Sequence record: MN342151.1
Source of the DNA: Escherichia phage vB_EcoM_3HA14
Direction: 5' to 3' (one strand)
Length of the DNA stretch: 64,000 bases
Below the pieces are notes generated by a model. That model was not told the DNA's origin and ran no database searches. It saw nothing but the letters and a program-made list of their open reading frames with translations. Below, one piece after another: positions 1 through 64,000 of this stretch; position 1 is the stretch's first letter; each line of letters starts with the position of its first letter. The translations under genes and the position numbers were made by a program.

Positions 1-2
1 AT

Positions 3-2192
3 ATTAAGATTAACGCCAAAACTAAACGTGCTCTTGATAATGAGTACCTCAAGCTTAAGAAGTGTGGTGTTGACACTTATGAAACCTACATGCGAGCTAA
101 AGAAACATCCTTCTGGATGAGTCAGCAAGCTATCAACGGTTGGAAAGCTGATGTAGAACTTATGCAGTTCCACGTTAAAGAACTTGACAAGTTAACTAAC
201 GAGTTGGCTGCTGAGGTTGAACCACACCTTCCACCAACTATTAAGACAAAAGGTAAAGTCACAGGTGAAGAATTTGCCAAGTCTTGGAACGAGTATGTAG
301 ATACATTTGGTCACGTTGATGGTTTGAAAAGGATTACCAAGTACCCTAAGACAAAGTATCGTGAACAGATGCGTGAAGGTGAGTTGAAGCAGTACCCTAT
401 CAAGCCGTATGGTAAGCCAACTACAAAGATTTTTAATGTTGAGAAGCGCAACTGCTACACTCCAACTAACACGGTCACAAAAGAAGAGTACCCTGAAGGT
501 TTTGTAGCAATGAAAGATGCTCGTGCAGTTTGTAATGAACTGAATGAGAAGATTGGCAAGAAGTGTAAAGATTGGAAGCCAGTTAAGACTGTGAAAACTG
601 TGAAGTACTACAACGTTCACGTTGTTAATCACTTTGAGTTAGAGTCTAGTCGCTACACTGGTTTGATTGATGCACCATTCACACCAATTGAGTTTGAAGT
701 TTCACGAATGACTCAGGTAGCTGTGGTGAAGGATTACTTAAAATCCGTTGGCTGGATTCCTGATGATTGGAACTATAAAAAAGATTCTGACGGTCGTCCT
801 ATCAAGGTTTGCAGGTTCAAAGACAACAAAAAGATGATTCGCAAACATCCTAAGTGGGATGAGATGGTTGAACGTTGTGGGTTGAACTATATTGAGCATG
901 AAGGTGTCTACTACATCGAGCATAACTGGTCTGTTAAGAAGTACACAGATGTGCTTGAGCCTTGCTTGATTAGGACTTCACCAAAGCTTACAGAATCTTC
1001 TTATGATACAATCGAAGGTGAGCTTGGACAGAAGATTGCGAAGTACTATACTTTGATGCACCGACGCAGGACTATCGAGAACTCAAAGGATGATGAGAAA
1101 GGTTGGCTGAACCAGATTCGTCCAGATGGTCGTTTGAGTGCAGGTGCAATGGTGTTTGGTACTTCTACTGGACGTATGACTCAGTATGGTATTGTGAACG
1201 TACCTTCTGGTGCTGCTGTGTACGGTGAGCCAATGAGGGCAGTGTGGATTTGTGAAGAGGGAACCAACGTAGTATCTGTTGATATGAACTCTGCACAGCT
1301 TGTACTACTCTGTAACTTCATGGGTGATAAAGACTTCACCAAAGCGGTAACAGAGGGTAAAGAAGAGATTGAGTTTGTCCGTCAAGAGGATGGAAGATAC
1401 TACTGTAAACACTTTGACCAGTATCTGAATCCAGAGATTGACAAGTATCTGCGTTACGACTCTGAAAACGATTTGTACGTAGTTTACTCAGGGACTGATG
1501 CTCACACTCTGAACAGTATCTACTTCAGCCTTAATGATGAGCAAGATATCTTGACTTGTCGTGCTACTCAGGATGAGAATCTTCTTCATGAGATTAGCAA
1601 GGGACGTAAGAAAGCTAAGAATGGTATCTATGCTTTGTTGTTCGGTGCAGGTGATGAGAAGTTTGCTAAAACAATTAAAGCAGCAACTACTCAGGAAGGT
1701 GCATTGACTAAGCAGACTTACTTTGTGCGTTTACCGAAGATTAAGAAACTGTTAGACAACTTGGAAGCTGATTTCAAAGCAACTAAGAAAGCACTTGAAG
1801 AGGTGTTTGGTAAAACTGCTGCAATCTCTAAAGGTGGTTTTGTGAAGGTTGCTGGGGCTTGGCTGTGGTGTAAGTCTCCACACAAACTCTTGAACTATTT
1901 GCTGATGGGTTCAGAAGCACAAGTTCAGAATGAAGCAATCAACCTTGCATGTCGTCGTATGATTGACGAAGGTTTGATGAAGTTGAATGGTCGTAAACCA
2001 GCTATTGGTGCTCGCTTACTCTGTGCTTACCACGATGAAACAAGCTGGGAATGTCCAGAGAGCATGACAGCAGATGTGAAAGCAGTAACTGACTGGTATT
2101 ATGGTCAAGCATCTAAGAACCTTGGGCTAAGAAAAGAGACATTGGTCACAGGTGCAGGGAAAGTTGGTAAATCGTGGCTTGAAGTCCACTAA
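3..2192 (+). CDS. DNA polymerase, family A (5'-truncated; gene continues upstream of window)
   Basis: Reading frame is open from window position 3 with no upstream stop. Pol A-like motifs seen: VSVDMNSAQL (motif A-like), RKKAKNGIYALLFGAG (motif B-like), LLCAYHDE (motif C-like). Confidence 0.85.
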   Translation: MKINAKTKRALDNEYLKLKKCGVDTYETYMRAKETSFWMSQQAINGWKADVELMQFHVKELDKLTNELAAEVEPHLPPTIKTKGKVTGEEFAKSWNEYVDTFGHVDGLKRITKYPKTKYREQMREGELKQYPIKPYGKPTTKIFNVEKRNCYTPTNTVTKEEYPEGFVAMKDARAVCNELNEKIGKKCKDWKPVKTVKTVKYYNVHVVNHFELESSRYTGLIDAPFTPIEFEVSRMTQVAVVKDYLKSVGWIPDDWNYKKDSDGRPIKVCRFKDNKKMIRKHPKWDEMVERCGLNYIEHEGVYYIEHNWSVKKYTDVLEPCLIRTSPKLTESSYDTIEGELGQKIAKYYTLMHRRRTIENSKDDEKGWLNQIRPDGRLSAGAMVFGTSTGRMTQYGIVNVPSGAAVYGEPMRAVWICEEGTNVVSVDMNSAQLVLLCNFMGDKDFTKAVTEGKEEIEFVRQEDGRYYCKHFDQYLNPEIDKYLRYDSENDLYVVYSGTDAHTLNSIYFSLNDEQDILTCRATQDENLLHEISKGRKKAKNGIYALLFGAGDEKFAKTIKAATTQEGALTKQTYFVRLPKIKKLLDNLEADFKATKKALEEVFGKTAAISKGGFVKVAGAWLWCKSPHKLLNYLLMGSEAQVQNEAINLACRRMIDEGLMKLNGRKPAIGARLLCAYHDETSWECPESMTADVKAVTDWYYGQASKNLGLRKETLVTGAGKVGKSWLEVH

Positions 2193-2197
2193 TAGTA

Positions 2198-2232
2198 TTG
2201 ACAAGGTGCTCATGGAAGAGTACCTTATACTA
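2198..2232 (+). promoter_or_regulatory. Possible sigma70-type promoter upstream of first small early gene
   Basis: TTGACA at 2198-2203; -10 candidates TACCTT/TATACT downstream with imperfect spacing; followed by AGGAG RBS and ATG at 2254. Confidence 0.25.
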
Positions 2233-2253
2233 TATATTGTATAGGAGACTTGT

Positions 2254-2454
2254 ATGACTATTTCAGAAATTGAAGTTCAACTGCAATGTGCTGGATATTC
2301 TCAAAGTGAGATTGAGGCTATGTGCATCATCATTTGCAGTAGCCATAAGCACCTCAAGCTTTCTAATGAAAATCTTCGCAAGGTTGATATTTTTATTGCT
2401 GGAGGTAAGATTATCAAGGATAAGACAGGCTACCTTAAAGGTGAACGTCTATGA
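2254..2454 (+). CDS. hypothetical protein (66 aa)
   Basis: ORF with AGGAG RBS 7 nt upstream; first gene after polymerase. Confidence 0.35.
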   Translation: MTISEIEVQLQCAGYSQSEIEAMCIIICSSHKHLKLSNENLRKVDIFIAGGKIIKDKTGYLKGERL

Positions 2455-2660
2455 GCCATCGTGGAAGAACTCATCTCGCCATGATGCAAGGTGCTTCAAA
2501 AGAGACTATCAAGAATCGGAAGAAAACTCTTTTTGACAGAATGAATAGACTCATCGATAATGCAAGCCTACCTAACTCTGAAAAGGTTTTCTTGAAAGGG
2601 AATCTGAAGAGTATTGCACAGGAACTTATTGACATTGAATTTTGGAGACACCAAAAATGA
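2451..2660 (+). CDS. hypothetical protein (69 aa)
   Basis: Start overlaps preceding stop (ATGA), suggesting translational coupling. Confidence 0.35.
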   Translation: MSHRGRTHLAMMQGASKETIKNRKKTLFDRMNRLIDNASLPNSEKVFLKGNLKSIAQELIDIEFWRHQK

Positions 2661-2848
2661 CATACGAAGAAGCTCTCGAAGCTATGAAACAGGGCAAGAA
2701 AGTTCGAAATGAAAATTTCACATCTGATGAGTTCTTTGAAATAAAAGACGGAAAGGTTGTATGTGAAATGGGTTACCCAATGGCTGCATGGTACAAGGGG
2801 GAACCTTGGCAGAAAACTGGATGGAGTATCTTTAATGAAACTTTATAG
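2657..2848 (+). CDS. small protein with DUF2829-like N-terminal motif (candidate Tad2-like)
   Basis: Chose internal ATG 2657 with GGAG RBS. N-terminus MTYEEALEAMKQGKKVRNENF resembles the conserved start recalled for DUF2829 phage proteins; assignment from memory only. Confidence 0.4.
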   Translation: MTYEEALEAMKQGKKVRNENFTSDEFFEIKDGKVVCEMGYPMAAWYKGEPWQKTGWSIFNETL

Positions 2849-2967
2849 CATTTGGGGAAGAGTTGGTGAAGGTTATGACTGGACTCTTCTTAAAACAAAT
2901 GTTAAAAGTAACGAGATAGCTTACTACAAAATCTATTACCATAAAACTTTTAGAGAGGTAGAGTATC

Positions 2968-3219
2968 GTGAGCAATAAAGAGCAAGAAGCTTTAGCAATC
3001 TTCAAGAGCGAAGACAAATCAATAGCTTTTGTCTCAGAGGCTTGGTGCAGGGATTTGGGGTATGATTGGTATCTCTTCTTATGCGCTAAGAAAGATGTTA
3101 AACCAGTTGATGAAACCCGATTCAAAGAACTGTATAATATCTGCCAAGAGGGTTATGAAGAACATTACGAAGGTTCTTTGAATCCTGTAAATTCAAAAGC
3201 TTCAGATTTATTTTATTGA
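2968..3219 (+). CDS. hypothetical protein (83 aa)
   Basis: ORF in co-directional early gene block. Confidence 0.35.
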   Translation: MSNKEQEALAIFKSEDKSIAFVSEAWCRDLGYDWYLFLCAKKDVKPVDETRFKELYNICQEGYEEHYEGSLNPVNSKASDLFY

Positions 3220-3229
3220 GAGGTTTGAA

Positions 3230-3475
3230 ATGTTAAAATTATTGATACCAGCTTTAGTAGTCCTACTGGTTGGATGTAACCCTTCTTATGAGAATAAGGA
3301 TGCTTCTTACAGACTTCCTCCAGAAATGCAAGACTGCAAGATTTATAAACTTAATGGTGATGCCATTAGCAGGGATGTTATTGTAGTTCGCTGCCCAAAT
3401 TCTCAGACGACAACTTCTTACAAGTATGGGAAGAATAGTCAGTCACACACCACAGTTTTTGATGGGGGATATTAA
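3230..3475 (+). CDS. putative lipoprotein (81 aa)
   Basis: N-terminus MLKLLIPALVVLLVGCN has a signal sequence plus lipobox (LVGC); GAGG RBS upstream. Confidence 0.5.
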   Translation: MLKLLIPALVVLLVGCNPSYENKDASYRLPPEMQDCKIYKLNGDAISRDVIVVRCPNSQTTTSYKYGKNSQSHTTVFDGGY

Positions 3476-3476
3476 T

Positions 3477-3683
3477 ATGCAGGTTCTGGTAAACTTTATC
3501 TATAAGTATGAAAACATCTTCAGCACTATGACTGTAGCTCAACGCAATCCAGTTATTCCACGAGAAGGGGAGACTGTTGAGATTAATGATTGGAACTACA
3601 GAGTTGAAGAGGTCAAGCATAAACTTAAAGATGGTTATGACCACCAAGTTGTAAATGTGTATTTAAAAGGTAAGTGGCAATGA
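3477..3683 (+). CDS. hypothetical protein (68 aa)
   Basis: ORF-track start at 3426 overlaps the lipoprotein gene; internal ATG 3477 has a GGGGGA RBS and abuts the upstream stop. Confidence 0.35.
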   Translation: MQVLVNFIYKYENIFSTMTVAQRNPVIPREGETVEINDWNYRVEEVKHKLKDGYDHQVVNVYLKGKWQ

Positions 3684-4213
3684 GTGAAAAAAGGTTATTC
3701 AAAGAGTCCTACAGTAATCTGAAGATGGGTTATCAAGGCTACTCAATACCTTGGTATGAAGATAAGAAAAAACAGTATTCAAACCCTTTTATATATCAAC
3801 CTGTAAAACTCTCTGTACTGGAGTTTTGGCATGAAACTGGAGCTACGCCATACCAATTTGACAACATGGAATATGCGCGTATTTGTAAAAGTCTTGGTGC
3901 AAGACAAGTTGATAATATCATTGAACATTTGAAGGATTTGTATAAAGATTTTGCTGGATACTTATACGAGAAACAGTTTGGGGAGTGCTTAAAATACCCA
4001 GATGGGTCACTTGTTCTGCTCTCATACATGTCTAATGGTAACATAAAAATTGCATACAAAGACCTGTGTGATAACTACTATGATTTTTATACTAGATTGA
4101 GACTACCATACCCAGATAGCTCCTTTTCCTTATCTAGCAATGCAATGACGCACTCTGGGAATATTGTTTCTGTTGAAAAATTAAAAAAGACGTGGGAGAA
4201 GAAAAATAAATGA
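3674..4213 (+). CDS. hypothetical protein (179 aa)
   Basis: Long ORF; start overlaps the previous stop. Confidence 0.45.
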   Translation: MAMSEKRLFKESYSNLKMGYQGYSIPWYEDKKKQYSNPFIYQPVKLSVLEFWHETGATPYQFDNMEYARICKSLGARQVDNIIEHLKDLYKDFAGYLYEKQFGECLKYPDGSLVLLSYMSNGNIKIAYKDLCDNYYDFYTRLRLPYPDSSFSLSSNAMTHSGNIVSVEKLKKTWEKKNK

Positions 4214-5310
4214 CAATTCTGTACAAACAAAATAAAGATGGTTCTTTCAACGTCTGGTCATGTGTTGCTGTAGGTGATAAAGTCGTCACAACTTATGGTA
4301 AAGAAAATGGCAAGATGATGTTTGAAGAGTACACAGCAGAGCCAAAGAACATCGGTAAGAAGAATGAGCGTAATGCTGAACAGCAAGCTCTTTTTGAAGT
4401 TGCTGCTAAGTACAAGAAGCAGGTTGACCGTAAAGGGTATGCTTACACAAAATCTGAAGCAGAGAATGTTGAAAAGGTTGGTGTACAGCTTGCTCAGGAT
4501 GCTTCCAAGATAAGTCACAAGAAGTATCTGGTATTTCCTGCCGATGCTCAACCTAAACTTGATGGGGTTCGTTGCAGGATTTCAAGAGATGCTGACTCAG
4601 AAAGTTTTACGGCATATTCTCGTGAGAACACGGTATACAACATTCCTGTAGAGTTGATTCCTGATGTTCTTCTTATGCTGAAACTGCACAAAGATGTTGA
4701 AGATTTCGATGGTGAGATTTATGCTCATGGTTGGGACTTGGAAGATATTGTATCTATGATTAAGAATGCTGACAATCCAGACCGTCACCTTCTTAAATTC
4801 TACTGGTATGATATCTGTGACAAGACTAAATCTTGGCCTGAGCGTCGTGAAGTTATTGATAATTCACCAATCGTTGAACTCGGTGATGCTTGCAGGGTTG
4901 TACCTGTTCAGACAATCCGTGTTAACTCTTGGGAAGAATTTGATAATGCTCATGACAACTGGGTTAAACTCAAGTTTGAAGGGGCAATGTATCGGTCAAT
5001 CTCACCAGATTCGTTCTATGAGTGTGGTCATCGCTCTTACTTCCTGATTAAGCACAAGAAGATGCACACACAGGAATTTAAAGTAACGGGTGTAAAGACT
5101 GATAAACGTGGTCATGGTAAGTTCGTTGTAGAGACTCTTCCTAACGTCTTTGTAGATGTTTCATGGAAAACTACACACGAGAAGAAAAAGTATCTTGCTG
5201 AACATCCTGAAGAGTTTATCGGGAAGCCTTTAACGGTTCAGTTCCAGAAGATGACTCGTAAGGGTTCTTTACAGTTCCCTGTTGGGCTAGTAATTCGAGA
5301 CTATGAATAG
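4210..5310 (+). CDS. ATP-dependent DNA ligase
   Basis: Adenylation motif I KxDG present as PKLDGVRC; size (366 aa) fits compact phage ligases. Confidence 0.8.
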   Translation: MTILYKQNKDGSFNVWSCVAVGDKVVTTYGKENGKMMFEEYTAEPKNIGKKNERNAEQQALFEVAAKYKKQVDRKGYAYTKSEAENVEKVGVQLAQDASKISHKKYLVFPADAQPKLDGVRCRISRDADSESFTAYSRENTVYNIPVELIPDVLLMLKLHKDVEDFDGEIYAHGWDLEDIVSMIKNADNPDRHLLKFYWYDICDKTKSWPERREVIDNSPIVELGDACRVVPVQTIRVNSWEEFDNAHDNWVKLKFEGAMYRSISPDSFYECGHRSYFLIKHKKMHTQEFKVTGVKTDKRGHGKFVVETLPNVFVDVSWKTTHEKKKYLAEHPEEFIGKPLTVQFQKMTRKGSLQFPVGLVIRDYE

Positions 5311-5318
5311 AGGTTAGT

Positions 5319-5468
5319 ATGTTTAGCACAATTATCCTGTTTGTTTTTGTTGTTTTATCATTATCTTACTTCATAAGTAAACTTTTAAGCATAACATACA
5401 AAGCAGCCTTAGCCCTTACTCTGTTGTCATTTGCAGTAAATGCAGCAGTTAGAATGTATTTAGTATAA
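5319..5468 (+). CDS. small hydrophobic protein (49 aa)
   Basis: Not in ORF track (under 60 aa). ATG 5319; product MFSTIILFVFVVLSLSYFISKLL... is largely hydrophobic. Confidence 0.3.
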   Translation: MFSTIILFVFVVLSLSYFISKLLSITYKAALALTLLSFAVNAAVRMYLV

Positions 5469-5473
5469 AATTG

Positions 5474-5501
5474 TTGACATGAGTAACCTGACGGGTATAC
5501 T
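5474..5501 (+). promoter_or_regulatory. sigma70-like promoter inside a palindrome
   Basis: TTGACA (5474-5479), 16-nt spacer, TATACT (5496-5501). Flanked by inverted repeat CTGACGGG...CCCGTCAG with inner CTATATAG palindromes; GGAGG RBS before ATG 5546. Confidence 0.5.
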
Positions 5502-5545
5502 ACCTATATAGAAAATTATATAGGAACCCGTCAGAAACCTCGGAG

Positions 5546-5932
5546 GTGTTTATGAAAAAGTTACTTGTTGGTGTCATTGCTATTGGTATGAGTTTTAGTG
5601 CAGCAGCTATGAAGATGCCTGAAGCAAACTTTAATGGTGTCGCTTTAGAATCTTGTAAGATTGTACAGAAAATCGCTTCAAATGCTGGAGAGTTGACTAA
5701 ACCGTTGTCTGCTCAGACTGTTCAAGAAATGACTGATAAGATGGTTGACTACAACTACCATTTTATGGGAGATTACTATGACAGATTAGCAGATGAGATG
5801 GTTACTCAGAACGTTGACCTTCTTGATAGCAAAGGTATTGAGACTGTAGAAGATGTGAAAGACAATTTTATGCGTGAGTCTTTCAAAGGTGTTCAATACT
5901 TTATTGAAAATCGTCACTGCATGGGTTTATAA
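5546..5932 (+). CDS. secreted or periplasmic protein (128 aa)
   Basis: N-terminal signal-peptide-like segment MFMKKLLVGVIAIGMSFSAAA; own promoter and strong RBS. Confidence 0.5.
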   Translation: MFMKKLLVGVIAIGMSFSAAAMKMPEANFNGVALESCKIVQKIASNAGELTKPLSAQTVQEMTDKMVDYNYHFMGDYYDRLADEMVTQNVDLLDSKGIETVEDVKDNFMRESFKGVQYFIENRHCMGL

Positions 5933-5934
5933 TC

Positions 5935-6138
5935 ATGAAGAAGAACATCTGTAGAGCAGACTACGGTGAAGTAGTCGATGATGACGGAGTAGTTATTTAC
6001 AGAGTTTGGGCAAGTGATTATTCAACCGTTGTAGAGTCTTTAGATAACTACATCAATGGGACTCGTGAAAACGTCAGAGCAACTAATCTTGATTCGTTAA
6101 TAGACACTTCTCGAAAACGGAGAAAGAAAGATGAATGA
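5935..6138 (+). CDS. hypothetical protein (67 aa)
   Basis: ORF in early block. Confidence 0.35.
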   Translation: MKKNICRADYGEVVDDDGVVIYRVWASDYSTVVESLDNYINGTRENVRATNLDSLIDTSRKRRKKDE

Positions 6139-6430
6139 AGTCTTTGACCCATATGCACCTCAAGATTCTTGGGAGGCTGATAGAGAGGCTGAAATGGAGA
6201 ATTATGTCTGTCCAATGGATATAGAAGAGATGAAAGACTTTGTATCTTTCAGATTCTCTAAAGAGATTGAGAAGCTAAAACTTTCTCAGGCTCAAGTAGC
6301 AACTGTTTGTGAAATCTCACAGAGTCGTGTATCAAATATCATTAACGACCCTCAAAAGATTTCTTTAGAGTACATGCTTAATGCTTGTACAAAACTTGGT
6401 GTAAATTTTAACTTAAGGCTGGCAGATTAA
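6131..6430 (+). CDS. putative HTH DNA-binding protein (99 aa)
   Basis: C-terminal segment LSQAQVATVCEISQSRVSNIIN resembles an XRE-type helix-turn-helix. Confidence 0.45.
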   Translation: MNEVFDPYAPQDSWEADREAEMENYVCPMDIEEMKDFVSFRFSKEIEKLKLSQAQVATVCEISQSRVSNIINDPQKISLEYMLNACTKLGVNFNLRLAD

Positions 6431-6431
6431 T

Positions 6432-6791
6432 ATGAAACGTGAAAATGCAATCTTTAACGATAACTTTGCAATTGGCTTCTATGGTAAACCAACTCCAGCA
6501 GAGAAGCTTTATGGTAATGCAATTCTGGAGACCTTGAAAGAGGTTTACACAACTGGTGGTATGAAGCATACTGAAGCAAACCGTGTAAGAGGTTATATGG
6601 CAATTGGCTCTGCAATCTCTAACATCAAACTTGAAACTACAAGTGCTAAAAAGGTACGAGACCACTTCATCAAAGAGTTGTCAGAGAACCTAGATGGTGT
6701 TGAAGTCAAGGCTGTCTGGTTAGATGTTGATGGTCACAACTATACAACTTTTGTGTTTAAAAATGAGGATATCAAATGTCTCTTCCCTTAA
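6432..6791 (+). CDS. hypothetical protein (119 aa)
   Basis: ORF in early block. Confidence 0.4.
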   Translation: MKRENAIFNDNFAIGFYGKPTPAEKLYGNAILETLKEVYTTGGMKHTEANRVRGYMAIGSAISNIKLETTSAKKVRDHFIKELSENLDGVEVKAVWLDVDGHNYTTFVFKNEDIKCLFP

Positions 6792-7279
6792 AACTCGATT
6801 TATACTTTGGGTACAGTGTATTGCAAGGCAGCATACTATCACTACCAAAGTCAGATTATCGTTGTGATTTAGGTTCTGTGAAACGTGCATCACACTTTAA
6901 CAACAATATCTTAGGCTTGCAGACACTTCACAGGTGGCTTGAGGAAGATGGACGGTTAAATGAATATCTTCACCAACTAGAACTAGCCAAAGAAGAGGGG
7001 CATATGGGTTGGAATTTACTACCCCATCTGTACAAACCTGCAAGTCCTATGGAGATACGCTATAACGAACAATCTGTTGATAGTTATAACAAATATAATA
7101 TAACTATTGGCTCAAGACCTTGGAAGGAGTATGGAAAGCTCCGTGAAATCATTATACAGACTATTGGAAAGCGTGTAGCAAAAGGTATTGCTTATGATGA
7201 AAAGGTTGACTGGAATACACAAAAGTGTATAAAATTCTTCAAGTACGATAATGACAAAGATACTTTTGTAGAGGTTTAA
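6776..7279 (+). CDS. hypothetical protein (167 aa)
   Basis: ORF in early block. Confidence 0.4.
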   Translation: MSLPLKLDLYFGYSVLQGSILSLPKSDYRCDLGSVKRASHFNNNILGLQTLHRWLEEDGRLNEYLHQLELAKEEGHMGWNLLPHLYKPASPMEIRYNEQSVDSYNKYNITIGSRPWKEYGKLREIIIQTIGKRVAKGIAYDEKVDWNTQKCIKFFKYDNDKDTFVEV

Positions 7280-7280
7280 C

Positions 7281-7796
7281 ATGAAAATTGGAATTACCCT
7301 TTGCCAGCCTGAAGCAGAGTTCTTGAAATCAATGTTGTCTGAGCATATGAAGTCCACAAATCACACTGAGAAGACATTCTTGATTGACACTAACTATGAT
7401 GCAGGAACTATTGAGTTCATTGATGAAGACACTGCTGATTCTCTGTGTGTTCTTCCTGCTCACTTATTTACTCCAGAGCTACGTGAAAGTCGTTCTATTG
7501 AAGTTAATCTGGAGCCAAGTATTGAACTGTACTCAGATACACAGTATCCAAGAAGCTTTAAAGCATTGCTAAACATCTTCGTAGCTGATATTGTAGAGAT
7601 TGTTAAACAGACTGAAGGTGGTCATGTAGTAACTGCTGAGTATGAACAAGGCACTATCAAACTGACAGGTGACTTTGGTTCTATGAGTTTCTTAGACTTT
7701 GTTCCAAAACACTTTGAAGACTTTCTATCAAGTGAAGTTGATGACCTCGATTTCATACTAAAATTTGAACGCACTTTTAAGGTAAACAAAAAATGA
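7281..7796 (+). CDS. hypothetical acidic protein (171 aa)
   Basis: ORF; product rich in D/E. Confidence 0.4.
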   Translation: MKIGITLCQPEAEFLKSMLSEHMKSTNHTEKTFLIDTNYDAGTIEFIDEDTADSLCVLPAHLFTPELRESRSIEVNLEPSIELYSDTQYPRSFKALLNIFVADIVEIVKQTEGGHVVTAEYEQGTIKLTGDFGSMSFLDFVPKHFEDFLSSEVDDLDFILKFERTFKVNKK

Positions 7797-8065
7797 AAAT
7801 CTTAAGCGGAGTATCACAGTGTTACATGAATGATGGTGAGCCAGTTAAATGCTGCCATTGTGGAGGTGAGAACTTCCAAGGTGAAGTTTCAGAGATTGTC
7901 TCTGGCAATATCGCTGAAGAGTACACCCGTTGCTGTGGATGTGGAAAGATTTTATCTTTTTGGGCTTATGGAAGTTATGAACCACAACCTCACCTTATTT
8001 ACCATCCAAACAGGATTGTGAAGCGTGTTCTGAACTGGTTCATTATCAAAGGATTTACAAAATGA
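7793..8065 (+). CDS. Cys-rich zinc-ribbon-like protein (90 aa)
   Basis: Paired CxxC-like motifs (CCHCGG ... CCGCG). Confidence 0.4.
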   Translation: MKILSGVSQCYMNDGEPVKCCHCGGENFQGEVSEIVSGNIAEEYTRCCGCGKILSFWAYGSYEPQPHLIYHPNRIVKRVLNWFIIKGFTK

Positions 8066-8607
8066 TTAAGTTAATTTTTGCAAGTGGTATTAACGGGGAG
8101 TTTGGCACAGCTACTGGAATGCCTTGGCCTCGTAATAAACAAGATATGGCAGAGTTTAAGAAGCAGACTGTTAACCAGTTAGTCTTGATGGGTAGCGAAA
8201 CTTGGAAGACTCTTGGGAGCAAGCCTTTGCCAAACCGTGAGAATATTGTCTTGACAAACTCTCTTGACTTTTACGGTCTGGACTTTAAAGATGACTCTCA
8301 TTGTAAAGCAAGAGTTAAGCCTGAAGCTTTTGGGGCTTTCCTGAAGTATATTGATAGCTCTATTGATGAAGATGTTTTAGTAATCGGTGGAGCCAATATC
8401 TTAATCTCAGCTTTGCCGTATGCTGACGTAGTTTTCCACAGTGTTATTAAGGAAGTTACTGAAGAGGCTACTGTCAAGCTACCTTATGAGGGTTTCTTCC
8501 AGTACTTGTATGACACAGAGTTATTTGCTAAAGTACAGTCCAAACCTTCAGAAGATAAGTCTGTTGTGTTTGATACCTATGTTCCACAAGTAAGAGGACG
8601 TTTCTAA
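8062..8607 (+). CDS. folA: dihydrofolate reductase
   Basis: N-terminus MIKLIFASGINGEFG..MPW...LVLMGSETW..LG..PLPNRENIVLT matches the DHFR family pattern; sits next to thymidylate synthase. Confidence 0.8.
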   Translation: MIKLIFASGINGEFGTATGMPWPRNKQDMAEFKKQTVNQLVLMGSETWKTLGSKPLPNRENIVLTNSLDFYGLDFKDDSHCKARVKPEAFGAFLKYIDSSIDEDVLVIGGANILISALPYADVVFHSVIKEVTEEATVKLPYEGFFQYLYDTELFAKVQSKPSEDKSVVFDTYVPQVRGRF

Positions 8608-8608
8608 T

Positions 8609-9508
8609 ATGTCACAAGCAGATGTAAGCTACAAAGCTATTTTAAACCATGTTTTATCAGTTGGTGAGTTGCGTAAAACCCGAACTGGCTCAGTGATTTC
8701 AACCTTTGCTCCACCTGAGTTCCGTTTTGATATGCGTAGTGGATTTCCATTAATCACCTCAAAACAAACATTCATGCGTCAAGTCCTCGGTGAAGCATTA
8801 TGGTTTATGAACGGTGAAAACCAACTAGGCCATTTGCGTTACAGAACTTGGGGAGAGAACGACGGAGAGCGTTGGACTATCTGGACAGATGATTTTAAAC
8901 GTTGGTTGAAAACAACCTATGCTACAGAGAATGATTGGCTGGAGGATGCTGGAGGAAGAATCTATGGAGTCCAATGGAGAGCCTACGAAGGTCATGGTGG
9001 CGTTGTTGTAGACCAGTTGAGTAATCTTGTAGAGAAGATGAGAAAGTCTCCTACAGACCGTTACATGCTCGTTAACGCATGGAATGCAGCAGATATCTCA
9101 AGTAACTCTATGGCATTAGCACCTTGCCATGTACTTTTTCAGATTTATATCTCGAACACTAATGAGGTGGATTTGAAATGGTATCAGCGTTCTTGTGATA
9201 CGTTCTTAGGGTTACCATTTAACATTGCTTCCTATGCCTTTATCTTGGAAGTGTTGTGTAAACTGACGGGATATACACCGCGATATCTGGTAGGGACTTA
9301 TGGTGATACTCAAATCTATCAGAACCATATGTCACAGGTTTTTCAGCTTCTTGGCAATGAAGAGTTCCCAGCACCTAAGTTTGAAATTCATCAAGATTTG
9401 AAGTCTCTTGAAGACTTGAGACATATGACAGCAGATGACTTCCTAGGTGGGTTGAAAGGGTATAAACATGCTGGTAAGATTGAAGCACCTTTATCAGTAG
9501 GTAAGTAG
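8609..9508 (+). CDS. thyA: thymidylate synthase
   Basis: Catalytic-site region ALAPCHVLFQ and QRSCDTFLGLPFNIASYA closely match ThyA conserved blocks. Confidence 0.9.
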   Translation: MSQADVSYKAILNHVLSVGELRKTRTGSVISTFAPPEFRFDMRSGFPLITSKQTFMRQVLGEALWFMNGENQLGHLRYRTWGENDGERWTIWTDDFKRWLKTTYATENDWLEDAGGRIYGVQWRAYEGHGGVVVDQLSNLVEKMRKSPTDRYMLVNAWNAADISSNSMALAPCHVLFQIYISNTNEVDLKWYQRSCDTFLGLPFNIASYAFILEVLCKLTGYTPRYLVGTYGDTQIYQNHMSQVFQLLGNEEFPAPKFEIHQDLKSLEDLRHMTADDFLGGLKGYKHAGKIEAPLSVGK

Positions 9509-9512
9509 AAAC

Positions 9513-9545
9513 AAAAAAGGCTCCCGTAAAAAGGAGCCTTAGAAT
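9513..9545. terminator. probable bidirectional rho-independent terminator between convergent genes
   Basis: Stem GGCTCC/GGAGCC with short loop; A-run upstream and T-rich downstream gives a T-tract on both strands. Confidence 0.5.
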
Positions 9546-9919
9546 TATTTCTTTTTAGTGCTTTGGGTATTTTGTTCTGTAATTGCTTGCAAAGCTGATA
9601 CAGATTGTGCTAAGTTGTTAACACTGTCAGAGAACTTATCAAGGGTCTTAGTCAACTTAGCGTTTTCTCCCTTAACATTCTCTAGCTGAACTTTCTGGTT
9701 CTCCATCCCTAATTGTAGGAGCTTCATATCAGATTGTAAGTCACGAATAGCTGAATAGTTACCTTTTGAGTAACCATCCAACTGCTGTAACTTATTTGTG
9801 ATAGACACTTCCTGTTTACCATCAGAGACCTGCATTGTAGTGTACATACCAATTACACTGAAAATACCTACAACGATTGCACCAATATTATTCTTAAAAG
9901 CATCTTCAAGCCACTTCAT
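9545..9919 (-). CDS. membrane-anchored coiled-coil protein (124 aa)
   Basis: N-terminal hydrophobic segment IGAIVVGIFSVIGMY followed by heptad-like Q/L/K-rich region. Confidence 0.45.
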   Translation of the reverse strand: MKWLEDAFKNNIGAIVVGIFSVIGMYTTMQVSDGKQEVSITNKLQQLDGYSKGNYSAIRDLQSDMKLLQLGMENQKVQLENVKGENAKLTKTLDKFSDSVNNLAQSVSALQAITEQNTQSTKKK

Positions 9920-10113
9920 TATTTCTCACCTTTAAAAGCCTTTTCCAAGGTATCTACAAATTCATCATCAATAGGTGTATCTGTTTTGCTCGCAAGGTAT
10001 CTTGCAAGCTTAAAGAACACTTTTTCAATCATGTATTCACTGAGAAGAGAAAAAAGAAGCTTCCAAAAGAATGCCCCAAGGTTTTTCATGAGGATTGCTA
10101 GAATGGTTGGCAT
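9919..10113 (-). CDS. small membrane protein (64 aa), holin-like candidate
   Basis: Hydrophobic N-terminal half, charged C-terminus; start overlaps downstream gene. Confidence 0.35.
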   Translation of the reverse strand: MPTILAILMKNLGAFFWKLLFSLLSEYMIEKVFFKLARYLASKTDTPIDDEFVDTLEKAFKGEK

Positions 10114-10199
10114 TTAATCACCTTACTTCTTGAGCCAAGATGGTGAGAATACCTACTAAGAAATATTAACACCATCTTGACAGTTAGTCAACAAGGTAA

Positions 10200-12578
10200 T
10201 TATGCAGTTCTTACCCAAGCCATTAATTTAATGTAAGTGTTCTGAACACTGAATGCTGCACCAGAACCAGTTGCACCAGTGTTACCACTAAATGTGTGGT
10301 TGTGAGCACCAATACCTACACCGTGACCGTGAGCACCTACCCAACTTGTTCTCCCTGTCCAAGTTCTTGATGCGTAGAAGTTGACAGGTGTACCATAAGT
10401 GAATTGTGAACCAGTATAACCTCTAGAGGCTTGTGAACCTGAGATAGCGAATGCCCCACTTGCTGTATAGAAGCTGTTTGCATCACTTCTGAAGAAACCA
10501 AAGTCACCAGAGATTTCCATGTTACCTCTGTCATGGTCGTGAGCACCTTGAGCGTCTGTGTACTTAGTACCATAATCAAATGTACTTGTTGTTCCAGAGA
10601 AGCTATGAGTGTGCGCAGGAATATGACCAACACTTAGAGCCACCGTATCAGAACCACCAAGACCTTTCACATCGGAACCATTTGCAGAACCAATCCTAAT
10701 AGTTCTGTTTGCACCTTCTGTCAAGTAAGTCCAAGTAGTGCCTGGGAAAGCTGTATTTGGGTTGACATTAGAAGCAAAGAACGTCACAATACCAACTGGA
10801 TACACTTTCTTAAGGTCTGTAGAATCAGTTACCGCAGAGGCAATACGTTGGTCTACTTCAGCCTTGGTGTAAGCACCAAGTTCAGAGGGTGTAGGTTTGT
10901 CTTGGTCTGTGTAGATTTTAGCCCAAACCTCTTCAAAACCAAATCCATCCCTTGCTGTTCTATAATAGATTCCAGTATTCTTGTAGTTAAATTTAAACTG
11001 TGCAGTCGGTGTAGATGTACCAACTCCAAGGTGCATTTGGTAAACTAAGTGAGTAGACCCACCAGTTGAATTTGTAACACTGTACAAACCTGTTTTTGAA
11101 TTCCAAGCAATACCTGTTGCATCACCTACTTCTGTTCCCGTTCCAGATACACCAGACAACATATATCTTGAGTTTGCAGCAGATTGTGTGTAGTATCTTG
11201 AGTCAAAGTTTGACCAATCTGTAGGCTGAACCTGACCAGTTACTGATACGCTTCTGTTGAACATGAAAGTGTCAGCAATTTCTAACTGTACACCACCACT
11301 TGAATAGTTGTACAGGAACAGAGAATTTGGCCTACTGCCTTCACCGTTACCAATATACCAACGTCTGTTGCCGTCTGCATTAGCGCCAACAATATACAGT
11401 GATGAATTAGCTGTCCCACTTTGCAATGTGAAAGCCGCATCTGTAGTAACAATAGTTTGTGGGTTAGTAAAAACGTTTGCAGCATTAGTTCTTGCAAGCA
11501 CGTTCGTTAAAGAGCTTGGAACATATCTTGTATCAAAGTTTGCGAAGTCACTTGGTTTTACCTGACCAGATACATTAATAGCTTTGTTAAATGAAAACTC
11601 TGTAGCAATTTTCAAGTTAACATTTGTCATCTGGTTTGCTAAAACAATCTCAGACTGCGTACCATCTGGTTGACCCACATACCAAGCACCTGTCCCAGCA
11701 CTGTTGTAACCACGCATAAATAATGCAGCATTCTCTGAAGCCGCTCTTAAGTTAAGTGCATTACTATCTGCAATAACATAAGTCTTCCCGTTGAAGTTGT
11801 TAACCCCAACAAAGTTATTACTTGCATTAAGTCTTGCAAATCTCTGGTCAGCAGCAGTCTGTGTAAAGAATCTTGCATCAAGGTTGTTCCAGTTATTAGG
11901 CTGAACCTGACCATTGATTTCAAAGTTCTTGTCAACACTAACAGAGTTTGTACCAAGAGTCAACGTAGCACCTTTGCTGTTAACTAATGTAACATCAGTC
12001 CCAGAAGTCAAGTTACCAACTGTGAATCTCAAAGCATTATTTGAGTCTCTTGCTTCAATATATGCTCCACCATCTGGTAAGATACTTTTAAGTGTCAAAC
12101 CAACACCGTTGATATTAATGATTTGTCTTGCCAAGAAAGTATTTTCAGTTTCCTTCATAGCATATCTTGCATCATTTTCAGTGTTAGTTCTCATACCTAA
12201 TTCATTAGGAGATGGTTTATTAAGTGTGTGATAAACTGTTGCAGACCTTGTGGCATCATTTACAGTTAATCTTAAAGCACTTGCATTAATTCTAAAGGTC
12301 TTGGCAGTGTCACCGAGAATAACTTCAGAAGAACCTGTTGGGTCTAATAAGTCTTTTCCACCGTATCTTAATTTAACGATGCCAAGATTTCCTGTCATAT
12401 CCCCACCAGTTAGTTGTAAGAATCTTTCTAGTTTGAAAGAGGCAAGGAAATTTGCATAGGTCATTTTACGGTCTTCATCACCTAGCATATCAGACCTTTT
12501 GATAATTCTTAGGTGAAGTAAATCTTCTGAGCGAACTGTATCAATACTGTTTAGCTCACTTAGCTTATATTCAGCCAT
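10200..12578 (-). CDS. tail fiber protein (792 aa)
   Basis: Large S/T/N/G-rich protein with repetitive N-rich segments and C-terminal His-x-His boxes (HIPAHTHSF, HDHD, HGHGVGIGAHNHTF); first gene of the tail module. Confidence 0.7.
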   Translation of the reverse strand: MAEYKLSELNSIDTVRSEDLLHLRIIKRSDMLGDEDRKMTYANFLASFKLERFLQLTGGDMTGNLGIVKLRYGGKDLLDPTGSSEVILGDTAKTFRINASALRLTVNDATRSATVYHTLNKPSPNELGMRTNTENDARYAMKETENTFLARQIININGVGLTLKSILPDGGAYIEARDSNNALRFTVGNLTSGTDVTLVNSKGATLTLGTNSVSVDKNFEINGQVQPNNWNNLDARFFTQTAADQRFARLNASNNFVGVNNFNGKTYVIADSNALNLRAASENAALFMRGYNSAGTGAWYVGQPDGTQSEIVLANQMTNVNLKIATEFSFNKAINVSGQVKPSDFANFDTRYVPSSLTNVLARTNAANVFTNPQTIVTTDAAFTLQSGTANSSLYIVGANADGNRRWYIGNGEGSRPNSLFLYNYSSGGVQLEIADTFMFNRSVSVTGQVQPTDWSNFDSRYYTQSAANSRYMLSGVSGTGTEVGDATGIAWNSKTGLYSVTNSTGGSTHLVYQMHLGVGTSTPTAQFKFNYKNTGIYYRTARDGFGFEEVWAKIYTDQDKPTPSELGAYTKAEVDQRIASAVTDSTDLKKVYPVGIVTFFASNVNPNTAFPGTTWTYLTEGANRTIRIGSANGSDVKGLGGSDTVALSVGHIPAHTHSFSGTTSTFDYGTKYTDAQGAHDHDRGNMEISGDFGFFRSDANSFYTASGAFAISGSQASRGYTGSQFTYGTPVNFYASRTWTGRTSWVGAHGHGVGIGAHNHTFSGNTGATGSGAAFSVQNTYIKLMAWVRTA

Positions 12579-12623
12579 TTATAAATCCTCTTTCTAGGGG
12601 CTGTGTAGCCCCTTATAAAATAA

Positions 12624-13799
12624 TTACGCAGTTCTCTTCCAAACATATACAACATAAGAAGGTTGCTCAATATTAAATGCTTGTCCAGCACCAAATGCAC
12701 CAGTTGTACCTGAGTGAGTGTGCTCAGAAGATTGAACTGTCACAGTACCTGAGTGTCCATGTGAACCAATTGCAACACTGTGTCCATGTGCTCCGATATA
12801 CACACTGTGAGAGTGGTTACCACCAACTGAAGAATTAACGTTGAAGGTATGTGTGTGAACCCCATCAAAGTCTGTATATGACGCATTACCAACACCTGCA
12901 TCAGCCGTTGCCGTAATAGCATTCACACCACCCCTGTCAGAACCCCTCAATGGAATCCTGTGGCTGTGACTACCAGCACTGCTTACAGAACCATTAACGT
13001 TATGAGCGTGGCTTCCAGAGTCGTTTGTGGCCTTAGAACCATAATCAAAACTTGATGTGCTCTTAGTCCCATAGTCAAAGTTAGAAATTACTACTGTTGC
13101 ATTGTGGGAGTGTCCACCACCAGTTAGTAATACAGAGTGTGTGTGACTTGGAATGTTATTTTGTGTAAGTGTTACAGTAGCAGAACCAAATACTGATTCT
13201 ACAGGTCTTGTATCTGTGTCATAACCGACAAGAGACCTTCCTTTAGAAACTAACTCCCAAGTACCACCACAAAGTAAATATGTAGATGGGTTTGCAGGGT
13301 TAACTGACAAATGAATAGTACCGATTGGATAGCTATTCTGGATAGCTCTATATAAAGCATTCACAGCTTTTGCAGTAGCATACTTATCAGCGTCTTCAGA
13401 GTAAGAGTTTGAATATGTCCAGTTTTGAATATTAGACAAACCTACTTGAATCTTGTTAGTGTTGTGAGGGTTATTCTTGTCATTAATGTGATTCTGAATA
13501 AGGGCATTAACTTCATCACTTGATAGAATATTAAGGTTCTGTCTAGCCTCTTCAACACTAACCACGTCTGACAAGTTATTAGCAGCCACTAATTGGAGCG
13601 CGTTAATAACATTACCAAGTTCTACGTGAACCTTTGTAACACCGTGTGGGTTATTTCTCAAAGATGCGTGTGGAGCAAGTAATTGCTCAAGTGTGCATCG
13701 TTTATCCTCAATACCTTGCTTAAGGTGAAAGATATCACTTAAATCAATAGGCAACGAGGCTTGAGGCAATGCACTAATTTGAATTTCACCTACTGGCAT
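12624..13799 (-). CDS. tail fiber protein 2 (391 aa)
   Basis: C-terminal third is dominated by repeated HxH boxes (HTHSV, HSHNA, HAHNV, HSHR, HTHTF, HSHSV, HGHSV, HGHSG, HTHSG); adjacent to the long fiber gene. Confidence 0.7.
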   Translation of the reverse strand: MPVGEIQISALPQASLPIDLSDIFHLKQGIEDKRCTLEQLLAPHASLRNNPHGVTKVHVELGNVINALQLVAANNLSDVVSVEEARQNLNILSSDEVNALIQNHINDKNNPHNTNKIQVGLSNIQNWTYSNSYSEDADKYATAKAVNALYRAIQNSYPIGTIHLSVNPANPSTYLLCGGTWELVSKGRSLVGYDTDTRPVESVFGSATVTLTQNNIPSHTHSVLLTGGGHSHNATVVISNFDYGTKSTSSFDYGSKATNDSGSHAHNVNGSVSSAGSHSHRIPLRGSDRGGVNAITATADAGVGNASYTDFDGVHTHTFNVNSSVGGNHSHSVYIGAHGHSVAIGSHGHSGTVTVQSSEHTHSGTTGAFGAGQAFNIEQPSYVVYVWKRTA

Positions 13800-13801
13800 T
13801 A

Positions 13802-14101
13802 TTAGCTCCCTTTATATTCGTATGTGTAAAGGTTAGTCGTGCTAGTGGGTGCAGTTCCTGTTACTGTGTCAATTAATTCCCAACCATTGGAAACTAAATC
13901 AGGTTGCTCCGTAGCAAATGAACGAACCTCTCCAACCGTACCATTTACTTTGTTAAGCAAATAGTTGATAATATAGTTAAACCACTGACGACCCATAGGT
14001 TCACCCCTTAATAGGCCAGTGGCTTGAATTTCTGGAGGTGGTAAAACTTTAAGCTGGTTACCATCAGCATCAACTGTATCTGTAGACCATGAAAGAGACA
14101 T
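13802..14101 (-). CDS. hypothetical tail protein (99 aa)
   Basis: Small ORF between baseplate and fiber genes. Confidence 0.4.
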
Positions 14102-14997
14102 TATGAACTTCCTTCTTGTTGAGATTTATCTTTTCTGCCTTTGACGATTTGGGCGACTTCTGCCATAATCCCATAATCACCACCTGCTACTGTTTCTTTA
14201 CCAGCAATGAAATAGTCGTTGCTATTGTTTGTTTTGCTGACTTTCAAATAATCTTTACTGGTACTTCCACCAGTTTTATCCACTCTTACATAACCATCTC
14301 TTACACCTGCATCTGCAAAACTACCTAATTTATTTGCTTCTAGAGAGCCACCTGTGTTGTTCGTAATAAGACCCTTGTTAGTGTTTGTTACAAACCAGTT
14401 ATTGTTCTCATCAGTAATTGCCAGAGATGAATCAGCAACCTCTACAGGAGTCCAAGCAGTACCATTTAAGGTAACATCTCTAAGGATAACTGCTGAACCA
14501 ATAGTTGTTGCAGCAATCTTAGAAAGTGTGTATGCTGTATCTAACACGTTATTACGAGTGTTTACACGGATAACAATTCCACCAGTCATTGGCGTAATGT
14601 GCTCAAAAATCTGGCTGAATGATGCGTTGTAAAGAGTCATAACAGCTCTTTGTAAGAAGCTTGGTGTGGTGTCAGAACGTCTTAAGAAAATTTGAATGTA
14701 GAGGATAGCTCTGTAAGTGTCATCATCAGCACCAATAGGTCTAGGGACTTTAATCAAAGCCCCGATGTTATCAAGTTGTGTGCCAACACCTACACGAATA
14801 TTTCTTTCAGTATATAACTGATTACTGATATCCTCTAATAATTGTAACTCATCTGTGATAGATTTCAATAGACTTGTGTAAATAAACTTATCTTTGAATT
14901 GAGTTACAGTTCTTTCGTCCAATGTTTTCTCATAAAAGTTTTCAATCTTTTTAAACATTGTTACTCCTTGGTAATTGTATACTGTGAGCTTTCCCAA
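14101..14997 (-). CDS. putative baseplate protein (298 aa)
   Basis: Position in baseplate block next to fiber genes. Confidence 0.4.
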
Positions 14998-16430
14998 ACA
15001 GTGTACTGGTCACCATCAATAGTGATTCTTGAAGTTGTGTACTGCCCCTCAGCAGGTGGAATTGCTTGGTTATTTGAAAGTGCAACCTTAATCTCATTAA
15101 TCTCGATACCTTGAATCACATCATAGATATGTCCATAGATTCTGTTAGGGATTACATCGTTACCAACTTTCAAAGTTCTACCGTAGGCATTAATACCTTG
15201 AACAATTCTGTCATGAATATCCTGTTCAGGGATGTTAAGAGTTTCTTCATCGTAAAGAGAGTAAGTAACCTTGACAAAAACGTATTTAGGCATTGGTCTA
15301 CTAAAGTAAACGTCGTGAGGGAGAGAACCTAAGTCATATGCAGTCCCAAAGATTGAACCATATGGGCGAATACCAGCAGGTTTCGTGTCCCAGATTGCCT
15401 GTGCAATATTATCATTCTGACCACCAACTACAACAATCTTAAAAGACTTCGGAGGAAGACCATCAGAGTTTGTTGTCTCAGTATCATTTTCTACACCAGA
15501 AGCATCAGACACACCTTGAACTCTCTTGACAGCAGCTACAATAGCATCTAGAGTACCTACACCAGTAACAGCCAAAGATTCTAAGTAACGCTGTCTCAGT
15601 TCTGTGTCAGTTTCCTCATCACGACCTGTTGTCAAGTCATATCTGTTGAAAACACTATCGAGACCATCTACAGTTGTTTCAATCTCAATCAAGGTTCCTG
15701 CCAGAGTCTGGATGGCTCCAGTTTCATCTGCTACAACGTCACTAATTGAAGTAATCTTTGTAAATGTTAAGAATGTCGTTGCGGTAACAACCATAGGGTT
15801 AGTTCTGGCAATGATATCTCCAGTGTCTTTATAGATTCTCAGAACTGAACCATCATTAGTAACTTCAGCCTTTGCAATAATACCACCATTAATAGCATCT
15901 GCAAGTTTCTGTAGCAATGTTGTAATGGTATCAGAACTAGTCGGCTGATATGAATACTCAATGTTGTCAATGATAATAACATAGTTTGCATCTGTTCGTA
16001 AAGAGTTAACTTCTAAGTTTGCCTCTACACAGTAAGATGGAGTCAGTGTGAAAGTTGACACAGGGTAAAAGATATTACCTGCTGTGCTTCTTAATCTTGT
16101 AGTGGCTGGTACAGGAGCACCAGAATTACCAGTGAACTCAGCTTGGCCTCTTGTAGCCTGTGCCACATATCTGTATACAGCATTCAAAGCTGTTACATCA
16201 TCTAAACTGAATCCTTCAGCTTTGTCAATAGTACCACCATCATAGATTTCTGACAAGATTTCATGAACGTCTGCAAGACCTCGGCAAACAGAAGCTAAGA
16301 ATAACCCAAGTTCGCTATCTTCAGAAACATCAAGGTTTGGTGAGATATCTCTATACAGACTTGCTTTAACATCATCCAAGATTTCTTGATATCTTTTTGT
16401 TTGTAAACCTGTAGTTGTTAATCCAGCCAT
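14961..16430 (-). CDS. putative baseplate wedge protein (J/gp6-like, 489 aa)
   Basis: Size and position downstream of a gp25/W-sized gene, as in P2/T4-type baseplate modules; inferred from synteny. Confidence 0.45.
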
Positions 16431-16845
16431 TAAATGTTTACCTCTGTATTAATTTCAACATCGTCAGCAGTTGTCGTTGCATTAAATCTTACTGACACTT
16501 TTCTCATTGCATTATCCATTGTTGAAGAGTAGTTGTAGATGTTTGTTACATCTCTCGTTTCAACAAGGTAACCTTTCATATAATTATCAAAAATAGAGGT
16601 CTTCTGCTTGAACTTAGCAAGCTGTAAATAAGGGAATCCAGCAGATGTATTAAAGAATACCTCTCCAGCCCTTAGAAGACACCTAATATGTAATCTTTGA
16701 GCTACCTGAGTAGCTTTATCGTCTTCTGGGATAATTCTAATCTGATTACCCGTAATTTTTAAATCTCCGTGAGCAACGTATACAGAATCATTTCCTAATT
16801 TAGCTACGTAGTCACCACCAAGATTGATTGCAAAATCTGTTTTCA

Positions 16846-16846
<1 letters not shown>
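16430..16846 (-). CDS. putative baseplate wedge protein (W/gp25-like, 138 aa)
   Basis: Size and synteny between spike-like and J-like genes. Confidence 0.45.
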
Positions 16847-19607
<2,761 letters not shown>

Positions 19608-19608
<1 letters not shown>

Positions 19609-21845
19609 TATTCATCCTCTGGGTAGCTAGAGTTTAACAGAATATCTTCCTGACTCTTATCAGTGATATCCACCATCTTAGTAGCAATCTGCTTACCATC
19701 CAGATTAAAGGAAACGTTAAGCGTCTGCTTAGTTTGCAATGGTAGTCCAGAAGGAGTCATCATCATAGGTGTCTGGTTAAACTTGTTTGCAAAGTTATTT
19801 AGAGACTCAGACAGGTTGTTCATGATAATATCCCAATTTGACAAACCATTATCAACTCTCTGAATATTTCCAGAAGTGTCTGTGGTATATTGTGCAAACT
19901 GAAGTTGTCCATTCTGGTCAAAGAACATTGGACGTTTTGGATTAGTGATTCCTGAGATAGCTTCATTGAAAGGATTAGGTGTGTTAACCTCGTTAAATCT
20001 CTTTCCAGCATTCTTGTCAACTGAACCAGATAACATTAATGCAGAACCACCTACACCAAGAGCCATTCTGGTTGCTGATACACCAGCCGTTGTAGCTGCT
20101 GTTTCTGCTGCTGTAGTTAATCCAAACTTCTGTGCAATCTTAGCTAAGATACCTTCTTCAAAGATACTCTTGACAAATGCTACAGTACCACCAAAGATTT
20201 TAGCGACTTTTGTAATAGCTGCAATTGAGACACCAATAGCGGTGAACGTAGCAACTAACTCAGCAGAATCCTTGATTAGTTTCTGTTGACTAGCATCTAA
20301 TTCCTTGAAATAGCCCATTGAGGTATAGTACAATGAAGAAATGCGGTACATGATATCTGTCACGAAGTCTAGAAGGTTACTAGCACCTTTTAAAAGGTAA
20401 CCAATACCTGTACCAAGTGCTTCAGATGTACCAAGGGAACCTTGCAAGAACATTGCAACTGAGTTAGAGAGTTGTGAAATACCTTCGCTAGAGTTGTTAA
20501 ACAAAGCTACAAGGGTGTTATCCCACATTGCCTTTGCTTGACCCATAGAGGTAGCTGTCTGCTTAGAAACTGCATTCATACCACCTGCTGCTTCAACAAG
20601 CTCTCTCATTTTTTCTGAGACTTTTGGTAGAACGTCTTTTGCAAGAAGCTGACCATCTTTCATCATCTTGTCAAGTTCTTGTGGAGTTTTACCAATAGCA
20701 TCAGAGAATAACTGAACAGCACCTGCCAAACGGTCACCTAACTGTCCACGAAGTTCTTCAGCCTGAATCTTACCTTTAGATGCCATTTGCTGGAAAGCAA
20801 CCATGATACCTTTCAAGTCTTCATCAGAAGCACCACGGATACGTGAGAACATAGCAGCATTCTTATAGAACTCTTGAGTCCCTTTAAAACCTAACTCTGG
20901 TTGAGCACCAGCAGCGAAGTTTGAGTACTGCTTCATAGTGTCTGTGTAGTTCTGACCAATCTGGTGAGAGAACGTAGCAGCGAACATTCTAGCTTGCTGT
21001 GTATCCCCTCCAAAGATAGCTGTTGAGGCTAACTGTGCAGACTGTCTCTTTACACCTGCATCAATAGTCTTCTGAGCTAATTCCAACATAGCATACGCTG
21101 AAACAAAACCACCTACAAGCTGTCTTAGTGAAGAGTTTGCTCTGTCTTGTAACCAAGCTGACTCTCTGACTGCCTTAAGTCTAGCATTTTCTGCAATAAC
21201 CCAACGTTTGGTAGTGTCAATGAGTTTCTTAACTTCCATTTCATACTCACCGACTTTACCACTACCTTTGTACTTATTATAGATTCCTTGTAAGCTTCCT
21301 CTGAAGGAAGTAGCCATTTGGTTACCTTGTCCACCAATTGTTTCAAGACGACGAGTCAAACCAGAATAGAAGTTGTTATTAAACATTCTTTCCATTTGTC
21401 TTTGAGCAATATCAGGTCTAACTCTAGGTGAACCACCACCCCCAACCGGAGGGATAGTGTTACCACGGCCTCTACCAACTCCACCACGAACATTGACTTT
21501 ACCTTCAACATTCATAGCTTGTCTTAGAGCCTTATTAATTTCTTTGGCTGTTTTCTTACCCTGTGTTTCTAATCTACGAAGTGATTTTACACCTTGTGAA
21601 TCTAAATTCATAGCATTGTTTAGGGATTTATTGATTCTGCCTGAAGCAGTCTGAGCGTTTTTTACAAGTCTGTTTAGAGCGTCTTGTGAACTTCTATTAG
21701 GCTTCACATCAAAGGCTTTATTGATATTGCGTTCGATACGTTGAGCAGACTGCATAGCCATTTTCTCAACTCTTTGCAAACCCTTAACAACCTTTTCACT
21801 GAATCCAAGTTCAACAATAAAACTATCAACTGTATATTGTGCCAT
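19608..21845 (-). CDS. tail tape measure protein (745 aa)
   Basis: Long helical A/Q/K-rich protein with Gly-rich segment, directly after the chaperone pair. Confidence 0.7.
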
Positions 21846-22072
21846 TAAATTTTACCTGCTTTTCTGAGTTCGTTGTAAGCCATTTCTTCTTTATATGACT
21901 TCTGGATTTCTAAATACTGACGTAGAGATAATAAATCAACGAAGGTCATATCAAAAAGTTGGTTGAGTGTTTCTTTACACCCATCCATACCATAAATAGC
22001 AAGCACAAATTTCATCTCATCTGCTTCATCATAAGTTGCCTTTACAGCCCCGTCAGTCAGCGGGGTCTGCAT
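21845..22072 (-). CDS. tail assembly chaperone, frameshift-extension (T) segment
   Basis: Lies in the -1 frame relative to the upstream 133-aa ORF; that frame stays open back to a TTTTTTC heptamer inside the upstream ORF. Confidence 0.5.
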   Translation of the reverse strand: MQTPLTDGAVKATYDEADEMKFVLAIYGMDGCKETLNQLFDMTFVDLLSLRQYLEIQKSYKEEMAYNELRKAGKI

Positions 22073-22080
22073 AGAATAAC

Positions 22081-22482
22081 TTAAGCTTCCTGCTGAGAAG
22101 TTAGGCTTTTGAAAATGCTTGCCTCGAAAAAACTTCCGAAGTTTGCCTCCAAAGCAAAAGCTAAGAAGTCAATAAATTCACCGTAGTTCGCTTGGAAGTA
22201 ACTATCAATTTTCAGTGGGAAGTCATTAACTGTTGCCCCCTGAAATAGTGTCTCTGCCATTGCATCAATATCTAGTTCATCAACCTTTTCAAAGCAAGCT
22301 TCAACGAGTTCTTTAAATGGGATTTTAGCTTCCCCATCTTTAGAGGTTAAACCAGAGAACATCTGTGCAAATGCTGGTACAACTGCTTTACCAAGTTTCA
22401 TAGAGATACGAATACCATCTCTTGCTCCAAGAAGAATAATAGTTACCTTCTTGCCGTTAATCATTTTAGTTTCAGTCTTCAT
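22081..22482 (-). CDS. tail assembly chaperone (G-like, 133 aa)
   Basis: Sits between tube and tape measure; contains slippery TTTTTTC heptamer 45 nt before its stop. Confidence 0.55.
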   Translation of the reverse strand: MKTETKMINGKKVTIILLGARDGIRISMKLGKAVVPAFAQMFSGLTSKDGEAKIPFKELVEACFEKVDELDIDAMAETLFQGATVNDFPLKIDSYFQANYGEFIDFLAFALEANFGSFFEASIFKSLTSQQEA

Positions 22483-22512
22483 TGTGATTCCTTAAAAGTT
22501 ATGCTATAAAAA

Positions 22513-22547
22513 CACAAAAGGGGAAGACCTTTTACAGTCTCCCCCTT
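22513..22547 (-). terminator. rho-independent terminator (attenuator candidate) after tail tube gene
   Basis: On - strand: GGGGAGAC ... GTCTTCCCC stem followed by TTTTGTGTT. Confidence 0.5.
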
Positions 22548-22558
22548 ATTAGGATTTG

Positions 22559-23005
22559 TTAAACGCTTGACGCAGGGATTGTTGAAGTGTAGTCTAACTT
22601 CTCACAACCGAAAATCCAAGTTTTCGAGTTCTGGTCACGACCTAATTCAATCTGTGGAAGCTCTTGCAACCAAGCATTAATACCTGTTGCCAGAACTGAA
22701 CCAGATGGGTCGTAAATTACAAAGTTAGATGAGATATCTTCTTCAAGTTCCATGTCATCTTGTTTAGCTTGAATTGCAGAAAGCATCTGGTTTGATAGAG
22801 AAGTCTGCATTAGCTCAATCTCAATCGTACCTGTCTTGTCTGCATTTCTTGTCAGAGCTACTTGACCACCTGCACCTACAACTGGCGTAACAAGTGGAGA
22901 AGTTCTCTGAAGACGCAAGAATGAGTCTGGTGCAAAACCTTCAATGGCAATGCCATTCCAGCTACAAACTACATCTTTAGGGGAATATTGCTGATACATA
23001 GCCAT
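22559..23005 (-). CDS. tail tube protein (148 aa)
   Basis: Small ORF immediately downstream of sheath-sized gene, followed by a terminator and the chaperone pair. Confidence 0.55.
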   Translation of the reverse strand: MAMYQQYSPKDVVCSWNGIAIEGFAPDSFLRLQRTSPLVTPVVGAGGQVALTRNADKTGTIEIELMQTSLSNQMLSAIQAKQDDMELEEDISSNFVIYDPSGSVLATGINAWLQELPQIELGRDQNSKTWIFGCEKLDYTSTIPASSV

Positions 23006-23019
23006 TCCTAATTACTCCT

Positions 23020-24372
23020 TTATTCGTAAGCCACTGTGCCTTTCAAGTCAACATCCAAGATAGCCCCTGCAAGAATACCGTGGAAGGTAACGTCTTTCAG
23101 GATACGTGCTTTCTTATCTGCCAATGCAACTTGTGAGGCTTTAGGAACAGTAACGGTGTAAGTTGACAAAAAGTTTCTGTTAACTGCTCGCTGAAGAGAT
23201 GTTTCAATGACCTGACGAATACGGGTAATACCAGTATCATCATAAGTAATCTTACCACCCTTCTGATTAATTAGCAAGTCTCTCAGAGATGTTTTCAAAT
23301 CAGATTCAAGCCAATCAACACCACGTACAATATCAATCCATTCACCACCAGAAGTGATACCTCTACGCACTACAGGAACCCCACCATCGAGGTCAATGAA
23401 GTTACAGCTACGGGTATCCAAAGCTGACTTCTGAATGCTTGTCAGTGGTCTCTGGTTAGCAGGTTGTAGAGATGCTGCAACACCAGTTAATTGAGCGTTA
23501 CCCCAAGCAATTGAACCTGCATCATATGGAGCACCATATGCGATGTAAGCCATTTCTGGGTAGTCATACTCGGCTGTGTGATGCCACAAGCAAACTGTAC
23601 GAGTGTACTTGCTCTTAGCTAACTGTGCCGGAACATCTGTTGCAGAGGTCAAATCAGTGCCTTGCAGAGCCTTAACGTCAGCATTAGCTGTGAAGAAAAT
23701 CTTCTTACGAGCCTGAATCTCTGAAGCCATTGCCAAGACAAACTGTTGAGTTCTGTCTTCTGCTGAGATGAAGTACCAATCTGTTGAATATGTCTCAATG
23801 GATGCCAGAGCAGCGGAAGCCGTGTCAGCAGTTGTTGCTGCAATAGACGTTGTAGGTGTAATAGATGTTACTTTTACGAAGTCATTATCACCAGCTTTAG
23901 TAATAATCATCGTCGCAGAAGCACCAGTACCTGTTACACTAGCATTAACACCATCTTTAATTGTTGGGCTTGCTTCAATCTGTGATTTAAACTCATTCAA
24001 GACAATAAGTGCTGTGTCGTTTTCTTTTGCAGTGTACTGGAATGGCTGAGAAACACCACCACCGATAGCAACTGTCAATGAATATTCACTTCCTTCAGCC
24101 ACTGTGTCAGGAATAGAAACAGTATATTGCATAGTTCTTCTACCAATATACAGTTGAGTTACTTTTGGAGTTTGGCTCCATAGCTGTTTTGCAGCTTTAT
24201 ACGCAGCAGTACTTTCATCAAAGTCTTCAGCTACTTCTGTTAATGAAGTATAACCACGGATTCTTTCTTCAAAGTTATCTGTTGAAGCAAGGAATAATGG
24301 TAAACCAAAACCTTCTCTTGTAGTTCCTGCTGTGTTCAATGTAATATCTACATTAACAATTGGATTCCACAT
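23020..24372 (-). CDS. tail sheath protein (450 aa)
   Basis: Size and position upstream of tube, chaperones and tape measure indicate a contractile tail. Confidence 0.6.
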   Translation of the reverse strand: MWNPIVNVDITLNTAGTTREGFGLPLFLASTDNFEERIRGYTSLTEVAEDFDESTAAYKAAKQLWSQTPKVTQLYIGRRTMQYTVSIPDTVAEGSEYSLTVAIGGGVSQPFQYTAKENDTALIVLNEFKSQIEASPTIKDGVNASVTGTGASATMIITKAGDNDFVKVTSITPTTSIAATTADTASAALASIETYSTDWYFISAEDRTQQFVLAMASEIQARKKIFFTANADVKALQGTDLTSATDVPAQLAKSKYTRTVCLWHHTAEYDYPEMAYIAYGAPYDAGSIAWGNAQLTGVAASLQPANQRPLTSIQKSALDTRSCNFIDLDGGVPVVRRGITSGGEWIDIVRGVDWLESDLKTSLRDLLINQKGGKITYDDTGITRIRQVIETSLQRAVNRNFLSTYTVTVPKASQVALADKKARILKDVTFHGILAGAILDVDLKGTVAYE

Positions 24373-24972
24373 TTATTTTACCCCTTTGGAGTCTACATCT
24401 AGATGGATAGTATATTCTGGTGGCTCCTGTCCTTCCTCGTAAACCAATTCACCATCCACAATGACACGTTCAATAATACTTCCACGTTCATCTTTTAATA
24501 CTGAATTTTTTACAAGGGTTACAACAAGAGGTGCAGAATTTTCAAAATCTGTGTTGAGATAAGTATAATCATTCGGGATAGCCCCTGTATCAAGTACTGA
24601 AGCACCTGTCATGTCAGCTAGATAATCTCTTGTAGTACTCATCTCTAATCTTTGTTTTAGCTCAAGCATAATACTGTGAGCACCTTTACCATTTACAGTA
24701 ATCAGTACAGGAATCTGGAAAGCAATTCTGTAACAAACTACATCATCTTCCACGAACTTATCAAGGACCCAACCATAAGGTGTGGTAGCATCTTGACAGT
24801 ATACTGTAATAAAAGGTTGGTCTGGTTTCAGACCTTTATCATTGGAATTATCTGAAGGGTAAGCCCTAATAACGTTTGGTCTGTTATTCTTGTCTCTCGC
24901 TAAACGGTGACCAATAACATCAACCAAAACTCGGACAATACCTTTCTCAAGTTCTGCTGTTTCTAACTGCAT
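24373..24972 (-). CDS. putative tail completion protein (199 aa)
   Basis: Synteny between head and sheath genes. Confidence 0.4.
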   Translation of the reverse strand: MQLETAELEKGIVRVLVDVIGHRLARDKNNRPNVIRAYPSDNSNDKGLKPDQPFITVYCQDATTPYGWVLDKFVEDDVVCYRIAFQIPVLITVNGKGAHSIMLELKQRLEMSTTRDYLADMTGASVLDTGAIPNDYTYLNTDFENSAPLVVTLVKNSVLKDERGSIIERVIVDGELVYEEGQEPPEYTIHLDVDSKGVK

Positions 24973-25348
24973 TCATCTTATCCCTTCTAATAATGATATA
25001 CTCATAATGGGATGTGTGAGCTAATTGTTCAGACCAATCCATTGTCATAAAGACTTCGTATTCGTGTCCCTTAATCATGACAATATCAGCTTCAGTCCAA
25101 TCAACATCATCAGATGTTCTTAACTCAGCTACAGTGAAAAGGATTCTTGTATCTGTCAGTCTGATACCTTCAGGTAAAACAATCTGTGTACCATTCTTTA
25201 CAGAACCCTTAATATAAGGTTGAATATTACCTTTGCAGTTAATTGATACAACATCCTGTGAAGCTACCCAATCACCATCTTCATTGTAATGACCATCTTC
25301 AGATACCTTTCTTTTAACTACAAAGCTGTGTCTATTTAAGAGTCTCAT
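24947..25348 (-). CDS. putative head-tail joining protein (133 aa)
   Basis: Synteny. Confidence 0.4.
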   Translation of the reverse strand: MRLLNRHSFVVKRKVSEDGHYNEDGDWVASQDVVSINCKGNIQPYIKGSVKNGTQIVLPEGIRLTDTRILFTVAELRTSDDVDWTEADIVMIKGHEYEVFMTMDWSEQLAHTSHYEYIIIRRDKMNAVRNSRT

Positions 25349-25827
25349 TTTTTAATACCTTTCTTAGTAGAGATTTTATAAGCAAGGTTATCTCGTAAAT
25401 CTCCAGTTTCTACAAGAGGGGCATTGAAGCCTTTCTTTTTAACTGTAGATGGAGCGTTAGGAGGCAATATAGCCGTATTACCAAAACCTCTTTTAATTGC
25501 TTTCTGAGCACTCTTTGCAAATGCTTCTAAAGTATCTGAGGGGTCAGTATTAAGACTGTTTAATTGCTTATAGAGATTCTTCTTAGTCTGCTCTAACAAG
25601 GTCTGTCTGTGTAACATCATAGTAATTTCAAACAACCTACGATATACTTTACCTGAAGCTGCTGGTACACCAATAACTTCATGCAAGTACATTAAAGCAG
25701 AGTAAGAAAAACCAGAGCTATGTTGACCTTGTTCCTGAAAATACCCAACTTGAGCATTAGCCGTATGCAAGTTCTTCATAGCCCCGACTAATTTAGCTCT
25801 AGCGGGGTGAATAACCCTTTTAACCAT
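25345..25827 (-). CDS. putative head-tail connector protein (160 aa)
   Basis: Synteny. Confidence 0.4.
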   Translation of the reverse strand: MVKRVIHPARAKLVGAMKNLHTANAQVGYFQEQGQHSSGFSYSALMYLHEVIGVPAASGKVYRRLFEITMMLHRQTLLEQTKKNLYKQLNSLNTDPSDTLEAFAKSAQKAIKRGFGNTAILPPNAPSTVKKKGFNAPLVETGDLRDNLAYKISTKKGIKK

Positions 25828-26276
25828 TATTCATCTCGCTCGATAATAAATACACCATTGACACGTTCACAGTAATCTCTACCGTAGTATCTAACAGCAT
25901 CGCCATATTCAGTATATTTCTTGACAGAGCAAGGATTTTGACGACGCATGTCAATATCACACTGGTTAATACCACCCGCATAAGGGAGGCCACTAACAGA
26001 GCTTTTAACTAGGTCGTCATAGACAGCTTTCAGAGATTTGAATCTGGAAGAGTTTCGTAAATAAACACCACCAACTTTCTCATCTCCCATCTTGGCTACT
26101 TGAAAGAGTAAATATTTAAGAGCTTTGATGGCTGCTTTCTTTTCATCCTTTCCAGATTCTTGGTAGAACCACTCTAGCACCGATTGGTCAATGAGGATTT
26201 CATTGTTGTCAGTATCGGTGCAGAGGATTCGAACTCTATCAAGAGGGTTATTAGCGGGGTCGCCTGTATAACACAT
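25827..26276 (-). CDS. putative head completion protein (149 aa)
   Basis: Synteny; directly downstream of capsid gene. Confidence 0.4.
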   Translation of the reverse strand: MCYTGDPANNPLDRVRILCTDTDNNEILIDQSVLEWFYQESGKDEKKAAIKALKYLLFQVAKMGDEKVGGVYLRNSSRFKSLKAVYDDLVKSSVSGLPYAGGINQCDIDMRRQNPCSVKKYTEYGDAVRYYGRDYCERVNGVFIIERDE

Positions 26277-26298
26277 TTATAACCCTCCTTTCAAGTTA

Positions 26299-27402
26299 TT
26301 ACTCAGCGTCTGAACGAACGTCAACAAGCAGTTGAGGACGTGTGCAGTATGGCAGCATGTAAGAGTGGGCTTCGAAGTCAATACCTTCGTCACGGTCTTT
26401 CTCATATTCGAACACATACAGTTCCTGACCCAGAGTGTTTGCATACCCCATCTTAGGACATGGAGCGTAAGCAACTTCGAAGATGTTGTTAGCTTCACCC
26501 AACATTGCTACGTTAGGGAATGCGTGACCTACACCAATATTAGTGTCAGATACACCATCAATGCTAACCAGAGTATGAGTCTTACCACGCTTGTCTTTGA
26601 ACTTACCGTTGTACTGTACGAATACAACACCACCGTAGTAGAAGCGGTTCATGTGAGCCTGAACACCATCAGTACCACCAGTTCTCAGAGAACCAGTAAT
26701 CTGTTGCCAAGCCAGCGGAGTCTGCTGTGCAAGGTATGCGTCACGAATCTTAGGATGCTTGATAAGCTTGCTGAAGAAAGTTCTGTCAACAACGATGTGA
26801 ATTTCTTCACCGTTGATTACAGTACCTGTCTTAGCTTCATCTTCCATGTGCATACGCAGGTCTTCAATGTGCGCATCGATATCAGAGTTCGGGTTGTCCA
26901 AGTCGAAGTAGATAGTCTTCTTAGTTACATCGAACTGCTTGTACAGGTCTGCGTACAGAACACCGTTAGCGTCGATAACTTTACCCTTCAGGGCTTGCAT
27001 AAACAAGAACTCACGAGTAATATCAAACTTGGTACGAATCTTCATCAGCTTCTTAGCACGTACAACTGCTTCAGTAGTCAGTTCATTTGCAGTGCCTGGC
27101 TGACGAACACCCTGAATCTCATCAGGAGTGATGCTCTCAACTTCCTTGAAGTACATCATCGGGAAGCTAATCTGACGAACACGCTCAGGAGCGCTAGTCT
27201 CAGCTTTACGGCTGGTACGGTCTACCGCATCCAGTAAGCTGATATCCCAATCAGTCAAGTCCATCAGGAAAGTAGTCTGTGTTTGTGGAGCAGAACGGAA
27301 CAGTCCCAGACCAGAGATATATCCGTAAGTATTTGGAATAGACTGGACTTCACCAGTTAAGTCAGCAAGGAAAAATCTGCTTTTTTCAGAATTAGTCAAC
27401 AT
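26299..27402 (-). CDS. major capsid protein (367 aa)
   Basis: Position after protease/scaffold and decoration-like gene; the segment is visibly more GC-rich than its neighbours, consistent with a highly expressed gene. Confidence 0.65.
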   Translation of the reverse strand: MLTNSEKSRFFLADLTGEVQSIPNTYGYISGLGLFRSAPQTQTTFLMDLTDWDISLLDAVDRTSRKAETSAPERVRQISFPMMYFKEVESITPDEIQGVRQPGTANELTTEAVVRAKKLMKIRTKFDITREFLFMQALKGKVIDANGVLYADLYKQFDVTKKTIYFDLDNPNSDIDAHIEDLRMHMEDEAKTGTVINGEEIHIVVDRTFFSKLIKHPKIRDAYLAQQTPLAWQQITGSLRTGGTDGVQAHMNRFYYGGVVFVQYNGKFKDKRGKTHTLVSIDGVSDTNIGVGHAFPNVAMLGEANNIFEVAYAPCPKMGYANTLGQELYVFEYEKDRDEGIDFEAHSYMLPYCTRPQLLVDVRSDAE

Positions 27403-27433
27403 TGTAAAATTCTCCAGAATGTCTTATTATTAA

Positions 27434-27811
27434 TTACAGGCCAGTTGGGACGAAATCAATACCTTTCGCCTTAAGAGCAGACTTGACAGCAGCAGCATCA
27501 ACACTATCTGCCAGAGTTAGCATGTCTTTCAGTTCAGCGTCACGGTAAATACCAACAACTTTTAACTGACCGTGGTAAGACAGTTGTAGGTCTGCGTAGA
27601 AGTTAACGATACATACAGAATCTGCCTGAGCTTCTTCACCTGCTGCAACTTTAGTACCATCAGCTTTCAGAACTTCACCTACACGATACTCAGTGCTGGC
27701 TACTGGAGCGTACTCTTTACGCGAGTGACCAGTTGGTGTAATCTGTTCCCAAAGGATGATATCGTTCAGAGGTTCTCTGTTACCTAATTTAGTAAAACCT
27801 TGATATGCCAT
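27434..27811 (-). CDS. putative head decoration or accessory protein (125 aa)
   Basis: Small gene between protease/scaffold and capsid genes. Confidence 0.4.
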   Translation of the reverse strand: MAYQGFTKLGNREPLNDIILWEQITPTGHSRKEYAPVASTEYRVGEVLKADGTKVAAGEEAQADSVCIVNFYADLQLSYHGQLKVVGIYRDAELKDMLTLADSVDAAAVKSALKAKGIDFVPTGL

Positions 27812-27823
27812 TATTTGTGTTCC

Positions 27824-29170
27824 TTATTTGATAAGAGTTTTCAAAGCATTCTGGAGAGCCAGTTTGCGTTGGTCAGCGTTAGCATTAGCATTTGCTTCTG
27901 GAGCGGTGTCTTTACCGTCATCCACTTCTGCTTCGCCGTCATTGCCAAGTTCTTCCATAGCGTTTGAGTGTTCCAGAACAGCACCAGCAGTTTCTTTCAG
28001 CTTAGTGATTTCAGAATCCTTCTCAGACATGGCAGAAGCATGGGACGCGATAGTTTCATTAAGTTTCTGGTTAGCACCTTCCATAGCATTCATAAACAGA
28101 ACACTCAGAGGGTTGTCAAGACCAGCACCTAAAATAGCTGTTGCAGCTTCTTTTGCATCAAACCCAAAAGCTTCAGCAGATGCAGAAATCTTACCAGTTA
28201 AATCTGTAAGAACTGCTTCCTGTTCCTTAGCTTTCATTTGAGCAACCTGAAGACGCAGAGCTTCTAGTTCTTGCTTTTCTTGTTCAGTCATTTCTTCACC
28301 TGAATTGTTTGTGTTTAAACTTACAGGAGCTTCTTCAGAACCTTGTAAGTAATTTAAGAAATCATCTTGAGACATGATAGAGTTAATTAAACCAAGTTCA
28401 AGAGCTTCCTGAGCAGAATAAACATTCGCCTCAGTATTCTTTACAGCTTCTTCAGAGATATTACGCGAGTCTGCAACAAAACTAGTAAAAGTCTTGTAAG
28501 TGTCATCAATTCTCTTTTGAAGTCTATTCTTGCTTTCTTCTGATAATGCTTGGAATGGGGAACCCATACCTTTAAATTCACCAGCTTTAATAACGTTAAT
28601 AGTTACGCCATTCTTTTCAAATGCTTTAGTTAATTCTTGGTGAACCATAATCACACCAATTGAACCAACATCTGCATCTGGTGATGCAATAATTTCTTCA
28701 GCGGAAGATGCAAGAGCGTATGCAGCAGAGCAAGCAAACTCATCTACATAAGCAATAATTTTCTTTTGGCCTCTTGAAGCCATGATGTGACGTGCCAACT
28801 CAAAACAACCTGACGCTTCACCACCACCTGAATCAACGTGCAGCACGATAGTCTTAATAGACTCATCTGCTAGGGCTTCGTCAAAGCCTCTGCGTAAACC
28901 TTCATAAGAACTTAGTCCACCAGTACACATTGCATCCATGAAGGTCATACGATGTGTTAGGCCACCCATAATAGGGATGATAGCAATGTCTTCTTTAACT
29001 TTTAAAAGACTTCTTGCTTCACCTTTTGGCTTATCGAAGTTTACTGCTGCTTGTACCTCACCTAACAAGCGGTTATTAACATAAGTCGCTGCTGAGTGGG
29101 CTAATGATTCTGTAGCTAGTAAAGGTTGGTTGAATAATCTGTCAGCAAGTCTGAAGATATTCGAACTCAT
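27824..29170 (-). CDS. prohead protease (ClpP/S49-like) fused to scaffold-like C-terminus
   Basis: N-terminal region (IVLHVDSGGGEASG...IAYVDEFACSAAYALASSAEE...VGSIGV) resembles SppA/ClpP-type peptidases; C-terminal A/E/K/Q-rich coiled coil typical of scaffolds. Confidence 0.65.
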   Translation of the reverse strand: MSSNIFRLADRLFNQPLLATESLAHSAATYVNNRLLGEVQAAVNFDKPKGEARSLLKVKEDIAIIPIMGGLTHRMTFMDAMCTGGLSSYEGLRRGFDEALADESIKTIVLHVDSGGGEASGCFELARHIMASRGQKKIIAYVDEFACSAAYALASSAEEIIASPDADVGSIGVIMVHQELTKAFEKNGVTINVIKAGEFKGMGSPFQALSEESKNRLQKRIDDTYKTFTSFVADSRNISEEAVKNTEANVYSAQEALELGLINSIMSQDDFLNYLQGSEEAPVSLNTNNSGEEMTEQEKQELEALRLQVAQMKAKEQEAVLTDLTGKISASAEAFGFDAKEAATAILGAGLDNPLSVLFMNAMEGANQKLNETIASHASAMSEKDSEITKLKETAGAVLEHSNAMEELGNDGEAEVDDGKDTAPEANANANADQRKLALQNALKTLIK

Positions 29171-29181
29171 TTTTACTCACC

Positions 29182-29514
29182 CTATTTATTTAAGTCAATG
29201 GATACTGAAGAGATAACATAAATTCCTTCTTCAGCAAAGAACTGAGGGCTACTTAGAGCACCTGTTGCCACGCACTTAGAGTTGTCATCCCATAAGCTAA
29301 AATGAGAAACTGTAGCAGAAGCCGGAACAGTAATATTAACTGTGTCTTCTGAAGCAATTAATCCATTATTAGGTTCTGAGAAGAAGATAGCCACTGGCTG
29401 AGTAACCTTGTTTGCTGTAGGGTCTGCCGTTGGGTCTACATTGTGTAATACAATAGTTGTCGGGGTTAGTGTGGCTAGGATTTTATTCTTACCATCAATC
29501 GTTAATGTTCCCAT
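29182..29514 (-). CDS. hypothetical head protein (110 aa)
   Basis: ORF between portal and protease. Confidence 0.4.
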   Translation of the reverse strand: MGTLTIDGKNKILATLTPTTIVLHNVDPTADPTANKVTQPVAIFFSEPNNGLIASEDTVNITVPASATVSHFSLWDDNSKCVATGALSSPQFFAEEGIYVISSVSIDLNK

Positions 29515-30014
29515 TAATTAAACCTTACTTTTTGTTTAAGGATTGTTGAATGGTTACCAGATTCATCTACCACATTTACAATCATATCATAAACTTTACC
29601 TTTGACAAGTACTTTGTAATCATTTTGTGAAAAAATGTACTCAAGTCTGTTAGACTCTTTATTTACTGTCATTGGAGATTGGAATGCTGTATCAATGGTA
29701 ATGAATGCAGCTTCAACACTATTAACGTTAACACGTTTATTCTCACAGTTATATAACTTTACACCCAAAAGGCATGAACTGTCAAATGGAATTTTAACAA
29801 TTTCGTTACAATTGTTTGAAATAAACTGTTTTCCGCTCATTGGAGCATCAAGTAACCTGCAAATAGTGAAAACGTCAGAGGTTCCACCATCACTAATATA
29901 CCCTGAAAGGCTGACCCTTGAGCCAGCCTCTACAGTTAATTCATCAGTGATAATTAAGACACCTCTATAAGAATGCACTCGCGTAGCATTGGAAATAGAG
30001 ATAACTTCTGCCAT
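29514..30014 (-). CDS. hypothetical head protein (166 aa)
   Basis: Start overlaps portal stop. Confidence 0.4.
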   Translation of the reverse strand: MAEVISISNATRVHSYRGVLIITDELTVEAGSRVSLSGYISDGGTSDVFTICRLLDAPMSGKQFISNNCNEIVKIPFDSSCLLGVKLYNCENKRVNVNSVEAAFITIDTAFQSPMTVNKESNRLEYIFSQNDYKVLVKGKVYDMIVNVVDESGNHSTILKQKVRFN

Positions 30015-31480
30015 TATTTGTTTGCCTTATTAGCTGTGCTTGGGTCTCTAGCTGAAGGAGTATTAGCAGTCCCTTCTCCAGCAGTTTGATAACCATCACC
30101 AGAACGACTTTGAGTGTTTGGAGATAGTTTCTCAGATACTGGTTTAGACTCATCAGCAGGTTCAAGGTCAAGATATTCTCTAAGCTTGTCAGACAATGGC
30201 TTGTCAACTTCCAGAGCACCAACTGCAACTGTTTTCTGAATGAATGATGCAATAGCTTCAAGGTCTGGTGTCTCAATATCATCATACACAATTTCTACGT
30301 GTTCTTCATCATCCCACATATTTAGTGCATAAGTCTGAGCAACCAAATCACGGTTAATTACATTCTTCACTTGCTTCAGAAGAATATCAACTGACATTGC
30401 CAGTAAGCTTGTCTTAGAATCTGCCAGAGAGAATGAGCCATACTTTGACTGTCCCATAGCAAGAACATCAGACATAAACGCCATCATAATTTGCTTAGAG
30501 TATCTATCAATGATAGAACCTGTATCATAAGCTTTAGCACCCTGTCGAGAAACTAATGAGAACTCAAAGATATCTTCTTTAGTTTCTGGGTCGATAAATC
30601 TAGGCCAAATTAAACCTGCTCTGTCATTAGCAATTAAATCATTTACTACTTCTTGGCAGTATTTAACAAAAGCTTTCTTTTCAGGTTCTGCATCTTCACC
30701 TAAGTAATCAGGTGGAAGACCAATCTTTGGCATACCTACTAAGTCTCTGGAAACACCAACTGCTTCAAACTCTTCAATTTGAACTTTGTATTTCCAAGGA
30801 ACATAAGCATTAAGCAATGGTGAACGTCCCTCTGGGTTACCATATTCATCGTCATACTTGAACAATAAGAATTTACTTCTGGGAAGCTTTCTTGTCAATG
30901 GTTGTTCACCAAGATTAATTGCTCCTGCAATATGGGAGACATTACGCAGGTTCTGTCTAACACCAATGACTTTTCTATAGTCAGAGTCAAAGTACCATTT
31001 ATCTAATGTAGTCTGATTACGGATTGGTAATTTAGCCCAACCAATTAAACCATCATTATATTTTGAAGGGTACTTACCTTTCTTACCTTGACGTTTCTTA
31101 TAAACTTTCTCGTTTACACAGAAACCGTAAGTACAGAATGACATTACAGAGTTAATAAAGTCAGCCCAATCGTGCTCCATGTCATTCATTAGTGAGTTAA
31201 AGAAATTAGCCCTTTCAATCATCTTGGCATCTTTCTCTTTTCCCTTCGGTGGTACGAATCTCCAGTTAACCTTTCTGACAAACATCTTAATAATATTTAC
31301 AGAGGCTGCTACTGAAGGGTCTCTCATCATAAGTTGGAAAGTCTTAATACTTTCTGGGAATCTTAAAGCCTGTCTAGGTTCTTCATAGATTCTTCCTGAG
31401 CGAACTTTAAGGCCAAGACTCCCAACCTCACCCATTCTGAATGGAGGAAGGCTTTCTTGTGTTTCTGTGATATCTGCCAT
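30014..31480 (-). CDS. portal protein (488 aa)
   Basis: Immediately downstream of large terminase; size typical; acidic C-terminus. Confidence 0.65.
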   Translation of the reverse strand: MADITETQESLPPFRMGEVGSLGLKVRSGRIYEEPRQALRFPESIKTFQLMMRDPSVAASVNIIKMFVRKVNWRFVPPKGKEKDAKMIERANFFNSLMNDMEHDWADFINSVMSFCTYGFCVNEKVYKKRQGKKGKYPSKYNDGLIGWAKLPIRNQTTLDKWYFDSDYRKVIGVRQNLRNVSHIAGAINLGEQPLTRKLPRSKFLLFKYDDEYGNPEGRSPLLNAYVPWKYKVQIEEFEAVGVSRDLVGMPKIGLPPDYLGEDAEPEKKAFVKYCQEVVNDLIANDRAGLIWPRFIDPETKEDIFEFSLVSRQGAKAYDTGSIIDRYSKQIMMAFMSDVLAMGQSKYGSFSLADSKTSLLAMSVDILLKQVKNVINRDLVAQTYALNMWDDEEHVEIVYDDIETPDLEAIASFIQKTVAVGALEVDKPLSDKLREYLDLEPADESKPVSEKLSPNTQSRSGDGYQTAGEGTANTPSARDPSTANKANK

Positions 31481-31492
31481 TCTTTCTACCTA

Positions 31493-33109
31493 TTATCGTC
31501 TTAGCCCCTGATATGGATTACTCTTCATAATATCTGTATGAGCACCCATTGAAGGTGGCTTGAATAGTTTAACTTCGTTTAGACTGTTGAAAGCATCACT
31601 GGTAGCATCCACTTGGTCATCCTTAGTACGACCGTCACCACAAAAACCTTCTAGTTCTTGGAAATATGCTTCATTCCAAGAGCCTCTAACAATTTTGACA
31701 AGTCCTGCCTCAGAAGCAGCAGAGAAACCCGCAAAACGGGTGACTTTATCTTTATTTGTTGGTTTAGCTCTTGCTCGGAAACCTTTCTCAGCAAGTTTTC
31801 TAATAAGGGAGGTTGCGTAGGATTTACCAGCAGCGCCGGGGTCTTGAGGGATAAAAATACCTGTGCGCTTACCATCACCTTCAGCAGTTTGGTTAATTTG
31901 TGTTTCAACTCCAGAAGGTCTATCTCTAAATCTTACTACGTTAATCACATAATAGCAACCATCTTTTTTAGATTTACCCATTTTAACACCTGCTGTCCAG
32001 TCAGGGTTAGGGTTAACCTCAGAAGGTAATGTTGCTGCTAAGTCCCATGCTCTTACGTCAAATACGTCTGCTGGAACACTATCAACAATTTCACACCATT
32101 GTCTTTGCCAGTAGTTTGAACCTTCAGCACGAGCTTTCCAGTTACCAAAACGTAAACGTGCAACGTTAACTGGTGTGTTGTTTTCTAATTTACCACGATA
32201 CTTAGGTTCAAGGAAATCTAGAATAGGGTTGTCATCAATTGTACCGGAAATAAAGGTATATGTTTGAGGAATCTCAAGAGGGAACATTTCAAGAATTTTA
32301 TCTCTATCCCAATCAGAAACCATGACACCATCATTCATAACATACCAACGAATCCTGCCGCACTTCTCTGGGTCTGGATATCCAGCATCATCTAGGAAAG
32401 GTTCTACCCAATCATAAATAAAGTGGTCTCTATCTGGGTTCATTGAGATTTTCATATATGAGTCACCTTCAGCGCCAGAACGTAAACGTGTCTGAAGATA
32501 TGAAATCTGTGAAGCCGAGAAGTGTGTACCTTCGTCGAAATAAATAGCTGAGTATTCGATACCTTGGTGACCTTCTGAGTGTTTCTCAAGTTCCAAATAA
32601 GTAAACTTGATAGTTGCTCCAGAAGGGAAAGTGATAGTCATTTTCTGTTCATGTGGAACTCCACCAAACTTACCAAATAACTTTTTAGCCGCAGGCCACA
32701 GACCACCTTGTAACTGTGTTGTATTTCGACGGAAATAAACAGCGTTATAGTTTGGGTCTTCAATAAACCTTAATGAGTCCATTAAAAGGGCAGCAGTCTT
32801 ACCAGCACCAGCAGCACCACCATATAGTACCAAGTCAGCATTAGTGTTCAAGAATACCTCTTGAGAGCCAGGCTGTGGAGCTACATAGTTCTTGTCAGTC
32901 ATCAATTTAAAGATGAGTCTTACTTGGTCTGGGGTGTATCTTAATAAAGTCAGAATTTGAGTTGGAAGGAATTTAGAGGGGTCTTTACCAAAGGATTTGA
33001 TAATATCTTTTACTTCTTCAGAAAGCCCCAACTCACCTGCTAGGACTTTCCTTACATCTTCCACTCGCTTCTGCTTAATAACATTTAAGTCCATTAAGCA
33101 CCTCTGCAA
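31493..33109 (-). CDS. terminase large subunit (538 aa)
   Basis: Walker A motif LYGGAAGAGKTAALL near N-terminus; C-terminal nuclease-sized domain; followed by portal. Confidence 0.85.
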   Translation of the reverse strand: MQRCLMDLNVIKQKRVEDVRKVLAGELGLSEEVKDIIKSFGKDPSKFLPTQILTLLRYTPDQVRLIFKLMTDKNYVAPQPGSQEVFLNTNADLVLYGGAAGAGKTAALLMDSLRFIEDPNYNAVYFRRNTTQLQGGLWPAAKKLFGKFGGVPHEQKMTITFPSGATIKFTYLELEKHSEGHQGIEYSAIYFDEGTHFSASQISYLQTRLRSGAEGDSYMKISMNPDRDHFIYDWVEPFLDDAGYPDPEKCGRIRWYVMNDGVMVSDWDRDKILEMFPLEIPQTYTFISGTIDDNPILDFLEPKYRGKLENNTPVNVARLRFGNWKARAEGSNYWQRQWCEIVDSVPADVFDVRAWDLAATLPSEVNPNPDWTAGVKMGKSKKDGCYYVINVVRFRDRPSGVETQINQTAEGDGKRTGIFIPQDPGAAGKSYATSLIRKLAEKGFRARAKPTNKDKVTRFAGFSAASEAGLVKIVRGSWNEAYFQELEGFCGDGRTKDDQVDATSDAFNSLNEVKLFKPPSMGAHTDIMKSNPYQGLRR

Positions 33110-33115
33110 ATAGAA

Positions 33116-33322
33116 TTATTCAGAAACTTCTTCAGATTCCTGTTTAGGTTCTACACCAAACTTTTCATCTACTAAATTAAGAAGTTTATCCATCGTTGCT
33201 TCTTGTGGGTTAATACCAGTTGCAACAATTAAACGTTCAGCCACAGCCATTACAGTTGCCTGAAGCATCTGAGCCTGTTTCTGAGTCTCATATAGTTCTT
33301 TGTAAACATTAGTCTCGTTCAT
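33116..33322 (-). CDS. hypothetical protein (68 aa), possible terminase partner
   Basis: Small ORF directly upstream of large terminase; too small to assign. Confidence 0.35.
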   Translation of the reverse strand: MNETNVYKELYETQKQAQMLQATVMAVAERLIVATGINPQEATMDKLLNLVDEKFGVEPKQESEEVSE

Positions 33323-33541
33323 TGTATTTCTCCAAAATTAAAGTTATAGTGATTCCCCTGAAAAAAGACGGTGCAGAGACCGTCAAGGAGAAACCACAAT
33401 GTATGCCAGAGACATACTGTATAGGTCTTCCCATAAAGTATAACTCTATAAAAAAGCCCTGTCTAAAAATACTCTCCGGTAGCGAAAGGGAGAATACTCA
33501 TAGCAGGGCATAATAACTTTGAGAGAGATATTAATATAAAT

Positions 33542-33617
33542 TGGAGTATCGGAAGGGACTCGAACCCTCATAAACCTGTTTTGCAGACAGGCACATAACC
33601 ATTTCTGACACCGACAC
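33542..33617 (-). tRNA. tRNA-Cys (GCA)
   Basis: Manual fold: acceptor GTGTCGG/CCGATAC, anticodon arm CCTGT-CTGCAAA-ACAGG, T-arm GAGGG-TTCGAGT-CCCTT, CCA encoded. Confidence 0.75.
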
Positions 33618-33623
33618 ATAATT

Positions 33624-33716
33624 TGGAGGAAGATACCAGACTTGAACTGGTACGCCGATTTCTCGGTTACTGGCAGTTTAGCAAACTGCTCCCTTACCTT
33701 TTAGGGTTAATCTTCC
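33624..33716 (-). tRNA. tRNA-Ser (GCT), long variable arm
   Basis: 93 nt; acceptor GGAAGAT/ATCTTCC perfect; anticodon loop TTGCTAA; long variable arm; T-loop TTCAAGT. Confidence 0.75.
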
Positions 33717-33717
33717 A

Positions 33718-34452
33718 TTATTTGTTCAGAGCTTCTTTCATCTCTGGAGTTGCGATAGTATCAATCACACCAGTTTTACATGAATCATCAAACCAGCTTG
33801 GTAGAACATTCGCAAGGAAACCATTAATATTTGTTTTCAGATATTCTGCAATCAGTGCTGCTTCATCTGCAATCATCTGAGTTACTTCGTTAGCATATGC
33901 AGTAATCTTTGCAATACCCTCATTAATCGCTGTAACGGCCTGTGTAGCGAGTTCAGAGATTGTATCTAGTCCTTGGTCGATTGCATCTTGCAAATCGCTT
34001 AGAACGCCATTTACAGCGTCTATGGAGGTATTAATCAAATCCATCGCTTTATTACCGTACTCGGTAGCTACGCCCATGATACCGCTAAACGGTGTACATC
34101 CAACCTGTTCACCTGCTGCTCCCATAACGTTAGAGTAACCTTTAGCTACTTGCATACGTTGTGAAAACTCATCTACAGACTTTTGTCCATACTCAGTAAG
34201 TGTACTTGTCGTTGAAGTTGTACTTCCAAGGCTTGTTGTGAAGCTTCCTAATAAGGCTGTTGTCAGTCCAGCAGCAACTAAAATCTGTTGTGTAGCTGGG
34301 TCTGTTACAGAACTAATTGAGTTAACTAATGATTGAGAGGCAGCTATAGTACCACCAAGAACTGCTGCACCAGTAATAAGAGGGTTTGAAAAACCATTAC
34401 CAGTTTTAAGGAGATTAAAAATCTCTTTACTTTGTTCTGTCATCTCTTTCAT
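33718..34452 (-). CDS. hypothetical Ala/Thr/Ser-rich protein (244 aa) within tRNA cluster
   Basis: ORF-track start (GTG at 34515) would run through a tRNA-Phe; ATG at 34452 has a GGTG RBS and avoids the tRNA. Confidence 0.5.
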   Translation of the reverse strand: MKEMTEQSKEIFNLLKTGNGFSNPLITGAAVLGGTIAASQSLVNSISSVTDPATQQILVAAGLTTALLGSFTTSLGSTTSTTSTLTEYGQKSVDEFSQRMQVAKGYSNVMGAAGEQVGCTPFSGIMGVATEYGNKAMDLINTSIDAVNGVLSDLQDAIDQGLDTISELATQAVTAINEGIAKITAYANEVTQMIADEAALIAEYLKTNINGFLANVLPSWFDDSCKTGVIDTIATPEMKEALNK

Positions 34453-34468
34453 TATGCACCTATAAAGT

Positions 34469-34545
34469 TGGTAGCCCATCGGGATTTGAACCCTGTTCTC
34501 ATGTTTTTCAGACACGCGCTTTAACCATATAAGCTAATTGAGCTA
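34469..34545 (-). tRNA. tRNA-Phe (GAA), atypical acceptor/D spacing
   Basis: Anticodon arm CGTGT-CTGAAAA-ACATG; D-arm GCTT-ATATGGTTA-AAGC; T-loop TTCAAAT; acceptor pairs only with a 1-2 nt offset and T-stem is weak. Confidence 0.55.
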
Positions 34546-34551
34546 TTAAAT

Positions 34552-34628
34552 TGGGGTGACCTACGGGAATCGAACCCGTATAGACCATGTTCACAGCATG
34601 GGTCATTATCCATTTATGATAAGGCCAC
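34552..34628 (-). tRNA. tRNA-His (GTG)
   Basis: Anticodon arm CCATG-CTGTGAA-CATGG; D-arm TCAT/ATGA; acceptor GTGGCCT/AGGTCAC; CCA encoded. Confidence 0.75.
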
Positions 34629-34659
34629 ATTTAAGGACTCTCGTAAGAATCCTTAGAAG

Positions 34660-34735
34660 TGGCAGCAGTATAAGGATTTGAACCTTAATCTTTCAGCTTC
34701 AGAGGCTGGAGCATTGCCAGTTATGCTATACTGCT
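34660..34735 (-). tRNA. tRNA-Gln (CTG)
   Basis: 76 nt; anticodon loop CTCTGAA; D-arm GCAT/ATGC; acceptor AGCAGTA/TACTGCT perfect. Confidence 0.7.
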
Positions 34736-34741
34736 AATATT

Positions 34742-34820
34742 TGGTACTCCATATCGGATTCGAACCGATACATAACACAGATTTTAAATCTGGCCTCTCT
34801 GCCAATTGGAGTAATGGAGC
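34742..34820 (-). tRNA. tRNA with Leu anticodon (TAA) but short variable arm
   Basis: Anticodon loop TTTAAAA; D-loop AATTGGCAGAG (Leu-like); variable region about 7 nt; discriminator A; T-arm ATCGG-TTCGAAT-CCGAT. Confidence 0.6.
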
Positions 34821-34822
34821 AT

Positions 34823-34898
34823 TGGCGGGGGATGATGGAATTGAACCATCTTCTTCGATTTCAAAGACCGAGGTTTTAACCTTGTAAACTAATCCCCT
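34823..34898 (-). tRNA. tRNA-Gln (TTG)
   Basis: Anticodon arm TCGGT-CTTTGAA-ATCGA; D-arm GTTT/AAAC; position 1:72 mismatched. Confidence 0.65.
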
Positions 34899-35124
34899 AA
34901 CGAACTCTTGAAAGAATATATGCGTTATTGCAAGTATCCTTATTTTCAGGTAGTGATGTTTCGAAGATAACTTGCTTAAGTTCTAATCCAGCAAAGTTAT
35001 AAACAACCTTTCTAACTTCTAACGGGTCACATTGCCAACCAACCGCTATAAAGAAAGTATCTCCAAATCTACCTGTTTCAATCTTGTGGTCATCTTTATG
35101 TTTTTCAACTATGAGTTTATACAT
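34897..35124 (-). CDS. hypothetical protein (75 aa) between tRNA genes
   Basis: ORF fills the gap between two tRNAs. Confidence 0.35.
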   Translation of the reverse strand: MYKLIVEKHKDDHKIETGRFGDTFFIAVGWQCDPLEVRKVVYNFAGLELKQVIFETSLPENKDTCNNAYILSRVR

Positions 35125-35142
35125 AATGTTACCTATTAAATT

Positions 35143-35219
35143 TGGTGCAGAATAGAGGATTCGAACCCCTAACTAACAACTTCGTAGGTTGCTGCTCTGT
35201 CCATTTGAACTAATTCTGC
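35143..35219 (-). tRNA. tRNA-Arg (ACG)
   Basis: Acceptor GCAGAAT/ATTCTGC perfect; anticodon arm GCAAC-CTACGAA-GTTGT. Confidence 0.75.
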
Positions 35220-35381
35220 AATATCCTTTTGAGATTCCTGTCTAGCTCTCTTCTTATCTCTTCTGAGAAAGCGTTTACGATGGTCTGTACGCCATTTGTA
35301 ATAATCTTCTTCACCATCATGCGCTGCACAGCAGCCACAACTTGCAATTTCAACTTTACCATGTCTACCATAAGGCTTCAT
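35169..35381 (-). CDS. hypothetical Cys-rich basic protein (70 aa)
   Basis: ORF whose 3' 51 nt overlap tRNA-Arg; CxC plus basic KRxRR-like segment. May be real or chance. Confidence 0.3.
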   Translation of the reverse strand: MKPYGRHGKVEIASCGCCAAHDGEEDYYKWRTDHRKRFLRRDKKRARQESQKDIAELVQMDRAATYEVVS

Positions 35382-35397
35382 AGGAATCTCCTAAAAT

Positions 35398-35475
35398 TGG
35401 TGTTCCAAGACGGATTCGAACCGTCACTAATACAAGGTTTGAGCTTGCATCCTCTGCCAATTGGGATACTGGAAC
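35398..35475 (-). tRNA. tRNA with Leu anticodon (CAA) but short variable arm
   Basis: Anticodon arm GCAAG-CTCAAAC-CTTGT; D-loop AATTGGCAGAG; variable region about 6 nt; discriminator A. Confidence 0.6.
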
Positions 35476-35476
35476 T

Positions 35477-35551
35477 TGGTACTCGCTGAAGGACTTGAAC
35501 CTTCTTCACCAACTTGTAAGGATGGGGCTTTACCATATAAACTAAGCGAGC
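35477..35551 (-). tRNA. tRNA-Val (TAC)
   Basis: Anticodon loop CTTACAA; T-arm GAAGG-TTCAAGT-CCTTC; separated by 1 nt from the neighbouring tRNA. Confidence 0.7.
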
Positions 35552-35646
35552 TTTGAAGAGGTCTGAAGCTGTGCCGCTAACTCAACTCCGTGGAATTTGT
35601 TACGGTCTTCAGTTGACTCAAGCGGTCTTTCACTTGACCTCAAAAT

Positions 35647-35723
35647 TGGTGCTGCTCACAGGACTCGAACCTGCATCTCCATCCTTACAAGGGATGTGCA
35701 ATAGCCAATTATACGAAAGCAGC
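35647..35723 (-). tRNA. tRNA-Thr (TGT)
   Basis: Anticodon arm CATCC-CTTGTAA-GGATG perfect; T-loop TTCGAGT. Confidence 0.75.
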
Positions 35724-35729
35724 ATTATT

Positions 35730-35804
35730 TGGAGCATCCAGAGGGAATCGAACCCTCAACCTCAGTTTGGAAGACTGTAATTTTCCCATTTAAACTATGG
35801 ATGC
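35730..35804 (-). tRNA. tRNA-Gly (TCC)
   Basis: Acceptor GCATCCA/TGGATGC perfect; anticodon loop CTTCCAA. Confidence 0.75.
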
Positions 35805-35810
35805 ACTAAT

Positions 35811-35886
35811 TGGTGGAGAAGCAGGGAATTGAACCCTGTACTTAAGTTTGCAAAACTTATGTTTTAACCATGTAAACTACATCCCC
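35811..35886 (-). tRNA. tRNA-Ala (TGC)
   Basis: Anticodon arm TAAGT-TTTGCAA-ACTTA perfect; D-arm GTTT/AAAC; G3:U70 wobble (Ala identity element) present. Confidence 0.8.
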
Positions 35887-35892
35887 ATTGTT

Positions 35893-35968
35893 TGGTACAG
35901 GTGGAGGGAATTGAACCCATCGTCTTACTGATTAAGAGTCAGCCGCATAACCATTTTGCTACACCTGC
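35893..35968 (-). tRNA. tRNA-Lys (CTT)
   Basis: Anticodon arm GCTGA-CTCTTAA-TCAGT; T-stem only 3 bp (GGG/CCC). Confidence 0.6.
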
Positions 35969-35975
35969 ATTAATT

Positions 35976-36052
35976 TGGTACACCTAGAGAGATTCGAACT
36001 CACACTGAGCAGATTCTAAGTCTGCTGCCTCTTCCAATTGGGCTATAGGTGC
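35976..36052 (-). tRNA. tRNA with Leu anticodon (TAG) but short variable arm
   Basis: 77 nt; anticodon arm GCAGA-CTTAGAA-TCTGC perfect; D-loop AATTGGAAGAG; 5-nt variable loop; discriminator A. Confidence 0.65.
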
Positions 36053-36305
36053 ATTAAATCTTTGTAGAGAACTGCTAAGACGCCAAAGCAACAATGGTAT
36101 CAAATGCCTTAACAATTCTCTAAAAAGACCTATTGGCCTCTGCATAGTCTTGCTTAATCCGGTGACTAGAACCTTTGGAGAGCTTGATACTATCTCTTCT
36201 CCGTGACACCTACTAGGTGCTTTACCAGTGCCGTGTACGCCAATACACGAAGAGGAAACCTGAAACACTTGCTCGAACAAATAGTCTCAGCTTTAAATCT
36301 TATTA

Positions 36306-36395
36306 GGCGGTAGATAAAGGAGTCGAACCCTCACCGTATCTCTACAATGGCAACTGTTTTCAAGACAGTTTGGCTTCCATTAGCCGCTACCTACC
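36306..36395 (-). tRNA. tRNA-Ser (TGA), long variable arm
   Basis: About 90 nt; anticodon arm ACTGT-CTTGAAA-ACAGT; long variable arm; 3' CC encoded but not the terminal A. Confidence 0.7.
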
Positions 36396-36408
36396 CCTAA
36401 TAAGACTT

Positions 36409-36491
36409 TGGCATGGGACGGAGGATTCGAACCCCTTTGAGTAAGTTTTGGAGGCTTACGCACATGCCTTAGTGTCTTAACATCGTCCCAT
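36409..36491 (-). tRNA. atypical tRNA-like gene, possibly tRNA-Trp (CCA)
   Basis: Perfect 7-bp acceptor ATGGGAC/GTCCCAT and T-arm. Anticodon stem GTAAG/CTTAC encloses a 9-nt loop CCTCCAAAA (CCA anticodon if the closing pair is unpaired); D region about 8 nt longer than canonical. Confidence 0.5.
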
Positions 36492-36656
36492 ACTATATTT
36501 CGAAGCTTACCCTGTTATCTCAACACTGTCAAGCTTCTTCTCAGATTATTTACATGTTCTGGAAAACATGAGATACAGACCACCTCCTTATGAGATTGAC
36601 TCTTTCAAGTCAATGCGGAGACCCATAAAGGTCGTCATAGTAATCTGCTAACTAAT

Positions 36657-36724
36657 TGGCAGTCAAGGTAGGAGTCGAACCTACTTACTATTAAAGGGAG
36701 CTACCCTTCAGCAACTATCCGACT
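36657..36724 (-). tRNA. tRNA-like element (truncated or non-canonical)
   Basis: Canonical T-arm GTAGG-TTCGACT-CCTAC and CCA end, but only about 68 nt to the best acceptor match; no convincing anticodon arm. Confidence 0.35.
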
Positions 36725-36785
36725 TTCGTTTATCTCTTAACGCGTATCCAAGATAACTTACTCGTGTTGTCTTGACCATTAAAAT

Positions 36786-36862
36786 TGGCACACCCTACAG
36801 GATTCGAACCTGTAACTGACGGTTTAGAAGACCGTTGCTCTATCCGTTTGAACTAAGGGTGC
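36786..36862 (-). tRNA. tRNA-Arg (TCT)
   Basis: Anticodon arm ACGGT-CTTCTAA-ACCGT perfect; T-arm ACAGG-TTCGAAT-CCTGT. Confidence 0.75.
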
Positions 36863-37066
36863 ATTATCTTTAAAGGCTCTCTTAGAAAACCCTTAAAGAT
36901 GCCCACTTTATTAATCATACCGTGGGCTAGTACGCCAAATTCTTTAACAGGGAGTTGGAATACCCTGCTGGTGTTTAGCCTATTAAGCTACTGCCAGAAA
37001 AACATTATCGTTTGCATTTATTTTTAAGTTTTTAAAATAGACGCTACGCTAACGAAAACTAAGGTT

Positions 37067-37095
37067 ATCTTAAAGTGGTCACATCTAAATGTCAA
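37067..37095 (-). promoter_or_regulatory. possible internal sigma70-like promoter in tRNA cluster spacer
   Basis: On - strand: TTGACA (37090-37095), 17-nt spacer, TAAGAT (37067-37072). Confidence 0.3.
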
Positions 37096-37109
37096 CAACT
37101 TTATGAAAT

Positions 37110-37187
37110 TGGTTGTAGGTGAGGGTATCGAACCCTCTTCTAACGGTTATCAGCCGTTTGCATTACCATTTATGCTAACCCACAATT
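37110..37187 (-). tRNA. tRNA-Ile (GAT)
   Basis: Anticodon arm AACGG-CTGATAA-CCGTT perfect; D-arm GCAT/ATGC. Confidence 0.75.
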
Positions 37188-37189
37188 GG

Positions 37190-37266
37190 AGGTTCAGGTG
37201 GGAATCGAACCCACATTCATAGGGCTTATGAAACCCTTGCATTACCTTATCTGCGACTGAACCATT
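37190..37266 (-). tRNA. tRNA-Met (CAT), elongator-like
   Basis: Acceptor GGTTCAG/CTGAACC perfect; anticodon arm AGGGT-TTCATAA-GCCCT; 1:72 paired, so not initiator-like. Confidence 0.7.
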
Positions 37267-37344
37267 ATAAGTTGCCCCTTTGTAGAGAACTGATTGAGTG
37301 GGTGTTTCCAGCCGCGCATGTGTTCTTCAGTTAAGGGGCGAATT

Positions 37345-37421
37345 TGGTAGAAGTGGAGGGATTCGAACCCGTCGCCTGTCAGATTAAAAGTCTGCCGCAT
37401 CACCATTCTGCTACACTTCCA
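37345..37421 (-). tRNA. tRNA-Lys (TTT)
   Basis: Anticodon region GCAGA-CTTTTAA-TCTGA; weak T-stem like the CTT isoacceptor. Confidence 0.65.
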
Positions 37422-37606
37422 TTAAATCATCTTTGCAGTAACCTACGCAAACCTTGCTAAAGGGTTTGTAGAGTCATCTCTTATAAGCTAATCTAGAATC
37501 ATGCTCAAGAGACTCTTCGGCACTCATGGGACGACTGGTTAGCTCCATAAGTCACTGCAAAGAGGATTACCAGACCGTATTTATCTTAAGTGCTTCCATT
37601 ACACCA

Positions 37607-37643
37607 ACACGCCGTAACGTGTGAAGGAATCGAACCTTCGCCT
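37607..37643 (-). ncRNA. orphan T-arm-like hairpin with adjacent stem-loop (tRNA-like module without acceptor or anticodon)
   Basis: Sense strand GAAGG-TTCGATT-CCTTC followed by ACACG-TTACGG-CGTGT; no pairing acceptor found within 100 nt. Confidence 0.3.
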
Positions 37644-37844
37644 TTTCTTTACCAGAGAAATAGATTGTTTATTGTTTGCTGTAAACGGTCTTCTGTAAAA
37701 TTGTTGGAACCAGACCAAGTTTTAAATTTTTCAAATTAAATTGGCTTGAAATATTAAAATTGCTTGCTGTATTTGGTCTTCTGCTCCTTTAAAGAATACT
37801 CGTAAGAACTCTTTAAGGGAGGGGCTAAAAAGCCCTCTCAAATT

Positions 37845-37921
37845 TGGCGGTTACGAAGGGATTCGAACCCTCATCATCCTCCGTGACAGGGAGGTATTTT
37901 GACCAGTTAAACTACATAACC
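37845..37921 (-). tRNA. tRNA-Asp (GTC)
   Basis: Anticodon arm CCTCC-CTGTCAC-GGAGG perfect; T-arm GAGGG-TTCGAAT-CCCTT. Confidence 0.75.
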
Positions 37922-37927
37922 TTTATT

Positions 37928-38015
37928 TGGTGCGCCGTGAAGGAGTCGAACCTCCCGAGTCATAATGACAAGTGATTTACAGTCACCACCGCTTCCATCT
38001 ACGGGATAACGACGC
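37928..38015 (-). tRNA. tRNA-Tyr (GTA), long variable arm
   Basis: 88 nt; anticodon arm GGTGA-CTGTAAA-TCACT; variable-arm hairpin TGTCA..TGACT. Confidence 0.7.
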
Positions 38016-38083
38016 ATTTTATTCTATTCAGGCTAAGGACTTGCACCTTACAAATCGGTGAGCAATCGCTTCTCTCCCAAATC

Positions 38084-38161
38084 TTGGCGGTTAGTCAGGG
38101 ATTCGAACCCTGTACCATTCGGTTAACAGCCGACCGCACATGCCTTATGTGCTTCCTAACC
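38084..38161 (-). tRNA. tRNA-Asn (GTT)
   Basis: Anticodon loop CTGTTAA; D-arm GCAC/GTGC; T-arm CAGGG-TTCGAAT-CCCTG. Confidence 0.7.
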
Positions 38162-38245
38162 ATGTTAGTATTACCAGACCGTATCTTTTCATTTTTTGCC
38201 TATAAAAAATTTTAAGTGTTTGCTGTAAACGGCCTTCTGTAAATT

Positions 38246-38322
38246 TGGAGGCGGGTGTAGGAGTCGAACCTACCGATAACATGCTAATGAGACATGTGAG
38301 ACACCCTTTCTCTATACCCGCA
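38246..38322 (-). tRNA. tRNA with CAT anticodon (Met or Ile2), 1:72 mismatch
   Basis: Anticodon arm CATGT-CTCATTA-GCATG; first acceptor pair unpaired (T:C). Confidence 0.6.
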
Positions 38323-38409
38323 ATTCTTAATGACCAGACCAAATCTTTTTTGGATTTCTATGCGCGAAATTGAAAAGTTTGTTTGCTGTAATTGGTCTTC
38401 TGTCAAAAC

Positions 38410-38487
38410 TGGCATTCCCGAAGGGACTTGAACCCTCAAACCACACCTTGAAAGGGTGTTGACTTTACCTAATTTGTCTACGGGAAT
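38410..38487 (-). tRNA. tRNA-Glu (TTC)
   Basis: Acceptor ATTCCCG/CGGGAAT perfect; anticodon arm ACACC-CTTTCAA-GGTGT perfect. Confidence 0.75.
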
Positions 38488-38493
38488 ATAATT

Positions 38494-38573
38494 TGGTCTC
38501 CGTTGAAGGATTTGAACCTTCGACCCCTTGCTCCCAAAGCAAGTGCTGCTAAACCAAACTGAGCTAAACGGAG
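38494..38573 (-). tRNA. tRNA-Pro (TGG)
   Basis: Acceptor CTCCGTT/AACGGAG perfect; anticodon arm CTTGC-TTTGGGA-GCAAG perfect. Confidence 0.75.
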
Positions 38574-38610
38574 ATAATCTTTTTAACAACCTATGTAACA
38601 ACTATAACAC

Positions 38611-38640
38611 TATTTTTTAGTGTCTGTCAAGAGGTTTTTT
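38611..38640 (-). promoter_or_regulatory. candidate sigma70-like promoter for the tRNA cluster
   Basis: On - strand: TTGACA (38635-38640), 18-nt spacer, TATAGT (38611-38616), about 40 nt upstream of tRNA-Pro. Confidence 0.4.
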
Positions 38641-38738
38641 AAAATAATTTGATTTATTTCAGAAAACTTCTTTTTCGTTTCTATGTAGAACATATTAAAG
38701 GGTATTAAACACTTTGTCAATACCCTTTTTAAAACTTT

Positions 38739-40154
38739 TTACCAATCGTAGCGTTCAACCATTACTGCTTTGAGCATTACGCTGATAGGGTCAAACTTCT
38801 CACCACCAAGCAAAGCTTTTAAAGTGGCTGGAGAGAAACCAGATACCATTGCTACACCGTTATCCTTTACAGACACTTCGCAAGTACCGTTACGGTTTGC
38901 TAAGTACCAGAATACCAGTTGTGGCATCTCATATCCAGCTTTCTTGTACTTTTCTTGAATTGCTTCAAAGTTAGTACGACCATCTGCTCCATCAACCTGA
39001 TTAAACTGCATATCAGAGAAGATGATAAGCTTACTAGGCATCTCTTTCTGAGTCAAGTTGTTTTTAACACCAATCTCAAGGATTCTTGCAAAAGCAGCTT
39101 GTAGGTCAGTTGAACCATACTCTACATGACTCTTCACTTGACGTAAGCGAGTCTGTAAATCACCACTCAATGTGATGAAGTGAGGTCTGCTAGAGTAAAC
39201 CATCAATTCATCTTTAAAGCAACCTGTATTACGTTCTGAAACGTACAGGGCTAAAGATACACCAATGTCTAGCGCTGTAACAGAACCATGTCGCTCCCAA
39301 GTCATAGATGAAGATACATCTGCCATGCACAGAATGTTCTCACCCTCTTTCATCCAGTTTGGTAAAGCTTTCCACTGCTCATTTGCAACGGTTGCATTAC
39401 CATAACCGACTGACTTTGTAATGTCATAAGGGTAGACTGCACCAGCATTAATCTTTGTCTCACCTTTAGTCAGTGCTGCAATGTATGCTGCATAACGCTC
39501 ACCATCTTTACGACTGAAGAGTTTTTGATAACGTGCAGCAGCCAGTGAAGGAAGCTTGCTGTAATCAATCTCTCCGAACTCATTTGCTGAAATCTTTTGT
39601 TCAACAGTATCAGACAGTGCTGACAGAAGAACTCGATACTGCTTCTCTGAAAGATTTGCAAACTTACAGAAACGACGAACAAAACGCATGTGTCGTGATT
39701 TTACTCGTGGTAACCATTTTGCTGCCAGAGCCGATGTTGCAGGGTCTAACAGTGCAGCTTCTAAATGCTTGAAAGCATCTGTTTCGTAACGTGTACCAAC
39801 AAAGATTTTAAAGTCGTCATAACGACCTAAATCAGAAATCTTGTCCATGATACGTAACACTTGGAACTCATCAAGAATCCCGTCAGAGATTGCTTTAGTA
39901 AGAGTATAACGGAACGCTTTACGCTCACCCATACCTTCTCGTGCATCTCGCATATGTAACAGGATTCGAACTGCTACATCAATATCTTCTCGCATTGCCT
40001 TGTAAAACAAGTTTGGAAGAACTTCTACATTTGTTCTGCTTGAACCAGCAGCTTTGTAGAAATCTACCAGTGCAGACATTGAAGAGGTGTGGTTAACAGC
40101 ACCGTTTTCAGTTAAACCTGCATGTAAATGCGAGTGCTTAAATAATTCGCTCAT
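38739..40154 (-). CDS. vWA-domain protein (471 aa), possibly TROVE/Ro60-like
   Basis: C-terminal half has vWA hallmarks: hydrophobic strand then DVSSSM (MIDAS DxSxS) and LIIFSDMQFN; N-terminal about 270 aa helical. Directly upstream of and co-oriented with the tRNA cluster. Confidence 0.55.
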   Translation of the reverse strand: MSELFKHSHLHAGLTENGAVNHTSSMSALVDFYKAAGSSRTNVEVLPNLFYKAMREDIDVAVRILLHMRDAREGMGERKAFRYTLTKAISDGILDEFQVLRIMDKISDLGRYDDFKIFVGTRYETDAFKHLEAALLDPATSALAAKWLPRVKSRHMRFVRRFCKFANLSEKQYRVLLSALSDTVEQKISANEFGEIDYSKLPSLAAARYQKLFSRKDGERYAAYIAALTKGETKINAGAVYPYDITKSVGYGNATVANEQWKALPNWMKEGENILCMADVSSSMTWERHGSVTALDIGVSLALYVSERNTGCFKDELMVYSSRPHFITLSGDLQTRLRQVKSHVEYGSTDLQAAFARILEIGVKNNLTQKEMPSKLIIFSDMQFNQVDGADGRTNFEAIQEKYKKAGYEMPQLVFWYLANRNGTCEVSVKDNGVAMVSGFSPATLKALLGGEKFDPISVMLKAVMVERYDW

Positions 40155-40230
40155 ATTAATTCTCTCTCGTTAGAATGTTTTGGTGAGACAGACTCTAACG
40201 TTTGATTTAGAACCTGTCAACACCTTTTTA

Positions 40231-40599
40231 TTATTTTTTCAGAGTTGCTACAGCAGAGAACGTTGGTTTGTTCTCCTGTGCTCCCTGATTCCCATTATCT
40301 GTAGTCTTTTTGTCTACAGCGATGGCTTTCATCTCACCTGCTGAGTGAGTCATGATAACTTTACCAGCTTCCATCATTGATTTGACTTGGATATCTTTTT
40401 GAGTCAAACCAAACTCAGCAAGCTTTACAGGGTCTCTTGTAACAATGGCCTCAAACAGTTTTGCAGCATACTCTGCTGAGTTATCAATAGTCAACTGTGC
40501 CTTGACCAGTGAACTCTTGTTACGTGAGCCTTTGGGTCTACCTGATGGGTTACCAGATTGACCTTTCTTGAATTGGCCTTTGTTTGTTCGTTTCGTCAT
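40231..40599 (-). CDS. basic DNA-binding-like protein with GNPxGRPKG motif (122 aa)
   Basis: N-terminus KKGQSGNPSGRPKGSRNK; GAGGTG RBS upstream. Confidence 0.45.
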   Translation of the reverse strand: MTKRTNKGQFKKGQSGNPSGRPKGSRNKSSLVKAQLTIDNSAEYAAKLFEAIVTRDPVKLAEFGLTQKDIQVKSMMEAGKVIMTHSAGEMKAIAVDKKTTDNGNQGAQENKPTFSAVATLKK

Positions 40600-40989
40600 T
40601 CTTCACCTCTTTTAAGAACTCTTAAAAGGCTTTTAAGATAAGAGATAGATATCCAGAAAGATATCTGTTTAAATAGCCTTTTTAGAAGAGTCTTTTAAGT
40701 AATCTTCTAAGTATTTATTAGGCTACACGTTGTCAAGAGGAATGTCAAGTAAATTTTTTAGTTGCAATACTTCTTGACTTGTTGTATGGATTACTGTACC
40801 ATCTTACTAAAGCTGTAGGTCTGCCTTTATCTACAAAGGAGACTTAATGAGAAACAATTCAAAATTGAAGACAGGTAATAATACCAATCACTGTAAGGAA
40901 TCAAAGCGGGTAGAATTACTCTATTACAAATCCTCTGAAATTGGTTTGTACCTATACTTTCAAAATTATAGACGACAAGAGGATTATTT

Positions 40990-41223
40990 ATGTGTAGCTC
41001 CCAACTAGAAATCACAGATATTATTGATTTATACCAAACTGCAAAGAGTCATGGGTATATCACTTCAATTGGAAAGAATAAGCACTATGATGCACTAACT
41101 GGTATGTATTTCAGAGCAATAGCTCAATCTAGTGAACAGGTTCTAATGGTTTCTTCCAGTGAATTTGCTTCATTTCTCTATTGCAGCAAGATTATCAATC
41201 GTAGGAGAACTGATAAATGTTAA
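40990..41223 (+). CDS. hypothetical protein (77 aa)
   Basis: First ORF of + strand block; AGAGGA RBS. An alternative 55-aa ORF from ATG 40847 (RBS AAAGGAGA) overlaps in another frame. Confidence 0.3.
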   Translation: MCSSQLEITDIIDLYQTAKSHGYITSIGKNKHYDALTGMYFRAIAQSSEQVLMVSSSEFASFLYCSKIINRRRTDKC

Positions 41224-41807
41224 ACGTGAGTTTTAATTATAATGGTGATGGGTCTGTATCAATCACTTCACCATATTCTGATGACCTTCTTAAAGAGTTG
41301 GTTAATCAATGTGAAAGAGGTATGCACTATGTACCTAATTCATTTAAACAGAAAACAATTGCAAATAACTTGATGCGTGTTACTGTTCAGTCCATGAACC
41401 CAGATTATAGCATTGATGGTGAAAGTCCATATTCACTCATGGCTCTAGGTGCTAATAGTGAATTTAAACTGGTATGTCATGATTCAGAAACATTCTTCAA
41501 AGTATTCTCAAATCTTATCCACAATGCTAAATACAGTTATGTGGCTGGTTCAACATCGTTCTCTCCAGCAAACTACACATGTGTTGTGATTGATAACCTC
41601 AGAGAGTCTGAAGAGGCATCCACAGAGATTTCTTTCGATGTGAACACCTCTCCAGAGTCCACTCCAAGTAATGACTTTGACATGAACTATGCGTTATCTC
41701 TGAGTAAGAAATCTGATTTCATTGAATACGTCAATGGATTTGGATTTAAGTTGGATGAGACAATGAATCTCAAAAAACTTAAAAACATGCTTAAGACTAT
41801 GGCTTAA
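41217..41807 (+). CDS. hypothetical protein (196 aa)
   Basis: ORF followed by a clear terminator. Confidence 0.45.
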   Translation: MLNVSFNYNGDGSVSITSPYSDDLLKELVNQCERGMHYVPNSFKQKTIANNLMRVTVQSMNPDYSIDGESPYSLMALGANSEFKLVCHDSETFFKVFSNLIHNAKYSYVAGSTSFSPANYTCVVIDNLRESEEASTEISFDVNTSPESTPSNDFDMNYALSLSKKSDFIEYVNGFGFKLDETMNLKKLKNMLKTMA

Positions 41808-41814
41808 GTTTTAT

Positions 41815-41836
41815 GGGGCGAAAGCCCCTTTTATTT
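41815..41836 (+). terminator. rho-independent terminator
   Basis: GGGGC-GAAA-GCCCC followed by TTTTATTT. Confidence 0.6.
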
Positions 41837-41850
41837 GTTAAGGATAGATA

Positions 41851-42219
41851 ATGAAGGCAAAGAGTGGAAAAGACTTTTATTGCTTCCTACAATCTTATGT
41901 CCAAAGTGTTCAAGAAGGTGACAGGTATAATCTTGATGATGTACTTCCGACACCCTTAACATGGCGTGATAGCAAATGGCCTGAGAAGGATATCAACCCT
42001 ACCGAAACATATTCCGAATACACACCTAAAATTCCTCTACCAGATACTGAAGAACTTCTTTACCCAATGTTTCATATCGTTGGTCTTGGTACATTTTTGA
42101 TGGATATTCAATATGTGATGGGTAAAGGCTATAAGATTGACGGAGTTGTTGTAGGTGATGTTTCACCGCAGCACAAAGGTTATTTTAGACTAAATGCAAG
42201 ATTAGAGGCTAAGAAATGA
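41851..42219 (+). CDS. hypothetical protein (122 aa), paralog of the N-domain of the next gene
   Basis: Shares order and motifs with residues 1-125 of the downstream protein (KxYxDFKEFV, LPxxYxxxWPExDI, YTP, EELLY, FMDLQY). Confidence 0.5.
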   Translation: MKAKSGKDFYCFLQSYVQSVQEGDRYNLDDVLPTPLTWRDSKWPEKDINPTETYSEYTPKIPLPDTEELLYPMFHIVGLGTFLMDIQYVMGKGYKIDGVVVGDVSPQHKGYFRLNARLEAKK

Positions 42220-43100
42220 TTAAAGCAAAGACATATCCAGATTTTAAAGAGTTCGTTAAGGATTTTGTAGCGAATGTTAAAGCTGGCAAAAGATACGACT
42301 TCAGAAAGTATCAGGAGGCTGTTCTGCCTCTGACATATAGCTCACCGTGGCCTGAGTCTGATATTCCAGAAGTTACTGACTTCAATTACACGCCAGACTA
42401 CACAGTTCCATTTAGTGAAGAACTCTTATATTCAGTTGGTGCTCAGATGAGGACTGCTGACTTCTTCATGGACTTGCAGTATGCAATCATCAATGGGAAA
42501 GATGTTGATACAGTTTATTGTGAATGGTTGGCAAGGGTTAAACCTTTCTCCATGCTTAATGCAAAGTTGAAGGATGCAATCACACCTCCAGTTATTACAC
42601 AGCAGCCAACTGACCAAACTGTTAACGAGGGTGGAACACTTACACTTTCAGTTGTTGCTACTGGTGCAACTGGTTATCAGTGGAAGAAAGGTGCATCAAA
42701 CATCTCTGGAGCAACCTCTGCAACATATACTAAGAATGGCGTAGTCCCTACTGATGCTGGCGCATACACCTGTGTAGTTTCTGGTGAAGGTGGCTCAAGT
42801 GTTAATTCCAACGCTGCCACAGTAACTGTGAATGCACTGCCTGTGATTACACAGCAACCTACTAACCAAGAGATTACAGAGGGAGATACACTCACCCTTA
42901 GCATCGTAGCCACTGGTGCAACTGGTTATCAGTGGAAGAAAGATGATGTAGATATCCCTTCAGCAACATCTGCAACATATGAAAAGACACCGACTTCTAA
43001 AGCTGATGATGAAGGTACTTACTCTTGTGTTGTAACTGGTGTAGGTGGCTCAATCACATCCCAATCTGCCAAGGTGGTTATTAACGCAGTAGGAGGTTGA
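42216..43100 (+). CDS. protein with two tandem Ig-like domains (294 aa)
   Basis: C-terminal half is two about 82-aa repeats (PVITQQPT.Q...TLTLS.VATGATGYQWKK...SATSATY...Y.CVV.G.GGS) with alternating beta-strand pattern; N-domain paralogous to the upstream gene. Confidence 0.6.
   Translation: MIKAKTYPDFKEFVKDFVANVKAGKRYDFRKYQEAVLPLTYSSPWPESDIPEVTDFNYTPDYTVPFSEELLYSVGAQMRTADFFMDLQYAIINGKDVDTVYCEWLARVKPFSMLNAKLKDAITPPVITQQPTDQTVNEGGTLTLSVVATGATGYQWKKGASNISGATSATYTKNGVVPTDAGAYTCVVSGEGGSSVNSNAATVTVNALPVITQQPTNQEITEGDTLTLSIVATGATGYQWKKDDVDIPSATSATYEKTPTSKADDEGTYSCVVTGVGGSITSQSAKVVINAVGG
42583..43080 (+). repeat. tandem direct duplication (about 2 x 246 bp) encoding the two Ig-like domains
   Basis: Nucleotide-level repeat with an identical core ACTGGTGCAACTGGTTATCAGTGGAAGAAAG in both copies. 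Confidence 0.7.
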
Positions 43101-43567
43101 TAATGCAACTCTCAAGTAAAGGCTTAGAAGCCATTAAGTTCTTTGAAGGGCTTCGCTTAGAAGCTTATAAAGACTCTGCTGGAATCCCCACAATCGGCTA
43201 TGGAACAATCCGTATCAACGGAAGACCTGTTACGATGGGTATGAAAATTACTGCCGAGCAAGCTGAACAATATCTCCTTGCAGATGTTGAGAACTATGTA
43301 GGTGCAGTAAACAAAGCAATCAAGGTTCCAACTACTCAGAATGAGTTTGATGCACTTGTTGTAGAGACTTACAACATTGGTATCGATGCTATGCAGGATT
43401 CAACTTTTATCAAGCGTCACAATGCTGGTAATAAAGCTGGGTGTGCAGAAGCTATGCAGTGGTGGAACAAGATTACAGTGAATGGTCAAAAAGTAACTTC
43501 CAAGGGTCTACAAAATAGACGTAGTTTGGAAGCCAAGATTTACCTTGACGCTGTTTATCCAAAATAG
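43097..43567 (+). CDS. endolysin, T4-lysozyme-like (glycoside hydrolase family 24)
   Basis: N-terminal catalytic region EGLRLEAYKDSAGIPTIGYGT matches the T4 lysozyme pattern (catalytic Glu, Asp, Thr spacing). Confidence 0.85.
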   Translation: MIMQLSSKGLEAIKFFEGLRLEAYKDSAGIPTIGYGTIRINGRPVTMGMKITAEQAEQYLLADVENYVGAVNKAIKVPTTQNEFDALVVETYNIGIDAMQDSTFIKRHNAGNKAGCAEAMQWWNKITVNGQKVTSKGLQNRRSLEAKIYLDAVYPK

Positions 43568-43575
43568 TAGATTAA

Positions 43576-43600
43576 GAGGCTCCTTCGGGAGCCTTTTTTA
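43576..43600 (+). terminator. rho-independent terminator after endolysin
   Basis: AGGCTCC-TTCG-GGAGCCT followed by TTTTTTATTTC. Confidence 0.6.
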
Positions 43601-43617
43601 TTTCTATGGAGAAAACT

Positions 43618-44016
43618 ATGAAGCTTTGGGCGAATGATAATGGTACTTTCAAGTACACAAGAAGTGGTATGAAGGTTCGTATTGCAGGAACCAAGTTGAT
43701 TACTATGGGTGACAAGGTGTTCACAAAGTTTGTTGTTGAGGTCATTGAACGCTCACCTATCACAATGGCTAACAAAGGCTTCTTTGCTGGTGAACTGTAC
43801 AACGTGGATGACAATGGTATGTTCTCACCTTTAGGTGAAAGTTCTCTTGATATTATTTCAGAACACCCCTTGACAAGAGAGCAGTTATCAGGTTACTATA
43901 AATTTCTACTTGAGCAGAAGAAGAAGTTACACCAGAGTGAGGCTACATACCATAACAATGAGTGTATCAAACTTCTGGATAAAATTGAGAAAGCTGAGAG
44001 AGGTTATTATGGATAA
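43618..44016 (+). CDS. hypothetical protein (132 aa)
   Basis: ATG 43618 chosen because GGAG RBS lies 6 nt upstream. Confidence 0.45.
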   Translation: MKLWANDNGTFKYTRSGMKVRIAGTKLITMGDKVFTKFVVEVIERSPITMANKGFFAGELYNVDDNGMFSPLGESSLDIISEHPLTREQLSGYYKFLLEQKKKLHQSEATYHNNECIKLLDKIEKAERGYYG

Positions 44017-44389
44017 GATTGATGTATTGGTTGACACATCCGGTCACGATTTAGATGAGTCTGGTGATTTTGCAAAAGCAATTATTTTCCAAGACAATGG
44101 AAGACTGAAATTGCAGTTTGAGTCAGGTAGCATACTATCATACCGTGGTGATGATGCAGATGGTTGTCCAATTTTTGGATGGTTTGACCTGAATTTTCAC
44201 AAATATGCTTACCACTACCCAGATGGTCAGGAAGATTGGACTACACAGGCTATCTTTGATGAACTGAATGGTGTACCTTTGGAAGATGAGGTTACAGAAC
44301 CAACTCTTCTAACTTTCACCTTCATCAAAGAAGAAAAAGTCGGTGATATCTCCGTAACAGAAGCATTGCAAGTTACACAGGTAGTTTGA
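44009..44389 (+). CDS. hypothetical protein (126 aa)
   Basis: Internal ATG with GAGAGG RBS overlapping the previous stop; the longer ORF-track start would overlap the upstream gene by about 100 nt. Confidence 0.4.
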   Translation: MDKIDVLVDTSGHDLDESGDFAKAIIFQDNGRLKLQFESGSILSYRGDDADGCPIFGWFDLNFHKYAYHYPDGQEDWTTQAIFDELNGVPLEDEVTEPTLLTFTFIKEEKVGDISVTEALQVTQVV

Positions 44390-44390
44390 T

Positions 44391-44684
44391 ATGAGTAAAG
44401 TACAGGTTATCTTTCCAATTAATGACTTCAGCTATGAAGCTGAGTTTGACCTGTACGAAGAACTCACTGATGATGTTATCTGGAGTGTGGTATCAAAGGC
44501 CATTAAGAAACTTTATGGTGGCCTTTTAAACCCTAATAACCCAAAAGTGTCAACAAAGCAAGTTTCCGAGCCATACACTAGCTATGATGCTGAAAAGAGT
44601 AAGTTCGAGATTACTTGCTATGACCTTCTGGTATCTGATAACAAAATCAACTACTTCTTCGTCAGAGAATACGCAGATGCTTAA
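44391..44684 (+). CDS. hypothetical protein (97 aa)
   Basis: ORF. Confidence 0.4.
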   Translation: MSKVQVIFPINDFSYEAEFDLYEELTDDVIWSVVSKAIKKLYGGLLNPNNPKVSTKQVSEPYTSYDAEKSKFEITCYDLLVSDNKINYFFVREYADA

Positions 44685-45021
44685 GCTCCACATCGTTGTT
44701 TATAAGAATTTTGCAGATATACAAGAAGCCCTGTCAACAAGGCTGGACAAATGTCAGCAAAGACTATTTCTGATGTTTGATATGCTTGACTATAAACAAC
44801 CTGATAAGCTTGTGTATAAAGATGGTACAGTAATCTTTAAAAGTGAAGAGTCAGTGACCATCTTTGTTAAGCATGATATGCCAGCTAAAAATATAGGGAT
44901 GCTTGAGTTCTACATCTACCAATCCACAGGTATGCGTGGTGAGAGCATCAAAATAGATTCTATTGAGGTCTTTGAAAAACCGAAGACACCACTTAAAAAG
45001 TATTTAGTGAGGAAGTTATAG
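44677..45021 (+). CDS. hypothetical protein (114 aa)
   Basis: Start moved to internal ATG that overlaps the previous stop. Confidence 0.4.
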   Translation: MLKLHIVVYKNFADIQEALSTRLDKCQQRLFLMFDMLDYKQPDKLVYKDGTVIFKSEESVTIFVKHDMPAKNIGMLEFYIYQSTGMRGESIKIDSIEVFEKPKTPLKKYLVRKL

Positions 45022-45022
45022 T

Positions 45023-45616
45023 ATGAGTGTACACATTAAAGAAAATGGTGGAGTTGATTCTCCACAAGTTGCATTAGTCCAACACTACGGCAATGTTCAG
45101 GGTGTGCTTGCTGCGTTCCAGCCAAACATTAACTCACCAGCAAAAGTTGTCAAATTGACTATGGATGTGAACAACATCTCTGCATGTATCATTGAAGATG
45201 TGCAGTACTTTAAGTTCTCATCTAAAGAAGTTGATGAAGCACTCCTGAAGTACCGTTTAGACCTTGAAAAAGACATTAACCACCAAGAGGTTGTGAAACT
45301 GTTTGGTGACCTACATGATATGCTTGATAAAGTCCACAAGCGTACATATTACATGAATGGTGGTTCAGTTATCACCACGTACACCTCCCCATTCACTAAA
45401 GAGGTCATCTTAACCGATGATGAGCAGTTCTTTGTTATGACTGCCTCAAGCTCAGATTGGTGGATGAAGAACACAGGTATGAAGACGATTATTGAAGCTA
45501 TTCGTCAACATATCCCAAACTTCAGCCCTTGGAAGGGTGCTTCTGATGACTTCATAGCTATCCTTGAAGATGTTCGAAGCAGAAAAAGTAAGTTACTGCC
45601 TAGAAAATATACTTGA
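45023..45616 (+). CDS. hypothetical protein (197 aa)
   Basis: ORF. Confidence 0.45.
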   Translation: MSVHIKENGGVDSPQVALVQHYGNVQGVLAAFQPNINSPAKVVKLTMDVNNISACIIEDVQYFKFSSKEVDEALLKYRLDLEKDINHQEVVKLFGDLHDMLDKVHKRTYYMNGGSVITTYTSPFTKEVILTDDEQFFVMTASSSDWWMKNTGMKTIIEAIRQHIPNFSPWKGASDDFIAILEDVRSRKSKLLPRKYT

Positions 45617-45686
45617 CAGTGATATCTAGAATTTTGTATGATGGGAGCTATCGAAAGGTGGTTCCCTTTTTTATTGGAGAGATAAA

Positions 45687-46427
45687 ATGGTTAAAGTTAA
45701 AGAGACAGACACAATTTACATCTATGTAAAAGCTTCACCAGCCCAAAGAACTAAGGCATTTGTTACGTATGTGTCTGATAGCGGGGTTGTGTACTTCCGA
45801 CCTATGAAGACATTACATTTCAAGATTTATCCAGCAACATCACTTGGTCCAGAAGCACACTTATGGGCTGGTAAAGTCTATTCGACCACTGATATTGAAA
45901 ACTTAACCTTCACAGGAAGCTTCAGAAAGATTCTGGGTATTTCTTTACAAGATACTGTGGTAGGGGATGAAGAAGAGTCTGAAAAGGCAACTTTTGAGGC
46001 AACTCCGACTATGAAGAAAGAGGCAACTCCAAAGGTTAGAACGGCTGATGTTACTATAGAGGCTCCTACACACAGACTTGATGATTTACCTGAGCAAGAA
46101 TCTCGATACCAAACTAAAGAAGACGGTCATCAAACTCTAGTTGTAGATAACGTCAGAGATTACTTCAAGTATTTCTGTGATGCGAATCCACATAGTCATG
46201 CTTGGACTACACCACAAAAGAAATTTGACTCTGTGTTGACCAGCACTTGTGAAGATGCTAAAAAGAATGTGGAAGAGTTAAAAGAAGCAATCAGTGTCAC
46301 AGACCATGTGGTTAATAAGAATGGCATTGAGTACACAGTCAGGATGATGTTAAAAGCTGGTTTCACACCTTATCAGATTGCTGAAGAGATTCAAAGGCAA
46401 TTCTACAACGCAATGGTGAAAGAATGA
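45687..46427 (+). CDS. hypothetical protein (246 aa)
   Basis: ORF with GGAGAGA RBS. Confidence 0.45.
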   Translation: MVKVKETDTIYIYVKASPAQRTKAFVTYVSDSGVVYFRPMKTLHFKIYPATSLGPEAHLWAGKVYSTTDIENLTFTGSFRKILGISLQDTVVGDEEESEKATFEATPTMKKEATPKVRTADVTIEAPTHRLDDLPEQESRYQTKEDGHQTLVVDNVRDYFKYFCDANPHSHAWTTPQKKFDSVLTSTCEDAKKNVEELKEAISVTDHVVNKNGIEYTVRMMLKAGFTPYQIAEEIQRQFYNAMVKE

Positions 46428-46642
46428 AAAAGTTTACAACTCTAGGTGAATACTGGAAGCTCTCTGTTTCTGAGCAGTACAGACGAGCTAAGAAGACTAA
46501 ACAGTGTTATGGCAAATTTGCCAGAGGTGATATCTTAGTATGTACTGAAGAATCACTTAAGAATGTTACTCCAAGGGGTAAGACATTCCAGAGAATGATT
46601 GACAGAGAGTGGAATGCACGATTAAAGAGGATTGAACAATGA
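46424..46642 (+). CDS. hypothetical protein (72 aa)
   Basis: Coupled start/stop overlaps. Confidence 0.4.
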   Translation: MKKFTTLGEYWKLSVSEQYRRAKKTKQCYGKFARGDILVCTEESLKNVTPRGKTFQRMIDREWNARLKRIEQ

Positions 46643-47145
46643 TTTACGAAGATTCAAGAGACCAGATTTCTTATGAGCAATCTAAGCACCATGTATCTTT
46701 CAAGATTGTGAAAGCAAACGGTGAAGAAGGTACTATTTCACACTTCGGAGGTGAAAATTGGTTTGGTACAGGATGCTTTGAAGGTTACAGCAGAGAGTAC
46801 TTGAAAGCTTTCTACAGAGACTTCTCAGCAGACTACAACGAACTTATCAATCTTGAAAATAAGCGTAGAAATGCTGAACATAATACCAGAGGGTGGGCAG
46901 GAATAGCAATCATGTTATCTGTATTCCTTGCTATGATTTGTGTAATCTCCTTCGGTGGCATGTACATGCAGGATTTAACGTTTAACCAAGCTGAGAAGAA
47001 AATTTCTGAGATTTGGTTCTTGTATGTGATTCCAATAGTTGGTATCATCCTCTCATGTTTGAGAATGACAACTTACAAGAAGAAGATTGTAGAGTTTGAG
47101 AGTAAGTTTGAAGAGGTAAGTAAAGAATGCAACCTAAAATTTTAG
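46639..47145 (+). CDS. membrane protein (168 aa)
   Basis: Two hydrophobic segments in C-terminal half (WAGIAIMLSVFLAMICVISFGG; IWFLYVIPIVGIILSCL). Confidence 0.45.
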   Translation: MIYEDSRDQISYEQSKHHVSFKIVKANGEEGTISHFGGENWFGTGCFEGYSREYLKAFYRDFSADYNELINLENKRRNAEHNTRGWAGIAIMLSVFLAMICVISFGGMYMQDLTFNQAEKKISEIWFLYVIPIVGIILSCLRMTTYKKKIVEFESKFEEVSKECNLKF

Positions 47146-47215
47146 TAGTTTGTATCCGCTATGCTATTGCGGAAATGATTAACCAGAAAATCTTAAAAGA
47201 TATCTCGGAGGGTAA

Positions 47216-47425
47216 ATGATTAGAACACCTGTCAAGCCTTTTGGCTTTAACACTCTGGAAGAGTTCAAAGAGTACCTTGAGAAAGGTTTCTACAACGAAC
47301 AACCAGTAACAGTGATTAAATCTGACTTAGCACAGCTTGTTGACATTGCTATTGCAGCAACTGAGACTAAGAAGAAAGATAAAAAGACTTCTTCAAAGAA
47401 AGATAAAGAATCTGCTGAAGAGTAA
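47216..47425 (+). CDS. hypothetical Lys-rich protein (69 aa)
   Basis: ORF with GGAGGG RBS. Confidence 0.35.
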   Translation: MIRTPVKPFGFNTLEEFKEYLEKGFYNEQPVTVIKSDLAQLVDIAIAATETKKKDKKTSSKKDKESAEE

Positions 47426-47467
47426 TCTGTCAAGGGGTGTAAAAGCCCCTGTTTAGAGGTAGCGAAA

Positions 47468-47911
47468 ATGGAACTTAAGAAGTATGAAGTAGTAGAGCTT
47501 GTAAACTATGCAACGAGAGAGCATGTAGCATTTGGTACAGTCAGAAACATTGAACAAGGCCGTTATCCATTCTCAGTAGAACTCACTAATGATTTCATCA
47601 TTGGTGAAGGTGATAAAGGAATGACATTTAAGTGCGGGGAGATTATCACGTTTGATAAAAACTTCTTGTACAGAGGTATAGCACATGCTGACCACAAAGT
47701 TTTTGATATCCAGATTGCAATGTTTGATGAGAAAGATGTAAGTGGGGTTTGCACATACAGTATCCTTCAAGAAGATATTGCAAAAGAAATCTTAGAAATG
47801 TCTGTTAAGATTGATAATGCACTAGAACCATTGCTTCCATACTTAAAATCTGGTAAGTTATCTAGACAAGCACTTTTGAATATCATTGATATAAAAATTT
47901 CTAAAGGTTGA
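47468..47911 (+). CDS. hypothetical protein (147 aa)
   Basis: ORF. Confidence 0.45.
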   Translation: MELKKYEVVELVNYATREHVAFGTVRNIEQGRYPFSVELTNDFIIGEGDKGMTFKCGEIITFDKNFLYRGIAHADHKVFDIQIAMFDEKDVSGVCTYSILQEDIAKEILEMSVKIDNALEPLLPYLKSGKLSRQALLNIIDIKISKG

Positions 47912-48210
47912 CTATGACTCCACAATCCAGAGGTGTTAAAGGTATCCACCCTCCAAAGGGTGGTTGGAAAGATAACACTTTCTACATCGTTGAAGTTGCT
48001 TACAAGCCACTTAACATGATTCATAAAGCGATGTTCTACACAGGGTTCTGTGATGATAACGGTGTACCTGCTGGTTACAACTGGCTTATGAATGGTGGTT
48101 ATGAAGAACTTTGCAGTATTCAAGAAGCTTATTACTTGAAAGCTATTGCAGAGTTACCTGATGAGTTTCAAATTGAGAGAGATGAGGATTGGAAAGATGA
48201 AGAATGTTAA
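47908..48210 (+). CDS. hypothetical protein (100 aa)
   Basis: ORF. Confidence 0.4.
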   Translation: MTMTPQSRGVKGIHPPKGGWKDNTFYIVEVAYKPLNMIHKAMFYTGFCDDNGVPAGYNWLMNGGYEELCSIQEAYYLKAIAELPDEFQIERDEDWKDEEC

Positions 48211-48661
48211 AGAGACAGTACGCAAAGCTTTGCTTAACAACGGGACTAAAGATGATATGTACAAAGATATCGTTGCAGAATTTGGTTGTTCAAGACATGC
48301 TGCAAAGGTTCTTCTTCATAGCTTTATCTGGGAGTGCTCAGAAGCTTACATGGTTCATGCAGCTTTTTCAGAATCTCACTTACAAGCCGATAAAGACTTG
48401 TTAGCACCATATGACTTACGTGAACAAGAGCATGAAAGTGACATTAAAACAAACACTGTGTACATGATTAGAGACACTCATACAGATTTGGTAGTAGCAA
48501 CTATCAAGATTGAGAGGGAAGTTCCTGATTGTGGTTTTGAAGGTGATATTAATAGTGCAGATTTAGACACGGTATTCAGTCGTGGTGGAAGATGGTTGGT
48601 AGGTTATGATGGTTATATCACAGTTGATTATCAACGTTCAAAGTATCAGATTAAAGTGTGA
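48197..48661 (+). CDS. hypothetical protein (154 aa)
   Basis: Start moved to internal ATG (MKNVKET...) overlapping the previous stop. Confidence 0.4.
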   Translation: MKNVKETVRKALLNNGTKDDMYKDIVAEFGCSRHAAKVLLHSFIWECSEAYMVHAAFSESHLQADKDLLAPYDLREQEHESDIKTNTVYMIRDTHTDLVVATIKIEREVPDCGFEGDINSADLDTVFSRGGRWLVGYDGYITVDYQRSKYQIKV

Positions 48662-49329
48662 TTATGGGACACCTACTGAAGAAGAGTTGGAAGAACTTAA
48701 CAGATATGGTTCCCCATCTGAAGAGGAAGAGAAAGAACTCCGAAGAATGGGAAGCAATTACTAAGAAATGCTTTAAGGATTTGATAGAGATGAAAAAGTT
48801 TAAACTTGACAGGAAGTATCTGGTACTGAGTGTGAATGATATTAACACTTATCTGTCAGAGGGTGAGCAAGAGTATCTTAATAACATTGTTGAAATACTC
48901 TACAATGCACGTATAGAGGATTGTAAAGACCAACTTGAAGGTATCTTTATCAAGAAGTCTTATCCGTTCTATGAAGATACTTTGAAGAAACTTGAGATGT
49001 ATGTTAAGCAGCAGAACCGTAAAGAGTTCTCTATGATTTCTCTTGGTGGACAACAAATGCTGGTTATGGAAGATATAAACCCTAAAAGAACCAACAAAGG
49101 TGTTTGTATCAAGGTCACAGGTAAAGAAGAATTTGTTGAATATGACATACTCAGACACATTATAGATGGTTTGGGTGCTGTACTGAACATGAATGAATAC
49201 CATATTAGTTCACACCCGATTAAGGGTGACCAGATAATGATTCAGGTAAGAGAACGTCATAATGGGTTCACACACTTCTTCCAGACTTCTAAAACTTCAT
49301 TGCAAACTATGCTTAGTGAAGTGATGTAA
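48658..49329 (+). CDS. hypothetical protein (223 aa)
   Basis: Last gene of + block; followed by terminator. Confidence 0.45.
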   Translation: MIMGHLLKKSWKNLTDMVPHLKRKRKNSEEWEAITKKCFKDLIEMKKFKLDRKYLVLSVNDINTYLSEGEQEYLNNIVEILYNARIEDCKDQLEGIFIKKSYPFYEDTLKKLEMYVKQQNRKEFSMISLGGQQMLVMEDINPKRTNKGVCIKVTGKEEFVEYDILRHIIDGLGAVLNMNEYHISSHPIKGDQIMIQVRERHNGFTHFFQTSKTSLQTMLSEVM

Positions 49330-49337
49330 AACTATAC

Positions 49338-49361
49338 AGCCCCTTAATTGGGGCTTTTATT
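49338..49361 (+). terminator. rho-independent terminator closing the + strand block
   Basis: AGCCCC-TTAATT-GGGGCT followed by TTTATTT. Confidence 0.6.
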
Positions 49362-49364
49362 TAG

Positions 49365-50870
49365 TAAAATTTACGAAATTTATAATTTTTATAAAATTTG
49401 GGATTCACTCCGTTCATCTTGGGTCACCATGATATGTGATAAAATATCTATACCCCTTCTAAACACCCTTTCTAAGCATCATCTCTATATAGTATTATAT
49501 AGTATCTATATAGCCTCTTAGTCCCTAAATAGTGCTCTCTATATAGCCCTCTATAAAGCCTTCTAAGCCTCCCATTAATCAACCCTATACAATCACCTTC
49601 CTAACCTCTTCATAGCCCCTTAGAAGCCCCTATACTCATCTTAATCTCTAGGTAAACGATAGTACCCTATATAGCAGAATCACTAGGTATTACTAAGCCT
49701 CTATATAGACTGTTATATAGCACTAAACAGGTATTCCCTGTAAATGCTTATCCTACAAGGTCTAACACGGTACTAACAAGGTCTCTTATAAGCCTGTTAA
49801 TTCCTGTTTTATATAAGATAGTGTATAGATAGTTATTCAGAATTATAAAATTTTTATAAAATAGACTAGGTAGGTTACTTTTTAGGTTCTTTGGAGAATC
49901 TGAAAAATATCTACAGAGTGTGTATATCTGCTTGGTAGCCCTTAACAGCCCTGTAACATCCCCTTTGCAAAATCTTAAAATATCATTAACAATCTCTTAA
50001 CAACTCTCCCAAGCTCTTAACATCTCTTCAAAGTTCTTAACAGTCTCTTAACAGAACTAACAAGAGCTTAACCATTCTGTAACATTACTAACAAGAGTCT
50101 AACAAGTTGCTTATAAGTTGCTAAATAGTTAAATCTTAAGAGTTATTTTGTTAAGATAATTAACAAGATGCTAACAAGTTCTAAACCTTTTTAACAGTCT
50201 CTTAACATGGTCACTATCTCTTGGTCTATAGTTCCCTTCCTCTTCTTAGTGATTCTCTATAAAGCCCTCTTAAAAGCTCTCTGTAGCTCTGTATAGCCTC
50301 TTCTAAGCTTCTCCCTAGTAACTACACCCCAACTACCTGTATAGCTCTTTATAGGGCTTTCTAGGGGCTTATACAGGGACTTCAAAGAGTCTAACAAGCT
50401 TTTAACATACCACTAACAAGGATTTAACAAGGGGCTAACAAGTCTCTAATAAGCATAACTATGTAGCATTTGTTAAGATTTTGTTAAGAGAATGTAAAGG
50501 GGGCTAACTTTTACGTTACTTTTAAGGTTCTTTTACGTTACTTTGAAGACTCCATAACATACTTTAAAGCTATTATCAAGCCCCTTTGTAACCATTCACA
50601 AGATACTAACGAGATAATAAAGCTTATACCCTTATAAGATTCTTTTAAGGCTCTAGAAAGCTCTATAAAGGGCTTTTAAGAGTAGGTTAATATGATTGCT
50701 TAAGATGAGATGATAAGCCCGTATAGAGCGTTATAGAGCGTTTTAGGGATTGCCCTTCCCTTTCGGGTTATGGGCTTATATTTAAGGGAATTTATAGTTG
50801 ATTTGATAAGAGGATATAGAGTAAGCTATAGAGTTATTGTTCTAAATGTCTGGTAAGATTCTAGGAAGAC
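49365..50870. other. about 1.5 kb ORF-free, repeat-dense non-coding region
   Basis: No ORF of 60 aa or more on either strand. Dense in short reiterated words: CTATATAG palindromes, TAACAAG, CTCTTAACA (about 7 copies in 49980-50060), CTATAAAGCCCTCT; AATTATAAAATTTTTATAAAAT near-palindrome at about 49376 and 49840. Flanked by convergent terminators. Confidence 0.6.
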
Positions 50871-50872
50871 GT

Positions 50873-50897
50873 AAAAAAGCCCCATCTAAGGGGCTGT
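50873..50897 (-). terminator. rho-independent terminator closing the - strand small-gene block
   Basis: On - strand: AGCCCC-TTAGATG-GGGCT followed by TTTTTT. Confidence 0.6.
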
Positions 50898-50936
50898 AAA
50901 GGTGTCTGGGGCTATTTGCCCCGTTGCGGCGACTTG

Positions 50937-51188
50937 TTAGTTATTGAAGCCGTCAACTTCATAGTAAAGCGTGATAAGAGAATCACCCCAATAGTAAGAG
51001 GATTTGCCATCCTTTAAGACTTCTTGTTTTACTTCTTTCCAGAACCACTCAGATTGATTGTAGTCCTGAATAGTTGCTTTTAGACACATATCAACCATGC
51101 CAAAAACATCGCCAGTTCCAACCATATCAAATTTAACATCTAATACATGGAAGCCAAAATTGTTAACAGTTGCGTGGATAGTAGCCAT
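50937..51188 (-). CDS. hypothetical small protein (83 aa)
   Basis: ORF immediately after a conserved leader cassette. Confidence 0.5.
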   Translation of the reverse strand: MATIHATVNNFGFHVLDVKFDMVGTGDVFGMVDMCLKATIQDYNQSEWFWKEVKQEVLKDGKSSYYWGDSLITLYYEVDGFNN

Positions 51189-51253
51189 TTTCAGATTCTC
51201 CAGTTTAGGAATTTAGGTTAGTGGGGAAGTCTCCCTCCCCGTTGAAAGTAATA

Positions 51254-51517
51254 TTAATTCATTGCTGCATAAGTTGCAAGTCTTTTTTCATTGTATTTTG
51301 TAAGAATCTCACAAGATAAAACGTCATACTTTGCAACGGCTTCAGATTTAGTTAAACCAAAATGGCTTACAATTTCACCATTCATGAATCCGACTACTTC
51401 ATAAGATTCTGCGATGATTTCACCGTTGAACCAATCACTTTCAATACGTTTGCAAAGTTGGATATCTTCTTTGTCAGTACCGATTTGTAACAGGATAGTG
51501 ATTTCTTGATTATTCAT
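51254..51517 (-). CDS. hypothetical small protein (87 aa)
   Basis: ORF directly after leader cassette. Confidence 0.5.
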   Translation of the reverse strand: MNNQEITILLQIGTDKEDIQLCKRIESDWFNGEIIAESYEVVGFMNGEIVSHFGLTKSEAVAKYDVLSCEILTKYNEKRLATYAAMN

Positions 51518-51577
51518 TTTCTAGTCTCCAGTTTAGGATTGTTGGGGAAGGTCATTCCCTCCCCGTTGATAAGTACT

Positions 51578-52105
51578 TTATAGATTTGTGATGATTTCGT
51601 CAAGGGAATTTTCTAAGTTTTTTAAAGATTGTTCGTAAAGCCTAATTCCCCTATTTAATGCTTCCCCTAACGTAATTTTAAAATTAGTTGTTGGGTAGTC
51701 ACTTGTAAAGATGTTTTCCACTTCATAGAGTGGGTATTGTTGGTTACCCGTTCCCATAGCATACATCCCTGTATAATGGATTGCAATAAAAAGATTATGG
51801 GACTTAATAGAGCGCTCATAAGCCATTTTAAAGCGGTTTAACTCGTTTTTAGTTGCCTTAATAGCCATTTCGTGAATTTCTGCGACTATAGCCATATAAT
51901 CATTCAGAATGAGAGAAATAGCCCCCATAAAGTTGTTAGCTGTTACCGCTTTTACATTTGGTCGGTGTACATAAAACTTCTTATCTTCCCCTTTTGTGAT
52001 AACTGCAAAAACTTTGCTCTTTAAGGTAAATTCCCAAGTATCTTTACAAGGCTTGCTCATCACTTCACGGCTACGGATTGCATTAACAGCATTAAACTTA
52101 TTCAT
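51578..52105 (-). CDS. hypothetical protein (175 aa)
   Basis: ORF directly after leader cassette. Confidence 0.5.
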   Translation of the reverse strand: MNKFNAVNAIRSREVMSKPCKDTWEFTLKSKVFAVITKGEDKKFYVHRPNVKAVTANNFMGAISLILNDYMAIVAEIHEMAIKATKNELNRFKMAYERSIKSHNLFIAIHYTGMYAMGTGNQQYPLYEVENIFTSDYPTTNFKITLGEALNRGIRLYEQSLKNLENSLDEIITNL

Positions 52106-52169
52106 TCTAGATTCTCCAGTTTAGGAATTTTGTTTAGTGGGGAAGTTTCCCTCCCCGTTGATGAATACT

Positions 52170-52310
52170 TTACTTGTTTTGATTCTGCATTGCAAGTAGT
52201 TTTTTATCAAAAACTTTATCTGAGATTTCACCAATGATGAGCATTGCTAATGGCAACACAACAGAAACAATCATACCGCAAAGGATAGGGTTTTTAATGA
52301 TATCTAGCAT
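52170..52310 (-). CDS. small membrane protein (46 aa)
   Basis: Not in ORF track. Hydrophobic product MLDIIKNPILCGMIVSVVLPLAMLIIGE...; C-terminus ...LAMQNQNK identical to the end of gene 55622..55969; preceded by a truncated cassette. Confidence 0.35.
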   Translation of the reverse strand: MLDIIKNPILCGMIVSVVLPLAMLIIGEISDKVFDKKLLAMQNQNK

Positions 52311-52506
52311 TTTGTGATTCTCCAGTTTAGGAAGTTGCCTTTTGAAGATACTATATAGATATGATTAGACCTTTGCAAGTACTTTTTACGCTTATCTATA
52401 AAGAATCTATTAAGTTAATCCCTTTTAGATAAACCCCCTCGAACAAAGTTACACTTGTCAAGGGGCATTGTCAATAGTTTTTCAAAAGATTTTTATAAGT
52501 TGTTGA

Positions 52507-52848
52507 TTAGCTTATAAAGATTTTTTCTGGCTTAACATAGGTTAATGACTGTTTTTTAAGCAAATCAGACCAAATGAGCGCGGCAATGTGACTATATCCC
52601 TTTTCTCTTAACTCCTGCATAGCTGATTTGCGAGTTTCGAAACGTGTAGCATAGTATTCAGTGTTAAGGGTAGTTTTATTCCCTTCATTGTCAACATGTA
52701 CAATCTGCATCACTTGAAACGGGCTTACATCTTCTCCCCTGTTCCATTGCTCAAAGTACTTGAGACACTGCATAGGTTTCATTTTGTCGTTAACTTGGGT
52801 AGACCATGACGAATTTTCTTTATCGGTGATAATTGTTACATAGGCCAT
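52507..52848 (-). CDS. hypothetical protein (113 aa)
   Basis: ORF after long-type cassette. Confidence 0.5.
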   Translation of the reverse strand: MAYVTIITDKENSSWSTQVNDKMKPMQCLKYFEQWNRGEDVSPFQVMQIVHVDNEGNKTTLNTEYYATRFETRKSAMQELREKGYSHIAALIWSDLLKKQSLTYVKPEKIFIS

Positions 52849-52933
52849 TTTCAGATTCTCCAGTTTAGGATTGTTGGTAAAGCTCTTTCTCTGGGGCTTA
52901 AGATACTAGCTTTTAAACCCCATGTAAAGCACT

Positions 52934-53131
52934 TTAATAAATTCTATCCATCAAATTATTCACGGCCATAATTGCATTATCTTTGAAGTGTGGATGACTG
53001 CTATTCTGTGAGAATAGTATTTCTCCATTGTATACTATTTTTAGGTCTATCTTTGAACCTTCCATGTTAAGGTTACACTCTACACCTTTTAAACACCACA
53101 AGGTAGAAAGTTTTTGCATCAGTGATAACAT
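52934..53131 (-). CDS. hypothetical small protein (65 aa)
   Basis: ORF after long-type cassette. Confidence 0.45.
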   Translation of the reverse strand: MLSLMQKLSTLWCLKGVECNLNMEGSKIDLKIVYNGEILFSQNSSHPHFKDNAIMAVNNLMDRIY

Positions 53132-53222
53132 TTTAGATTCTCCAGTTTAGGATTGTTGGTAAAGCTCTTTATCTGGGGCTTATCTTATCTAACTATAAAC
53201 CCCATGTAAAGCACTTTATTAG

Positions 53223-53444
53223 TTATTTGTAGTAATAGTATGTAAAATCATTTATCAGGCTTCCAGCCTCATCATTATACTGCTTATGACTAGCCAGATA
53301 ACCGCCATTAGCTAGAATTTCATCAATCAACTTTTTAGCGTCATCGTTGGGAATTCTAACAGGGTTATTAAACGGCTGTAAATAGGTACGACGAACATTT
53401 GAGAATTTAAAATCAATGGTTTTTACGTTAAGAACTTGCAACAT
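53223..53444 (-). CDS. hypothetical small protein (73 aa)
   Basis: ORF-track start at 53522 reads through the cassette in frame; true start taken as the ATG at 53442-53444 that abuts the cassette, as in all other copies. Confidence 0.45.
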   Translation of the reverse strand: MLQVLNVKTIDFKFSNVRRTYLQPFNNPVRIPNDDAKKLIDEILANGGYLASHKQYNDEAGSLINDFTYYYYK

Positions 53445-53522
53445 TTTTTGAATCTCCAGTTTAGGATTGTTGGGATGTTTCCCGTTGATGAATACTTTAC
53501 TTTCTTGCGTTTTCAGTGTCAA

Positions 53523-53753
53523 CTACTTTTCTATAAGAATCTCATATTCACCATTCACACTATCAAAGTAAATACCTTCATCATCTTCTGACTTATAGTA
53601 ACATTGGATATCATCCGATGTTGGGTAGTCTTGCCTTGCTATCTGACAGGCAACAATAGCATTATTTTCGCTACCTGTAAACTCTTCTAAACCTTTAAAG
53701 TCACATTGTGAACCATTGCAGATAGATAAGATAAGATAGATTGTTGTAAGCAT
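53523..53753 (-). CDS. hypothetical small protein (76 aa)
   Basis: ORF without its own cassette; N-terminus MLTTIYLILSICNGSQC is hydrophobic and Cys-containing. Confidence 0.4.
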   Translation of the reverse strand: MLTTIYLILSICNGSQCDFKGLEEFTGSENNAIVACQIARQDYPTSDDIQCYYKSEDDEGIYFDSVNGEYEILIEK

Positions 53754-53770
53754 CTTTTAAGCCTCTTGTA

Positions 53771-53793
53771 AGCCCCTGTGCGGGGCTTTTCTA
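53771..53793 (+). terminator. terminator-like hairpin oriented for the + strand, inside the - strand gene island
   Basis: AGCCCC-TGTGC-GGGGCT followed by TTTTCT on the + strand; no T-tract on the - strand. Confidence 0.35.
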
Positions 53794-53816
53794 GTGAACT
53801 GGCATGATTCTATGGT

Positions 53817-54374
53817 TTATGCTGTTAATTCGTTTATAGCCGTTTCTGCTACGTTACATTGCATTGTGTCAAAGATATCACAATATACATTGCTCATCTC
53901 ATCACTACGTTGGACTATTGCCGCAATGTTGCGTAATTCATCCGGTATATAACCCAAGTTCCTATTATTCAGGTTAGGGACAAAGAAAGGCGCATACATA
54001 GCATTAAATTCAGTTGTGTAAACCTTTTTAATCCATTCTTTATCGAAATATTCTGTAAAGCTTGCTACGTCGCTCATGTTCTCACAGCTCCAGTCATCTT
54101 GTAAATCATCTTCTGGAATATCCAGTTCCAAGATAACAAGCTTTTGTGACTTCATTTGATAGGCTGCTGTAATGCTTGCGCTATCAAGCGCGTTTCTAAT
54201 ACCTTCATCTATGATTTGTTCGTCATCCAGATTTTCTACATCATAGAACTTACTAACAGGGTAGACATAAAAACATCCATCCATATCAGAGCAATTCCAG
54301 ACTCCTGATGGTTTATCACCGCCATTAATAAGGTTTACAAAGTTTTCTTGTGTAGTACCATGAAAGCATTTCAT
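53817..54374 (-). CDS. hypothetical protein (185 aa) with N-terminal H-G-T and G-x-F-Y motifs
   Basis: MKCFHGTT...GCFYVYP pattern is reminiscent of ADP-ribosyltransferase or Tpt1-like folds; speculative. Preceded by long-type cassette. Confidence 0.45.
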   Translation of the reverse strand: MKCFHGTTQENFVNLINGGDKPSGVWNCSDMDGCFYVYPVSKFYDVENLDDEQIIDEGIRNALDSASITAAYQMKSQKLVILELDIPEDDLQDDWSCENMSDVASFTEYFDKEWIKKVYTTEFNAMYAPFFVPNLNNRNLGYIPDELRNIAAIVQRSDEMSNVYCDIFDTMQCNVAETAINELTA

Positions 54375-54458
54375 TTTTGATTCTCCAGTTTAGGATTGTT
54401 GGTAAAGCTCTTTATCTGGGGCTTATCTTAGCTAACTATAAACCCCATGTAAAGGACT

Positions 54459-54707
54459 TTATTTAGTTTTCTTTGTAAAGATTAGTTTAACGGCAACAGT
54501 TGGTAACTCTTCAATACTTGTGAACAAAGTCACTTTTTGAGTCTTGACATTATAGCCATACTTTGAACCATAAGCCGTAAAACGGTTTACAATGTAACTG
54601 TAAGTTTTTGCAGTGTTATCTGGCATATGATATAAAAACGGCTTGCCAAGGTTATCAAGTTGTGTTAAGAGTCGGCAAGTGTCAGGGATATTCAACATAT
54701 TAAACAT
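54459..54707 (-). CDS. hypothetical small protein (82 aa)
   Basis: ORF after short-type cassette. Confidence 0.5.
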   Translation of the reverse strand: MFNMLNIPDTCRLLTQLDNLGKPFLYHMPDNTAKTYSYIVNRFTAYGSKYGYNVKTQKVTLFTSIEELPTVAVKLIFTKKTK

Positions 54708-54792
54708 TTTCAGATTCTCCAGTTTAGGATTGTTGGGGCTTATAACTTGCCCCGTTGATGAGTACTCTACTACTATGCTTTTGCAATGTCAA

Positions 54793-55200
54793 TCAAATCT
54801 CTGAATAAATTGCATCGCAGATTTCACGGAAAACTTCCACCGGTAAGTTACGCTGTAACCATGTTGCAAAGAAATCAGCAATTGCAAAGTTTGCATCAAA
54901 ATCAACACATAGCCACACTTTAACAGCAAATCTAAACATTTTCAAGTCAAGTTCTTTATTCATTACTTTTGACTTTGACAGCATTTCCTTCATCTCATAT
55001 TGAGCACCGTCAATTATAGCTCCTGCTGCTACATCTTGCAAGGATTCTTTAAGCTGTTTTGTGTCTACTACTGCGCCCTGAATTTTACCGATGATATTAT
55101 GTAGTGTTTCGTCTGGTGCTGCTGATGTTACAATGTTGATGCGGTTAATGGTCAAACGTGCTTTCAAAATTGCAACTTCTTTGTGATTAACATTAGTCAT
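54793..55200 (-). CDS. hypothetical protein (135 aa)
   Basis: ORF after long-type cassette. Confidence 0.5.
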   Translation of the reverse strand: MTNVNHKEVAILKARLTINRINIVTSAAPDETLHNIIGKIQGAVVDTKQLKESLQDVAAGAIIDGAQYEMKEMLSKSKVMNKELDLKMFRFAVKVWLCVDFDANFAIADFFATWLQRNLPVEVFREICDAIYSEI

Positions 55201-55289
55201 TTTCTAGTCTCCAGTTTAGGTTAGTTTTAGATAAATCTCTTTATCTGGGGCTATCTTAGCAACTTGATAACCCCATGTAAAGCAATTTA

Positions 55290-55562
55290 TTAGACTAAAT
55301 ACAATTTTTTACCGCTAACAATAATATAACTTACACCACTATTACTATAAACATCTTGATAAATTCTGCGTAACTTTCCAAGGTATCGAACTTTCCAAGA
55401 TGTAGGAATTTTCTTTCCATATCCTGTAGCGGTTTTTTGTAAACCTGCTACTTGCCAATCTAATAGGTGCTGTTCTGCTCTTAACTCTTCAAAGTTTAAT
55501 ACACCGTCTACATAGTGTTTTAAAGTTACGTTCAAAGTGCGACCGTCATTAGTAGTATACAT
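55290..55562 (-). CDS. hypothetical small protein (90 aa)
   Basis: ORF after short-type cassette. Confidence 0.5.
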   Translation of the reverse strand: MYTTNDGRTLNVTLKHYVDGVLNFEELRAEQHLLDWQVAGLQKTATGYGKKIPTSWKVRYLGKLRRIYQDVYSNSGVSYIIVSGKKLYLV

Positions 55563-55621
55563 TTTCAGATTCTCCAGTTTAGGATTGTTGGGGCTTCTAT
55601 CTTGCCCCGTTGATGAATACT

Positions 55622-55969
55622 TTACTTGTTTTGATTCTGCATTGCAAGCTCTTTTTTATTAATTTCTTGTGCTATCACGATATAATAATCTTTTAGGTTT
55701 ATGTCTTGAATTGACTCTAGAAGTATGTCATAATCACTGATTAATTTAAAATCACCGTCTAGAATGTTATCAATCCGGTATGTCTCTGCTTTAAATCGAA
55801 AGCTCATCTCTAAACGTTTCAATTGTTCTAAGCTCAAACGCTCTAAAAAGCCCCGTACAAGATTTATTTTTAAATCCCTTGTAAGTGCCTTATTAGCTAT
55901 ACTGTGCGCTTGCAAAGCTTTATAGAGCGCCACAATAGAGATAAAAATAGCAGTGTATGTGATTAACAT
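55622..55969 (-). CDS. membrane-anchored protein (115 aa)
   Basis: N-terminal TM-like MLITYTAIFISIVALY; C-terminal ...ELAMQNQNK shared with the 46-aa gene at 52170..52310. Confidence 0.45.
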   Translation of the reverse strand: MLITYTAIFISIVALYKALQAHSIANKALTRDLKINLVRGFLERLSLEQLKRLEMSFRFKAETYRIDNILDGDFKLISDYDILLESIQDINLKDYYIVIAQEINKKELAMQNQNK

Positions 55970-56259
55970 TTGTTTTTACCTTTGTGGAATAGTTTACCAG
56001 TGTGACTAATTTCATATGAATCAACCATATCTCTAGTAGTCTTAATAGATGACTTATTAGTGTTATCATATATATCAACCTGAAGCAATGGTTTTTTGTA
56101 TTCTTTGCAAAAGTTCCATACACAAATTATTACTTCTTTTTTGTTAATCTTTCCATGATACCACTCTACGGCTTCAGAAGTACGGCGCATGGATTCAATG
56201 AATTGGATATTGCTTAATAGCTGGCTTAATTTAGTTCTAACGTTTGCGGCAATAAACAT
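55963..56259 (-). CDS. hypothetical protein (98 aa)
   Basis: ORF after long-type cassette. Confidence 0.5.
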   Translation of the reverse strand: MFIAANVRTKLSQLLSNIQFIESMRRTSEAVEWYHGKINKKEVIICVWNFCKEYKKPLLQVDIYDNTNKSSIKTTRDMVDSYEISHTGKLFHKGKNKC

Positions 56260-56343
56260 TTTAGGTTCTCCAGTTTAGGATTGTTTGTAAAGCTCTTTAT
56301 CTGGGGCTATCTTATCAACTTGATAACCCCATGTAAAGCACTT

Positions 56344-56856
56344 TTAGATATTAAAGATATTCATAACAGAATCTTTCAAGGCTTCTAAACGTTCCATTAC
56401 TTCAGATTCTCCATCGGAGTTCGACACTTCCTCTTCTAATCGTGATTCTAAATCTTCCCCGTCAAGATAGCACCAATCGAAGCCATAAGCAAGAGAAAAG
56501 CTATTTAATACTGTATTACCTTCTTTATCTTCTACCTTTGCAAATAGCACGTAGCTGTTAGCCTCTAAATCTCTTTGTAATTCATCTTGTAAGCTCTTGT
56601 AAGCCTCTATAGATGGATTTTCGCGGCCTTGTTTAGCATAATCACTCATCAATTGTGAAAGGCTGTAATGCTGTGGAATTGCATATTTGTACCCGTTACG
56701 CTCTGGATTTTTAAGTTTGATTGTAACCCCGCCTTTGTGCTCATCGGTAAACTTCCAATTCTCCACACAATGGGATGCTTCACAAATATTAACAGCTTCA
56801 TAGATGATAGTGAATTTTTCTTTTTGGACTTCAAAGGTAGCTTCAACAAAATTCAT
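56344..56856 (-). CDS. hypothetical acidic protein (170 aa)
   Basis: ORF after long-type cassette. Confidence 0.5.
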   Translation of the reverse strand: MNFVEATFEVQKEKFTIIYEAVNICEASHCVENWKFTDEHKGGVTIKLKNPERNGYKYAIPQHYSLSQLMSDYAKQGRENPSIEAYKSLQDELQRDLEANSYVLFAKVEDKEGNTVLNSFSLAYGFDWCYLDGEDLESRLEEEVSNSDGESEVMERLEALKDSVMNIFNI

Positions 56857-56947
56857 TTTAGATTCTCCAGTTTAGGACTATTGGTTAGTAAAGCTCTTTA
56901 TCTGGGGCTTATATTATCTAACTATAAACCCCATGTAAAGCACTTTA

Positions 56948-57205
56948 TCAGATTAAATTGTCAGTTAATGATAAGTGCATTTTATAACCTTTCTTCGTGT
57001 AGACGTTAGTTCTACCGATTGCTTTTACACCTTTGAAAAGGTCATAGGAACTACGTTTTAAAGTAATTTCCTTATCACATTTTACGCCCCATCTTACAGC
57101 AGATTCTTTTCCGTTGTCAACCACTTTACCATTTAGTTTTTTAGCAGTTGCGCGAGCGTCATCACGAGATTTTGCAGATACAATGATGTTTTTGATAGTA
57201 GCCAT
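56948..57205 (-). CDS. hypothetical small basic protein (85 aa)
   Basis: ORF after long-type cassette. Confidence 0.5.
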   Translation of the reverse strand: MATIKNIIVSAKSRDDARATAKKLNGKVVDNGKESAVRWGVKCDKEITLKRSSYDLFKGVKAIGRTNVYTKKGYKMHLSLTDNLI

Positions 57206-57296
57206 TTTTGATACTCCAGTTTAGGTTATTGTTTGGTAAAGCTCTTTATCTGGGGCTTATCTTATCTAACTATAAACCCCATGTAAAGGACTTTAT

Positions 57297-57677
57297 TTAG
57301 TTAATTTTGAAAACTGTAACGTAGCCGTCACTACCAATAGTTTGAGATACTCCAGCTTTCTCTACATCATACCCCATTTTATCAAGATGGTACATTGCAT
57401 CTTCATACCCATATTTACCGCCTTGATAGCGTCTTTTTTCACAGCGTATCACAGTTTTACCACGTCCTGCAATAGCATTTATTATAGCTTTTTCACCGGA
57501 TAGTGTACCGTCAAGCATAGTAGCTTTGTAGTGGTTAATACGGTTACCATTAACATCATACTTAAAATTGTAAGCGTGAACAACAATTATTTTTCCTTTG
57601 AAGTTTTCTTTCATAGTTTCCTCTAAGATACTACGAAAGTTTTCTTTGTTGATAAATTTAGGCGCACGATATTTCAT
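57297..57677 (-). CDS. hypothetical protein (126 aa)
   Basis: ORF after long-type cassette. Confidence 0.5.
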   Translation of the reverse strand: MKYRAPKFINKENFRSILEETMKENFKGKIIVVHAYNFKYDVNGNRINHYKATMLDGTLSGEKAIINAIAGRGKTVIRCEKRRYQGGKYGYEDAMYHLDKMGYDVEKAGVSQTIGSDGYVTVFKIN

Positions 57678-57761
57678 TTTAGATTCTCCAGTTTAGGATT
57701 GTTGGTAAAGCTCTTTATCTGGGGCTTAAGATACCAGCTTTTAAACCCCATGTAAAGTACT

Positions 57762-57923
57762 TTATGCAATAATTTTTATAAAATCTTTCATGGTTATTTT
57801 GTCGCTATTTGTAAGGGCTATACAGTCATTACCCATAGCAGACTTATAGAGATAGAAGACTTTACCAATTTTTGGGTATCCGTCTAAATCTTTGTATTGT
57901 ATTAAATCGTTTTCTTTAATCAT
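57762..57923 (-). CDS. hypothetical small protein (53 aa)
   Basis: Not in ORF track. ATG at 57921-57923; product MIKENDLIQYKDLDGYPKIGKVFYLYK...; no cassette of its own. Confidence 0.3.
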   Translation of the reverse strand: MIKENDLIQYKDLDGYPKIGKVFYLYKSAMGNDCIALTNSDKITMKDFIKIIA

Positions 57924-57935
57924 TGTCAAGCCTTT

Positions 57936-58142
57936 TTAAACGTTGTAATAATAAATTGCTGTATGCCTTGTGTAATGCCTTGTGTGAGTTGTCAAATAAC
58001 AATCAGACCTGATTGACGTATCAACATATTCATCAAAATCCTTTTCTGAGATACGTTGCCAAACATCACAAATTAGCATATAGAAACGACGTTTATTTGT
58101 TTTGTTGTTGTCAACAATCATTAACTCACGTTGATATAACAT
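57936..58142 (-). CDS. hypothetical small protein (68 aa)
   Basis: First gene of the island; preceded by short-type cassette at 58143-58200. Confidence 0.45.
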   Translation of the reverse strand: MLYQRELMIVDNNKTNKRRFYMLICDVWQRISEKDFDEYVDTSIRSDCYLTTHTRHYTRHTAIYYYNV

Positions 58143-58393
58143 TTTTAGATTCTCCAGTTTAGGATTGTTGGGATGTTTCCCGTTGATGCAAATACTATAA
58201 GACTGGATTTATGAAGTCAACAAAAATTTTTAAAATATTTTTGATGTTTCGTGAATAGAACGCACGTATGCGGGTACACTAAAACAGAAACCTAGTCAAG
58301 AATTATTTTTGAGTTCTCTACAAATTTCTCTCTTGACTTTTGGGAGGAAGGGGAGTAAGAGGGGATGGTGGGGCTGGTTTCCTACAGCTACCT

Positions 58394-58600
58394 ACCTGCA
58401 CAATTTGAAAATGAATTTTCCCTTTGGAGTCCAACTGCATCTGCACAGATTGAAAATGAAAAAGCTCTTTGGAGTCTAAACCTGCACAAATTTGAAATGA
58501 ATTTTCCCTTTGGAGTTCAGCTAAAGAAATCTGTCCAGAGTTCTATGCAACTATACCTGCACAAATTTAAAATGAAAAAGCCCTCCTTACCTGAGATTTT
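58394..58600. repeat. four direct repeats of about 40-45 bp in intergenic region
   Basis: CCTGCACA(A/G)ATTTGAAAATGAA-(TTTTCCC or AAAAGCTC)-TTTGGAGT at about 58394, 58440, 58481, 58555; two alternating subtypes. ORF 58365..58643 across them is probably not coding. Confidence 0.65.
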
Positions 58601-58623
58601 TAAACTCAAACTTTGGAGGGCTT
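58573..58623 (-). terminator. possible terminator after macro-domain gene (large loop)
   Basis: On - strand: AAGCCCTCC ... GGAGGGCTT 9-bp stem with about 28-nt loop, followed by TTTTTCATTTT. Confidence 0.3.
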
Positions 58624-58647
58624 GTCTATGTCTAGCTAGGTGACTTA

Positions 58648-59499
58648 TTAGTTACGTGCTTCAACATAGCTTACGTTTTCATGTGTGATATAATCTTCTG
58701 CAAACTCTTCTGTAGTCGCATTGATATATACACTTGCATCATCACTAAACGTTACCGCTCTGTGGTGGTGGCCTTGTAACGGGTGGGTAACTTGAGCGTT
58801 ACTTCGATTGTACTTCTCAACCGGAGGGTAACTGGTGTGTACCTTGCCATTACGCTTCACCTTGAGGGTAACTTTATCCTTGCCTACCACAGCAACACCA
58901 TCAAAGTATTGAGGCTCACTGAAGTTCTCCCAACCAGTAACAGGATTAGTCAACTGACTGTACATCTTATCTTCATAGACATACATATAAACGTCAACAT
59001 CCTTCATAGTCTGGTTGATAATGGACAGTACAGCCATGCTATCAAGACCACCAATCCCTGCACCAACCATTGGAAGCCCAACTTTCTTAAGTTGGTTAAC
59101 TTTACAGTAGTTATTAAGACGCTGTAAAGCTGCTTCTAAGGCGTTGTATCGTGCATCTTTGCCAGTGATAACCTGAGTGTAAAGGTTAGCAATTCGACCC
59201 TGCTTAAAACGTGCTACAGAGATGTTACCAAGCATTAGATGCTTAGGGTTATGATTTTCACCACCTACTGTAGCATAAACTTCAGCGTCAGTTTCATAAG
59301 CTTTTGGGTAGCGTTTAGCAATTGTTGCTGCGATACCTGCACCCATCAAGTTCATGCAGTTACAGCCGTGACCAATGATATCAAACTTCTTACCATCAAA
59401 GTCTTTAAAGATATCACCTTTAATAATTTTTACGATACCCATATTAGTAATGCTCCCAACGTTCGTTATCTTCAGATGGTTTAACTCGGTTACCTTCAT
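58648..59499 (-). CDS. macro-domain protein (TARG1/DarG-like ADP-ribose-binding or hydrolase fold) with C-terminal extension
   Basis: GDIF...DIIGHGCNCMNLMGAGIAATIAKRYP and VGLPMVGAGIGGLD match the Gly-rich ADP-ribose-binding loops of macro domains; about 110 aa extra C-terminal region with a His-rich patch. Confidence 0.6.
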   Translation of the reverse strand: MKVTELNHLKITNVGSITNMGIVKIIKGDIFKDFDGKKFDIIGHGCNCMNLMGAGIAATIAKRYPKAYETDAEVYATVGGENHNPKHLMLGNISVARFKQGRIANLYTQVITGKDARYNALEAALQRLNNYCKVNQLKKVGLPMVGAGIGGLDSMAVLSIINQTMKDVDVYMYVYEDKMYSQLTNPVTGWENFSEPQYFDGVAVVGKDKVTLKVKRNGKVHTSYPPVEKYNRSNAQVTHPLQGHHHRAVTFSDDASVYINATTEEFAEDYITHENVSYVEARN

Positions 59500-59644
59500 G
59501 GTCTACCCATAAAGCACCACAACCTTCACAGATTACTGGCATTGCTGAACCAGCTTCAAACTCTGCTTTTGTAAAGAGACCTTTTAAGTCTCCTGTATCT
59601 CTGCCAAACATATCAATAGAACACTTAGTGCAGAAGTCAGCCAT
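59444..59644 (-). CDS. zinc-ribbon-like small protein (66 aa)
   Basis: CxxC ... CxxC pairs (CTKCS, CEGCG). Confidence 0.35.
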   Translation of the reverse strand: MADFCTKCSIDMFGRDTGDLKGLFTKAEFEAGSAMPVICEGCGALWVDHEGNRVKPSEDNERWEHY

Positions 59645-59861
59645 TTAAGATTACCTCTTGAATAATAGTACGATTACTCTTAAAAGTCTTCTTGAAATCT
59701 TCAACATTTGAGCGGCAAAATTCACTATTCAAGTAATTTGTATAGCTCTTGTTTTCATGTGAGAAGATTTCAGTAAATGGTACTACTTCATTGCGACCTA
59801 CATAAACGCCAGTTGCAATAATCTGACGAGTCTTTTTATTTCTGATTAACAGAATTTTCAT
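59637..59861 (-). CDS. hypothetical small protein (74 aa)
   Basis: ORF. Confidence 0.4.
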   Translation of the reverse strand: MKILLIRNKKTRQIIATGVYVGRNEVVPFTEIFSHENKSYTNYLNSEFCRSNVEDFKKTFKSNRTIIQEVILNG

Positions 59862-60165
59862 ACATCACCTTTTCAGTTATCTCAAACAGGTCAACATGTT
59901 CGATGCTTTCAATATGGATACCAACTTTTGCATAGCGTTCTTTAACATTCTCTGCATTAAGCCATATCAGACACCAATGATTCTCTATGGATTCTTCAAG
60001 CTTGTCAACACAATCTTTAAAAGATTTCATATCTCCACGAGTGCCAATGAATGCAACAACCCCATAGAGAAATTCTTTACCACTGTGACAGACTTGTGCT
60101 GTACCAATTTCCTTTTCACCGTCTGAGAAGACGGCTACATAATTCTTACCATCTAGTTGCATCAC
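59836..60165 (-). CDS. hypothetical protein (109 aa)
   Basis: ORF. Confidence 0.4.
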   Translation of the reverse strand: MMQLDGKNYVAVFSDGEKEIGTAQVCHSGKEFLYGVVAFIGTRGDMKSFKDCVDKLEESIENHWCLIWLNAENVKERYAKVGIHIESIEHVDLFEITEKVMYENSVNQK

Positions 60166-60171
60166 TAACCC

Positions 60172-60441
60172 TCACTTCCTCGTTTTAAGGACTGCATAGA
60201 TTTCTTTAGAATCTTCCCCGAACCATGTGTAGTGATTCTCGTTGATTTCAGGATGGTTGTCAACACGTATTTTGCAATCTCTTCCAACATGTTTAAGTTG
60301 TGCAGAAACACCCTGCATAAAGATGTGACAAGTTACATCATCCATAACCGTTGGCATAATGTCAAATCTCATGTAAGTGTTACTTGGTCTTGGTAACAGA
60401 AGATAACCTTCCACAAAAAATGTTTCATTCTTCTCTGTCAT
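60172..60441 (-). CDS. hypothetical protein (89 aa)
   Basis: ORF. Confidence 0.4.
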   Translation of the reverse strand: MTEKNETFFVEGYLLLPRPSNTYMRFDIMPTVMDDVTCHIFMQGVSAQLKHVGRDCKIRVDNHPEINENHYTWFGEDSKEIYAVLKTRK

Positions 60442-60707
60442 TACTGCTTATTCCCTAACAAAATCATATCAATTAAATTGTTTGCCTTAATAGTACATTC
60501 ATAGTAACCATCACGATAAAACTCAAGAGCACTTGCAAGGTCTTCACCTTTAGTACCTTTAACCTCATACCGTGCTTCTTCTTGAGTGTACTTGTCACTC
60601 TCACTTACTTGGGAGTTTTTGAAGGTACTGTTCACTTTGTTCGTTGAACACCCTGACATAAGGCTCAGTAGCACAATCATTAATAAAGACTGTCTTAGTT
60701 TTTTCAT
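60441..60707 (-). CDS. lipoprotein (88 aa), o-spanin-like candidate
   Basis: Signal sequence with lipobox LMSGC; its start lies inside the 3' end of the upstream membrane-protein gene in another frame. Confidence 0.4.
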   Translation of the reverse strand: MKKLRQSLLMIVLLSLMSGCSTNKVNSTFKNSQVSESDKYTQEEARYEVKGTKGEDLASALEFYRDGYYECTIKANNLIDMILLGNKQ

Positions 60708-60948
60708 AGTTCAATACCTCTTTGGTGTGTTTGTTTTTAGCAAGCACATCTTTCAAATCATTTTTGTAATTGGAGCTAAGATTTGATAAACCCTCTTGAT
60801 AAGCATCTTTAGCAACACTCACAAGTCTCTGGTTAGTTAACTCCTTTTCATTAACTTGGCTGGTCTTGTAAGTGTAACCTCCCCAAGCACCAACACCTGT
60901 TAAGAAAATGATTACAAAAGCTGCTTGACAAAATTCTTTAAACGTCAT
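60601..60948 (-). CDS. N-terminally anchored membrane protein (115 aa), i-spanin-like candidate
   Basis: N-terminal TM-like FVIIFLTGVGAWGG followed by charged coiled-coil-like region; overlaps the lipoprotein gene by about 107 nt. Confidence 0.4.
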   Translation of the reverse strand: MTFKEFCQAAFVIIFLTGVGAWGGYTYKTSQVNEKELTNQRLVSVAKDAYQEGLSNLSSNYKNDLKDVLAKNKHTKEVLNYEKTKTVFINDCATEPYVRVFNEQSEQYLQKLPSK

Positions 60949-60964
60949 TTAACTTCTCCTAGAA

Positions 60965-60990
60965 ATGAAAAAGGCTCCCGAAGGAGCCTC
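60965..60990 (-). terminator. rho-independent terminator
   Basis: On - strand: GAGGCTCC-TTCG-GGAGCC followed by TTTTTCATTT. Confidence 0.55.
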
Positions 60991-61000
60991 TATAATAACT

Positions 61001-61465
61001 TTAACCAAGAACTTTCGCAAGGACATTTGCTGCCATTGTTGAGGCTTTTGAAGCAGCAGCTACGCCAGCCTTAATGGTATTGTCCTTAATCGCAGAAACC
61101 GTTGCAGTATCTGTGAAGAGGTAAGTGGTAGTCTGAGAACCACTTGTAAAGGAAAGCATAAGAGCAGTTTCCAGATTGAAAGAACGGTAAGGAGCACCGG
61201 ATTGTACAATCCCTTTTGCACCTAACTCTGAAGCCATACCCATATCATAGATAGTCATCAGATTTTCTTTATGAGCAGTAGTTGAACCAACACCCTTAAC
61301 GTGTTTTGTGACATTCAACATTGCACGATACTCACGAATGTTACCATCAGCTTTCACGTTTACTGCACGAAAGATTTTACCATCGAAATTACTTTTGATA
61401 ATCTCACGAACTACCTGTGATTTGTTACCGGAAGCATCGATAGCTACTGTAATAATGTTTTGCAT
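61001..61465 (-). CDS. hypothetical protein (154 aa)
   Basis: ORF followed by terminator. Confidence 0.45.
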   Translation of the reverse strand: MQNIITVAIDASGNKSQVVREIIKSNFDGKIFRAVNVKADGNIREYRAMLNVTKHVKGVGSTTAHKENLMTIYDMGMASELGAKGIVQSGAPYRSFNLETALMLSFTSGSQTTTYLFTDTATVSAIKDNTIKAGVAAASKASTMAANVLAKVLG

Positions 61466-61476
61466 GGTTTACTCTC

Positions 61477-62172
61477 TCAGTTTTTAACAAGCATTGTTTT
61501 GATGTGTGGTAAGATTCTTTCAACCTTCTCCACGTTCTTCACTGTATCTTCTATAAAGCATACTACATCATAGTAAGGTAGAATGCAAGACTGAAGCATA
61601 CGAACTTTCAAACTTTCTGCACTAATCTCATTGTCACCAAATCCACGCATAAACAGTAGGAAATCACTGTCTACATTCTCATTCAGGAAAAGATGTGTGA
61701 CAACTCTTTGTGATTCACCACGAGCGGTTAAGAATCCTATATCAGCATTTCTTGATATACCACACAGAATGTTAAAAACATATGTTGGTTTAGCTCTGCA
61801 AGATTCTACCAAATCAGTATACTGTGAGTAAGTACCATCAGTTAGCAGAGTTGCATTAAGCTCCTTATTAAAGCTTGTAAGAACACCGTCAATGTCTGCT
61901 AAGACCATTTTACGTTTTTCTTCCAAGTTCTTTGCAACCAAGATAAGGCTGTTACGACCAACATATACAGTTTTACCTGTTAGCAAATCCTGACAAGGAA
62001 TCTGTGTCTTTGTTGAGTGGAAGTCTTCAAAGCTACACACAACATATCTTGCTGTATCTGCAAAGTCAGCTTTAGCAATATCTGACCAACTTGCAGAACT
62101 GATATCTAAATCAAGTGGCTTAATATCATAAGCATGACACAGAACCATATCAAATTGTTTTGATTCGCTCAT
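61477..62172 (-). CDS. HAD-family phosphatase-like protein (231 aa), possible 5'-nucleotidase
   Basis: Motif I-like VLADIDGVL (hhhDxDGxL) at residue about 100; later FIEDT resembles motif IV. Confidence 0.4.
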   Translation of the reverse strand: MSESKQFDMVLCHAYDIKPLDLDISSASWSDIAKADFADTARYVVCSFEDFHSTKTQIPCQDLLTGKTVYVGRNSLILVAKNLEEKRKMVLADIDGVLTSFNKELNATLLTDGTYSQYTDLVESCRAKPTYVFNILCGISRNADIGFLTARGESQRVVTHLFLNENVDSDFLLFMRGFGDNEISAESLKVRMLQSCILPYYDVVCFIEDTVKNVEKVERILPHIKTMLVKN

Positions 62173-62722
62173 ATTTTACCTTTTTAATGTTTGTTGCAAA
62201 CTCACATTGAGCCAGCAGTTTCATGTTATTGTACACATCTTGAGAGTATTGTCTAGCCTTTGGAATCTTGTATTTGTAACCAGCATTATAAGAAGCTAGG
62301 ACACGCTTCATAGGGTACTTTCCATCTGGGTTACCATGAACCTTAGTCCAGAATAATAGCTCCTTATGAGCCTCTTTCGCTGAGTAATGGAAGTCACTTA
62401 CTAGCTTCTTCTTAGCAACCTTTGGAGATACCTTGTTACGCTTTACAACAGTCTTCAAGTGATTCTGGAAAACACCATAATCATGAGTCTTTTTATTTTC
62501 TAACATGACACCTAATTGTGACTCTTGTAAGGCTATAGCTGCTAAAGGGATTCCCCAACCTTTTCCCATCTGCCCTTCGCCATAGTTATATGCTTTTAAC
62601 ATATTAACTTTCTGGCTGATTGTAAGCTCTGGACAGTCAGATGCTGTAGCTAAATGTGCTGTAAAGAATAAGCACAAACCTAAAACAAATTTCTTCATTT
62701 GCACTCCTATTTTGTTAAACAT
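62150..62722 (-). CDS. secreted lytic transglycosylase-like protein (190 aa)
   Basis: N-terminal signal peptide (MKKFVLGLCLFFTAHLATA); AIALQESQLG resembles the SLT-domain catalytic Glu-Ser motif. Confidence 0.5.
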   Translation of the reverse strand: MFNKIGVQMKKFVLGLCLFFTAHLATASDCPELTISQKVNMLKAYNYGEGQMGKGWGIPLAAIALQESQLGVMLENKKTHDYGVFQNHLKTVVKRNKVSPKVAKKKLVSDFHYSAKEAHKELLFWTKVHGNPDGKYPMKRVLASYNAGYKYKIPKARQYSQDVYNNMKLLAQCEFATNIKKVKYERIKTI

Positions 62723-62754
62723 GCAGACAATTATACACTAACCTGCACATTTTT

Positions 62755-62785
62755 CAAATAAAAAAGGCTGCCGAAGCAGCCCCTT
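62755..62785 (-). terminator. rho-independent terminator
   Basis: On - strand: GGGGCTGC-TTCG-GCAGCC followed by TTTTTTATTT. Confidence 0.55.
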
Positions 62786-62799
62786 TAGGAATTTACTTA

Positions 62800-63921
62800 T
62801 TAAACTTCACGTTTACGCTGAGAAATCAGTTCACCAGCAGTACCTACAACTACGTGGAGTGCTTCTGAACCATCCCACTCTTTGATGACTTCGCGACGAC
62901 TATTTACAATCGCTGCAACTTCATAGCGGGAAGCTCGCATTTTCATGTCGTTGTAGTCAGTTGGTACTGAAACAACATCACGAGGATGAACACGAACTTT
63001 CAGGATAGTGTCACCAGAGAAGCTAGTTACATAATCCCAAGCACCAACGTGCAGACCCTGAGAGCAGGTTACATGACGATTATTATCAACCATCCAACGT
63101 GGCATCTCTACAATGTTACCCAAATCATTTGGAACTTTGCAGGTACGAGAGTCAAACAGTTTACCACTACGAGTTGTGACTTTCTTCCAGCCGATGATAT
63201 AACCTTCTTCATCAATTTCAACATCAAGGTGTGATACGAAGCCCCAAAGTTGTTCTACAGAGTCTTTTGATGGGTTTTCCATCAGTTTTTCGAAGAATGC
63301 AATCAGTCGAACAAAACCATTATCACCTTTCTTCATCATATCCAGAATACGGTCTACCAGAGTTGAGCGCATCTGAACAGCACCGTAATACAGGTTGTCA
63401 CCTTTGATGGTTACAGCACCTTGAGTGAAGTTCTCAATAGACTTGCGAATGTTCATCAGTTCAAAAGCTTTCTTGTACTCACCTGAAACAACAGCCATTA
63501 CAATATCAGTGTAGTTAGGATGAGTTGACTCAACAATCTCAGACTCTGCACCGAAAGTCATGATAACAGAATCACCAGTAATCATGTATTCAATCTGGCT
63601 GTTATTCTGCATTGCTTCATGCAGAGCATTCACAGGTTCTGCTTTGACTGCTTCTTTAACAGCTTTTGCAACAGGTTTCTGCTTAGATACTTTCTTGGTT
63701 GCTTTAGCTTTCTTAGCACTCTTTGCAATATCTTTCAGAGTCTTTGCAGGTTTTGCTTTGGTTTTCCCTGACAGCAGCGTTGCTTCATGACGCTCTACAG
63801 CACGACCTACCGAACGGGTTGAAGTGTTATACTTCAGAGCAATTGCAGTTTTGGTAAGTTTACCTTCTTTAACCAGTGCATAGATTTCTGCGTCGATTTG
63901 TGCTTTAGTCTTAGTAGTCAT
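62800..63921 (-). CDS. DNA-binding-like protein: N-terminal HTH-like segment, Lys/Ala-rich linker, about 270-aa C-terminal domain (373 aa)
   Basis: TKTAIALKYNTSTRSVGRAVER looks HTH-like; KAKPAKTLKDIAKSAKKAKATKKVSKQKPVAKAVKEAVKAEP is histone-H1-like low complexity; C-domain unassigned. Confidence 0.5.
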   Translation of the reverse strand: MTTKTKAQIDAEIYALVKEGKLTKTAIALKYNTSTRSVGRAVERHEATLLSGKTKAKPAKTLKDIAKSAKKAKATKKVSKQKPVAKAVKEAVKAEPVNALHEAMQNNSQIEYMITGDSVIMTFGAESEIVESTHPNYTDIVMAVVSGEYKKAFELMNIRKSIENFTQGAVTIKGDNLYYGAVQMRSTLVDRILDMMKKGDNGFVRLIAFFEKLMENPSKDSVEQLWGFVSHLDVEIDEEGYIIGWKKVTTRSGKLFDSRTCKVPNDLGNIVEMPRWMVDNNRHVTCSQGLHVGAWDYVTSFSGDTILKVRVHPRDVVSVPTDYNDMKMRASRYEVAAIVNSRREVIKEWDGSEALHVVVGTAGELISQRKREV

Positions 63922-64000
63922 TTCAATATCTCTCTTTGTTGTTTAAAATTACTTATTGGTTCGTATTCTAAGGGGCTTTTCAGCCCCTGTCAAACTATTT

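Follow-up and report, generated by a model that had tools for sequence, protein, structure and literature searches.

Conserved T_TTT_TTC heptamer and predicted G/GT-type -1 frameshift in the tail assembly chaperone locus of a Mooglevirus phage

Analysis of the region between the tail tube-like gene and the tape measure gene revealed a tail assembly chaperone pair that, judged from its sequence, is very probably expressed by a G/GT-type programmed -1 frameshift at the slippery heptamer T_TTT_TTC. This is the best reading of the locus because the heptamer recurs in every full-length relative compared, the linker encoded in the -1 frame is conserved, the start codon of the second open reading frame is not conserved, and the synonymous sites of the overlap are frozen. 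The window (the whole 64,000-nt stretch of DNA that was analyzed) belongs to a Mooglevirus, a Felix O1-like myophage, and shows 99.7% identity with Shigella phage ESh20. The frameshift is already annotated and published for the genus Mooglevirus, and its mechanism is of the ordinary lambda G/GT type.

All genes of the locus are located on the minus strand in the order sheath, tube-like, ORF1, ORF2, and tape measure. The tail sheath gene (24372..23020) lies upstream of the gene for a tail tube-like structural protein (23005..22559), which matched Pfam PF11681 (5.3e-07) and PHROG 280 and whose homologue in Erwinia phage Omen is annotated as a tail tube protein. The tape measure protein gene (21845..19608) matched Pfam PF20155 TMP_3 (2.8e-16) and PHROG 4036. 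The Pfam and PHROG matches confirmed the identity of both flanking genes given in the initial annotation. The region separating the tube gene from the chaperone gene carries an intrinsic-terminator-like hairpin with a T-run (22508..22547, minus strand), in which a 12-pair stem is followed by TTGTGTTTTT; in Citrobacter phage Mijalis, a terminator is annotated at the matching place.

ORF1 and ORF2, whose frames overlap, directly follow the tube-like gene and precede the tape measure gene. ORF1 (22482..22081, minus strand; 133 aa plus stop under standard decoding) encodes TAC-N, the short form of the tail assembly chaperone and an analogue of lambda gpG. Its product matched Pfam family PF21822 Phage_TAC_15 (E = 7.5e-20, 72.2 bits with a cut-off of 22) and PHROG 1613, "tail assembly chaperone" (1.8e-48). 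ORF2, as listed by the gene caller (22072..21845, minus strand; 75 aa plus stop, with an ATG at 22072), matched PHROG 4963, which carries the same description (2.4e-51). No Pfam or NCBIfam family matched this T domain, and neither sequence nor profile comparisons with the PDB identified a solved structure for the chaperone. A single-sequence AlphaFold model of ORF1 reached a pLDDT of 46.6, which is too low for judging the fold.

The proposed tandem -1 slip site is located on the minus strand at 22132..22126, where codons 117 to 119 of ORF1 read AGT TTT TTC. The register is correct for a tandem slip, with the final T of codon 117 followed by TTT at codon 118 and TTC at codon 119. ORF2 lies in the -1 frame relative to ORF1 [(22482-22072) mod 3 = 2], and this frame is free of stop codons from about 22165 through ORF2 to the TAA at 21847..21845; base 21845 is common to this TAA and the ATG of the tape measure gene (TAATG). 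The initial annotation had described the heptamer T-TTT-TTC inside the 133-aa ORF and a -1 frame that is open from there through the whole 75-aa ORF, and both descriptions held. Its distance of 45 nt between heptamer and stop includes the ORF1 stop codon itself; 42 nt (14 codons) separate the heptamer from the first base of that codon. The extension after the slip (22126..21845, minus strand) comprises an 18-codon linker, RGKHFQKPNFSAGSLSYS, followed by the 75-aa T-like domain and TAA. The predicted fusion, consisting of ORF1 residues 1 to 119, this linker, and the 75 ORF2 residues, would be 212 aa long (approximately 24 kDa) and would represent the long isoform, TAC-NC, the analogue of gpGT. 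Tryptic digestion of the fusion is predicted to yield a junction peptide ending in EANFGSFFR, followed by GK and HFQKPNFSAGSLSYSMQTPLTDGAVK. A secondary U_UUC tetramer is located at 22114..22111, and a slip at this site would instead give a peptide containing EASIFQKPNF.

According to the proposed mechanism, most ribosomes would read ORF1 to its TAA and produce the 133-aa short chaperone, the gpG analogue. In a minority, tRNA-Phe(GAA) positioned on UUU in the P site and on UUC in the A site would slip one base back and re-pair with UUU_UUU, and the slipped ribosomes would cross the 18-codon linker and the 75-codon ORF to complete the 212-aa gpGT analogue. In analogy to lambda, the tape measure protein may be coated by the N-terminal part common to both isoforms, and the tube protein may be recruited by the C-terminal T-like domain. 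A single slip frequency would then fix the ratio of the short to the long isoform. The motif U_UU.U_UU.C was found to give more than 0.1% shifting in E. coli without stimulators and falls in the efficient H_HH.U_UU.Y class (PMC4066793).

The arrangement of heptamer and open -1 frame exceeds chance. The window ORFs with a minimum length of 100 aa contain 30 heptamers of the X_XXY_YYZ type (Y = A or T) in register, and a -1 extension exceeding 25 codons follows only two of these, the chaperone site (93 codons) and one other (69 codons), the latter not being conserved in a relative. A second candidate frameshift on the plus strand, in which G_GGT_TTA is followed by TAA (5923-5932) and the next ORF lies in the -1 frame, was rejected as a chance occurrence. 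This candidate is not kept in the Suspvirus relative EcSzw-2, which carries AGGTCTA TGA, and each of the two ORFs has its own PHROG family.

Comparison with related phages revealed the in-register heptamer in 40 of 40 full-length relatives, over a range of ORF1 identity from 100% down to 34%. The sequence is TTTTTTC in 39 of the 40 and TTTTTTT in one Alteromonas phage, and in all 40 the -1 frame is open to about the start of the tape measure gene. Codons 117 to 119 were 100% identical among 36 distinct sequences, with no synonymous variation. The segment from the heptamer to the ORF1 stop (22084..22125, minus strand) codes in both the 0 frame and the -1 frame. Synonymous-codon identity in 9-codon windows amounted to 0.93 to 0.96 over codons 118 to 128 and to approximately 0.6 to 0.85 over most of ORF1. 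In the Erwinia-phage lineage, the nucleotides of the overlap are nearly constant despite an ORF1 protein identity of 45%. The 18 codons 5' of the ORF2 ATG are conserved in the -1 frame, and the linker motif RSKHFQKP is kept at the protein level. In the more distant Pseudomonas phage PAK_P5, G_GTT_TTT occupies the homologous place, and ORF2 is again in the -1 frame. The slip site is retained throughout the Ounavirinae, reaching myophages of Alteromonas and Pseudomonas. Together, the chaperone-family matches and the conservation of heptamer, linker, and overlap support the G-T-type fusion product that had been suggested initially.

The same 212-aa fusion could also arise by ordinary translation if RNA polymerase added one U in the U6 run. 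As reasoned from the sequence, one inserted U would give AGU UUU UUU CGA and an identical G-S-F-F-R junction, and a T-run is common to all lineages (six residues in general, seven in the Alteromonas phage, and five in PAK_P5). However, productive transcriptional slippage in bacteria has been described for runs of approximately 9 A or T (PMC5009743), whereas the runs here comprise 5 to 7 residues and are never expanded. In addition, ribosomal shifting at U_UU.U_UU.C has been measured in E. coli (PMC4066793), and a rare GGAGG at the spacing of a Shine-Dalgarno (SD) stimulator suits a ribosomal mechanism. Transcriptional slippage is therefore regarded as improbable.

A further alternative is that ORF2 is an independent gene whose translation starts at the ATG at 22072, possibly through termination-reinitiation, and that the heptamer merely encodes Ser-Phe-Phe. 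In the phage studied here, the ATG is located 8 nt past the ORF1 stop, and a degree of separate or reinitiated ORF2 translation is conceivable; the ATG is present in the Mooglevirus relatives, and the Felixounavirus lineage offers another ATG just past the ORF1 stop. Two separate CDSs are annotated in many deposited genomes, e.g., those of Sf14, mistaenkt, and Felix O1. However, at the position of the Mooglevirus ATG the Felixounavirus lineage has CTA, so that the ATG position differs between the two groups, and the Felix-like genome L025 has neither type of ATG. No ATG, GTG, or TTG precedes the T domain in the Erwinia-phage, Pectobacterium-phage, L032, and Alteromonas-phage lineages, and none was found ahead of the conserved domain in relatives L025, L031, L032, L033, L037, and L038, six of the lineages examined. 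No SD-like motif occurs within the 18 nt preceding the ORF2 ATG, no candidate start has an SD sequence, and the UG of the AUG is paired in a hairpin of -15.9 kcal/mol. The conservation of the 18 codons before the ATG as -1 protein and the lack of synonymous change in the heptamer codons likewise stand against a separate gene. The genome comparison indicates that the start codon of ORF2 is not conserved; ORF2 is probably the C-terminal part of a fusion and no independent gene, and a two-gene arrangement is judged a little less probable even than transcriptional slippage. Homopolymers such as the T6 run at the junction are typically prone to indel errors, but a sequencing artefact that split one chaperone gene into two ORFs is hardly credible, since the T6 run, the ORF1 stop, and the -1 arrangement are shared by dozens of genomes of several genera that were sequenced independently.

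With respect to the elements that may stimulate the predicted -1 frameshift, no stable or conserved 3' RNA structure at the usual spacing of 5 to 9 nt was detectable within approximately 50 nt of the heptamer. Folding of the next 50 nt and the next 86 nt gave z scores of -0.07 and -1.18, respectively, the consensus fold of 10 lineages 3' of the heptamer amounted to -0.57 kcal/mol, and an Rfam scan matched no frameshift element. The downstream stimulatory structure considered in the initial annotation was therefore not found at stimulator spacing. Of the three parts of a canonical -1 programmed frameshift signal (heptamer, spacer, and 3' stem-loop or pseudoknot), the 3' structure is lacking here.

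On the 5' side, an internal SD-like GGAGG (22146..22150, minus strand) is positioned 13 nt upstream of the heptamer. SD stimulators of -1 frameshifting work 9 to 14 nt upstream (PMC5009743), and we infer that this element may act as a 5' stimulator. The motif is rare, with 16 copies on the minus strand in 64 kb, and the copy at 22146..22150 is not followed by a start codon. The GGAGG and its spacer are kept in the lineages of Mooglevirus, Felixounavirus, and Pectobacterium phage Wc4-1, and one relative labelled Suspvirus carries GGAG; the Erwinia-phage lineage and L032 lack the motif. Because of its absence from the Erwinia-phage lineage, GGAGG is not essential to the family.

Further downstream, at the junction of the ORF1 stop and the T domain, a conserved hairpin (22071..22043, minus strand) includes the UG of the ORF2 AUG in its pairing. 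Its folding energy of -15.9 kcal/mol corresponds to a z score of -3.5, and 0 of 200 shuffled sequences were equally stable. The hairpin is present in the Mooglevirus and Felixounavirus lineages. Three pairs have changed on both sides, and 88.5% of the cells are paired, compared with 28 to 55% when the partners are slid. As a canonical frameshift stimulator the hairpin was rejected, since it begins approximately 54 nt 3' of the heptamer. A speculative and rather doubtful proposal is that in Mooglevirus and Felixounavirus the frameshift frequency might be set without a proximal 3' structure, via the GGAGG, the distal hairpin abutting a ribosome that terminates at the ORF1 stop, and maybe the phage's own tRNA-Phe(GAA). 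The hairpin also occludes the ORF2 AUG. If the proposal is true, the G/GT signal would here take an SD-plus-distal-hairpin form that is undescribed for phage tail chaperones.

Joined CDSs that incorporate the frameshift are annotated for Citrobacter phages Moogle, Mijalis, and Michonne (Mooglevirus) as well as for Salmonella phage Mushroom (Felixounavirus), and the frameshift is stated in the genome announcements of Moogle, Michonne, and Mijalis (PMC4319497, PMC4591319, PMC5543628). Fusions rebuilt from the heptamer were exactly identical to the deposited proteins of Moogle and Mijalis (AIW03804.1, ARB06563.1) and of Mushroom (AJF40599.1), and the 212-aa Michonne chaperone belongs to the same protein cluster. 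The locus, heptamer, and junction of the window are the same as in these four phages, its ORF1 is 97% identical to that of Moogle, and no substantive difference was observed. In 2025, a comparative study described a conserved GTTTTT motif in 231 Andersonviridae genomes and cited the Moogle annotation (PMC12846349). The exact 212-aa fusion sequence of the window was not found in the protein collection, and literature searches retrieved no study in which the fusion had been detected experimentally in an Ounavirinae (Felix O1-like) phage. In the nearest records (ESh20, Sf14, Henu11, and others), the locus appears as two separate CDSs or as hypothetical proteins. The result is of value for annotation, as these closest records should give one joined CDS plus the short form. 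The locus adds one more conservation-supported case of the near-universal G/GT frameshift in long-tailed phages and opens no new question.

The slip site of lambda is G_GGA_AAG. Like the genes for gpG and gpGT in lambda, the two ORFs of the window overlap and are positioned between the major tail (tube) gene and the tape measure gene, and in both cases a strong 3' structure is not evident. Unlike lambda, a siphovirus, the phage described here is a myovirus, and its heptamer is U_UUU_UUC. No sequence similarity to lambda gpG or gpT was detectable. The lambda system was characterized by Levin et al. 1993 and by Xu, Hendrix and Duda 2004, 2013, and 2014, as summarized in PMC5009743; its short-to-long ratio is approximately 30:1. 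Like E. coli dnaX and IS elements, the locus combines a heptamer with an SD-like sequence, which is located 9 to 14 nt upstream in those systems and 13 nt upstream here. Unlike the locus of the window, where no 3' structure was found, dnaX requires a 3' stem-loop and shifts approximately 50% of the ribosomes.

Distant homologues of ORF1, with approximately 25 to 27% identity in tblastn searches, are the TAC-N/TAC-NC proteins of Pakpunavirus phage Adele and other Vandenendeviridae. As in the window, a conserved GTTTTT lies close to the 3' end of these genes, and their -1 frame is uninterrupted (PMC12846349). The G_GTT_TTT of PAK_P5 is an imperfect X_XXY_YYZ heptamer, whereas the window carries the full canonical heptamer.

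Analysis of the region between the tail tube and tape measure genes revealed an ORF of 133 aa (ORF1; 22482..22081, minus strand) that ends in TAA and, beginning 8 nt past this stop, a 75-aa ORF (ORF2; 22072..21845, minus strand). The ATG of the 745-aa tape measure ORF (21845..19608, minus strand) overlaps the ORF2 stop as TAATG. ORF1 matched Pfam family PF21822 (Phage_TAC_15; 72.2 bits, gathering score 22) and PHROG 1613, "tail assembly chaperone" (1.8e-48). ORF2 matched PHROG 4963, also "tail assembly chaperone" (2.4e-51), and no Pfam family. The upstream genes matched tail sheath (PHROG 205, DUF3383) and a structural protein of the KPP10_Orf10 type (Erwinia phage Omen lists the homolog as tail tube). 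Downstream lies the gene for the tape measure protein (PF20155, PHROG 4036). Over a 4.8-kb stretch around the locus, identity was 99.7% with Shigella phage ESh20 and 99.3% with Sf14, which are classified as Mooglevirus, Ounavirinae, Andersonviridae (Felix O1-like myophages).

Tandem -1 slippage needs the register X_XXY_YYZ. Codons 117 to 119 of ORF1 read AGT TTT TTC, and therefore the heptamer TTTTTTC that spans them (22132..22126, minus strand) is in this register. ORF2 lies in the -1 frame relative to ORF1, and this frame contains no stop from ~22165 to 21845 (minus strand), which confirms the initial annotation of a frame open from the heptamer through the whole downstream ORF. The heptamer had been placed 45 nt before the ORF1 stop; it does lie within ORF1, but 45 nt reaches the end of the stop codon and the gap is 42 nt (14 codons). 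The predicted slip product has 212 aa and consists of ORF1 residues 1 to 119, RGKHFQKPNFSAGSLSYS, and ORF2. The same -1-open overlap also holds a weaker slip motif, the U_UUC tetramer at 22111-22114 (minus strand; AT[T TTC], codons 123 and 124). Slippage there would yield ...EASIF-QKPNF... and slippage at the heptamer ...GSFF-RGKHFQKPNF...; U_UU.C is the second-ranked tetramer in E. coli (Sharma et al., PMC4066793).

A survey of both strands of the window for in-register heptamers (Y = A or T) within ORFs ≥100 aa long detected 30. Most had a -1 extension of just a few codons, and only two exceeded 25 codons: the chaperone site, whose 93-codon extension stops precisely where the tape measure ORF starts, and a site at 5923. 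The latter (G_GGT_TTA followed by TAA, 5923-5932, plus strand) is where a 128-aa ORF (PHROG 4332) ends and is followed in the -1 frame by a 67-aa ORF (PHROG 4473). It was rejected as a frameshift site and is probably due to chance, because the Suspvirus relative EcSzw-2 lacks it, reading AGGTCTA TGA instead.

IMG/VR and GenBank phages supplied 41 related loci for comparison of the chaperone region. An in-register heptamer close to the ORF1 3' end was present in every one of the 40 full-length relatives, a set that counts the window and spans ORF1 identities of 100% to 34%, and in each the -1 frame stayed open until approximately the start of the tape measure gene. Among these relatives are Felixounavirus, Erwinia phages (Kolesnikvirus), Pectobacterium phage Wc4-1, and Alteromonas phage vB_AmeM_PT11-V22 (MN877442.1). 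The heptamer is TTTTTTC in 39 of the 40 and TTTTTTT in the Alteromonas phage. There, the homologous chaperone gene (locus L038, 1839-2144) has T_TTT_TTT, and the -1 frame passes through the annotated "hypothetical" ORF14 up to the tape measure start; neither the record nor the V22 paper mentions a frameshift. In a distant homolog from Pseudomonas phage PAK_P5 (NC_022966.1; locus L039, 1740-2035), ORF2 is likewise in the -1 frame and the homologous Phe position carries an imperfect heptamer, G_GTT_TTT, which agrees with the GTTTTT motif described for Vandenendeviridae (PMC12846349). In the Erwinia-phage lineage, where the ORF1 protein is only 45% identical, nucleotides from the heptamer to ~25 nt beyond are almost unchanged, while the sequence immediately upstream diverges freely. 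Synonymous-codon identity (9-codon windows) was 0.93 to 0.96 at codons 118 to 128, compared to roughly 0.6 to 0.85 over most of ORF1, and codons 117 to 119 were invariant across the compared sequences.

Judged from these sequences, ribosomal tandem -1 slippage is very probably the best explanation. Two tRNA-Phe(GAA) on U_UUU_UUC would slip back in tandem into the -1 frame, yielding a minor long isoform similar to lambda gpGT beside a major short isoform similar to gpG. Transcriptional slippage at the T-run, in which one additional U would give the same protein, is improbable, since the run comprises only 5 to 7 T in every lineage versus about 9 described for productive bacterial slippage. Translation of ORF2 independently of ORF1 is very unlikely. 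No Shine-Dalgarno-like sequence was seen before the ORF2 ATG of the window, and the start is not conserved: Felixounavirus has CTA at this position and a different ATG right after the ORF1 stop, the Felix-like genome L025 has neither ATG, and no ATG, GTG, or TTG precedes the conserved domain in the Erwinia-phage, Pectobacterium-phage, L032 (a related locus), or Alteromonas-phage lineages. Conservation of the -1 linker and the invariance of the heptamer also argue against independent translation. A sequencing artifact is excluded, since many genomes sequenced independently show the same arrangement. The conserved heptamer and open -1 frame, the constraint on synonymous sites, and the nonconserved ORF2 start together indicate that ribosomes enter the T-like domain from ORF1.

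A hairpin, UGCAGACCCCGCUGACUGACGGGGCUGUA (22043-22071, minus strand; -15.9 kcal/mol, z = -3.5), pairs the UG of the ORF2 AUG and starts about where a ribosome that terminates on the ORF1 TAA would have its leading edge. It is a conserved feature of the Mooglevirus and Felixounavirus lineages, where both partners have changed in three of its pairs; the Erwinia-phage and Pectobacterium-phage lineages lack it. The hairpin might block independent ORF2 initiation or affect termination.

The downstream stimulatory structure that the initial annotation had suggested looking for was not found: folding, consensus folding, and Rfam revealed nothing meaningful at the usual spacing of 5 to 9 nt 3' of the heptamer (z-scores of -0.07 for 50 nt and -1.18 for 86 nt; consensus energy over ten lineages, -0.57 kcal/mol; no match to an Rfam frameshift element). 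This is no argument against the frameshift, because U_UU.U_UU.C, a member of the efficient H_HH.U_UU.Y class, shifts at >0.1% in E. coli even when no stimulator is present (PMC4066793) and lambda requires only about 1 shift in 30 (PMC5009743). Internal Shine-Dalgarno sequences stimulate -1 shifting from 9 to 14 nt upstream (PMC5009743). A GGAGG (22150..22146, minus strand), one of only 16 on this strand of the 64 kb, lies 13 nt 5' of the heptamer, the distance seen for dnaX-type Shine-Dalgarno stimulators, and has no start codon after it. This candidate 5' stimulator is retained by the lineages of Mooglevirus, Felixounavirus, and Wc4-1, reads GGAG in one Suspvirus-labeled relative, and is missing from the Erwinia-phage lineage and L032. 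The window also carries an array of 26 tRNA genes (33542-38573, minus strand), including tRNA-Phe(GAA) at 34469-34544, which would decode both slip-site codons, so that the phage would provide its own shifty tRNA.

In GenBank, Citrobacter phage Mijalis and Salmonella phage Mushroom each have a two-piece joined CDS, "tape measure chaperone," covering exactly this locus. Fusions rebuilt from the heptamer were identical, residue for residue, to AIW03804.1/ARB06563.1/YP_009145710.1 for Mijalis/Moogle (212 aa) and to AJF40599.1 for Mushroom (213 aa), and a 212-aa Michonne protein falls in the same cluster; the fusion sequence of the window itself had no entry in the protein collection searched. The genome announcements of Moogle, Michonne, and Mijalis state a -1 translational frameshift (PMC4319497, PMC4591319, PMC5543628); a literature search turned up no experiment that demonstrates the fusion protein in this clade. 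The chaperone families, the conserved heptamer and open frame, and the deposited joined CDSs support the G-T-type fusion initially proposed. The chaperone frameshift, already annotated and published, represents a device that is very common in phages, and only two points are mildly new, the upstream GGAGG and the conserved hairpin at the junction of ORF1 stop and T domain, both candidate elements. Annotation is inconsistent within the genus: the closest records (ESh20, Sf14, Henu11, and KMM2; ON528730.1, MF327003.1, and others) give 21845-22482 as two separate or hypothetical proteins and do not use the joined CDS of Moogle, Mijalis, Michonne, and Mushroom. The Mijalis record also annotates a terminator at the place equivalent to window positions 22508-22547 (minus strand), where an intrinsic-terminator-like hairpin with a T-run lies between the tube and chaperone genes, possibly leaving the chaperone and tape measure genes less transcribed than those for sheath and tube.

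Follow-up and report, generated by a model that had tools for sequence, protein, structure and literature searches.

Three short-arm leucine tRNA genes in the tRNA array of a Felix O1-like phage

The DNA analysed here, referred to as the window, is a stretch of 64,000 nucleotides from Escherichia phage vB_EcoM_3HA14 (sequence record MN342151.1). Shigella phage Sf17, a member of the Ounavirinae, matches it at 99% identity, and vB_EcoM_3HA14 is a Felix O1-like phage of Shigella/E. coli. Positions 33542-38573 hold an array of 26 tRNAs for 19 amino acids, Leu included, with all of the tRNAs on the minus strand and small ORFs interspersed. No tRNA-Trp is found in the array by ARAGORN or by a permissive Rfam scan, nor in the Sf17 genome, and the first-pass annotation was therefore wrong to regard all 19 amino acids other than Leu as covered. 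The permissive scan of the array, run to uncover any overlooked long-arm tRNA-Leu or tRNA-Trp, returned only a T-arm-only tRNA remnant (37615-37689) and sub-threshold noise. This noise consists of tmRNA-like, YrlA-like and plastid-ycf2 matches on the antisense strands of tRNAs. A suspected phage polynucleotide kinase, with a possible link to tRNA repair, was dropped for lack of Pfam support.

Three members of the array, all on the minus strand, are class I tRNA-Leu genes: tRNA-Leu(UAA) at 34742-34820, tRNA-Leu(CAA) at 35398-35475 and tRNA-Leu(UAG) at 35976-36052. ARAGORN identifies all three, with lengths of 79, 78 and 77 nt, respectively, when the encoded CCA is counted in, and their Rfam RF00005 scores of 46.9, 44.0 and 56.1 bits exceed the gathering score of 29 bits. 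In Sf17, where the 1.3-kb interval is 99.8% identical, the same short genes are already annotated as tRNA-Leu (TAA and CAA for the first two), with identical anticodons from tRNAscan-SE. The TAA, CAA and TAG anticodons in tRNAs of 77-79 nt, as first read from the sequence, are thus borne out. Each tRNA has a 7-bp acceptor stem, a D arm, a 5-bp anticodon stem with a 7-nt loop containing U33, and a 5-bp T stem closing a GTTCGAAT loop in which U54, U55, C56 and A58 are all present. Separating the anticodon stem from the T stem are 7 nt in tRNA-Leu(UAA) (GUUAUGU), 6 nt in tRNA-Leu(CAA) (AUUAGU) and 5 nt in tRNA-Leu(UAG) (UCAGU), the last being the canonical class I loop. The long class II variable arm, of more than 10 nt with a stem, is absent from all three, and the variable region of 5-7 nt given by the first-pass annotation agrees with these measurements. 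A G1:U72 pair occurs in tRNA-Leu(UAA), which has the anticodon loop UUUAAAA, and in tRNA-Leu(UAG), which has A37. The ARAGORN folds show small stem defects, a C27:U43 mismatch in the former and, in the T stem of the latter, a single U:U mismatch.

Folding of the single sequences is unremarkable, with energy z-scores of -2.1, -1.8 and -0.6 for UAA, CAA and UAG, and the cloverleaf of tRNA-Leu(UAG) is not recovered in this way. Weak single-sequence folding is frequent among tRNAs, and for this reason ARAGORN, Rfam and covariation were relied on instead. For a 13-sequence alignment, RNAalifold gives a four-arm cloverleaf without an extra arm, in which compensatory two-sided changes preserve 17 of 21 pairs; this covariation argues that the short-arm tRNA-Leu is not a chance match. 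Short tRNA-Leu genes are kept in all four Ounavirinae genera examined, with Sf17, Moogle, Michonne and SunLIRen as the relatives that carry them. In Erwinia phage SunLIRen there are three, syntenic with those of the window, whose acceptor stems are almost wholly re-paired and whose anticodon set (taa, aag, caa) differs from that of the window.

The three tRNAs share a 3-bp D stem and an 11-nt D loop. Their D-arm design, N-AAYYGG-N-A-R-A, is common to E. coli leuW, leuZ, leuT and leuX and to the tRNA-Leu of phages T4 and T5, and it is found in 0 of the 23 other tRNAs of the window. The tRNA-Leu-like D loop and discriminator A noted at first reading are both there, as C-AAUUGG-C/A-A-G-A and A73 in all three. 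The identity set of E. coli LeuRS has been reviewed as A73, U8:A14, A15:U48, G18G19 and A20a (PMC9976931). All three tRNAs contain it completely, with A15:U48 as a trans-Levitt pair and G18G19 placed four bases past position 13, and they show no apparent identity element for a different synthetase. The long variable arm typifies bacterial tRNA-Leu but is reportedly no identity element for E. coli LeuRS (PMC9976931). Long arms of 15-21 nt are kept by the tRNA-Ser (93 and 90 nt) and tRNA-Tyr (88 nt) of the window. A long-arm tRNA-Leu was not found in the window by ARAGORN, Rfam or the permissive scan of the array, as the first-pass annotation had claimed for the cluster, and the remaining genome of the 99%-identical Sf17 has neither a long-arm nor any other tRNA-Leu. 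A LeuRS gene is likewise absent from the window and from the remainder of Sf17. The phage is therefore without an alternative to these three tRNAs, and they are its sole tRNAs with Leu anticodons.

Codon use can be set beside these anticodons. In the window, UUA, UUG and CUA account for 26.5, 17.6 and 9.8% of Leu codons, as against 11.4, 11.4 and 2.9% in a 49-kb E. coli sample, so that these codons are 1.5-3.4 times commoner in the AT-rich phage than in the host gene sample. Together, the codons read by the three tRNAs make up 54% of the Leu codons of the window. In the terminase, UUA, UUG and CUA sites stand opposite Leu of SunLIRen at 17 of 21 positions, where the SunLIRen codon is mostly CUU or CUG. 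This comparison took the place of one between phage ThyA and E. coli ThyA (38% identity), which offers too few Leu sites (UUA opposite Leu at 6 of 8, UUG at 1 of 9). A suppressor or recoding function was considered and rejected: the anticodons read UUA, UUG and CUA rather than stops, the identity set is that of Leu, and the codons align with Leu in the homologous terminase.

We consider it probable, at roughly 0.8, that the three are functional class I Leu isoacceptors that are transcribed with the array, processed by the host and charged by host LeuRS. Genes, fold, conservation, identity nucleotides, family distribution and codon usage form the established part of this explanation; expression, leucylation by E. 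coli/Shigella LeuRS and decoding range are what we infer. The tRNAs would be transcribed within the phage array, matured by host enzymes and loaded with leucine by host LeuRS. The UAA tRNA would then read UUA and UUG, the CAA tRNA UUG, and the UAG tRNA CUA and perhaps other CUN codons. Experiments with a different tRNA bear on the charging step: at 1 nM, E. coli LeuRS (EcLeuRS) left a transcript of Streptomyces coelicolor type I tRNALeu(CAA) uncharged, and the authors state that the enzyme charges type II tRNA-Leu only (PMC6614811). That tRNA has C48, whereas all three tRNAs of the window have U48. The C-terminal domain of EcLeuRS contacts the arm at nucleotides 47f-47i, with Arg811 at C47h (PMC6614811, PMC3561953), and charging of an arm-less tRNA-Leu may therefore be less efficient. 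A blastn search with the tRNA-Leu(UAG) gene found no relative in 5,426 complete E. coli genomes, which leaves the persistence of the genes in virulent coliphages as the one line of support for compatibility with E. coli.

Could the three tRNAs fail to act as Leu acceptors in this host? They might be carried in the array as relics, decoys or regulators that receive little or no amino acid, or be served by another synthetase. The failed charging of the only type I bacterial tRNA-Leu assayed with EcLeuRS (PMC6614811) would fit such a role, as would the small stem defects, the modest Rfam scores of the UAA and CAA genes and the decayed material in the array represented by the T-arm-only remnant. 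We find this highly unlikely, given that the Leu identity set is fully kept, that no other synthetase's identity element is apparent and that Leu anticodons are exclusive among the relatives described below. The genes encode CCA and persist among the Ounavirinae genera with compensatory changes, and their anticodons fit the enriched Leu codons of the phage, which do mean Leu. A mischarged tRNA reading such a share of Leu codons would also harm every phage protein.

How widespread the architecture is can be seen from scans with a pattern that combined the Leu D-arm motif with a short variable region and allowed any NAN anticodon (16 possible, 6 of them Leu); the three genes of the window fit this motif. 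The matches listed include at least 130 IMG/VR tRNAs and at least 120 from bacterial genomes, and Leu anticodons occur in 250 of the 250 listed (130 viral and 120 bacterial). Among at least 135 unique 74-nt viral relatives, canonical pairs fill 97.6% of stem cells, a share that drops to 43-47% on shifting the 3' partners, and U8, U48 and A73, though outside the search pattern, are each 100% conserved. In class-agnostic viral samples, class I makes up 33 of 64 tRNA-Leu with UAG and 17 of 69 with UAA among the matches listed, or 25-52%. Actinomycetota contribute 101 of the 120 bacterial loci among the matches listed, and there the tRNAs are ordinary single chromosomal genes; outside Actinomycetota they are mostly in dense phage-like tRNA arrays. 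No Enterobacterales appear among the bacterial matches listed, an absence that the scan by itself does not establish; in E. coli itself, all of whose tRNA-Leu are class II, class I tRNA-Leu is absent. Phages of Actinomycetota, Bacillota, Cyanobacteria and Pseudomonadota share the architecture. Examples include the Mycobacterium phages MrMagoo and ArcherS7 (the latter Bxz1-like), Streptomyces phage Warpy, Bacillus phage P59, Enterococcus phage CCS1, and the Vequintavirinae Enterobacter phage F5M1E and Cronobacter phage CR8. The anticodon set of ArcherS7 (caa, gag, cag) differs from that of the window, and CCS1 carries both classes, a short tag tRNA and an 86-nt taa tRNA. Ungapped alignment of the tRNA-Leu(UAG) gene to annotated tRNA-Leu from phages of Mycobacterium, Streptomyces, Bacillus, Enterobacter and Enterococcus gives 80-83% identity. 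Short-arm tRNA-Leu is thus a large family, common in phages and native to Actinomycetota, which makes the feature under-discussed but ordinary.

Identity computed without the variable region is 74-84% between the three tRNAs and short-arm tRNA-Leu from Actinomycetota and unrelated phages, but it falls to 47-69% for the long-arm tRNA-Leu of E. coli, T4 and T5. The latter are no closer than the non-Leu tRNAs of the window, at 64-71%. Because the kinship to class I is closer than that to class II, the short arm is inherited from a widespread class I lineage and is not a local minimisation; this lineage, present both on chromosomes of Actinomycetota and in the tRNA arrays of phages whose hosts span many phyla, had a short arm ancestrally. 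This changes the first-pass description of the three as the phage's Leu isoacceptors in a minimised form: they are the only Leu-anticodon tRNAs of the phage, but the reduction is not peculiar to it. A recent deletion of the arm from a host-derived or T-even-like long-arm tRNA-Leu, local to the Felix O1 lineage, would explain why the three have the D-loop type and the A73 of E. coli tRNA-Leu. The identities just given and the like architecture in phages of four bacterial phyla speak against such a deletion, which was already disfavoured and which we consider barely credible.

The tRNAs could be Leu decoders charged by host LeuRS whose short arm is adaptive besides being inherited: lacking the class II arm, they would not be confused by SerRS, which senses arm size, and they would further evade host or phage factors (nucleases, modification enzymes) that recognise class II tRNAs, so that Leu decoding continues while host tRNA-Leu is attacked or depleted. 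It fits this idea that the Leu tRNAs are class I while the Ser and Tyr tRNAs of the same array are long-armed, that class I is so frequent in the viral samples, and that outside Actinomycetota it is mostly found in dense phage-like arrays while E. coli has none. A37 in tRNA-Leu(UAG), where E. coli leuW has G37, points the same way, and escape of phage tRNAs from host nucleases has been published for anticodon loops (PMC10264068). However, our literature search gave no bacterial defence that hits tRNA-Leu via its arm, and nothing in the window ties the three tRNAs to a nuclease or inhibitor. The long-arm tRNA-Leu of T4 and T5 serve in the same host, and for the ordinary single chromosomal genes of Actinomycetota simple inheritance suffices. 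An adaptive arm is therefore unlikely in our judgement. A broader idea, speculative and only slightly less doubtful, is that class I tRNA-Leu is a mobile, Actinomycetota-native lineage that phages of unrelated hosts acquired and that works in enterobacteria despite a host whose tRNA-Leu are exclusively class II and whose LeuRS reportedly rejects a type I tRNA-Leu. The lack of the arm would then be selected, either because it prevents SerRS from cross-charging phage tRNAs that evolve fast or because it evades host factors able to sense the class II arm. Were this true, Felix O1-like tRNAs would be a natural experiment defining the minimal tRNA-Leu for E. coli LeuRS.

Textbooks treat bacterial short-arm tRNA-Leu as a rarity. 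The sole experimental paper on them does so as well (PMC6614811). The scans suggest otherwise, with a quarter to half of the viral tRNA-Leu sampled being short-arm and the genes routine on Actinomycetota chromosomes. For short-arm tRNA-Leu in phages, a literature search gave only this S. coelicolor paper, which is no proof that nobody has noted them. For the window itself the practical consequence is small, as the genes of close relatives are correctly annotated as tRNA-Leu. There is nonetheless a contrast between an EcLeuRS said to charge type II only and virulent coliphages that maintain three type I tRNAs with the full E. coli identity set. For tRNA engineering, such tRNAs could possibly provide small tRNA-Leu scaffolds already optimised by nature.

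Among known systems, type I tRNALeu(CAA) of S. coelicolor (Fan et al., NAR 2019, PMC6614811) resembles the tRNAs of the window in its variable loop of about 5 nt, its A73 and its Leu anticodon. The D arm of S. coelicolor and actinobacterial class I members, with C13, A14, A15, G18G19 and A20a, is also alike, and the actinobacterial members are 74-81% identical to the genes of the window outside the variable region. In contrast, S. coelicolor has one type I isoacceptor only, whereas all three of the window are of this type, and the CAA and UAA loops of the window have 6 and 7 nt instead of 5. The host also differs, being an enterobacterium with exclusively class II tRNA-Leu of its own and a LeuRS that did not charge the S. 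coelicolor tRNA. The class II tRNA-Leu of E. coli (leuW, leuZ, leuX, leuT), T4 and T5 share with those of the window the D arm, A73, U at the last variable position and the anticodons UAA, CAA and UAG, and presumably the same synthetase, but they have a variable region of 12-15 nt with a stem. Animal mitochondrial tRNA-Leu are also class I and take their identity from A73 and A14 (PMC9976931); they are, however, organellar and structurally degenerate, have a dedicated mitochondrial LeuRS and are not sequence relatives. Finally, engineered E. coli tRNA-Leu without the arm are described as still being LeuRS substrates provided that they retain A73 and the D/T-loop tertiary contacts (Larkin et al. 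2002; Asahara et al. 1993, 1998; as cited in PMC9976931). As summarised there, these minimalist constructs are laboratory-made, and the phage tRNAs resemble natural versions of them.

Three tRNA-Leu genes with short variable regions lie on the minus strand of the window, and reading them as the leucine isoacceptors of the phage is right in substance. ARAGORN places them at 34742-34820 (anticodon TAA, 79 nt), 35398-35475 (CAA, 78 nt) and 35976-36052 (TAG, 77 nt), lengths that include an encoded CCA, and they score 46.9, 44.0 and 56.1 bits, respectively, with the Rfam tRNA model (gathering score 29 bits). The ARAGORN drawings give each an acceptor stem of 7 bp, a D stem of 3 bp, anticodon and T stems of 5 bp, an 11-nt D loop reading C-AAUUGG-C/A-A-G-A and the T loop UUCGAAU. 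Only 7 (TAA), 6 (CAA) and 5 nt (TAG) separate the anticodon stem from the T stem, whereas the tRNA-Ser (93 and 90 nt) and tRNA-Tyr (88 nt) of the same array retain arms of 15 to 21 nt. Positions, anticodons and short arms are thus identical to those of the first-pass annotation. Its view that the phage has no separate long-arm tRNA-Leu also stands, as neither ARAGORN nor Rfam finds one in the window and the parts of the near-identical Shigella phage Sf17 genome beyond the window's range contain no tRNA. The three genes are already annotated as tRNA-Leu in near-identical phages.

The array comprises 26 tRNA genes by ARAGORN (33542-38573, all minus strand) in the genome of a Felix O1-like myovirus (Ounavirinae, genus Mooglevirus). 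Its 5.3-kb tRNA region is 99.1% identical to that of Sf17, and at least 80% of the region is covered in 182 phage records. The array had been thought to serve all 19 other amino acids, which fails for tryptophan: no tRNA-Trp occurs among the 26 tRNAs or in the rest of the Sf17 genome. In Erwinia phage SunLIRen, an Ounavirinae relative, tRNA-Trp(cca) sits between Thr and Gly (3201-3276 of its locus, L257), where the window has a gap of 6 nt between Thr (35647-35723) and Gly (35730-35804). When the array is scanned permissively with Rfam, the only addition is 37615-37689 (minus strand; 28.8 bits, below the gathering score of 29; no ARAGORN call), which looks like a decayed tRNA gene with the T arm (GAAGGTTCGATTCCTTC) as its sole recognisable part. 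The tRNA-Ser(tga) at 36306-36395 (minus strand), with the 3' end ...GCC-U, is the one tRNA of the 26 without a genomically encoded CCA, and in both CAU-anticodon tRNAs (37187-37263 and 38246-38322, minus strand) ARAGORN parses a U before the CCA, giving the tail TCCA. Small ORFs between the tRNA genes, at 34898-35143 and 35219-35398 (minus strand), correspond to Sf17 gp25 and gp24, the latter annotated with an overlap of about 50 nt with tRNA-Arg(acg). Adjoining the array, 38739-40154 (minus strand) encodes a protein of 471 aa that contains DUF7788 (E = 6e-44) and DUF2828 (E = 6e-27) domains and is placed likewise in Sf17 (gp23). Elsewhere, the product of 61477-62172 (minus strand) gets no hit in Pfam at E <= 0.01, a test that leaves unsupported the label 'polynucleotide kinase' of its Sf17 counterpart, gp113.

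The published identity set of E. coli tRNA-Leu consists of A73, the A15:U48 pair, G18G19, A20a and D-loop/T-loop contacts; anticodon and long arm are both dispensable, and arm-less constructs are still active (PMC9976931). The window genes were aligned with E. coli leuW, leuZ, leuT and leuX and the tRNA-Leu of T4 and T5, all long-armed and 85 to 87 nt in length. All nine aligned tRNA-Leu share a D stem of 3 bp, an 11-nt D loop (N-AAYYGG-N-A-R-A), A73 and a U immediately before the T stem, in agreement with the leucine-type D loop and discriminator A noted earlier. Judged by the published rules, the three tRNAs thus carry the complete set for E. coli LeuRS, with the arm alone missing. This D-arm design is essentially confined to leucine among 96 parsed tRNAs (window, T4, T5, E. 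coli and six other phages), and within the window it occurs in the three Leu genes only. At position 37, tRNA-Leu(UAG) has A, as does its T5 counterpart; E. coli leuW has G37, the m1G37 site of CUN-reading tRNA-Leu. This A37 may be relevant to the published proposal of altered anticodon loops in phage tRNAs.

The short arm had been described as a minimised form, a part of the earlier reading that does not survive as a local event. With the variable region excluded, the window genes are 74 to 84% identical to class I (short-armed) tRNA-Leu of unrelated phages and Actinomycetota but only 47 to 69% identical to the class II (long-armed) tRNA-Leu of E. coli, T4 and T5, no higher than to the window's own non-Leu tRNAs. 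The genes therefore did not arise by recent loss of the arm from a gene like the host's. The trait is old within the Ounavirinae: SunLIRen, a Kolesnikvirus, carries three short tRNA-Leu at syntenic positions, with acceptor stems almost wholly re-paired and anticodons taa, aag and caa instead of taa, caa and tag, and across 13 sequences double-sided changes preserve 17/21 pairs (RNAalifold).

Distant blastn matches the UAG gene, ungapped and at 80 to 83% identity, to genes annotated as tRNA-Leu in phages of Mycobacterium, Streptomyces, Bacillus, Enterobacter and Enterococcus (74 to 78 nt by ARAGORN). IMG/VR was scanned with a pattern of D-arm motif, any NAN anticodon (16 permitted, 6 of them Leu), 5-7-nt variable region and T loop. 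Among the matches listed, from 120 loci, 130/130 tRNAs bear anticodons for Leu (taa 49, tag 36, caa 32, gag 6, cag 4, aag 3). Over 20 cloverleaf pairs in 135 unique 74-nt viral members, 97.6% of cells are canonical (43 to 47% with shifted partners), with 91 pair types; U8, U48 and A73, all outside the search pattern, are each 100% conserved. In samples drawn without regard to class, with only the anticodon and T loops as anchors, the matches listed include 33 class I and 31 class II tRNA-Leu(UAG), and 17 and 52, respectively, for UAA, so the short-arm form is frequent among viruses. No literature note on how common it is in phages was found. Enterococcus phage CCS1 (locus L007) has both classes side by side, a short-arm tRNA-Leu(tag) (288-363) and an 86-nt long-arm tRNA-Leu(taa) (446-531), adjoining a phage tmRNA gene. 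In bacteria (same pattern, one genome per species), 120/120 of the matches listed have Leu anticodons and 101/120 loci are from Actinomycetota. At 96 of the 118 ARAGORN-positive loci in these 120, the gene is the lone tRNA in 8 kb and looks like an ordinary chromosomal gene. The 19 non-actinobacterial loci listed are mostly dense arrays of 5 to 34 tRNAs that look phage-derived; five, from Nostoc, Elusimicrobia, Acidobacteriota, Hyphomicrobiaceae and Pirellulales (L170, L198, L211, L216 and L232), hold 21 to 34 tRNAs per 8 kb and probably represent prophage or mobile arrays.

The three anticodons fit leucine codons enriched in the phage. In the window (G+C 38.8%), leucine is encoded by UUA 26.5, UUG 17.6, CUU 26.3, CUC 5.1, CUA 9.8 and CUG 14.7%, as against 11.4, 11.4, 14.7, 12.5, 2.9 and 47.0% in a 49-kb E. 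coli sample, making the codons that match the anticodons 1.5-3.4 times commoner in the phage. UUA, UUG and CUA mean leucine there: in the terminase, 69% identical between window and SunLIRen, 17/21 such sites are Leu in SunLIRen, usually as CUU or CUG. Most likely, the host would transcribe and process the three tRNAs, its LeuRS would leucylate them via A73 and the tRNA core, and the charged tRNAs would supplement decoding of AT-rich Leu codons. No aminoacyl-tRNA synthetase is annotated in Sf17, and the longest window ORF is at most 792 aa. A missing arm could possibly benefit the phage, by preventing SerRS cross-charging or by escape from arm-reading factors; against this, T4 and T5 get by with long-arm tRNA-Leu, and a literature search found no defence system targeting tRNA-Leu through the arm.

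Class I tRNA-Leu reaches this host only via phages; relatives of the UAG gene are absent from 5,426 complete E. coli genomes, and carriers include, besides Ounavirinae, Vequintavirinae relatives, among them Enterobacter phage F5M1E and Cronobacter phage CR8. The genes are not the first of their kind, as a type I tRNALeu(CAA) has been published for S. coelicolor (PMC6614811), consistent with the dominance of Actinomycetota among bacterial matches. The S. coelicolor transcript was reportedly not charged by E. coli LeuRS, which has been termed a type II-only enzyme (PMC6614811). The S. coelicolor variable loop ends in C48, whereas U48 is present in each of the three window tRNAs and in 100% of the 135 viral members, where it forms with A15 the pair needed by E. 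coli LeuRS (PMC9976931). We infer that the three tRNAs are leucylated; efficiency may differ without the arm, since the EcLeuRS C-terminal domain touches it (PMC6614811, PMC3561953). The remaining interest of the window tRNAs is that they conflict, testably, with the claim that EcLeuRS charges type II tRNA-Leu only.

What the first reader, a model, noticed from the sequence alone, without database searches (positions are those of the whole stretch)
36409..40154. vWA-domain (possibly Ro60/TROVE-like) gene directly upstream of a tRNA cluster that contains non-canonical tRNA-like elements
The 471-aa protein has a C-terminal vWA fold with a MIDAS-like DVSSSM motif and a helical N-terminal half, the same domain order as Ro60/Rsr. 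Bacterial and phage Ro60 orthologs are typically encoded next to Y RNAs that mimic tRNA. Here the co-oriented cluster has several elements that are tRNA-like but not canonical: an orphan T-arm plus hairpin (37607-37643), a truncated tRNA-like gene (36657-36724), an atypical 83-nt tRNA (36409-36491), and ORF-free spacers of 95-420 nt. Together this could be an RNA-surveillance module (Ro60-like protein plus Y-RNA-like partners).
Basis: partly seen in the sequence, partly recalled or inferred. Interest (0 to 1): 0.75.

Follow-up and report, generated by a model that had tools for sequence, protein, structure and literature searches.

The report
Phage Ro60-like protein with partner RNAs
A FelixO1-like phage encodes a distant relative of the RNA-quality-control protein Ro60, and just downstream, between its tRNA genes, sit four copies of an apparently undescribed small RNA family that accompanies this gene in very diverse phages and is probably its RNA partner.

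Summary

The main result lies in the spacers. Four paralogous RNAs (E1-E4, 37566-38400, minus strand) share one grammar: AAG, a 6-7 bp terminal stem, the motif UUACAGCAA, a variable insert, then CUG. Its insert is a tRNA-like domain in YrlA order (V, T arm, closed acceptor hairpin, D arm), and the hairpin covaries.

A covariance model of the short form gave 71 hits in 911 kb around distant homologs (30-62% identity), all on the gene's strand. A reverse scan from the RNA motif led back to the gene: 20 of 26 complete RNAs had it nearby, against 0 of 57 incomplete matches. Rfam has no matching family; only the Dictyostelium Class I RNA model hits these RNAs, weakly.

The best reading is a divergent Ro60/Y-RNA-type RNP. 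Binding and function are untested.

The parts
38739..40154 (-). Ro60-like gene, 471 aa: N-terminal helical ring (DUF2828) plus a C-terminal vWA domain (DUF7788) with an intact MIDAS motif
38332..38400 (-). E1: short partner-RNA candidate (AAG, stem GACCAA/UUGGUC, UUACAGCAA, AU-rich hairpin, CUG), between tRNA-Glu and tRNA-Met
   Evidence: Model R1 scores it 58.6 bits, E 6e-10. It keeps its position in all Ounavirinae loci.
38172..38237 (-). E2: short partner-RNA candidate (stem GGCCGU/ACGGUC), between tRNA-Met and tRNA-Asn
   Evidence: R1 scores it 59.7 bits, E 4e-10. Its outer helix covaries, UUAC:GUAA to UUGC:GCAA, among relatives.
37708..37781 (-). E3: short partner-RNA candidate (stem GACCAA/UUGGUC, motif AUACAGCAA)
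   Evidence: R1 scores it 52.5 bits, E 2e-8. It is conserved in all Ounavirinae loci.
37566..37696 (-). E4: long form. It has the same terminal stem and motif, and encloses a tRNA-like domain in YrlA order: V hairpin 37644-37660, T arm 37623-37639, closed acceptor-like hairpin 37607-37622, D arm 37590-37604.
   Evidence: R1 scores it 43.4 bits. The acceptor-like hairpin has three compensatory versions across relatives, and 97.8% of pair cells are paired against 41-53% in slid controls. Rfam tRNA scores 28.8 bits; the YrlA model gives no hit.
38601..38720 (-). Two sigma-70-like promoters between the gene and the first tRNA. They probably drive the tRNA/E-RNA polycistron.
   Evidence: TTGACA-18-TATAGT matches 11 of 12 positions and has a TG extension. 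TTGACA-17-TAATAT matches 10 of 12. These are consensus matches only.
33542..38573 (-). Cluster of 26 canonical tRNA genes, co-oriented with the gene. It lacks a called tRNA-Trp.
   Evidence: ARAGORN, Rfam and the Sf17 annotation.
36409..36491 (-). Atypical tRNA-like gene, probably tRNA-Trp(CCA). It has an 8-bp acceptor stem plus G plus CCA, and an extra linker before the D stem. The anticodon loop reads Y-U-CCA-A-N and is flanked by a C.A or C.C pair.
   Evidence: It is conserved out to Yersinia phage P778. The anticodon stem has three compensatory versions and the D stem covaries CAC/GUG to CUC/GAG. No Trp tRNA is called in six Ounavirinae genomes. It is not an R1 or Y-like RNA.
36657..36724 (-). 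Truncated tRNA-like element: acceptor-like stem, a hairpin with a 5-nt loop, T arm, GCCA, no D arm
   Evidence: It occurs only in Mooglevirus and two other loci and is absent from Felixounavirus. No tool calls it. It is probably a tRNA remnant.
36863..37109 (-). Block resembling the mRNA-like domain of tmRNA, with its own promoter (37067-37095) and a tag frame at 36980-37015 encoding ANDNVFLAVA**
   Evidence: Rfam tmRNA_permuted scores 36.5 bits (GA 47), local E 5e-6. The block is 88-91% conserved even where the protein is 62% identical. Changes in the tag are synonymous or stop-to-stop, and the downstream hairpin covaries. ARAGORN finds no tRNA-like domain here, but calls the same tag in Moogle.

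Best explanation
The gene encodes a divergent Ro60-type protein: a helical TROVE-like ring closed by a vWA/MIDAS domain. The four E RNAs are its dedicated partner RNAs, the functional equivalent of Y RNAs.

**Proposed mechanism**

1. Host RNA polymerase transcribes the tRNA cluster from the sigma-70-like promoters just downstream of the gene.
2. RNase P and the tRNA 3'-processing enzymes release the tRNAs. This also frees E1-E4 as RNAs of about 60-130 nt.
3. The protein recognises the constant module of each RNA, which is the 6-7 bp terminal stem with its single-stranded UUACAGCAA tail and 3' CUG.
4. The variable module then acts as an effector. In E4 this is a tRNA-like domain with a closed acceptor stem. 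It could tether or gate the ring, or recruit or inhibit a host factor such as PNPase or a tRNA-binding enzyme. That would tune RNA turnover or quality control during infection.

**Shown by computation**
- the Ro60 fold of the protein
- the structured, covarying RNA family
- its tight, strand-specific, two-way genomic linkage to this gene family across phages of Proteobacteria and Firmicutes
- YrlA-like tRNA-mimic cores inside the long forms

**Inferred**
- that the RNAs accumulate as separate molecules
- that the protein binds them through the constant module
- any downstream activity
For: **Protein**
- The top nine Foldseek hits are all full-length Ro60 structures.
- The MIDAS residues are invariant.

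**RNA family**
- A strict descriptor found 102 hits in 48 of 85 sources and none in five shuffles. Every hit in a distant locus was on the gene's strand.
- Covariance model R1 gave 71 hits at E<=1 in 911 kb, all on the gene's strand and none on the other. Of 68 loci, 37 had a hit at E<0.01, most of them within 600 nt of the gene.
- In the alignment of hits, 99.6% of stem cells pair, against 33-46% in slid controls. All 7 pairs show changes on both sides.

**Reverse test**
- I scanned IMG/VR for AAG-N5-TTACAGCAAAC. Of 26 matches that also had the pairing 3' strand plus CTG, 20 had a DUF2828 homolog in the same locus and on the same strand. Of 57 matches without a pairing partner, none did.

**Breadth**
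- R1 RNAs lie next to homologs in Bacillus phage Tsamsa, Staphylococcus, Enterococcus and Listeria phages, where the proteins are about 30% identical.

**YrlA link**
- The curated Rfam YrlA model hits the cores of long forms: L084 40.9 bits (E 1e-7 in a local search), L023 35.8, L071 32.9, L160 30.6.
- The window's E4 has the same V, T arm, closed acceptor hairpin and D arm order, and that hairpin covaries.

**Precedent**
- Canonical Ro60 genes in bacteria and phages have Y RNAs on the same strand within 4 kb (PMC4201824).
- phiLo Ro60 binds two adjacent Yrl RNAs and engages host PNPase (PMC12135203).
- For the Listeria phage homolog CKA15_055, the authors proposed Y RNAs nearby on the basis of HHpred and RNA-seq (PMC12282133; homology confirmed).
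Against: - No expression, processing or binding data exist for this phage.
- Pfam's TROVE model does not match the protein. A profile search of PDB sequences gives only E 0.29 to Ro60. Homology therefore rests on a predicted fold.
- The window's E4 is not detected by Rfam YrlA even in a 191-nt search.
- The conserved motif, UUACAGCAA, differs from the GNCGAA/CGAA Ro-binding motif of known Y RNAs.
- About half of the distant loci show no R1 hit at E<0.01, and Campylobacter phage F368 shows none.
- The covariation counts come partly from sequences that were selected for, or fitted to, the stem.
Confidence: 0.65

Rival explanations
1. The stem-plus-UUACAGCAA elements are cis-acting signals in the operon transcript rather than stable partner RNAs. 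They could be autoregulatory operator sites for the DUF2828 protein, or processing or stability 'punctuation' for the gene and tRNA transcripts.
For: The elements are always on the gene's strand and usually within a few hundred nt of it, either upstream or downstream. This fits UTR elements. In the window they sit between tRNAs, where processing occurs. In Listeria phage CKA15 they lie between a promoter and the gene's ribosome-binding site.
Against: There are up to six tandem copies per locus. Some copies lie 1-8 kb from the gene inside tRNA clusters. The long forms carry elaborate, covarying tRNA-like domains, which is unexpected for an operator or a cleavage signal. The elements also occur in loci with no tRNAs. 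An autoregulatory reading would still make the RNA a ligand of the protein.
Confidence: 0.17
2. The protein works on canonical tRNAs or tmRNA, for example in quality control, protection from host anticodon nucleases, or repair. The E elements are decayed tRNA derivatives or passenger repeats of tRNA clusters and have no specific relation to it.
For: 24 of 60 distant loci carry tRNA or tmRNA genes within 6 kb. That is 141 genes, all on the gene's strand. E4 contains tRNA-derived parts, and part of it resembles the D arm of tRNA-Asn. A lineage-restricted tRNA remnant does exist at 36657-36724.
Against: The RNA grammar tracks the gene even where no tRNAs are nearby. The reverse scan gave 20/26 against 0/57. 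Conservation of the motif and stem with abundant compensatory change across proteins only 30% identical is not what decaying pseudogenes show.
Confidence: 0.1
3. The protein is a vWA-domain virion or assembly component that does not bind RNA, and its resemblance to Ro60 is only a shared architecture.
For: The Listeria homolog CKA15_055 was detected in purified virions at 57% coverage (PMC12282133). vWA domains often mediate protein-protein contacts. Sequence-level similarity to Ro60 is marginal.
Confidence: 0.05

Closest known systems
Ro60 (Rsr) with Y RNAs, including YrlA, in bacteria and phages (Deinococcus and Salmonella Rsr; mycobacteriophage Ro60; Thermus phage phiLo Ro60 with Yrl1/Yrl2)
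   Same: The protein has the same architecture, a helical ring plus a vWA/MIDAS domain. One or several small RNA genes sit next to the protein gene on the same strand. The RNAs are modular, with a constant terminal stem and a variable insert. In the long forms the insert is a tRNA-like domain in the order V, T arm, closed acceptor hairpin, D arm. The YrlA model detects that domain in relatives.
   Different: The protein belongs to Pfam DUF2828/DUF7788, not TROVE, and is 10-16% identical to Ro60 structures. The constant RNA module is a 6-7 bp stem with single-stranded UUACAGCAA and a 3' CUG, not a bulged helix with GNCGAA/CGAA. Most members are short and have no tRNA-like domain. In this phage the RNAs are embedded in a 26-tRNA cluster.
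Dictyostelid Class I RNAs (Rfam RF01414)
   Same: The grammar is the same. Class I RNAs start with AAG, have a 6-bp terminal stem with an invariant 5' G, carry the adjacent motif CCUUACAGCAA, have a variable loop, end in CUGU, and are about 42-65 nt long (PMC7919456). The phage RNAs read AAG, G-N5, (U/A)UACAGCAA, variable insert, N5'-C, UG. RF01414 is the only Rfam family that hits them. All ten of its hits coincide with R1 RNAs.
   Different: Scores are 17-31 bits, below the gathering score of 41.5. Class I RNAs are eukaryotic, use the DUSE promoter, and are reported to be unique to Dictyostelia. Their known binder is the RRM protein Rnp1A. Whether dictyostelids encode a DUF2828 protein could not be tested. 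Common descent or a common protein partner is speculation.
tmRNA (for the block 36863-37109 only)
   Same: The resume-codon context and tag frame are tmRNA-like: AUAAAU GCA AAC GAU ... GCU UAA UAG encodes ANDNVFLAVA**. The frame is conserved, with synonymous and stop-to-stop changes. Full tmRNAs whose tags end in ...ELAVA lie near DUF2828 genes in other phages.
   Different: No tRNA-like domain is detectable, and the Rfam score is below threshold. In Moogle, ARAGORN gives only an atypical 749-nt call with the same tag.

Membership tests
Ro60 / TROVE-vWA proteins | Ring of helical (HEAT-like) repeats closed by a C-terminal vWA domain | tested here: met
Ro60 / TROVE-vWA proteins | Sequence match to the Pfam TROVE model or to Ro60 sequences | tested here: not met
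   Pfam gives only DUF7788 and DUF2828. phmmer against PDB sequences finds nothing. A 36-sequence profile gives only E 0.29 to the Ro60 MIDAS region.
Ro60 / TROVE-vWA proteins | Intact MIDAS motif (DxSxS...T...D) | tested here: met
   D279, S281, S283, T349 and D381 are invariant in 36 homologs.
Ro60 / TROVE-vWA proteins | Binds Y RNAs on the outer surface and misfolded RNA ends in the central cavity | not testable with these tools
   This needs EMSA, CLIP or a structure.
Ro60 / TROVE-vWA proteins | Partner ncRNA gene(s) encoded nearby on the same strand | tested here: met
   E1-E4 lie 340-1170 nt downstream on the same strand. The same linkage is seen in 37 of 68 distant loci and in the reverse scan.
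YrlA (Rfam RF02553) | tRNA-like domain in the order V, T arm, closed acceptor-like stem-loop, D arm, enclosed by a 5'/3' stem | tested here: met
   E4 has these parts at 37660-37590. The acceptor-like hairpin has three compensatory versions.
YrlA (Rfam RF02553) | Score at or above the family's gathering threshold (69 bits) | tested here: not met
   The window's E4 gets no hit even at E<=10 in 191 nt. Related long forms score 25.8-40.9 bits.
YrlA (Rfam RF02553) | GNCGAAN0-1G motif in the Ro-binding 5' strand | tested here: not met
   The conserved 5' module is AAG, stem, UUACAGCAA. There is no GNCGAA.
Dictyostelid Class I RNA (Rfam RF01414) | Short terminal stem with a 5' G, an adjacent CCUUACAGCAA motif, and AAG/CUGU ends | tested here: met
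   All four window copies and 66 distinct relatives have a G-N5 stem, the motif (U/A)UACAGCAA (9 of 11 positions), and AAG/CUG ends. The Class I features are taken from PMC7919456.
Dictyostelid Class I RNA (Rfam RF01414) | Score at or above the gathering threshold (41.5 bits) | tested here: not met
   Scores are 17.6-22.2 bits in the window and up to 31.1 bits in relatives.
Dictyostelid Class I RNA (Rfam RF01414) | DUSE promoter and dictyostelid genomic origin | tested here: not met
   The sequence is a phage genome with sigma-70-type promoters.
tRNA (element 36409-36491) | Recognised by tRNA detectors; canonical 7-bp acceptor stem, 2-nt linker and 7-nt anticodon loop | tested here: not met
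   ARAGORN and Rfam do not call it. It has an 8-bp acceptor stem, a linker of about 8 nt, and either a 9-nt loop or a 7-nt loop with a C.A closing pair.
tRNA (element 36409-36491) | Conserved anticodon, covarying stems, encoded CCA end | tested here: met
   The CCA anticodon is invariant. The anticodon and D stems covary, and G plus CCA is encoded. Trp is the one amino acid missing from the called tRNA set.
tmRNA (block 36863-37109) | Tag-encoding mRNA-like domain with a resume codon | tested here: met
   The frame encoding ANDNVFLAVA** is conserved.
tmRNA (block 36863-37109) | tRNA-like domain: acceptor stem with CCA, plus a T arm | tested here: not met
   ARAGORN makes no tmRNA call in the window, even with relaxed settings. 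The Rfam score of 36.5 is below the threshold of 47 and borrows the T arm of tRNA-Ile.

The most novel reading that the evidence does not exclude
The phage 'stem + UUACAGCAA' RNAs and the dictyostelid Class I RNAs may be one RNA class. In that case the DUF2828 family would be their conserved protein partner. Papers citing Pfam DUF2828 report the family in plants and in mimivirus-like sequences as well as in phages. That would make Class I RNAs the Y-RNA equivalents of a second, Ro-like RNP lineage shared by phages, giant viruses and eukaryotes. It would also give a testable partner and function to an abundant orphan eukaryotic ncRNA class, and to DUF2828 proteins in general.
Probability: 0.15. 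Interest if true: 0.92.

Novelty: new variant of a known kind. Interest (0 to 1): 0.8.

Why it matters
Ro60/Y-RNA particles are a conserved but poorly understood RNA quality-control system. In bacteria and phages they have been tied to proteins that match the TROVE model and to RNAs with a CGAA-bulged stem.

This locus shows a second, much larger phage lineage of Ro-shaped proteins, with about 8,850 clusters at 50% identity. It appears to have its own dedicated RNA family with a different recognition module.

- The family now has a sequence-and-structure definition, so it can be searched for and mutated.
- It explains conserved 'empty' spacers in the tRNA clusters of FelixO1-like and many other therapeutic phages.
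- For the Listeria phage CKA15 study, it suggests better Y-RNA candidates than the hyper-abundant RNA the authors pointed to, which matches ROOL.
- It raises a concrete hypothesis about the orphan Class I RNAs of social amoebae.

Tried and rejected
- **Sequence searches against solved structures.** phmmer of the protein found nothing. A 36-sequence profile gave only a marginal Ro60 MIDAS hit. Only the structure-based searches were informative.
- **Rfam YrlA on the window's E4.** No hit, even in a 191-nt search.
- **Embedded-tRNA pairing.** I first considered that GGUCUGG upstream of a tRNA pairs with CAGAAGACC downstream of it, which would embed a real tRNA. I rejected this because only one of four cases fits, whereas hairpin pairing within each spacer fits all four.
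- **E4 as a genuine tRNA-Thr(GGU).** Rejected. The acceptor stem has two mismatches and no CCA. In relatives the anticodon-like loop loses U33 or shrinks to 6 nt, and in Moogle and Michonne it is replaced.
- **tRNA-dimer artefacts.** Several T-arm/hairpin/D-arm descriptor hits were junctions of two annotated tRNAs (L042, L051, L060, L071, L075). I discounted them.
- **CKA15_059-061.** I tested whether the hyper-abundant Listeria phage RNAs are members of the new family. They are not. In the sibling phage cka8, a ROOL match (86.7 bits) lies just downstream of tRNA-Pro, the position CKA15_059-061 hold in CKA15.
- **AlphaFold-database fold search.** Intended to look for eukaryotic DUF2828 proteins, but the library was unavailable.
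- **Literature.** Avesson 2011 and the Sim 2020 review are not held. Searches for DUF2828 and for the motif string found nothing relevant.

Full report
**1. Context.** The window is a FelixO1-like myovirus of the genus Mooglevirus (Ounavirinae). Region 36000-40600 is 98% identical to Shigella phage Sf17, and 303 phage records share it. ORF 38739..40154 (-) encodes 471 aa. ARAGORN finds 26 tRNA genes at 33542-38573, all on the minus strand, so they lie downstream of the gene and are co-oriented with it. RefSeq already names the gene 'RNA-binding protein', and it falls in PHROG 850.

**2. The protein.**
- Pfam places it in DUF7788 (residues 275-455, 5.9e-44) and DUF2828 (residues 171-269, 5.6e-27). 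It does not match TROVE.
- Sequence searches against PDB chains are essentially negative. A 36-sequence profile gives only E 0.29 to the MIDAS region of Ro60.
- An AlphaFold2 model built on that alignment is confident, with pLDDT 90 and pTM 0.89.
- The nine best Foldseek hits are all Ro60 structures aligned over their full length. The best is 9KOP (E 1.3e-8), the Ro60 of Thermus phage phiLo. Hits covering only the vWA domain follow at E>1e-3.
- The MIDAS residues D279, S281, S283, T349 and D381 are invariant. So are many Arg and Lys residues in the helical half.
- The family is large. It has 8,850 clusters at 50% identity with E<=1e-3 and occurs in 709 phage records. Hosts include Escherichia, Salmonella, Vibrio, Aeromonas, Campylobacter, Listeria, Staphylococcus, Enterococcus, Bacillus and Mycobacterium. 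Some annotators already call it 'Ro-like RNA binding protein'.
- The Ro-like nature of the protein is therefore well supported at fold level, and it is not new as an annotation.

**3. A repeated RNA in the spacers.** Reading the minus strand and running the repeat finder showed four copies of a paired motif: CAGAAGACC-NN-UACAGCAAAC, followed 58-118 nt later by GGUCUGG.
- All four copies fold with the two ends paired.
- The copies differ by compensatory changes, ACCAA:UUGGU against ACCGU:ACGGU.
- Number and position are conserved in all 15 Ounavirinae loci fetched.
- Among orthologs, the outer helix of E2 covaries, UUAC:GUAA to UUGC:GCAA.

**4. E4 is a YrlA-type tRNA mimic.**
- Across relatives it reads as follows:
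  - the 5' stem strand
  - UUACAGCAA
  - a variable V region
  - an invariant T arm
  - a hairpin with three different compensatory sequences (ACACG/CGUGU, ACCCUUC/GAAGGGU, ACUCGGC/GUCGAGU)
  - a D arm (GUGU-AAUGGNA-GCAC)
  - a linker
  - the 3' stem strand
- On the alignment, 97.8% of pair cells are paired, against 41-53% in slid controls. Three pairs of the hairpin change on both sides.
- This is the module order Chen et al. described for YrlA: V, T, closed acceptor-like stem, D (PMC4201824).
- E4 is not a tRNA. Its acceptor pairing is imperfect, it has no CCA, and its anticodon-like loop decays in relatives.
- Rfam's YrlA model does not detect it.

**5. The RNA family follows the gene across phages.**
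- *Descriptor.* I used the pattern G-N5, WWWC[AC]GCAA, 15-170 nt, a perfect complement ending in C, then UG. It found 102 hits in 48 of 85 sources and none in five shuffles. All 42 hits in loci whose protein is 38-62% identical were on the gene's strand and mostly adjacent to the gene.
- *Covariance model.* Model R1, built from 32 short members, gave 71 hits at E<=1 in 911 kb. All were on the gene's strand and none on the other. Of 68 loci, 37 had a hit at E<0.01, including many not used in training. In the 64-kb window it hit only E1-E4, at 43-60 bits.
- *Covariation.* In an alignment of 69 hits, 99.6% of stem cells pair (33-46% in slid controls). All 7 pairs change on both sides, and 179 cells are compensatory. 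These counts lean towards the structure, because the sequences were selected for it or fitted to it.
- *Reverse test.* This test is independent of that bias. I scanned IMG/VR for exact matches to AAG-N5-TTACAGCAAAC and examined the first 80 loci returned. Of 26 matches that also had the pairing 3' strand plus CTG, 20 had a DUF2828 homolog in the same locus, always on the same strand. Of 57 matches without a partner strand, none did.
- *Arrays.* Some loci carry tandem arrays of three to six copies.
- *Breadth.* R1 RNAs also flank homologs in Bacillus phage Tsamsa, a Staphylococcus phage, Enterococcus phage EFDG1 and Listeria phages cka8 and CKA15. Mycobacteriophage LeBron gives only a weak hit and Campylobacter phage F368 none.

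**6. Long forms elsewhere.**
- A structural descriptor for T arm, closed hairpin and D arm found non-tRNA modules next to the gene in L018, L023, L036, L066, L075 and L084.
- The curated YrlA model scores the cores of long R1 RNAs as follows: 40.9 bits in L084 (local E 1e-7), 35.8 in L023, 32.9 in L071 and 30.6 in L160.
- In L084, whose protein is 49% identical, the gene is followed by a promoter and then two short and three long RNAs. All share the terminal stem and the motif.
- The family is therefore modular: a constant stem-and-motif module joined to a variable insert that is often a tRNA mimic. This is the logic of Y RNAs. The constant module, however, is not the CGAA-bulged helix of known Y RNAs.

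**7. Relation to known work.**
- Canonical Ro60 genes in 254 bacteria and 22 phages have YrlA-like RNAs within 4 kb on the same strand (PMC4201824).
- phiLo Ro60 binds two adjacent Yrl RNAs, forms complexes with host PNPase and attenuates it (PMC12135203).
- In Listeria phage CKA15, the homolog CKA15_055 matches Rsr by HHpred, lies 620 bp downstream of the tRNA genes and was found in purified virions. It is 30% identical to the window protein over its full length, E 2e-70.
  - The CKA15 authors speculated that very abundant nearby ncRNAs are Y RNAs (PMC12282133).
  - I find three R1 RNAs in the unannotated gap immediately upstream of CKA15_055, behind a TTGACA-17-TATCAT promoter.
  - The hyper-abundant RNAs, annotated as the small ORFs CKA15_059-061, lie just downstream of tRNA-Pro. 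In the sibling phage cka8, Rfam's ROOL model matches the equivalent position at 86.7 bits, E 5e-16.
- I found no description of the stem-plus-UUACAGCAA family in Rfam 15 or in the held literature.

**8. Resemblance to Class I RNAs.** Rfam's Dictyostelium Class I RNA model is the only family that hits these RNAs. It scores 17-22 bits in the window and up to 31 bits elsewhere, against a gathering score of 41.5. All ten of its hits coincide with R1 RNAs. Published Class I features are a start at AAG, a 6-bp stem with an invariant 5' G, the adjacent motif CCUUACAGCAA, a variable loop and an end at CUGU (PMC7919456). The phage grammar matches these feature for feature. DUF2828 also occurs in eukaryotes and in mimivirus-like sequences. 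I could not test whether dictyostelids encode one. This remains a lead, not a finding.

**9.
- *36491..36409.* This element is conserved out to Yersinia phage P778.
  - Its anticodon stem has three compensatory versions, its D stem covaries, and CCA is invariant in a Y-U-CCA-A-N loop.
  - It has an 8-bp acceptor stem followed by G and CCA.
  - No tRNA-Trp is called in any of six Ounavirinae genomes.
  - It is most likely an unconventional tRNA-Trp that standard detectors miss, not a Y RNA.
- *36724..36657.* This element occurs only in Mooglevirus and two other loci. It is probably a tRNA remnant.

**10. The tmRNA-like block.** The 247-nt spacer 36863-37109 is 88-91% conserved even where the protein is 62% identical. 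It has its own promoter. It carries the frame GCA AAC GAU AAU GUU UUU CUG GCA GUA GCU UAA UAG, which encodes ANDNVFLAVA**. Changes in that frame are synonymous or stop-to-stop, and the downstream hairpin covaries. No tRNA-like domain is detectable. ARAGORN calls the same tag in Moogle, as that genome's announcement reported (PMC4319497).

**11. Verdict.** The best model is a divergent Ro60-like protein with its own family of Y-RNA-like partners, released from the tRNA polycistron by tRNA processing. The fold, the RNA family and their genomic coupling are shown computationally. Binding, biogenesis and function are inferred.

Noticed in passing
window 36863-37109 (-); tag frame 36980-37015; promoter 37067-37095: A highly conserved block resembles the mRNA-like domain of tmRNA. 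It encodes ANDNVFLAVA** behind its own sigma-70-like promoter but has no detectable tRNA-like domain. ARAGORN calls the same tag in Moogle as an atypical 749-nt tmRNA. Full tmRNAs whose tags end in ...ELAVA lie near DUF2828 genes in other phages (L052, L053, L069, L070).
   Followed up: partly
window 36409-36491 (-): This is probably an unconventional tRNA-Trp(CCA) with an 8-bp acceptor stem, an extra linker and a 9-nt loop (or a C.A closing pair). ARAGORN, Rfam and the tRNAscan annotation of Sf17 all miss it. Trp is the only amino acid without a called tRNA in six Ounavirinae genomes.
   Followed up: partly
L205 3421-3972 (Listeria phage cka8); by position equivalent to L206 ~3860-4420 (CKA15): Rfam's ROOL model matches at 86.7 bits, E 5e-16 (GA 99.1), just downstream of tRNA-Pro. 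In CKA15 the small 'ORFs' CKA15_059-061 hold that position. A 2025 study found them to make up as much as 67% of phage transcripts and proposed them as Y RNAs. They are very probably a ROOL RNA.
   Followed up: partly
window E1-E4 (37566-38400); L084 9534-9670; L160 820-871; L071 1658-1720; L075 3369-3425: Rfam's Dictyostelium Class I RNA model is the only family that hits the new phage RNAs (17-31 bits). The published Class I features (AAG start, 6-bp stem with 5' G, CCUUACAGCAA motif, CUGU end) match the phage grammar point for point.
   Followed up: partly
L046 8193-8315: One long family member carries a circularly permuted tRNA inside the terminal stem: acceptor 3' strand, GCCA, loop, acceptor 5' strand, D arm, anticodon-like arm, T arm. 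In L002/L003, L018 and L036 the closed acceptor hairpin also encodes N-CCA straight after its 7-nt 3' strand. This recalls M. smegmatis YrlA, which is cleaved by RNase P and receives CCA.
   Followed up: no
L084 10213-10288: A 76-nt element resembling the tmRNA tRNA-like domain alone (GGGGUCG...CGACUCCACCA, with G3.U70) follows the Y-like RNA array. Rfam tmRNA scores it 31.6 bits, E 5e-9.
   Followed up: no
window 37792-37844, 36869-36893, 34630-34654 (-): A hairpin of the type AAGGAYUCUUACGAGAGUCCUU recurs three times. The copy at 37792-37844 follows a GC-rich hairpin (GAGAGGGCU-UUUU-AGCCCCUC) and is 94-100% conserved across Ounavirinae. It may be a terminator or a processing site. It remains unexplained.
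   Followed up: no
short family members in L021, L028, L041, L059: Several short RNAs carry a second copy of the core motif (CAAGCAA, ACAGCAAAU or AUUCAGCAAUU) inside the variable loop. This hints at two binding sites per RNA.
   Followed up: no
window 40231-40599 (-): The 122-aa gene immediately upstream (Pfam DUF5681 in relatives, PHROG 4114, N-terminal KGQSGNPSGRPKG motif) keeps its position next to the Ro-like gene in L082 and in Yersinia phage P778. It may be a functional partner.
   Followed up: no
L206 5393-6913 (CKA15_055), from PMC12282133: The Listeria phage homolog of the Ro-like protein was detected in purified virions with 20 peptides and 57% coverage. The protein, and perhaps its RNP, may therefore be packaged and delivered with the DNA.
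   Followed up: no

Follow-up and report, generated by a model that had tools for sequence, protein, structure and literature searches.

A conserved, unannotated and structurally unusual putative tRNA-Trp gene in the tRNA arrays of Felix O1-like phages

In the standard tRNA fold, a pair formed by bases 8 and 14 caps the D-stem, and base 9 leads back through the groove to base 10. The canonical rule, as given in the parts of a review of noncanonical tRNAs consulted here, is two unpaired bases (U8 and N9) between the acceptor and D stems and an anticodon loop of 7 nt; these parts describe no functional class with a 9-nt or otherwise expanded acceptor-D connector (PMC7609411). Among the noncanonical classes, tRNA-Sec, tRNA-Pyl and the allo-tRNAs have an 8/4 or 9/3 acceptor/T geometry (PMC5389517, PMC7609411). 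The host tRNA-Trp of E. coli and Shigella (trpT) is a canonical 76-nt cloverleaf with U8-A9, a U31-A39 pair and a G10-C25 D-stem, and in 5426 of 5426 complete E. coli genomes this sequence is annotated as tRNA-Trp, in a single copy. The Erwinia phage phiEa21-4 (Kolesnikvirus, Ounavirinae) carries an annotated tRNA-Trp whose length is 76 nt and whose connector (2 nt) and D-arm are normal; RF00005 gives it 56.8 bits, its neighbours are tRNA-Gly and tRNA-Thr, and its 3' end is TCA, not CCA. The Felix O1-like phages are classics of phage typing and therapy, and their tRNA sets have been analysed quantitatively for codon usage and defence evasion. The earlier Felix O1 and wV8 studies ran tRNAscan-SE and ARAGORN at default settings; the gene described below is unmentioned in the wV8 and Sf14 papers and in the phage-tRNA evasion paper.

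We examined a 64,000-nt stretch of the genome of Escherichia phage vB_EcoM_3HA14 (MN342151.1), referred to here as the window. A sequence-only reading had proposed an 83-nt tRNA-like gene at 36409-36491, and these coordinates proved exact: the minus strand (36491 to 36409) forms an 83-nt cloverleaf, the encoded CCA counted in the length, which we call form A (covariance model R1, 109.1 bits). Its 5' part reads ATGGGAC / GATGTTAAG / ACAC-TAAGGCAT-GTGC / GTAAG-CCTCCAAAA-CTTAC and its 3' part TCAA / AGGGG-TTCGAAT-CCTCC / GTCCCAT / G / CCA. The acceptor stem had been described as perfect and is so: ATGGGAC (positions 1-7, 36485-36491) forms seven of seven Watson-Crick pairs with 36413-36419, and the 3' strand GTCCCAT, the discriminator G73 and the encoded CCA together occupy 36409-36419. 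The same description was too generous for the T-arm AGGGG-TTCGAAT-CCTCC (36420-36436), which is good and conserves T54 T55 C56 and A58, but whose stem is made of four pairs (a G.U among them) and an A49.C65 opposition found in all copies. The acceptor and D stems are separated by the expanded connector GATGTTAAG (36476-36484), 9 nt long as opposed to 2 nt in canonical tRNAs. The D-arm (36460-36475) consists of the stem ACAC/GTGC, with three Watson-Crick pairs and an invariant A10.C25 opposition, around the loop TAAGGCAT with the invariant G18 G19. From the acceptor stem to the anticodon stem this region measures 26 nt, compared with about 19 nt usually; it had been noted as some 8 nt over-long, and over-long it is, but by 7 nt (9 nt in Pectobacterium phages).

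The anticodon arm (36441-36459) pairs GTAAG with CTTAC (positions 26-30 with 40-44, supported by covariation) around CCTCCAAAA. As the sequence-only reading had seen, this stem closes a formal 9-nt loop, CCUCCAAAA, and with its closing position, C31.A39, left unpaired the anticodon is CCA (36449-36451), which specifies Trp and reads UGG; U33 (36452) and A37 (36448) flank it, and no copy departs from T-CCA-A. The variable region measures 4-5 nt. Of the features that define a canonical RF00005 tRNA, form A thus has the 7-bp acceptor stem, G73, CCA, the T-loop and G18 G19, and lacks the 2-nt connector and a gathering-threshold score or ARAGORN call; on a third feature, the 31-39 pair, it appears borderline. 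Two properties count against reading it as a tRNA-Trp, namely the A.C oppositions at 10.25, 31.39 and 49.65, which weaken the stems, and the absence of U8.

Gene finders do not recover the element. ARAGORN called no tRNA-Trp in the native sequence at default, with -ps, with -ps50 or in intron mode; the relaxed search that had been suggested as a check gave only spurious calls at -ps50. An Rfam scan at E<=10 returned no match anywhere in the 6.5-kb array, RF00005 (gathering threshold 29 bits) included, and the element scanned alone matched only tRNA-Sec, the best of the clan, with 18.5 bits where the threshold is 47. In GenBank, 235 phage records contain the element, and no tRNA is annotated at this place in any of the 60 that were sampled. 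The cause of the failure could be located in silico: deletion of 4 or 6 nt anywhere within positions 9-18 yields an ARAGORN call of tRNA-Trp(cca), so it is the 7-nt connector insertion, not the anticodon loop, that blocks detection. All 26 neighbouring tRNAs have connectors of 2-3 nt and anticodon loops of 7 nt. The D-stem register that ARAGORN chose in the deletion variants, GACA/TGTG, was rejected, being broken by the HY02-type change. Judging from the 60 records sampled, the gene appears to lack annotation in about 235 GenBank genomes, and form A would be a concrete example of real tRNAs systematically missed by covariance-model finders.

The single-sequence folding energy of the element is unremarkable (z = -1.0), so support for the cloverleaf has to be comparative. 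Distinct copies were gathered from GenBank phages, IMG/VR and metagenomes; a scan of viral contigs with a 14-mer of the linker gave 127 matches, 110 of which were dropped, mostly as chance matches. The alignment of 14 distinct copies was model-guided, MAFFT having mis-registered the D-stem with the copy L186, and RNAalifold run de novo on 11 copies arrived at the same cloverleaf. In the 14 copies 98.9% of the cells are paired, as against 32-52% when the partners are slid; double compensatory changes occur at 9 of 19 pairs, with 18 extra pair types. None of 500 shuffles of this alignment reached any of the observed measures, a control that overstates significance for related sequences, the 14 copies representing about five to six lineages or sequence types. 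The qualitative covariation pattern is unambiguous despite the few lineages.

Covariation is found in every stem, the short D-stem included. In the acceptor stem, pair 1-72 is AU in eight copies, GU in four and GC in two, and pair 2-71 is UA in 12 and CG in one. In the D-stem, pair 12-23 occurs as UA (nine copies), AU (four) and GC (one), and pair 13-22 as CG (12), UA (one) and UG (one). The T-stem pair 50-64 is GC in 12 copies and UA in two. The anticodon stem shows double compensatory changes at four of its five pairs, with up to four pair types each. It has six layers, the covarying 26-44 pair included, and reaches five Watson-Crick pairs only with 26-44 counted; 13 copies have C.A and one (Arno162) has C.C at 31.39, which is never Watson-Crick. 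The positions that stay constant across the copies are U33, the anticodon C34 C35 A36, A37, the G18 G19 of the D-loop, T54 T55 C56, A58 and G73. The T-loop is TTCGAAT or TTCAACT, variable only at 57 and 59, and the CCA end is encoded in 13 of the 14 copies (CTA in phage Tribble). The linker GAUGUUAAG is unchanged in all 14 aligned copies and in every further variant listed; in the Pectobacterium phages the connector is extended to 11 nt by an extra AT.

The strand is fixed by the same data. G.U intermediates at five pairs are compatible with the minus strand only; a plus-strand reading was rejected, as it has no T-loop, no GG in the D-loop and no CCA, and would turn the observed G.U intermediates into C.A mismatches. 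A long D-hairpin (AUGUUA / UAA-GG-CAU), judged by eye, was also discarded: it leaves the correlated A to U exchange at 12-23 unpaired, and Arno162 breaks one of its pairs.

These comparisons bear directly on whether the element could be a decaying tRNA-Trp pseudogene, disabled by the 7-nt insertion and the mismatches and persisting through linkage to the array only. The failure of every detector to call it, the three A.C oppositions and the divergence of L186, the most divergent copy, whose two acceptor-stem mismatches count against the tRNA-Trp reading, would all fit decay, as would the finding that conservation within Felixounavirus is about equal in the element and in the spacers beside it. 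The differences between lineages tell otherwise. Between Sf17 (a Shigella phage; Ounavirinae, Mooglevirus) and the HY02 type there are 12 differences, ten of which make up five compensated pairs while the other two lie at T-loop positions 57 and 59; double compensatory changes at nine stem pairs, with nearly all lineage differences inside pairs and the functional loop and elbow bases invariant, are not what decay would leave. In the Pectobacterium phages BLAST similarity is restricted to the element, the flanks having diverged, and no genome holds form A beside another tRNA-Trp. We give decay very little credence. This record of substitutions marks the element as a real gene that evolution has maintained in Felix O1-like phages.

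The assignment to tryptophan is based on homology and on identity features. The seven central bases of the anticodon loop, CUCCAAA, are identical to the loop of E. coli tRNA-Trp, and the two extra loop bases are the unpaired C31 and A39, where the host has U31-A39; since the host loop is intact and simply flanked by the unpaired C31.A39, the 9-nt loop is not an insertion. Host trpT shares A1-U72, G73 and CUCCAAA with form A at 63-69% identity, and differs in its canonical 76-nt cloverleaf, its U8-A9, its U31-A39 and its G10-C25 D-stem. G73 and A1-U72 have an identity role for bacterial TrpRS. The tRNA-Trp of phiEa21-4, a comparatively distant member of the subfamily, is like form A in having CUCCAAA, C31.A39, A1-U72, G73 and the T-loop TTCGAAT, and its anticodon arm is identical over 15 nt to that of HY02-type form A, CGGCCTCCAAAACCG; it is unlike form A in its normal connector and D-arm, its RF00005 score, its TCA end and its location between Gly and Thr genes, which in Sf17 are 6 nt apart. 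It is the best non-member match of the form-A covariance model, at 38.9 bits compared with 85-114 for members, and only narrowly ahead of the next matches, to tRNA-Arg(acg) at 38.1 bits. Of 1445 tRNAs called in a redundant contig set, only 9 have a mismatch at 31.39, and this rarity makes the non-pairing position a mark of common descent of form A and the phiEa21-4 tRNA-Trp. We therefore place the element, on homology and identity features, in the tRNA-Trp lineage.

The sequence-only reading had linked the expanded loop to frameshift-suppressor tRNAs. Suppressors of the sufD and sufJ type carry an extra base inserted in the anticodon loop. Both they and form A have more than seven unpaired loop bases, but form A keeps the wild-type Trp loop, and C31.A39 is found in the otherwise canonical tRNA-Trp of phiEa21-4 as well, so the link is not supported. 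A wider version of the idea is that form A serves in recoding, either as a +1 frameshift suppressor or as a tRNA-Trp of Hirsh type with UGA as an additional codon. UGA reading by E. coli tRNA-Trp is promoted by mutations in its D-arm, as in the Hirsh suppressor G24A, and the D regions are abnormal in form A and also in form B, the alternative allele treated below; together with the formal 9-nt loop this is what speaks for recoding. The loop itself has no inserted base. Nor do the reading frames of the window point to readthrough: TGA behaves as an ordinary stop and closes 21 of the 78 long ORFs, most of which would grow by 0-22 codons if it were read through. Longer extensions arise only twice, each time behind a short, possibly spurious ORF overlapping a longer one on the opposite strand, and among the window ORFs there are no split genes and no long ORFs that would merge on TGA readthrough. 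A recoding role is in our estimate very unlikely, though some low-level reading of UGA is conceivable.

Form A was also compared with the described noncanonical classes. RNAalifold permits an additional G8-C65 pair, which would give the 8/4 acceptor/T geometry of tRNA-Sec, tRNA-Pyl and the allo-tRNAs; both bases are invariant and the pair has no covariation signal. This possible geometry, the six-layered anticodon stem with its covarying 26-44 pair and the top clan match to tRNA-Sec are the points of likeness, whereas form A lacks a long variable arm and a 6-bp D-stem and has the anticodon CCA, not UCA or CUA. Identity as tRNA-Sec, a class with the anticodon UCA, an acceptor/T branch of 13 bp, a 6-bp D-stem and a long variable arm, was rejected on the anticodon CCA, the variable region of 4-5 nt, the D-stem of 3 bp and the score of 18.5 bits against 47. 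Allo-tRNA identity, which implies an acceptor branch of 12 bp divided 8/4 or 9/3, a long variable arm and a tRNA-Ser/Sec-like body (PMC5389517), was rejected on the variable region of only 4-5 nt.

The genomic setting provides an independent line of evidence. Sf17 is 100% identical to the window over 601 bases around the element; the window's first 60 nt lie about 1.2 kb off the position predicted from the Sf17 record, which fits an indel elsewhere. The minus-strand tRNA array extends over 33542-38573, where ARAGORN finds 26 tRNAs covering 19 amino acids and none for Trp, and the Sf17 record annotates the same 26 tRNAs. A search for a second tRNA-Trp, as had been proposed, found none by ARAGORN in the window or the rest of the Sf17 genome, of which about 27 kb outside the window contains no tRNAs at all. 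The suggestion that the element completes the 20-amino-acid set is thus borne out by the inventory, and Arno162 gives the same picture with 24 tRNAs for 19 amino acids plus form A. We concluded that the tRNAs encoded by Felix O1-like phages most likely cover all 20 amino acids, not the reported 19. The element lies 13 nt upstream of tRNA-Ser(UGA), in a slot between tRNA-Arg and tRNA-Ser, and the other tRNAs of the array also encode CCA. A sigma-70-like site is present at 36666-36637, about 150 nt upstream of the element. UGG accounts for 1.1% of codons.

In wV8-like phages another gene occupies this slot, between the same flanks. This tRNA-Trp(cca), form B, occurs in 23 Felix O1-like records, labelled tRNA-Trp, tRNA-OTHER or pseudo. 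Form B (wV8-like Felixounavirus, Suspvirus) resembles form A in its anticodon CCA, A1-U72, G73 and encoded CCA, and in a noncanonical D region and a score under the Rfam threshold. It differs in being 71 nt long, with a reduced D-arm in place of the expanded connector, and in having a normal U31-A39 and a 7-nt anticodon loop; the two forms are 63-66% identical. The arrays that contain the slot have form A only in 29 cases and form B only in two, and none has both or neither. Form A is carried by Felixounavirus, Mooglevirus and Pectobacterium phages as their sole tRNA-Trp, Sf17 and Arno162 included, and phiEa21-4 has its canonical tRNA-Trp and no form A. Every lineage examined has one Trp(CCA) gene. 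The mutually exclusive replacement of A and B in the slot amounts to a natural complementation argument that form A acts as a tRNA-Trp.

Taken together, these data favor the view that selection has maintained the element as a genuine tRNA-Trp(CCA) gene, noncanonical in its core, which would decode during infection; we put the probability of this at roughly 65%. The best reading of form A would then be a functional but architecturally unusual tRNA-Trp, neither a frameshift suppressor nor a pseudogene. It would probably be co-transcribed with the minus-strand tRNA array, cleaved by RNase P at A1 and trimmed at the 3' end to the encoded CCA. Host TrpRS would recognise it for charging by its anticodon (CCA), its G73 and the A1-U72 pair that most copies have, and the charged tRNA would decode UGG during infection, adding to the host's single-copy tRNA-Trp. 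The unpaired C31.A39 would be inherited from the tRNA-Trp lineage of the Ounavirinae.

A different role was weighed against the same evidence, in which a tRNA-shaped RNA derived from tRNA-Trp is kept for a non-decoding job, as a decoy or antidote against a tRNA-targeting defence nuclease or as a ligand of a phage protein, with the linker as the protein-recognition site. The linker is sequence-invariant beyond what a spacer needs, the core is noncanonical and without U8, and a DUF2828/DUF7788 protein annotated as RNA-binding is encoded at the head of the array (a search for solved structures for the DUF2828 protein gave no matches). Phage tRNAs are also described as neutralising tRNA-cleaving defences (PMC10264068, PMC11464382, PMC11555353), but the anti-defence tRNAs known from phages are themselves functional tRNAs, so that this precedent overlaps with decoding and does not exclude it. 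A pure decoy need not conserve the anticodon, U33, A37, G73 and the CCA end, all of which are conserved here, nor would it require that another tRNA-Trp fill the slot whenever form A is absent, leaving exactly one Trp gene per genome; and no enterobacterial tRNA-Trp-specific nuclease was found in the literature retrieved. On balance a purely non-decoding function seems unlikely.

If form A is a decoding tRNA-Trp, its connector has to be accommodated in the core. We hypothesize that the insertion bases AUG (A9 U10 G11; 36481-36483) pair with the last three D-loop bases, CAU (36464-36466), and so extend the D-helix. This AUG:CAU helix would be a Watson-Crick substitute for the single U8.A14 tertiary contact, and the remaining UUAAG would lead back through the groove to where the D-stem begins. 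The connector AUG and the D-loop trinucleotide are 100% pairable in 11 copies, with CAU changed to UGU in Arno162 and to UAU in L186. These changes are one-sided and wobble-compatible only; because the linker is invariant, one-sided changes are the only ones available. A more far-reaching version of the proposal, which we offer tentatively as a possibility with the odds somewhat against it, is that form A is an active tRNA with an undescribed core, in which a 3-bp helix and a 5-6-nt return strand replace U8.A14 and the 2-nt connector and form an elbow/core pseudoknot; such a core may have been selected for hiding the tRNA-Trp from a nuclease of the host or of a competitor, or from the homing endonuclease whose target is the usual core or gene of tRNA-Trp. 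If form A is functional, RNase P, TrpRS, EF-Tu and the ribosome would all tolerate an acceptor-D connector of 9-11 nt, which might be useful for tRNA engineering.

Form A thus comes out of these comparisons as a conserved, unannotated and structurally unusual candidate tRNA-Trp gene, and the slot in which it lies may be of use beyond the gene itself. Directly downstream of form B is an ORF of 134 aa with sub-threshold HNH matches, and the corresponding ORF of phiSUSP1 is annotated in GenBank as an HNH endonuclease. A slot shared by two odd alleles of tRNA-Trp, of which one is linked to an HNH-like ORF, could be a tractable case of tRNA allele replacement driven by a homing endonuclease.

The tRNA array holds a second tRNA-like element of ∼128 nt that had gone uncalled (window 36648-36776, minus strand), located between tRNA-Arg(tct) and form A, the noncanonical 83-nt tRNA-Trp(CCA) gene. 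Its sequence (GGTCAAG ... GTAGG-TTCGACT-CCTAC CTTGACT G CCA) supplies an acceptor stem of 7 bp, in which one pair is G1.U72, as well as a T-arm, and it encodes the CCA end. The interior is ∼100 nt long, and the minimum free energy fold of the element gave z = -1.2. The Felixounavirus phages of the HY02 type differ in being without a counterpart; Erwinia phage phiEa21-4 has one of ∼180 nt at the equivalent position (∼23877-24060 of comparison sequence L171). The tRNA-Arg(tct) slot of the wV8-type phages is occupied by an unusual variant that carries TCT in its loop (...GCGGT-CTTCTAA-ACCGC...; 11163-11241 of L146, a wV8-type sequence). The D region of this variant seems very short and seems to be accompanied by a long extra segment, which has CGAGTAAGT in common with the long element of Sf17. 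The variant scored 31.7 bits on the Rfam tRNA model and was left uncalled by ARAGORN. Another Rfam tRNA match, also uncalled by ARAGORN, fell marginally below the threshold (28.8 bits vs 29) at window 37615-37689 on the minus strand, where a T-arm-like GAAGG-TTCGATT-CCTTC was present and no obvious acceptor stem was found on inspection.

Between tRNA-Ile and tRNA-Arg(tct) lies a conserved noncoding block of ∼230 nt (window 36863-37095, minus strand), which carries a sigma-70-like promoter of its own (TTGACA-17-TAAGAT) and hairpins with compensatory changes between genera. The Sf17 hairpin CAGGG-TATTCCAACT-CCCTG has its equivalents in TGAGG-...-CCTCA of HY02 and TAGGG-...-CCCTA of phiEa21-4. 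Weak Rfam matches to tmRNA_permuted (36.5 bits vs a threshold of 47) and to alpha_tmRNA overlap the block, which we regard as a candidate structured sRNA. Approximately 55 nt upstream of form A (window positions 36546-36590, minus strand), a 7-codon mini-ORF, ATGTTTTCCAGAACATGTAAATAA, is preceded by a strong Shine-Dalgarno sequence, TAAGGAGGT, and has a perfect 6-bp hairpin (CATGTT/AACATG) inside it. The mini-ORF is kept in HY02 and in the wV8-type phages.

In the wV8-type phage L146 the slot of form A is taken by form B, a tRNA-Trp(cca) of 71 nt whose D-arm is reduced (11394-11464), and a 134-aa ORF that follows it (11479-11883) and gave sub-threshold HNH matches. This arrangement of form B and an HNH-like ORF looks like a homing-endonuclease-linked allele replacement of the tRNA gene. 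Form-B-like sequence was also found in Vibrio phages at ∼78% identity.

The most divergent copy of form A was located in metagenome contig JACCDR010813160.1 (L186, 1339-1422). Its D stem and anticodon stem are fully compensated, and its acceptor stem contains two adjacent mismatches, U2.U71 and C3.U70. Possible explanations are decay of this copy, faulty assembly of a short contig, or an irregularity that is tolerated; form A of phage Arno162 has a bulged base on the same strand as the acceptor irregularity of L186. Variation was also seen at the 3' ends: the tRNA-Trp of phiEa21-4 (L171 24578-24653) ends in TCA, not CCA, and form A of phage Tribble (L004, ∼790) ends in CTA, indicating that the 3' ends of these phage tRNA-Trp genes are not encoded in every case. 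PhiEa21-4 itself encodes a tRNA nucleotidyltransferase (gp79; 7090-8358 of L172, also from this phage).

Comparison of window positions 1-60 with the Sf17 record NC_042076.1 placed them ∼1.2 kb off the predicted map position, which implies an indel relative to the deposited Sf17 sequence at some point in the stretch that separates the tRNA array from the DNA polymerase region. A 471-aa protein annotated as RNA-binding (window 38742-40157, minus strand) heads the array and gave matches of 150 bits to DUF7788 and 95 bits to DUF2828. No sequence relatives of this protein were found among solved structures. Homologs with 31-40% identity are present in unrelated large phage contigs, and there too the gene is adjoined by tRNA genes.
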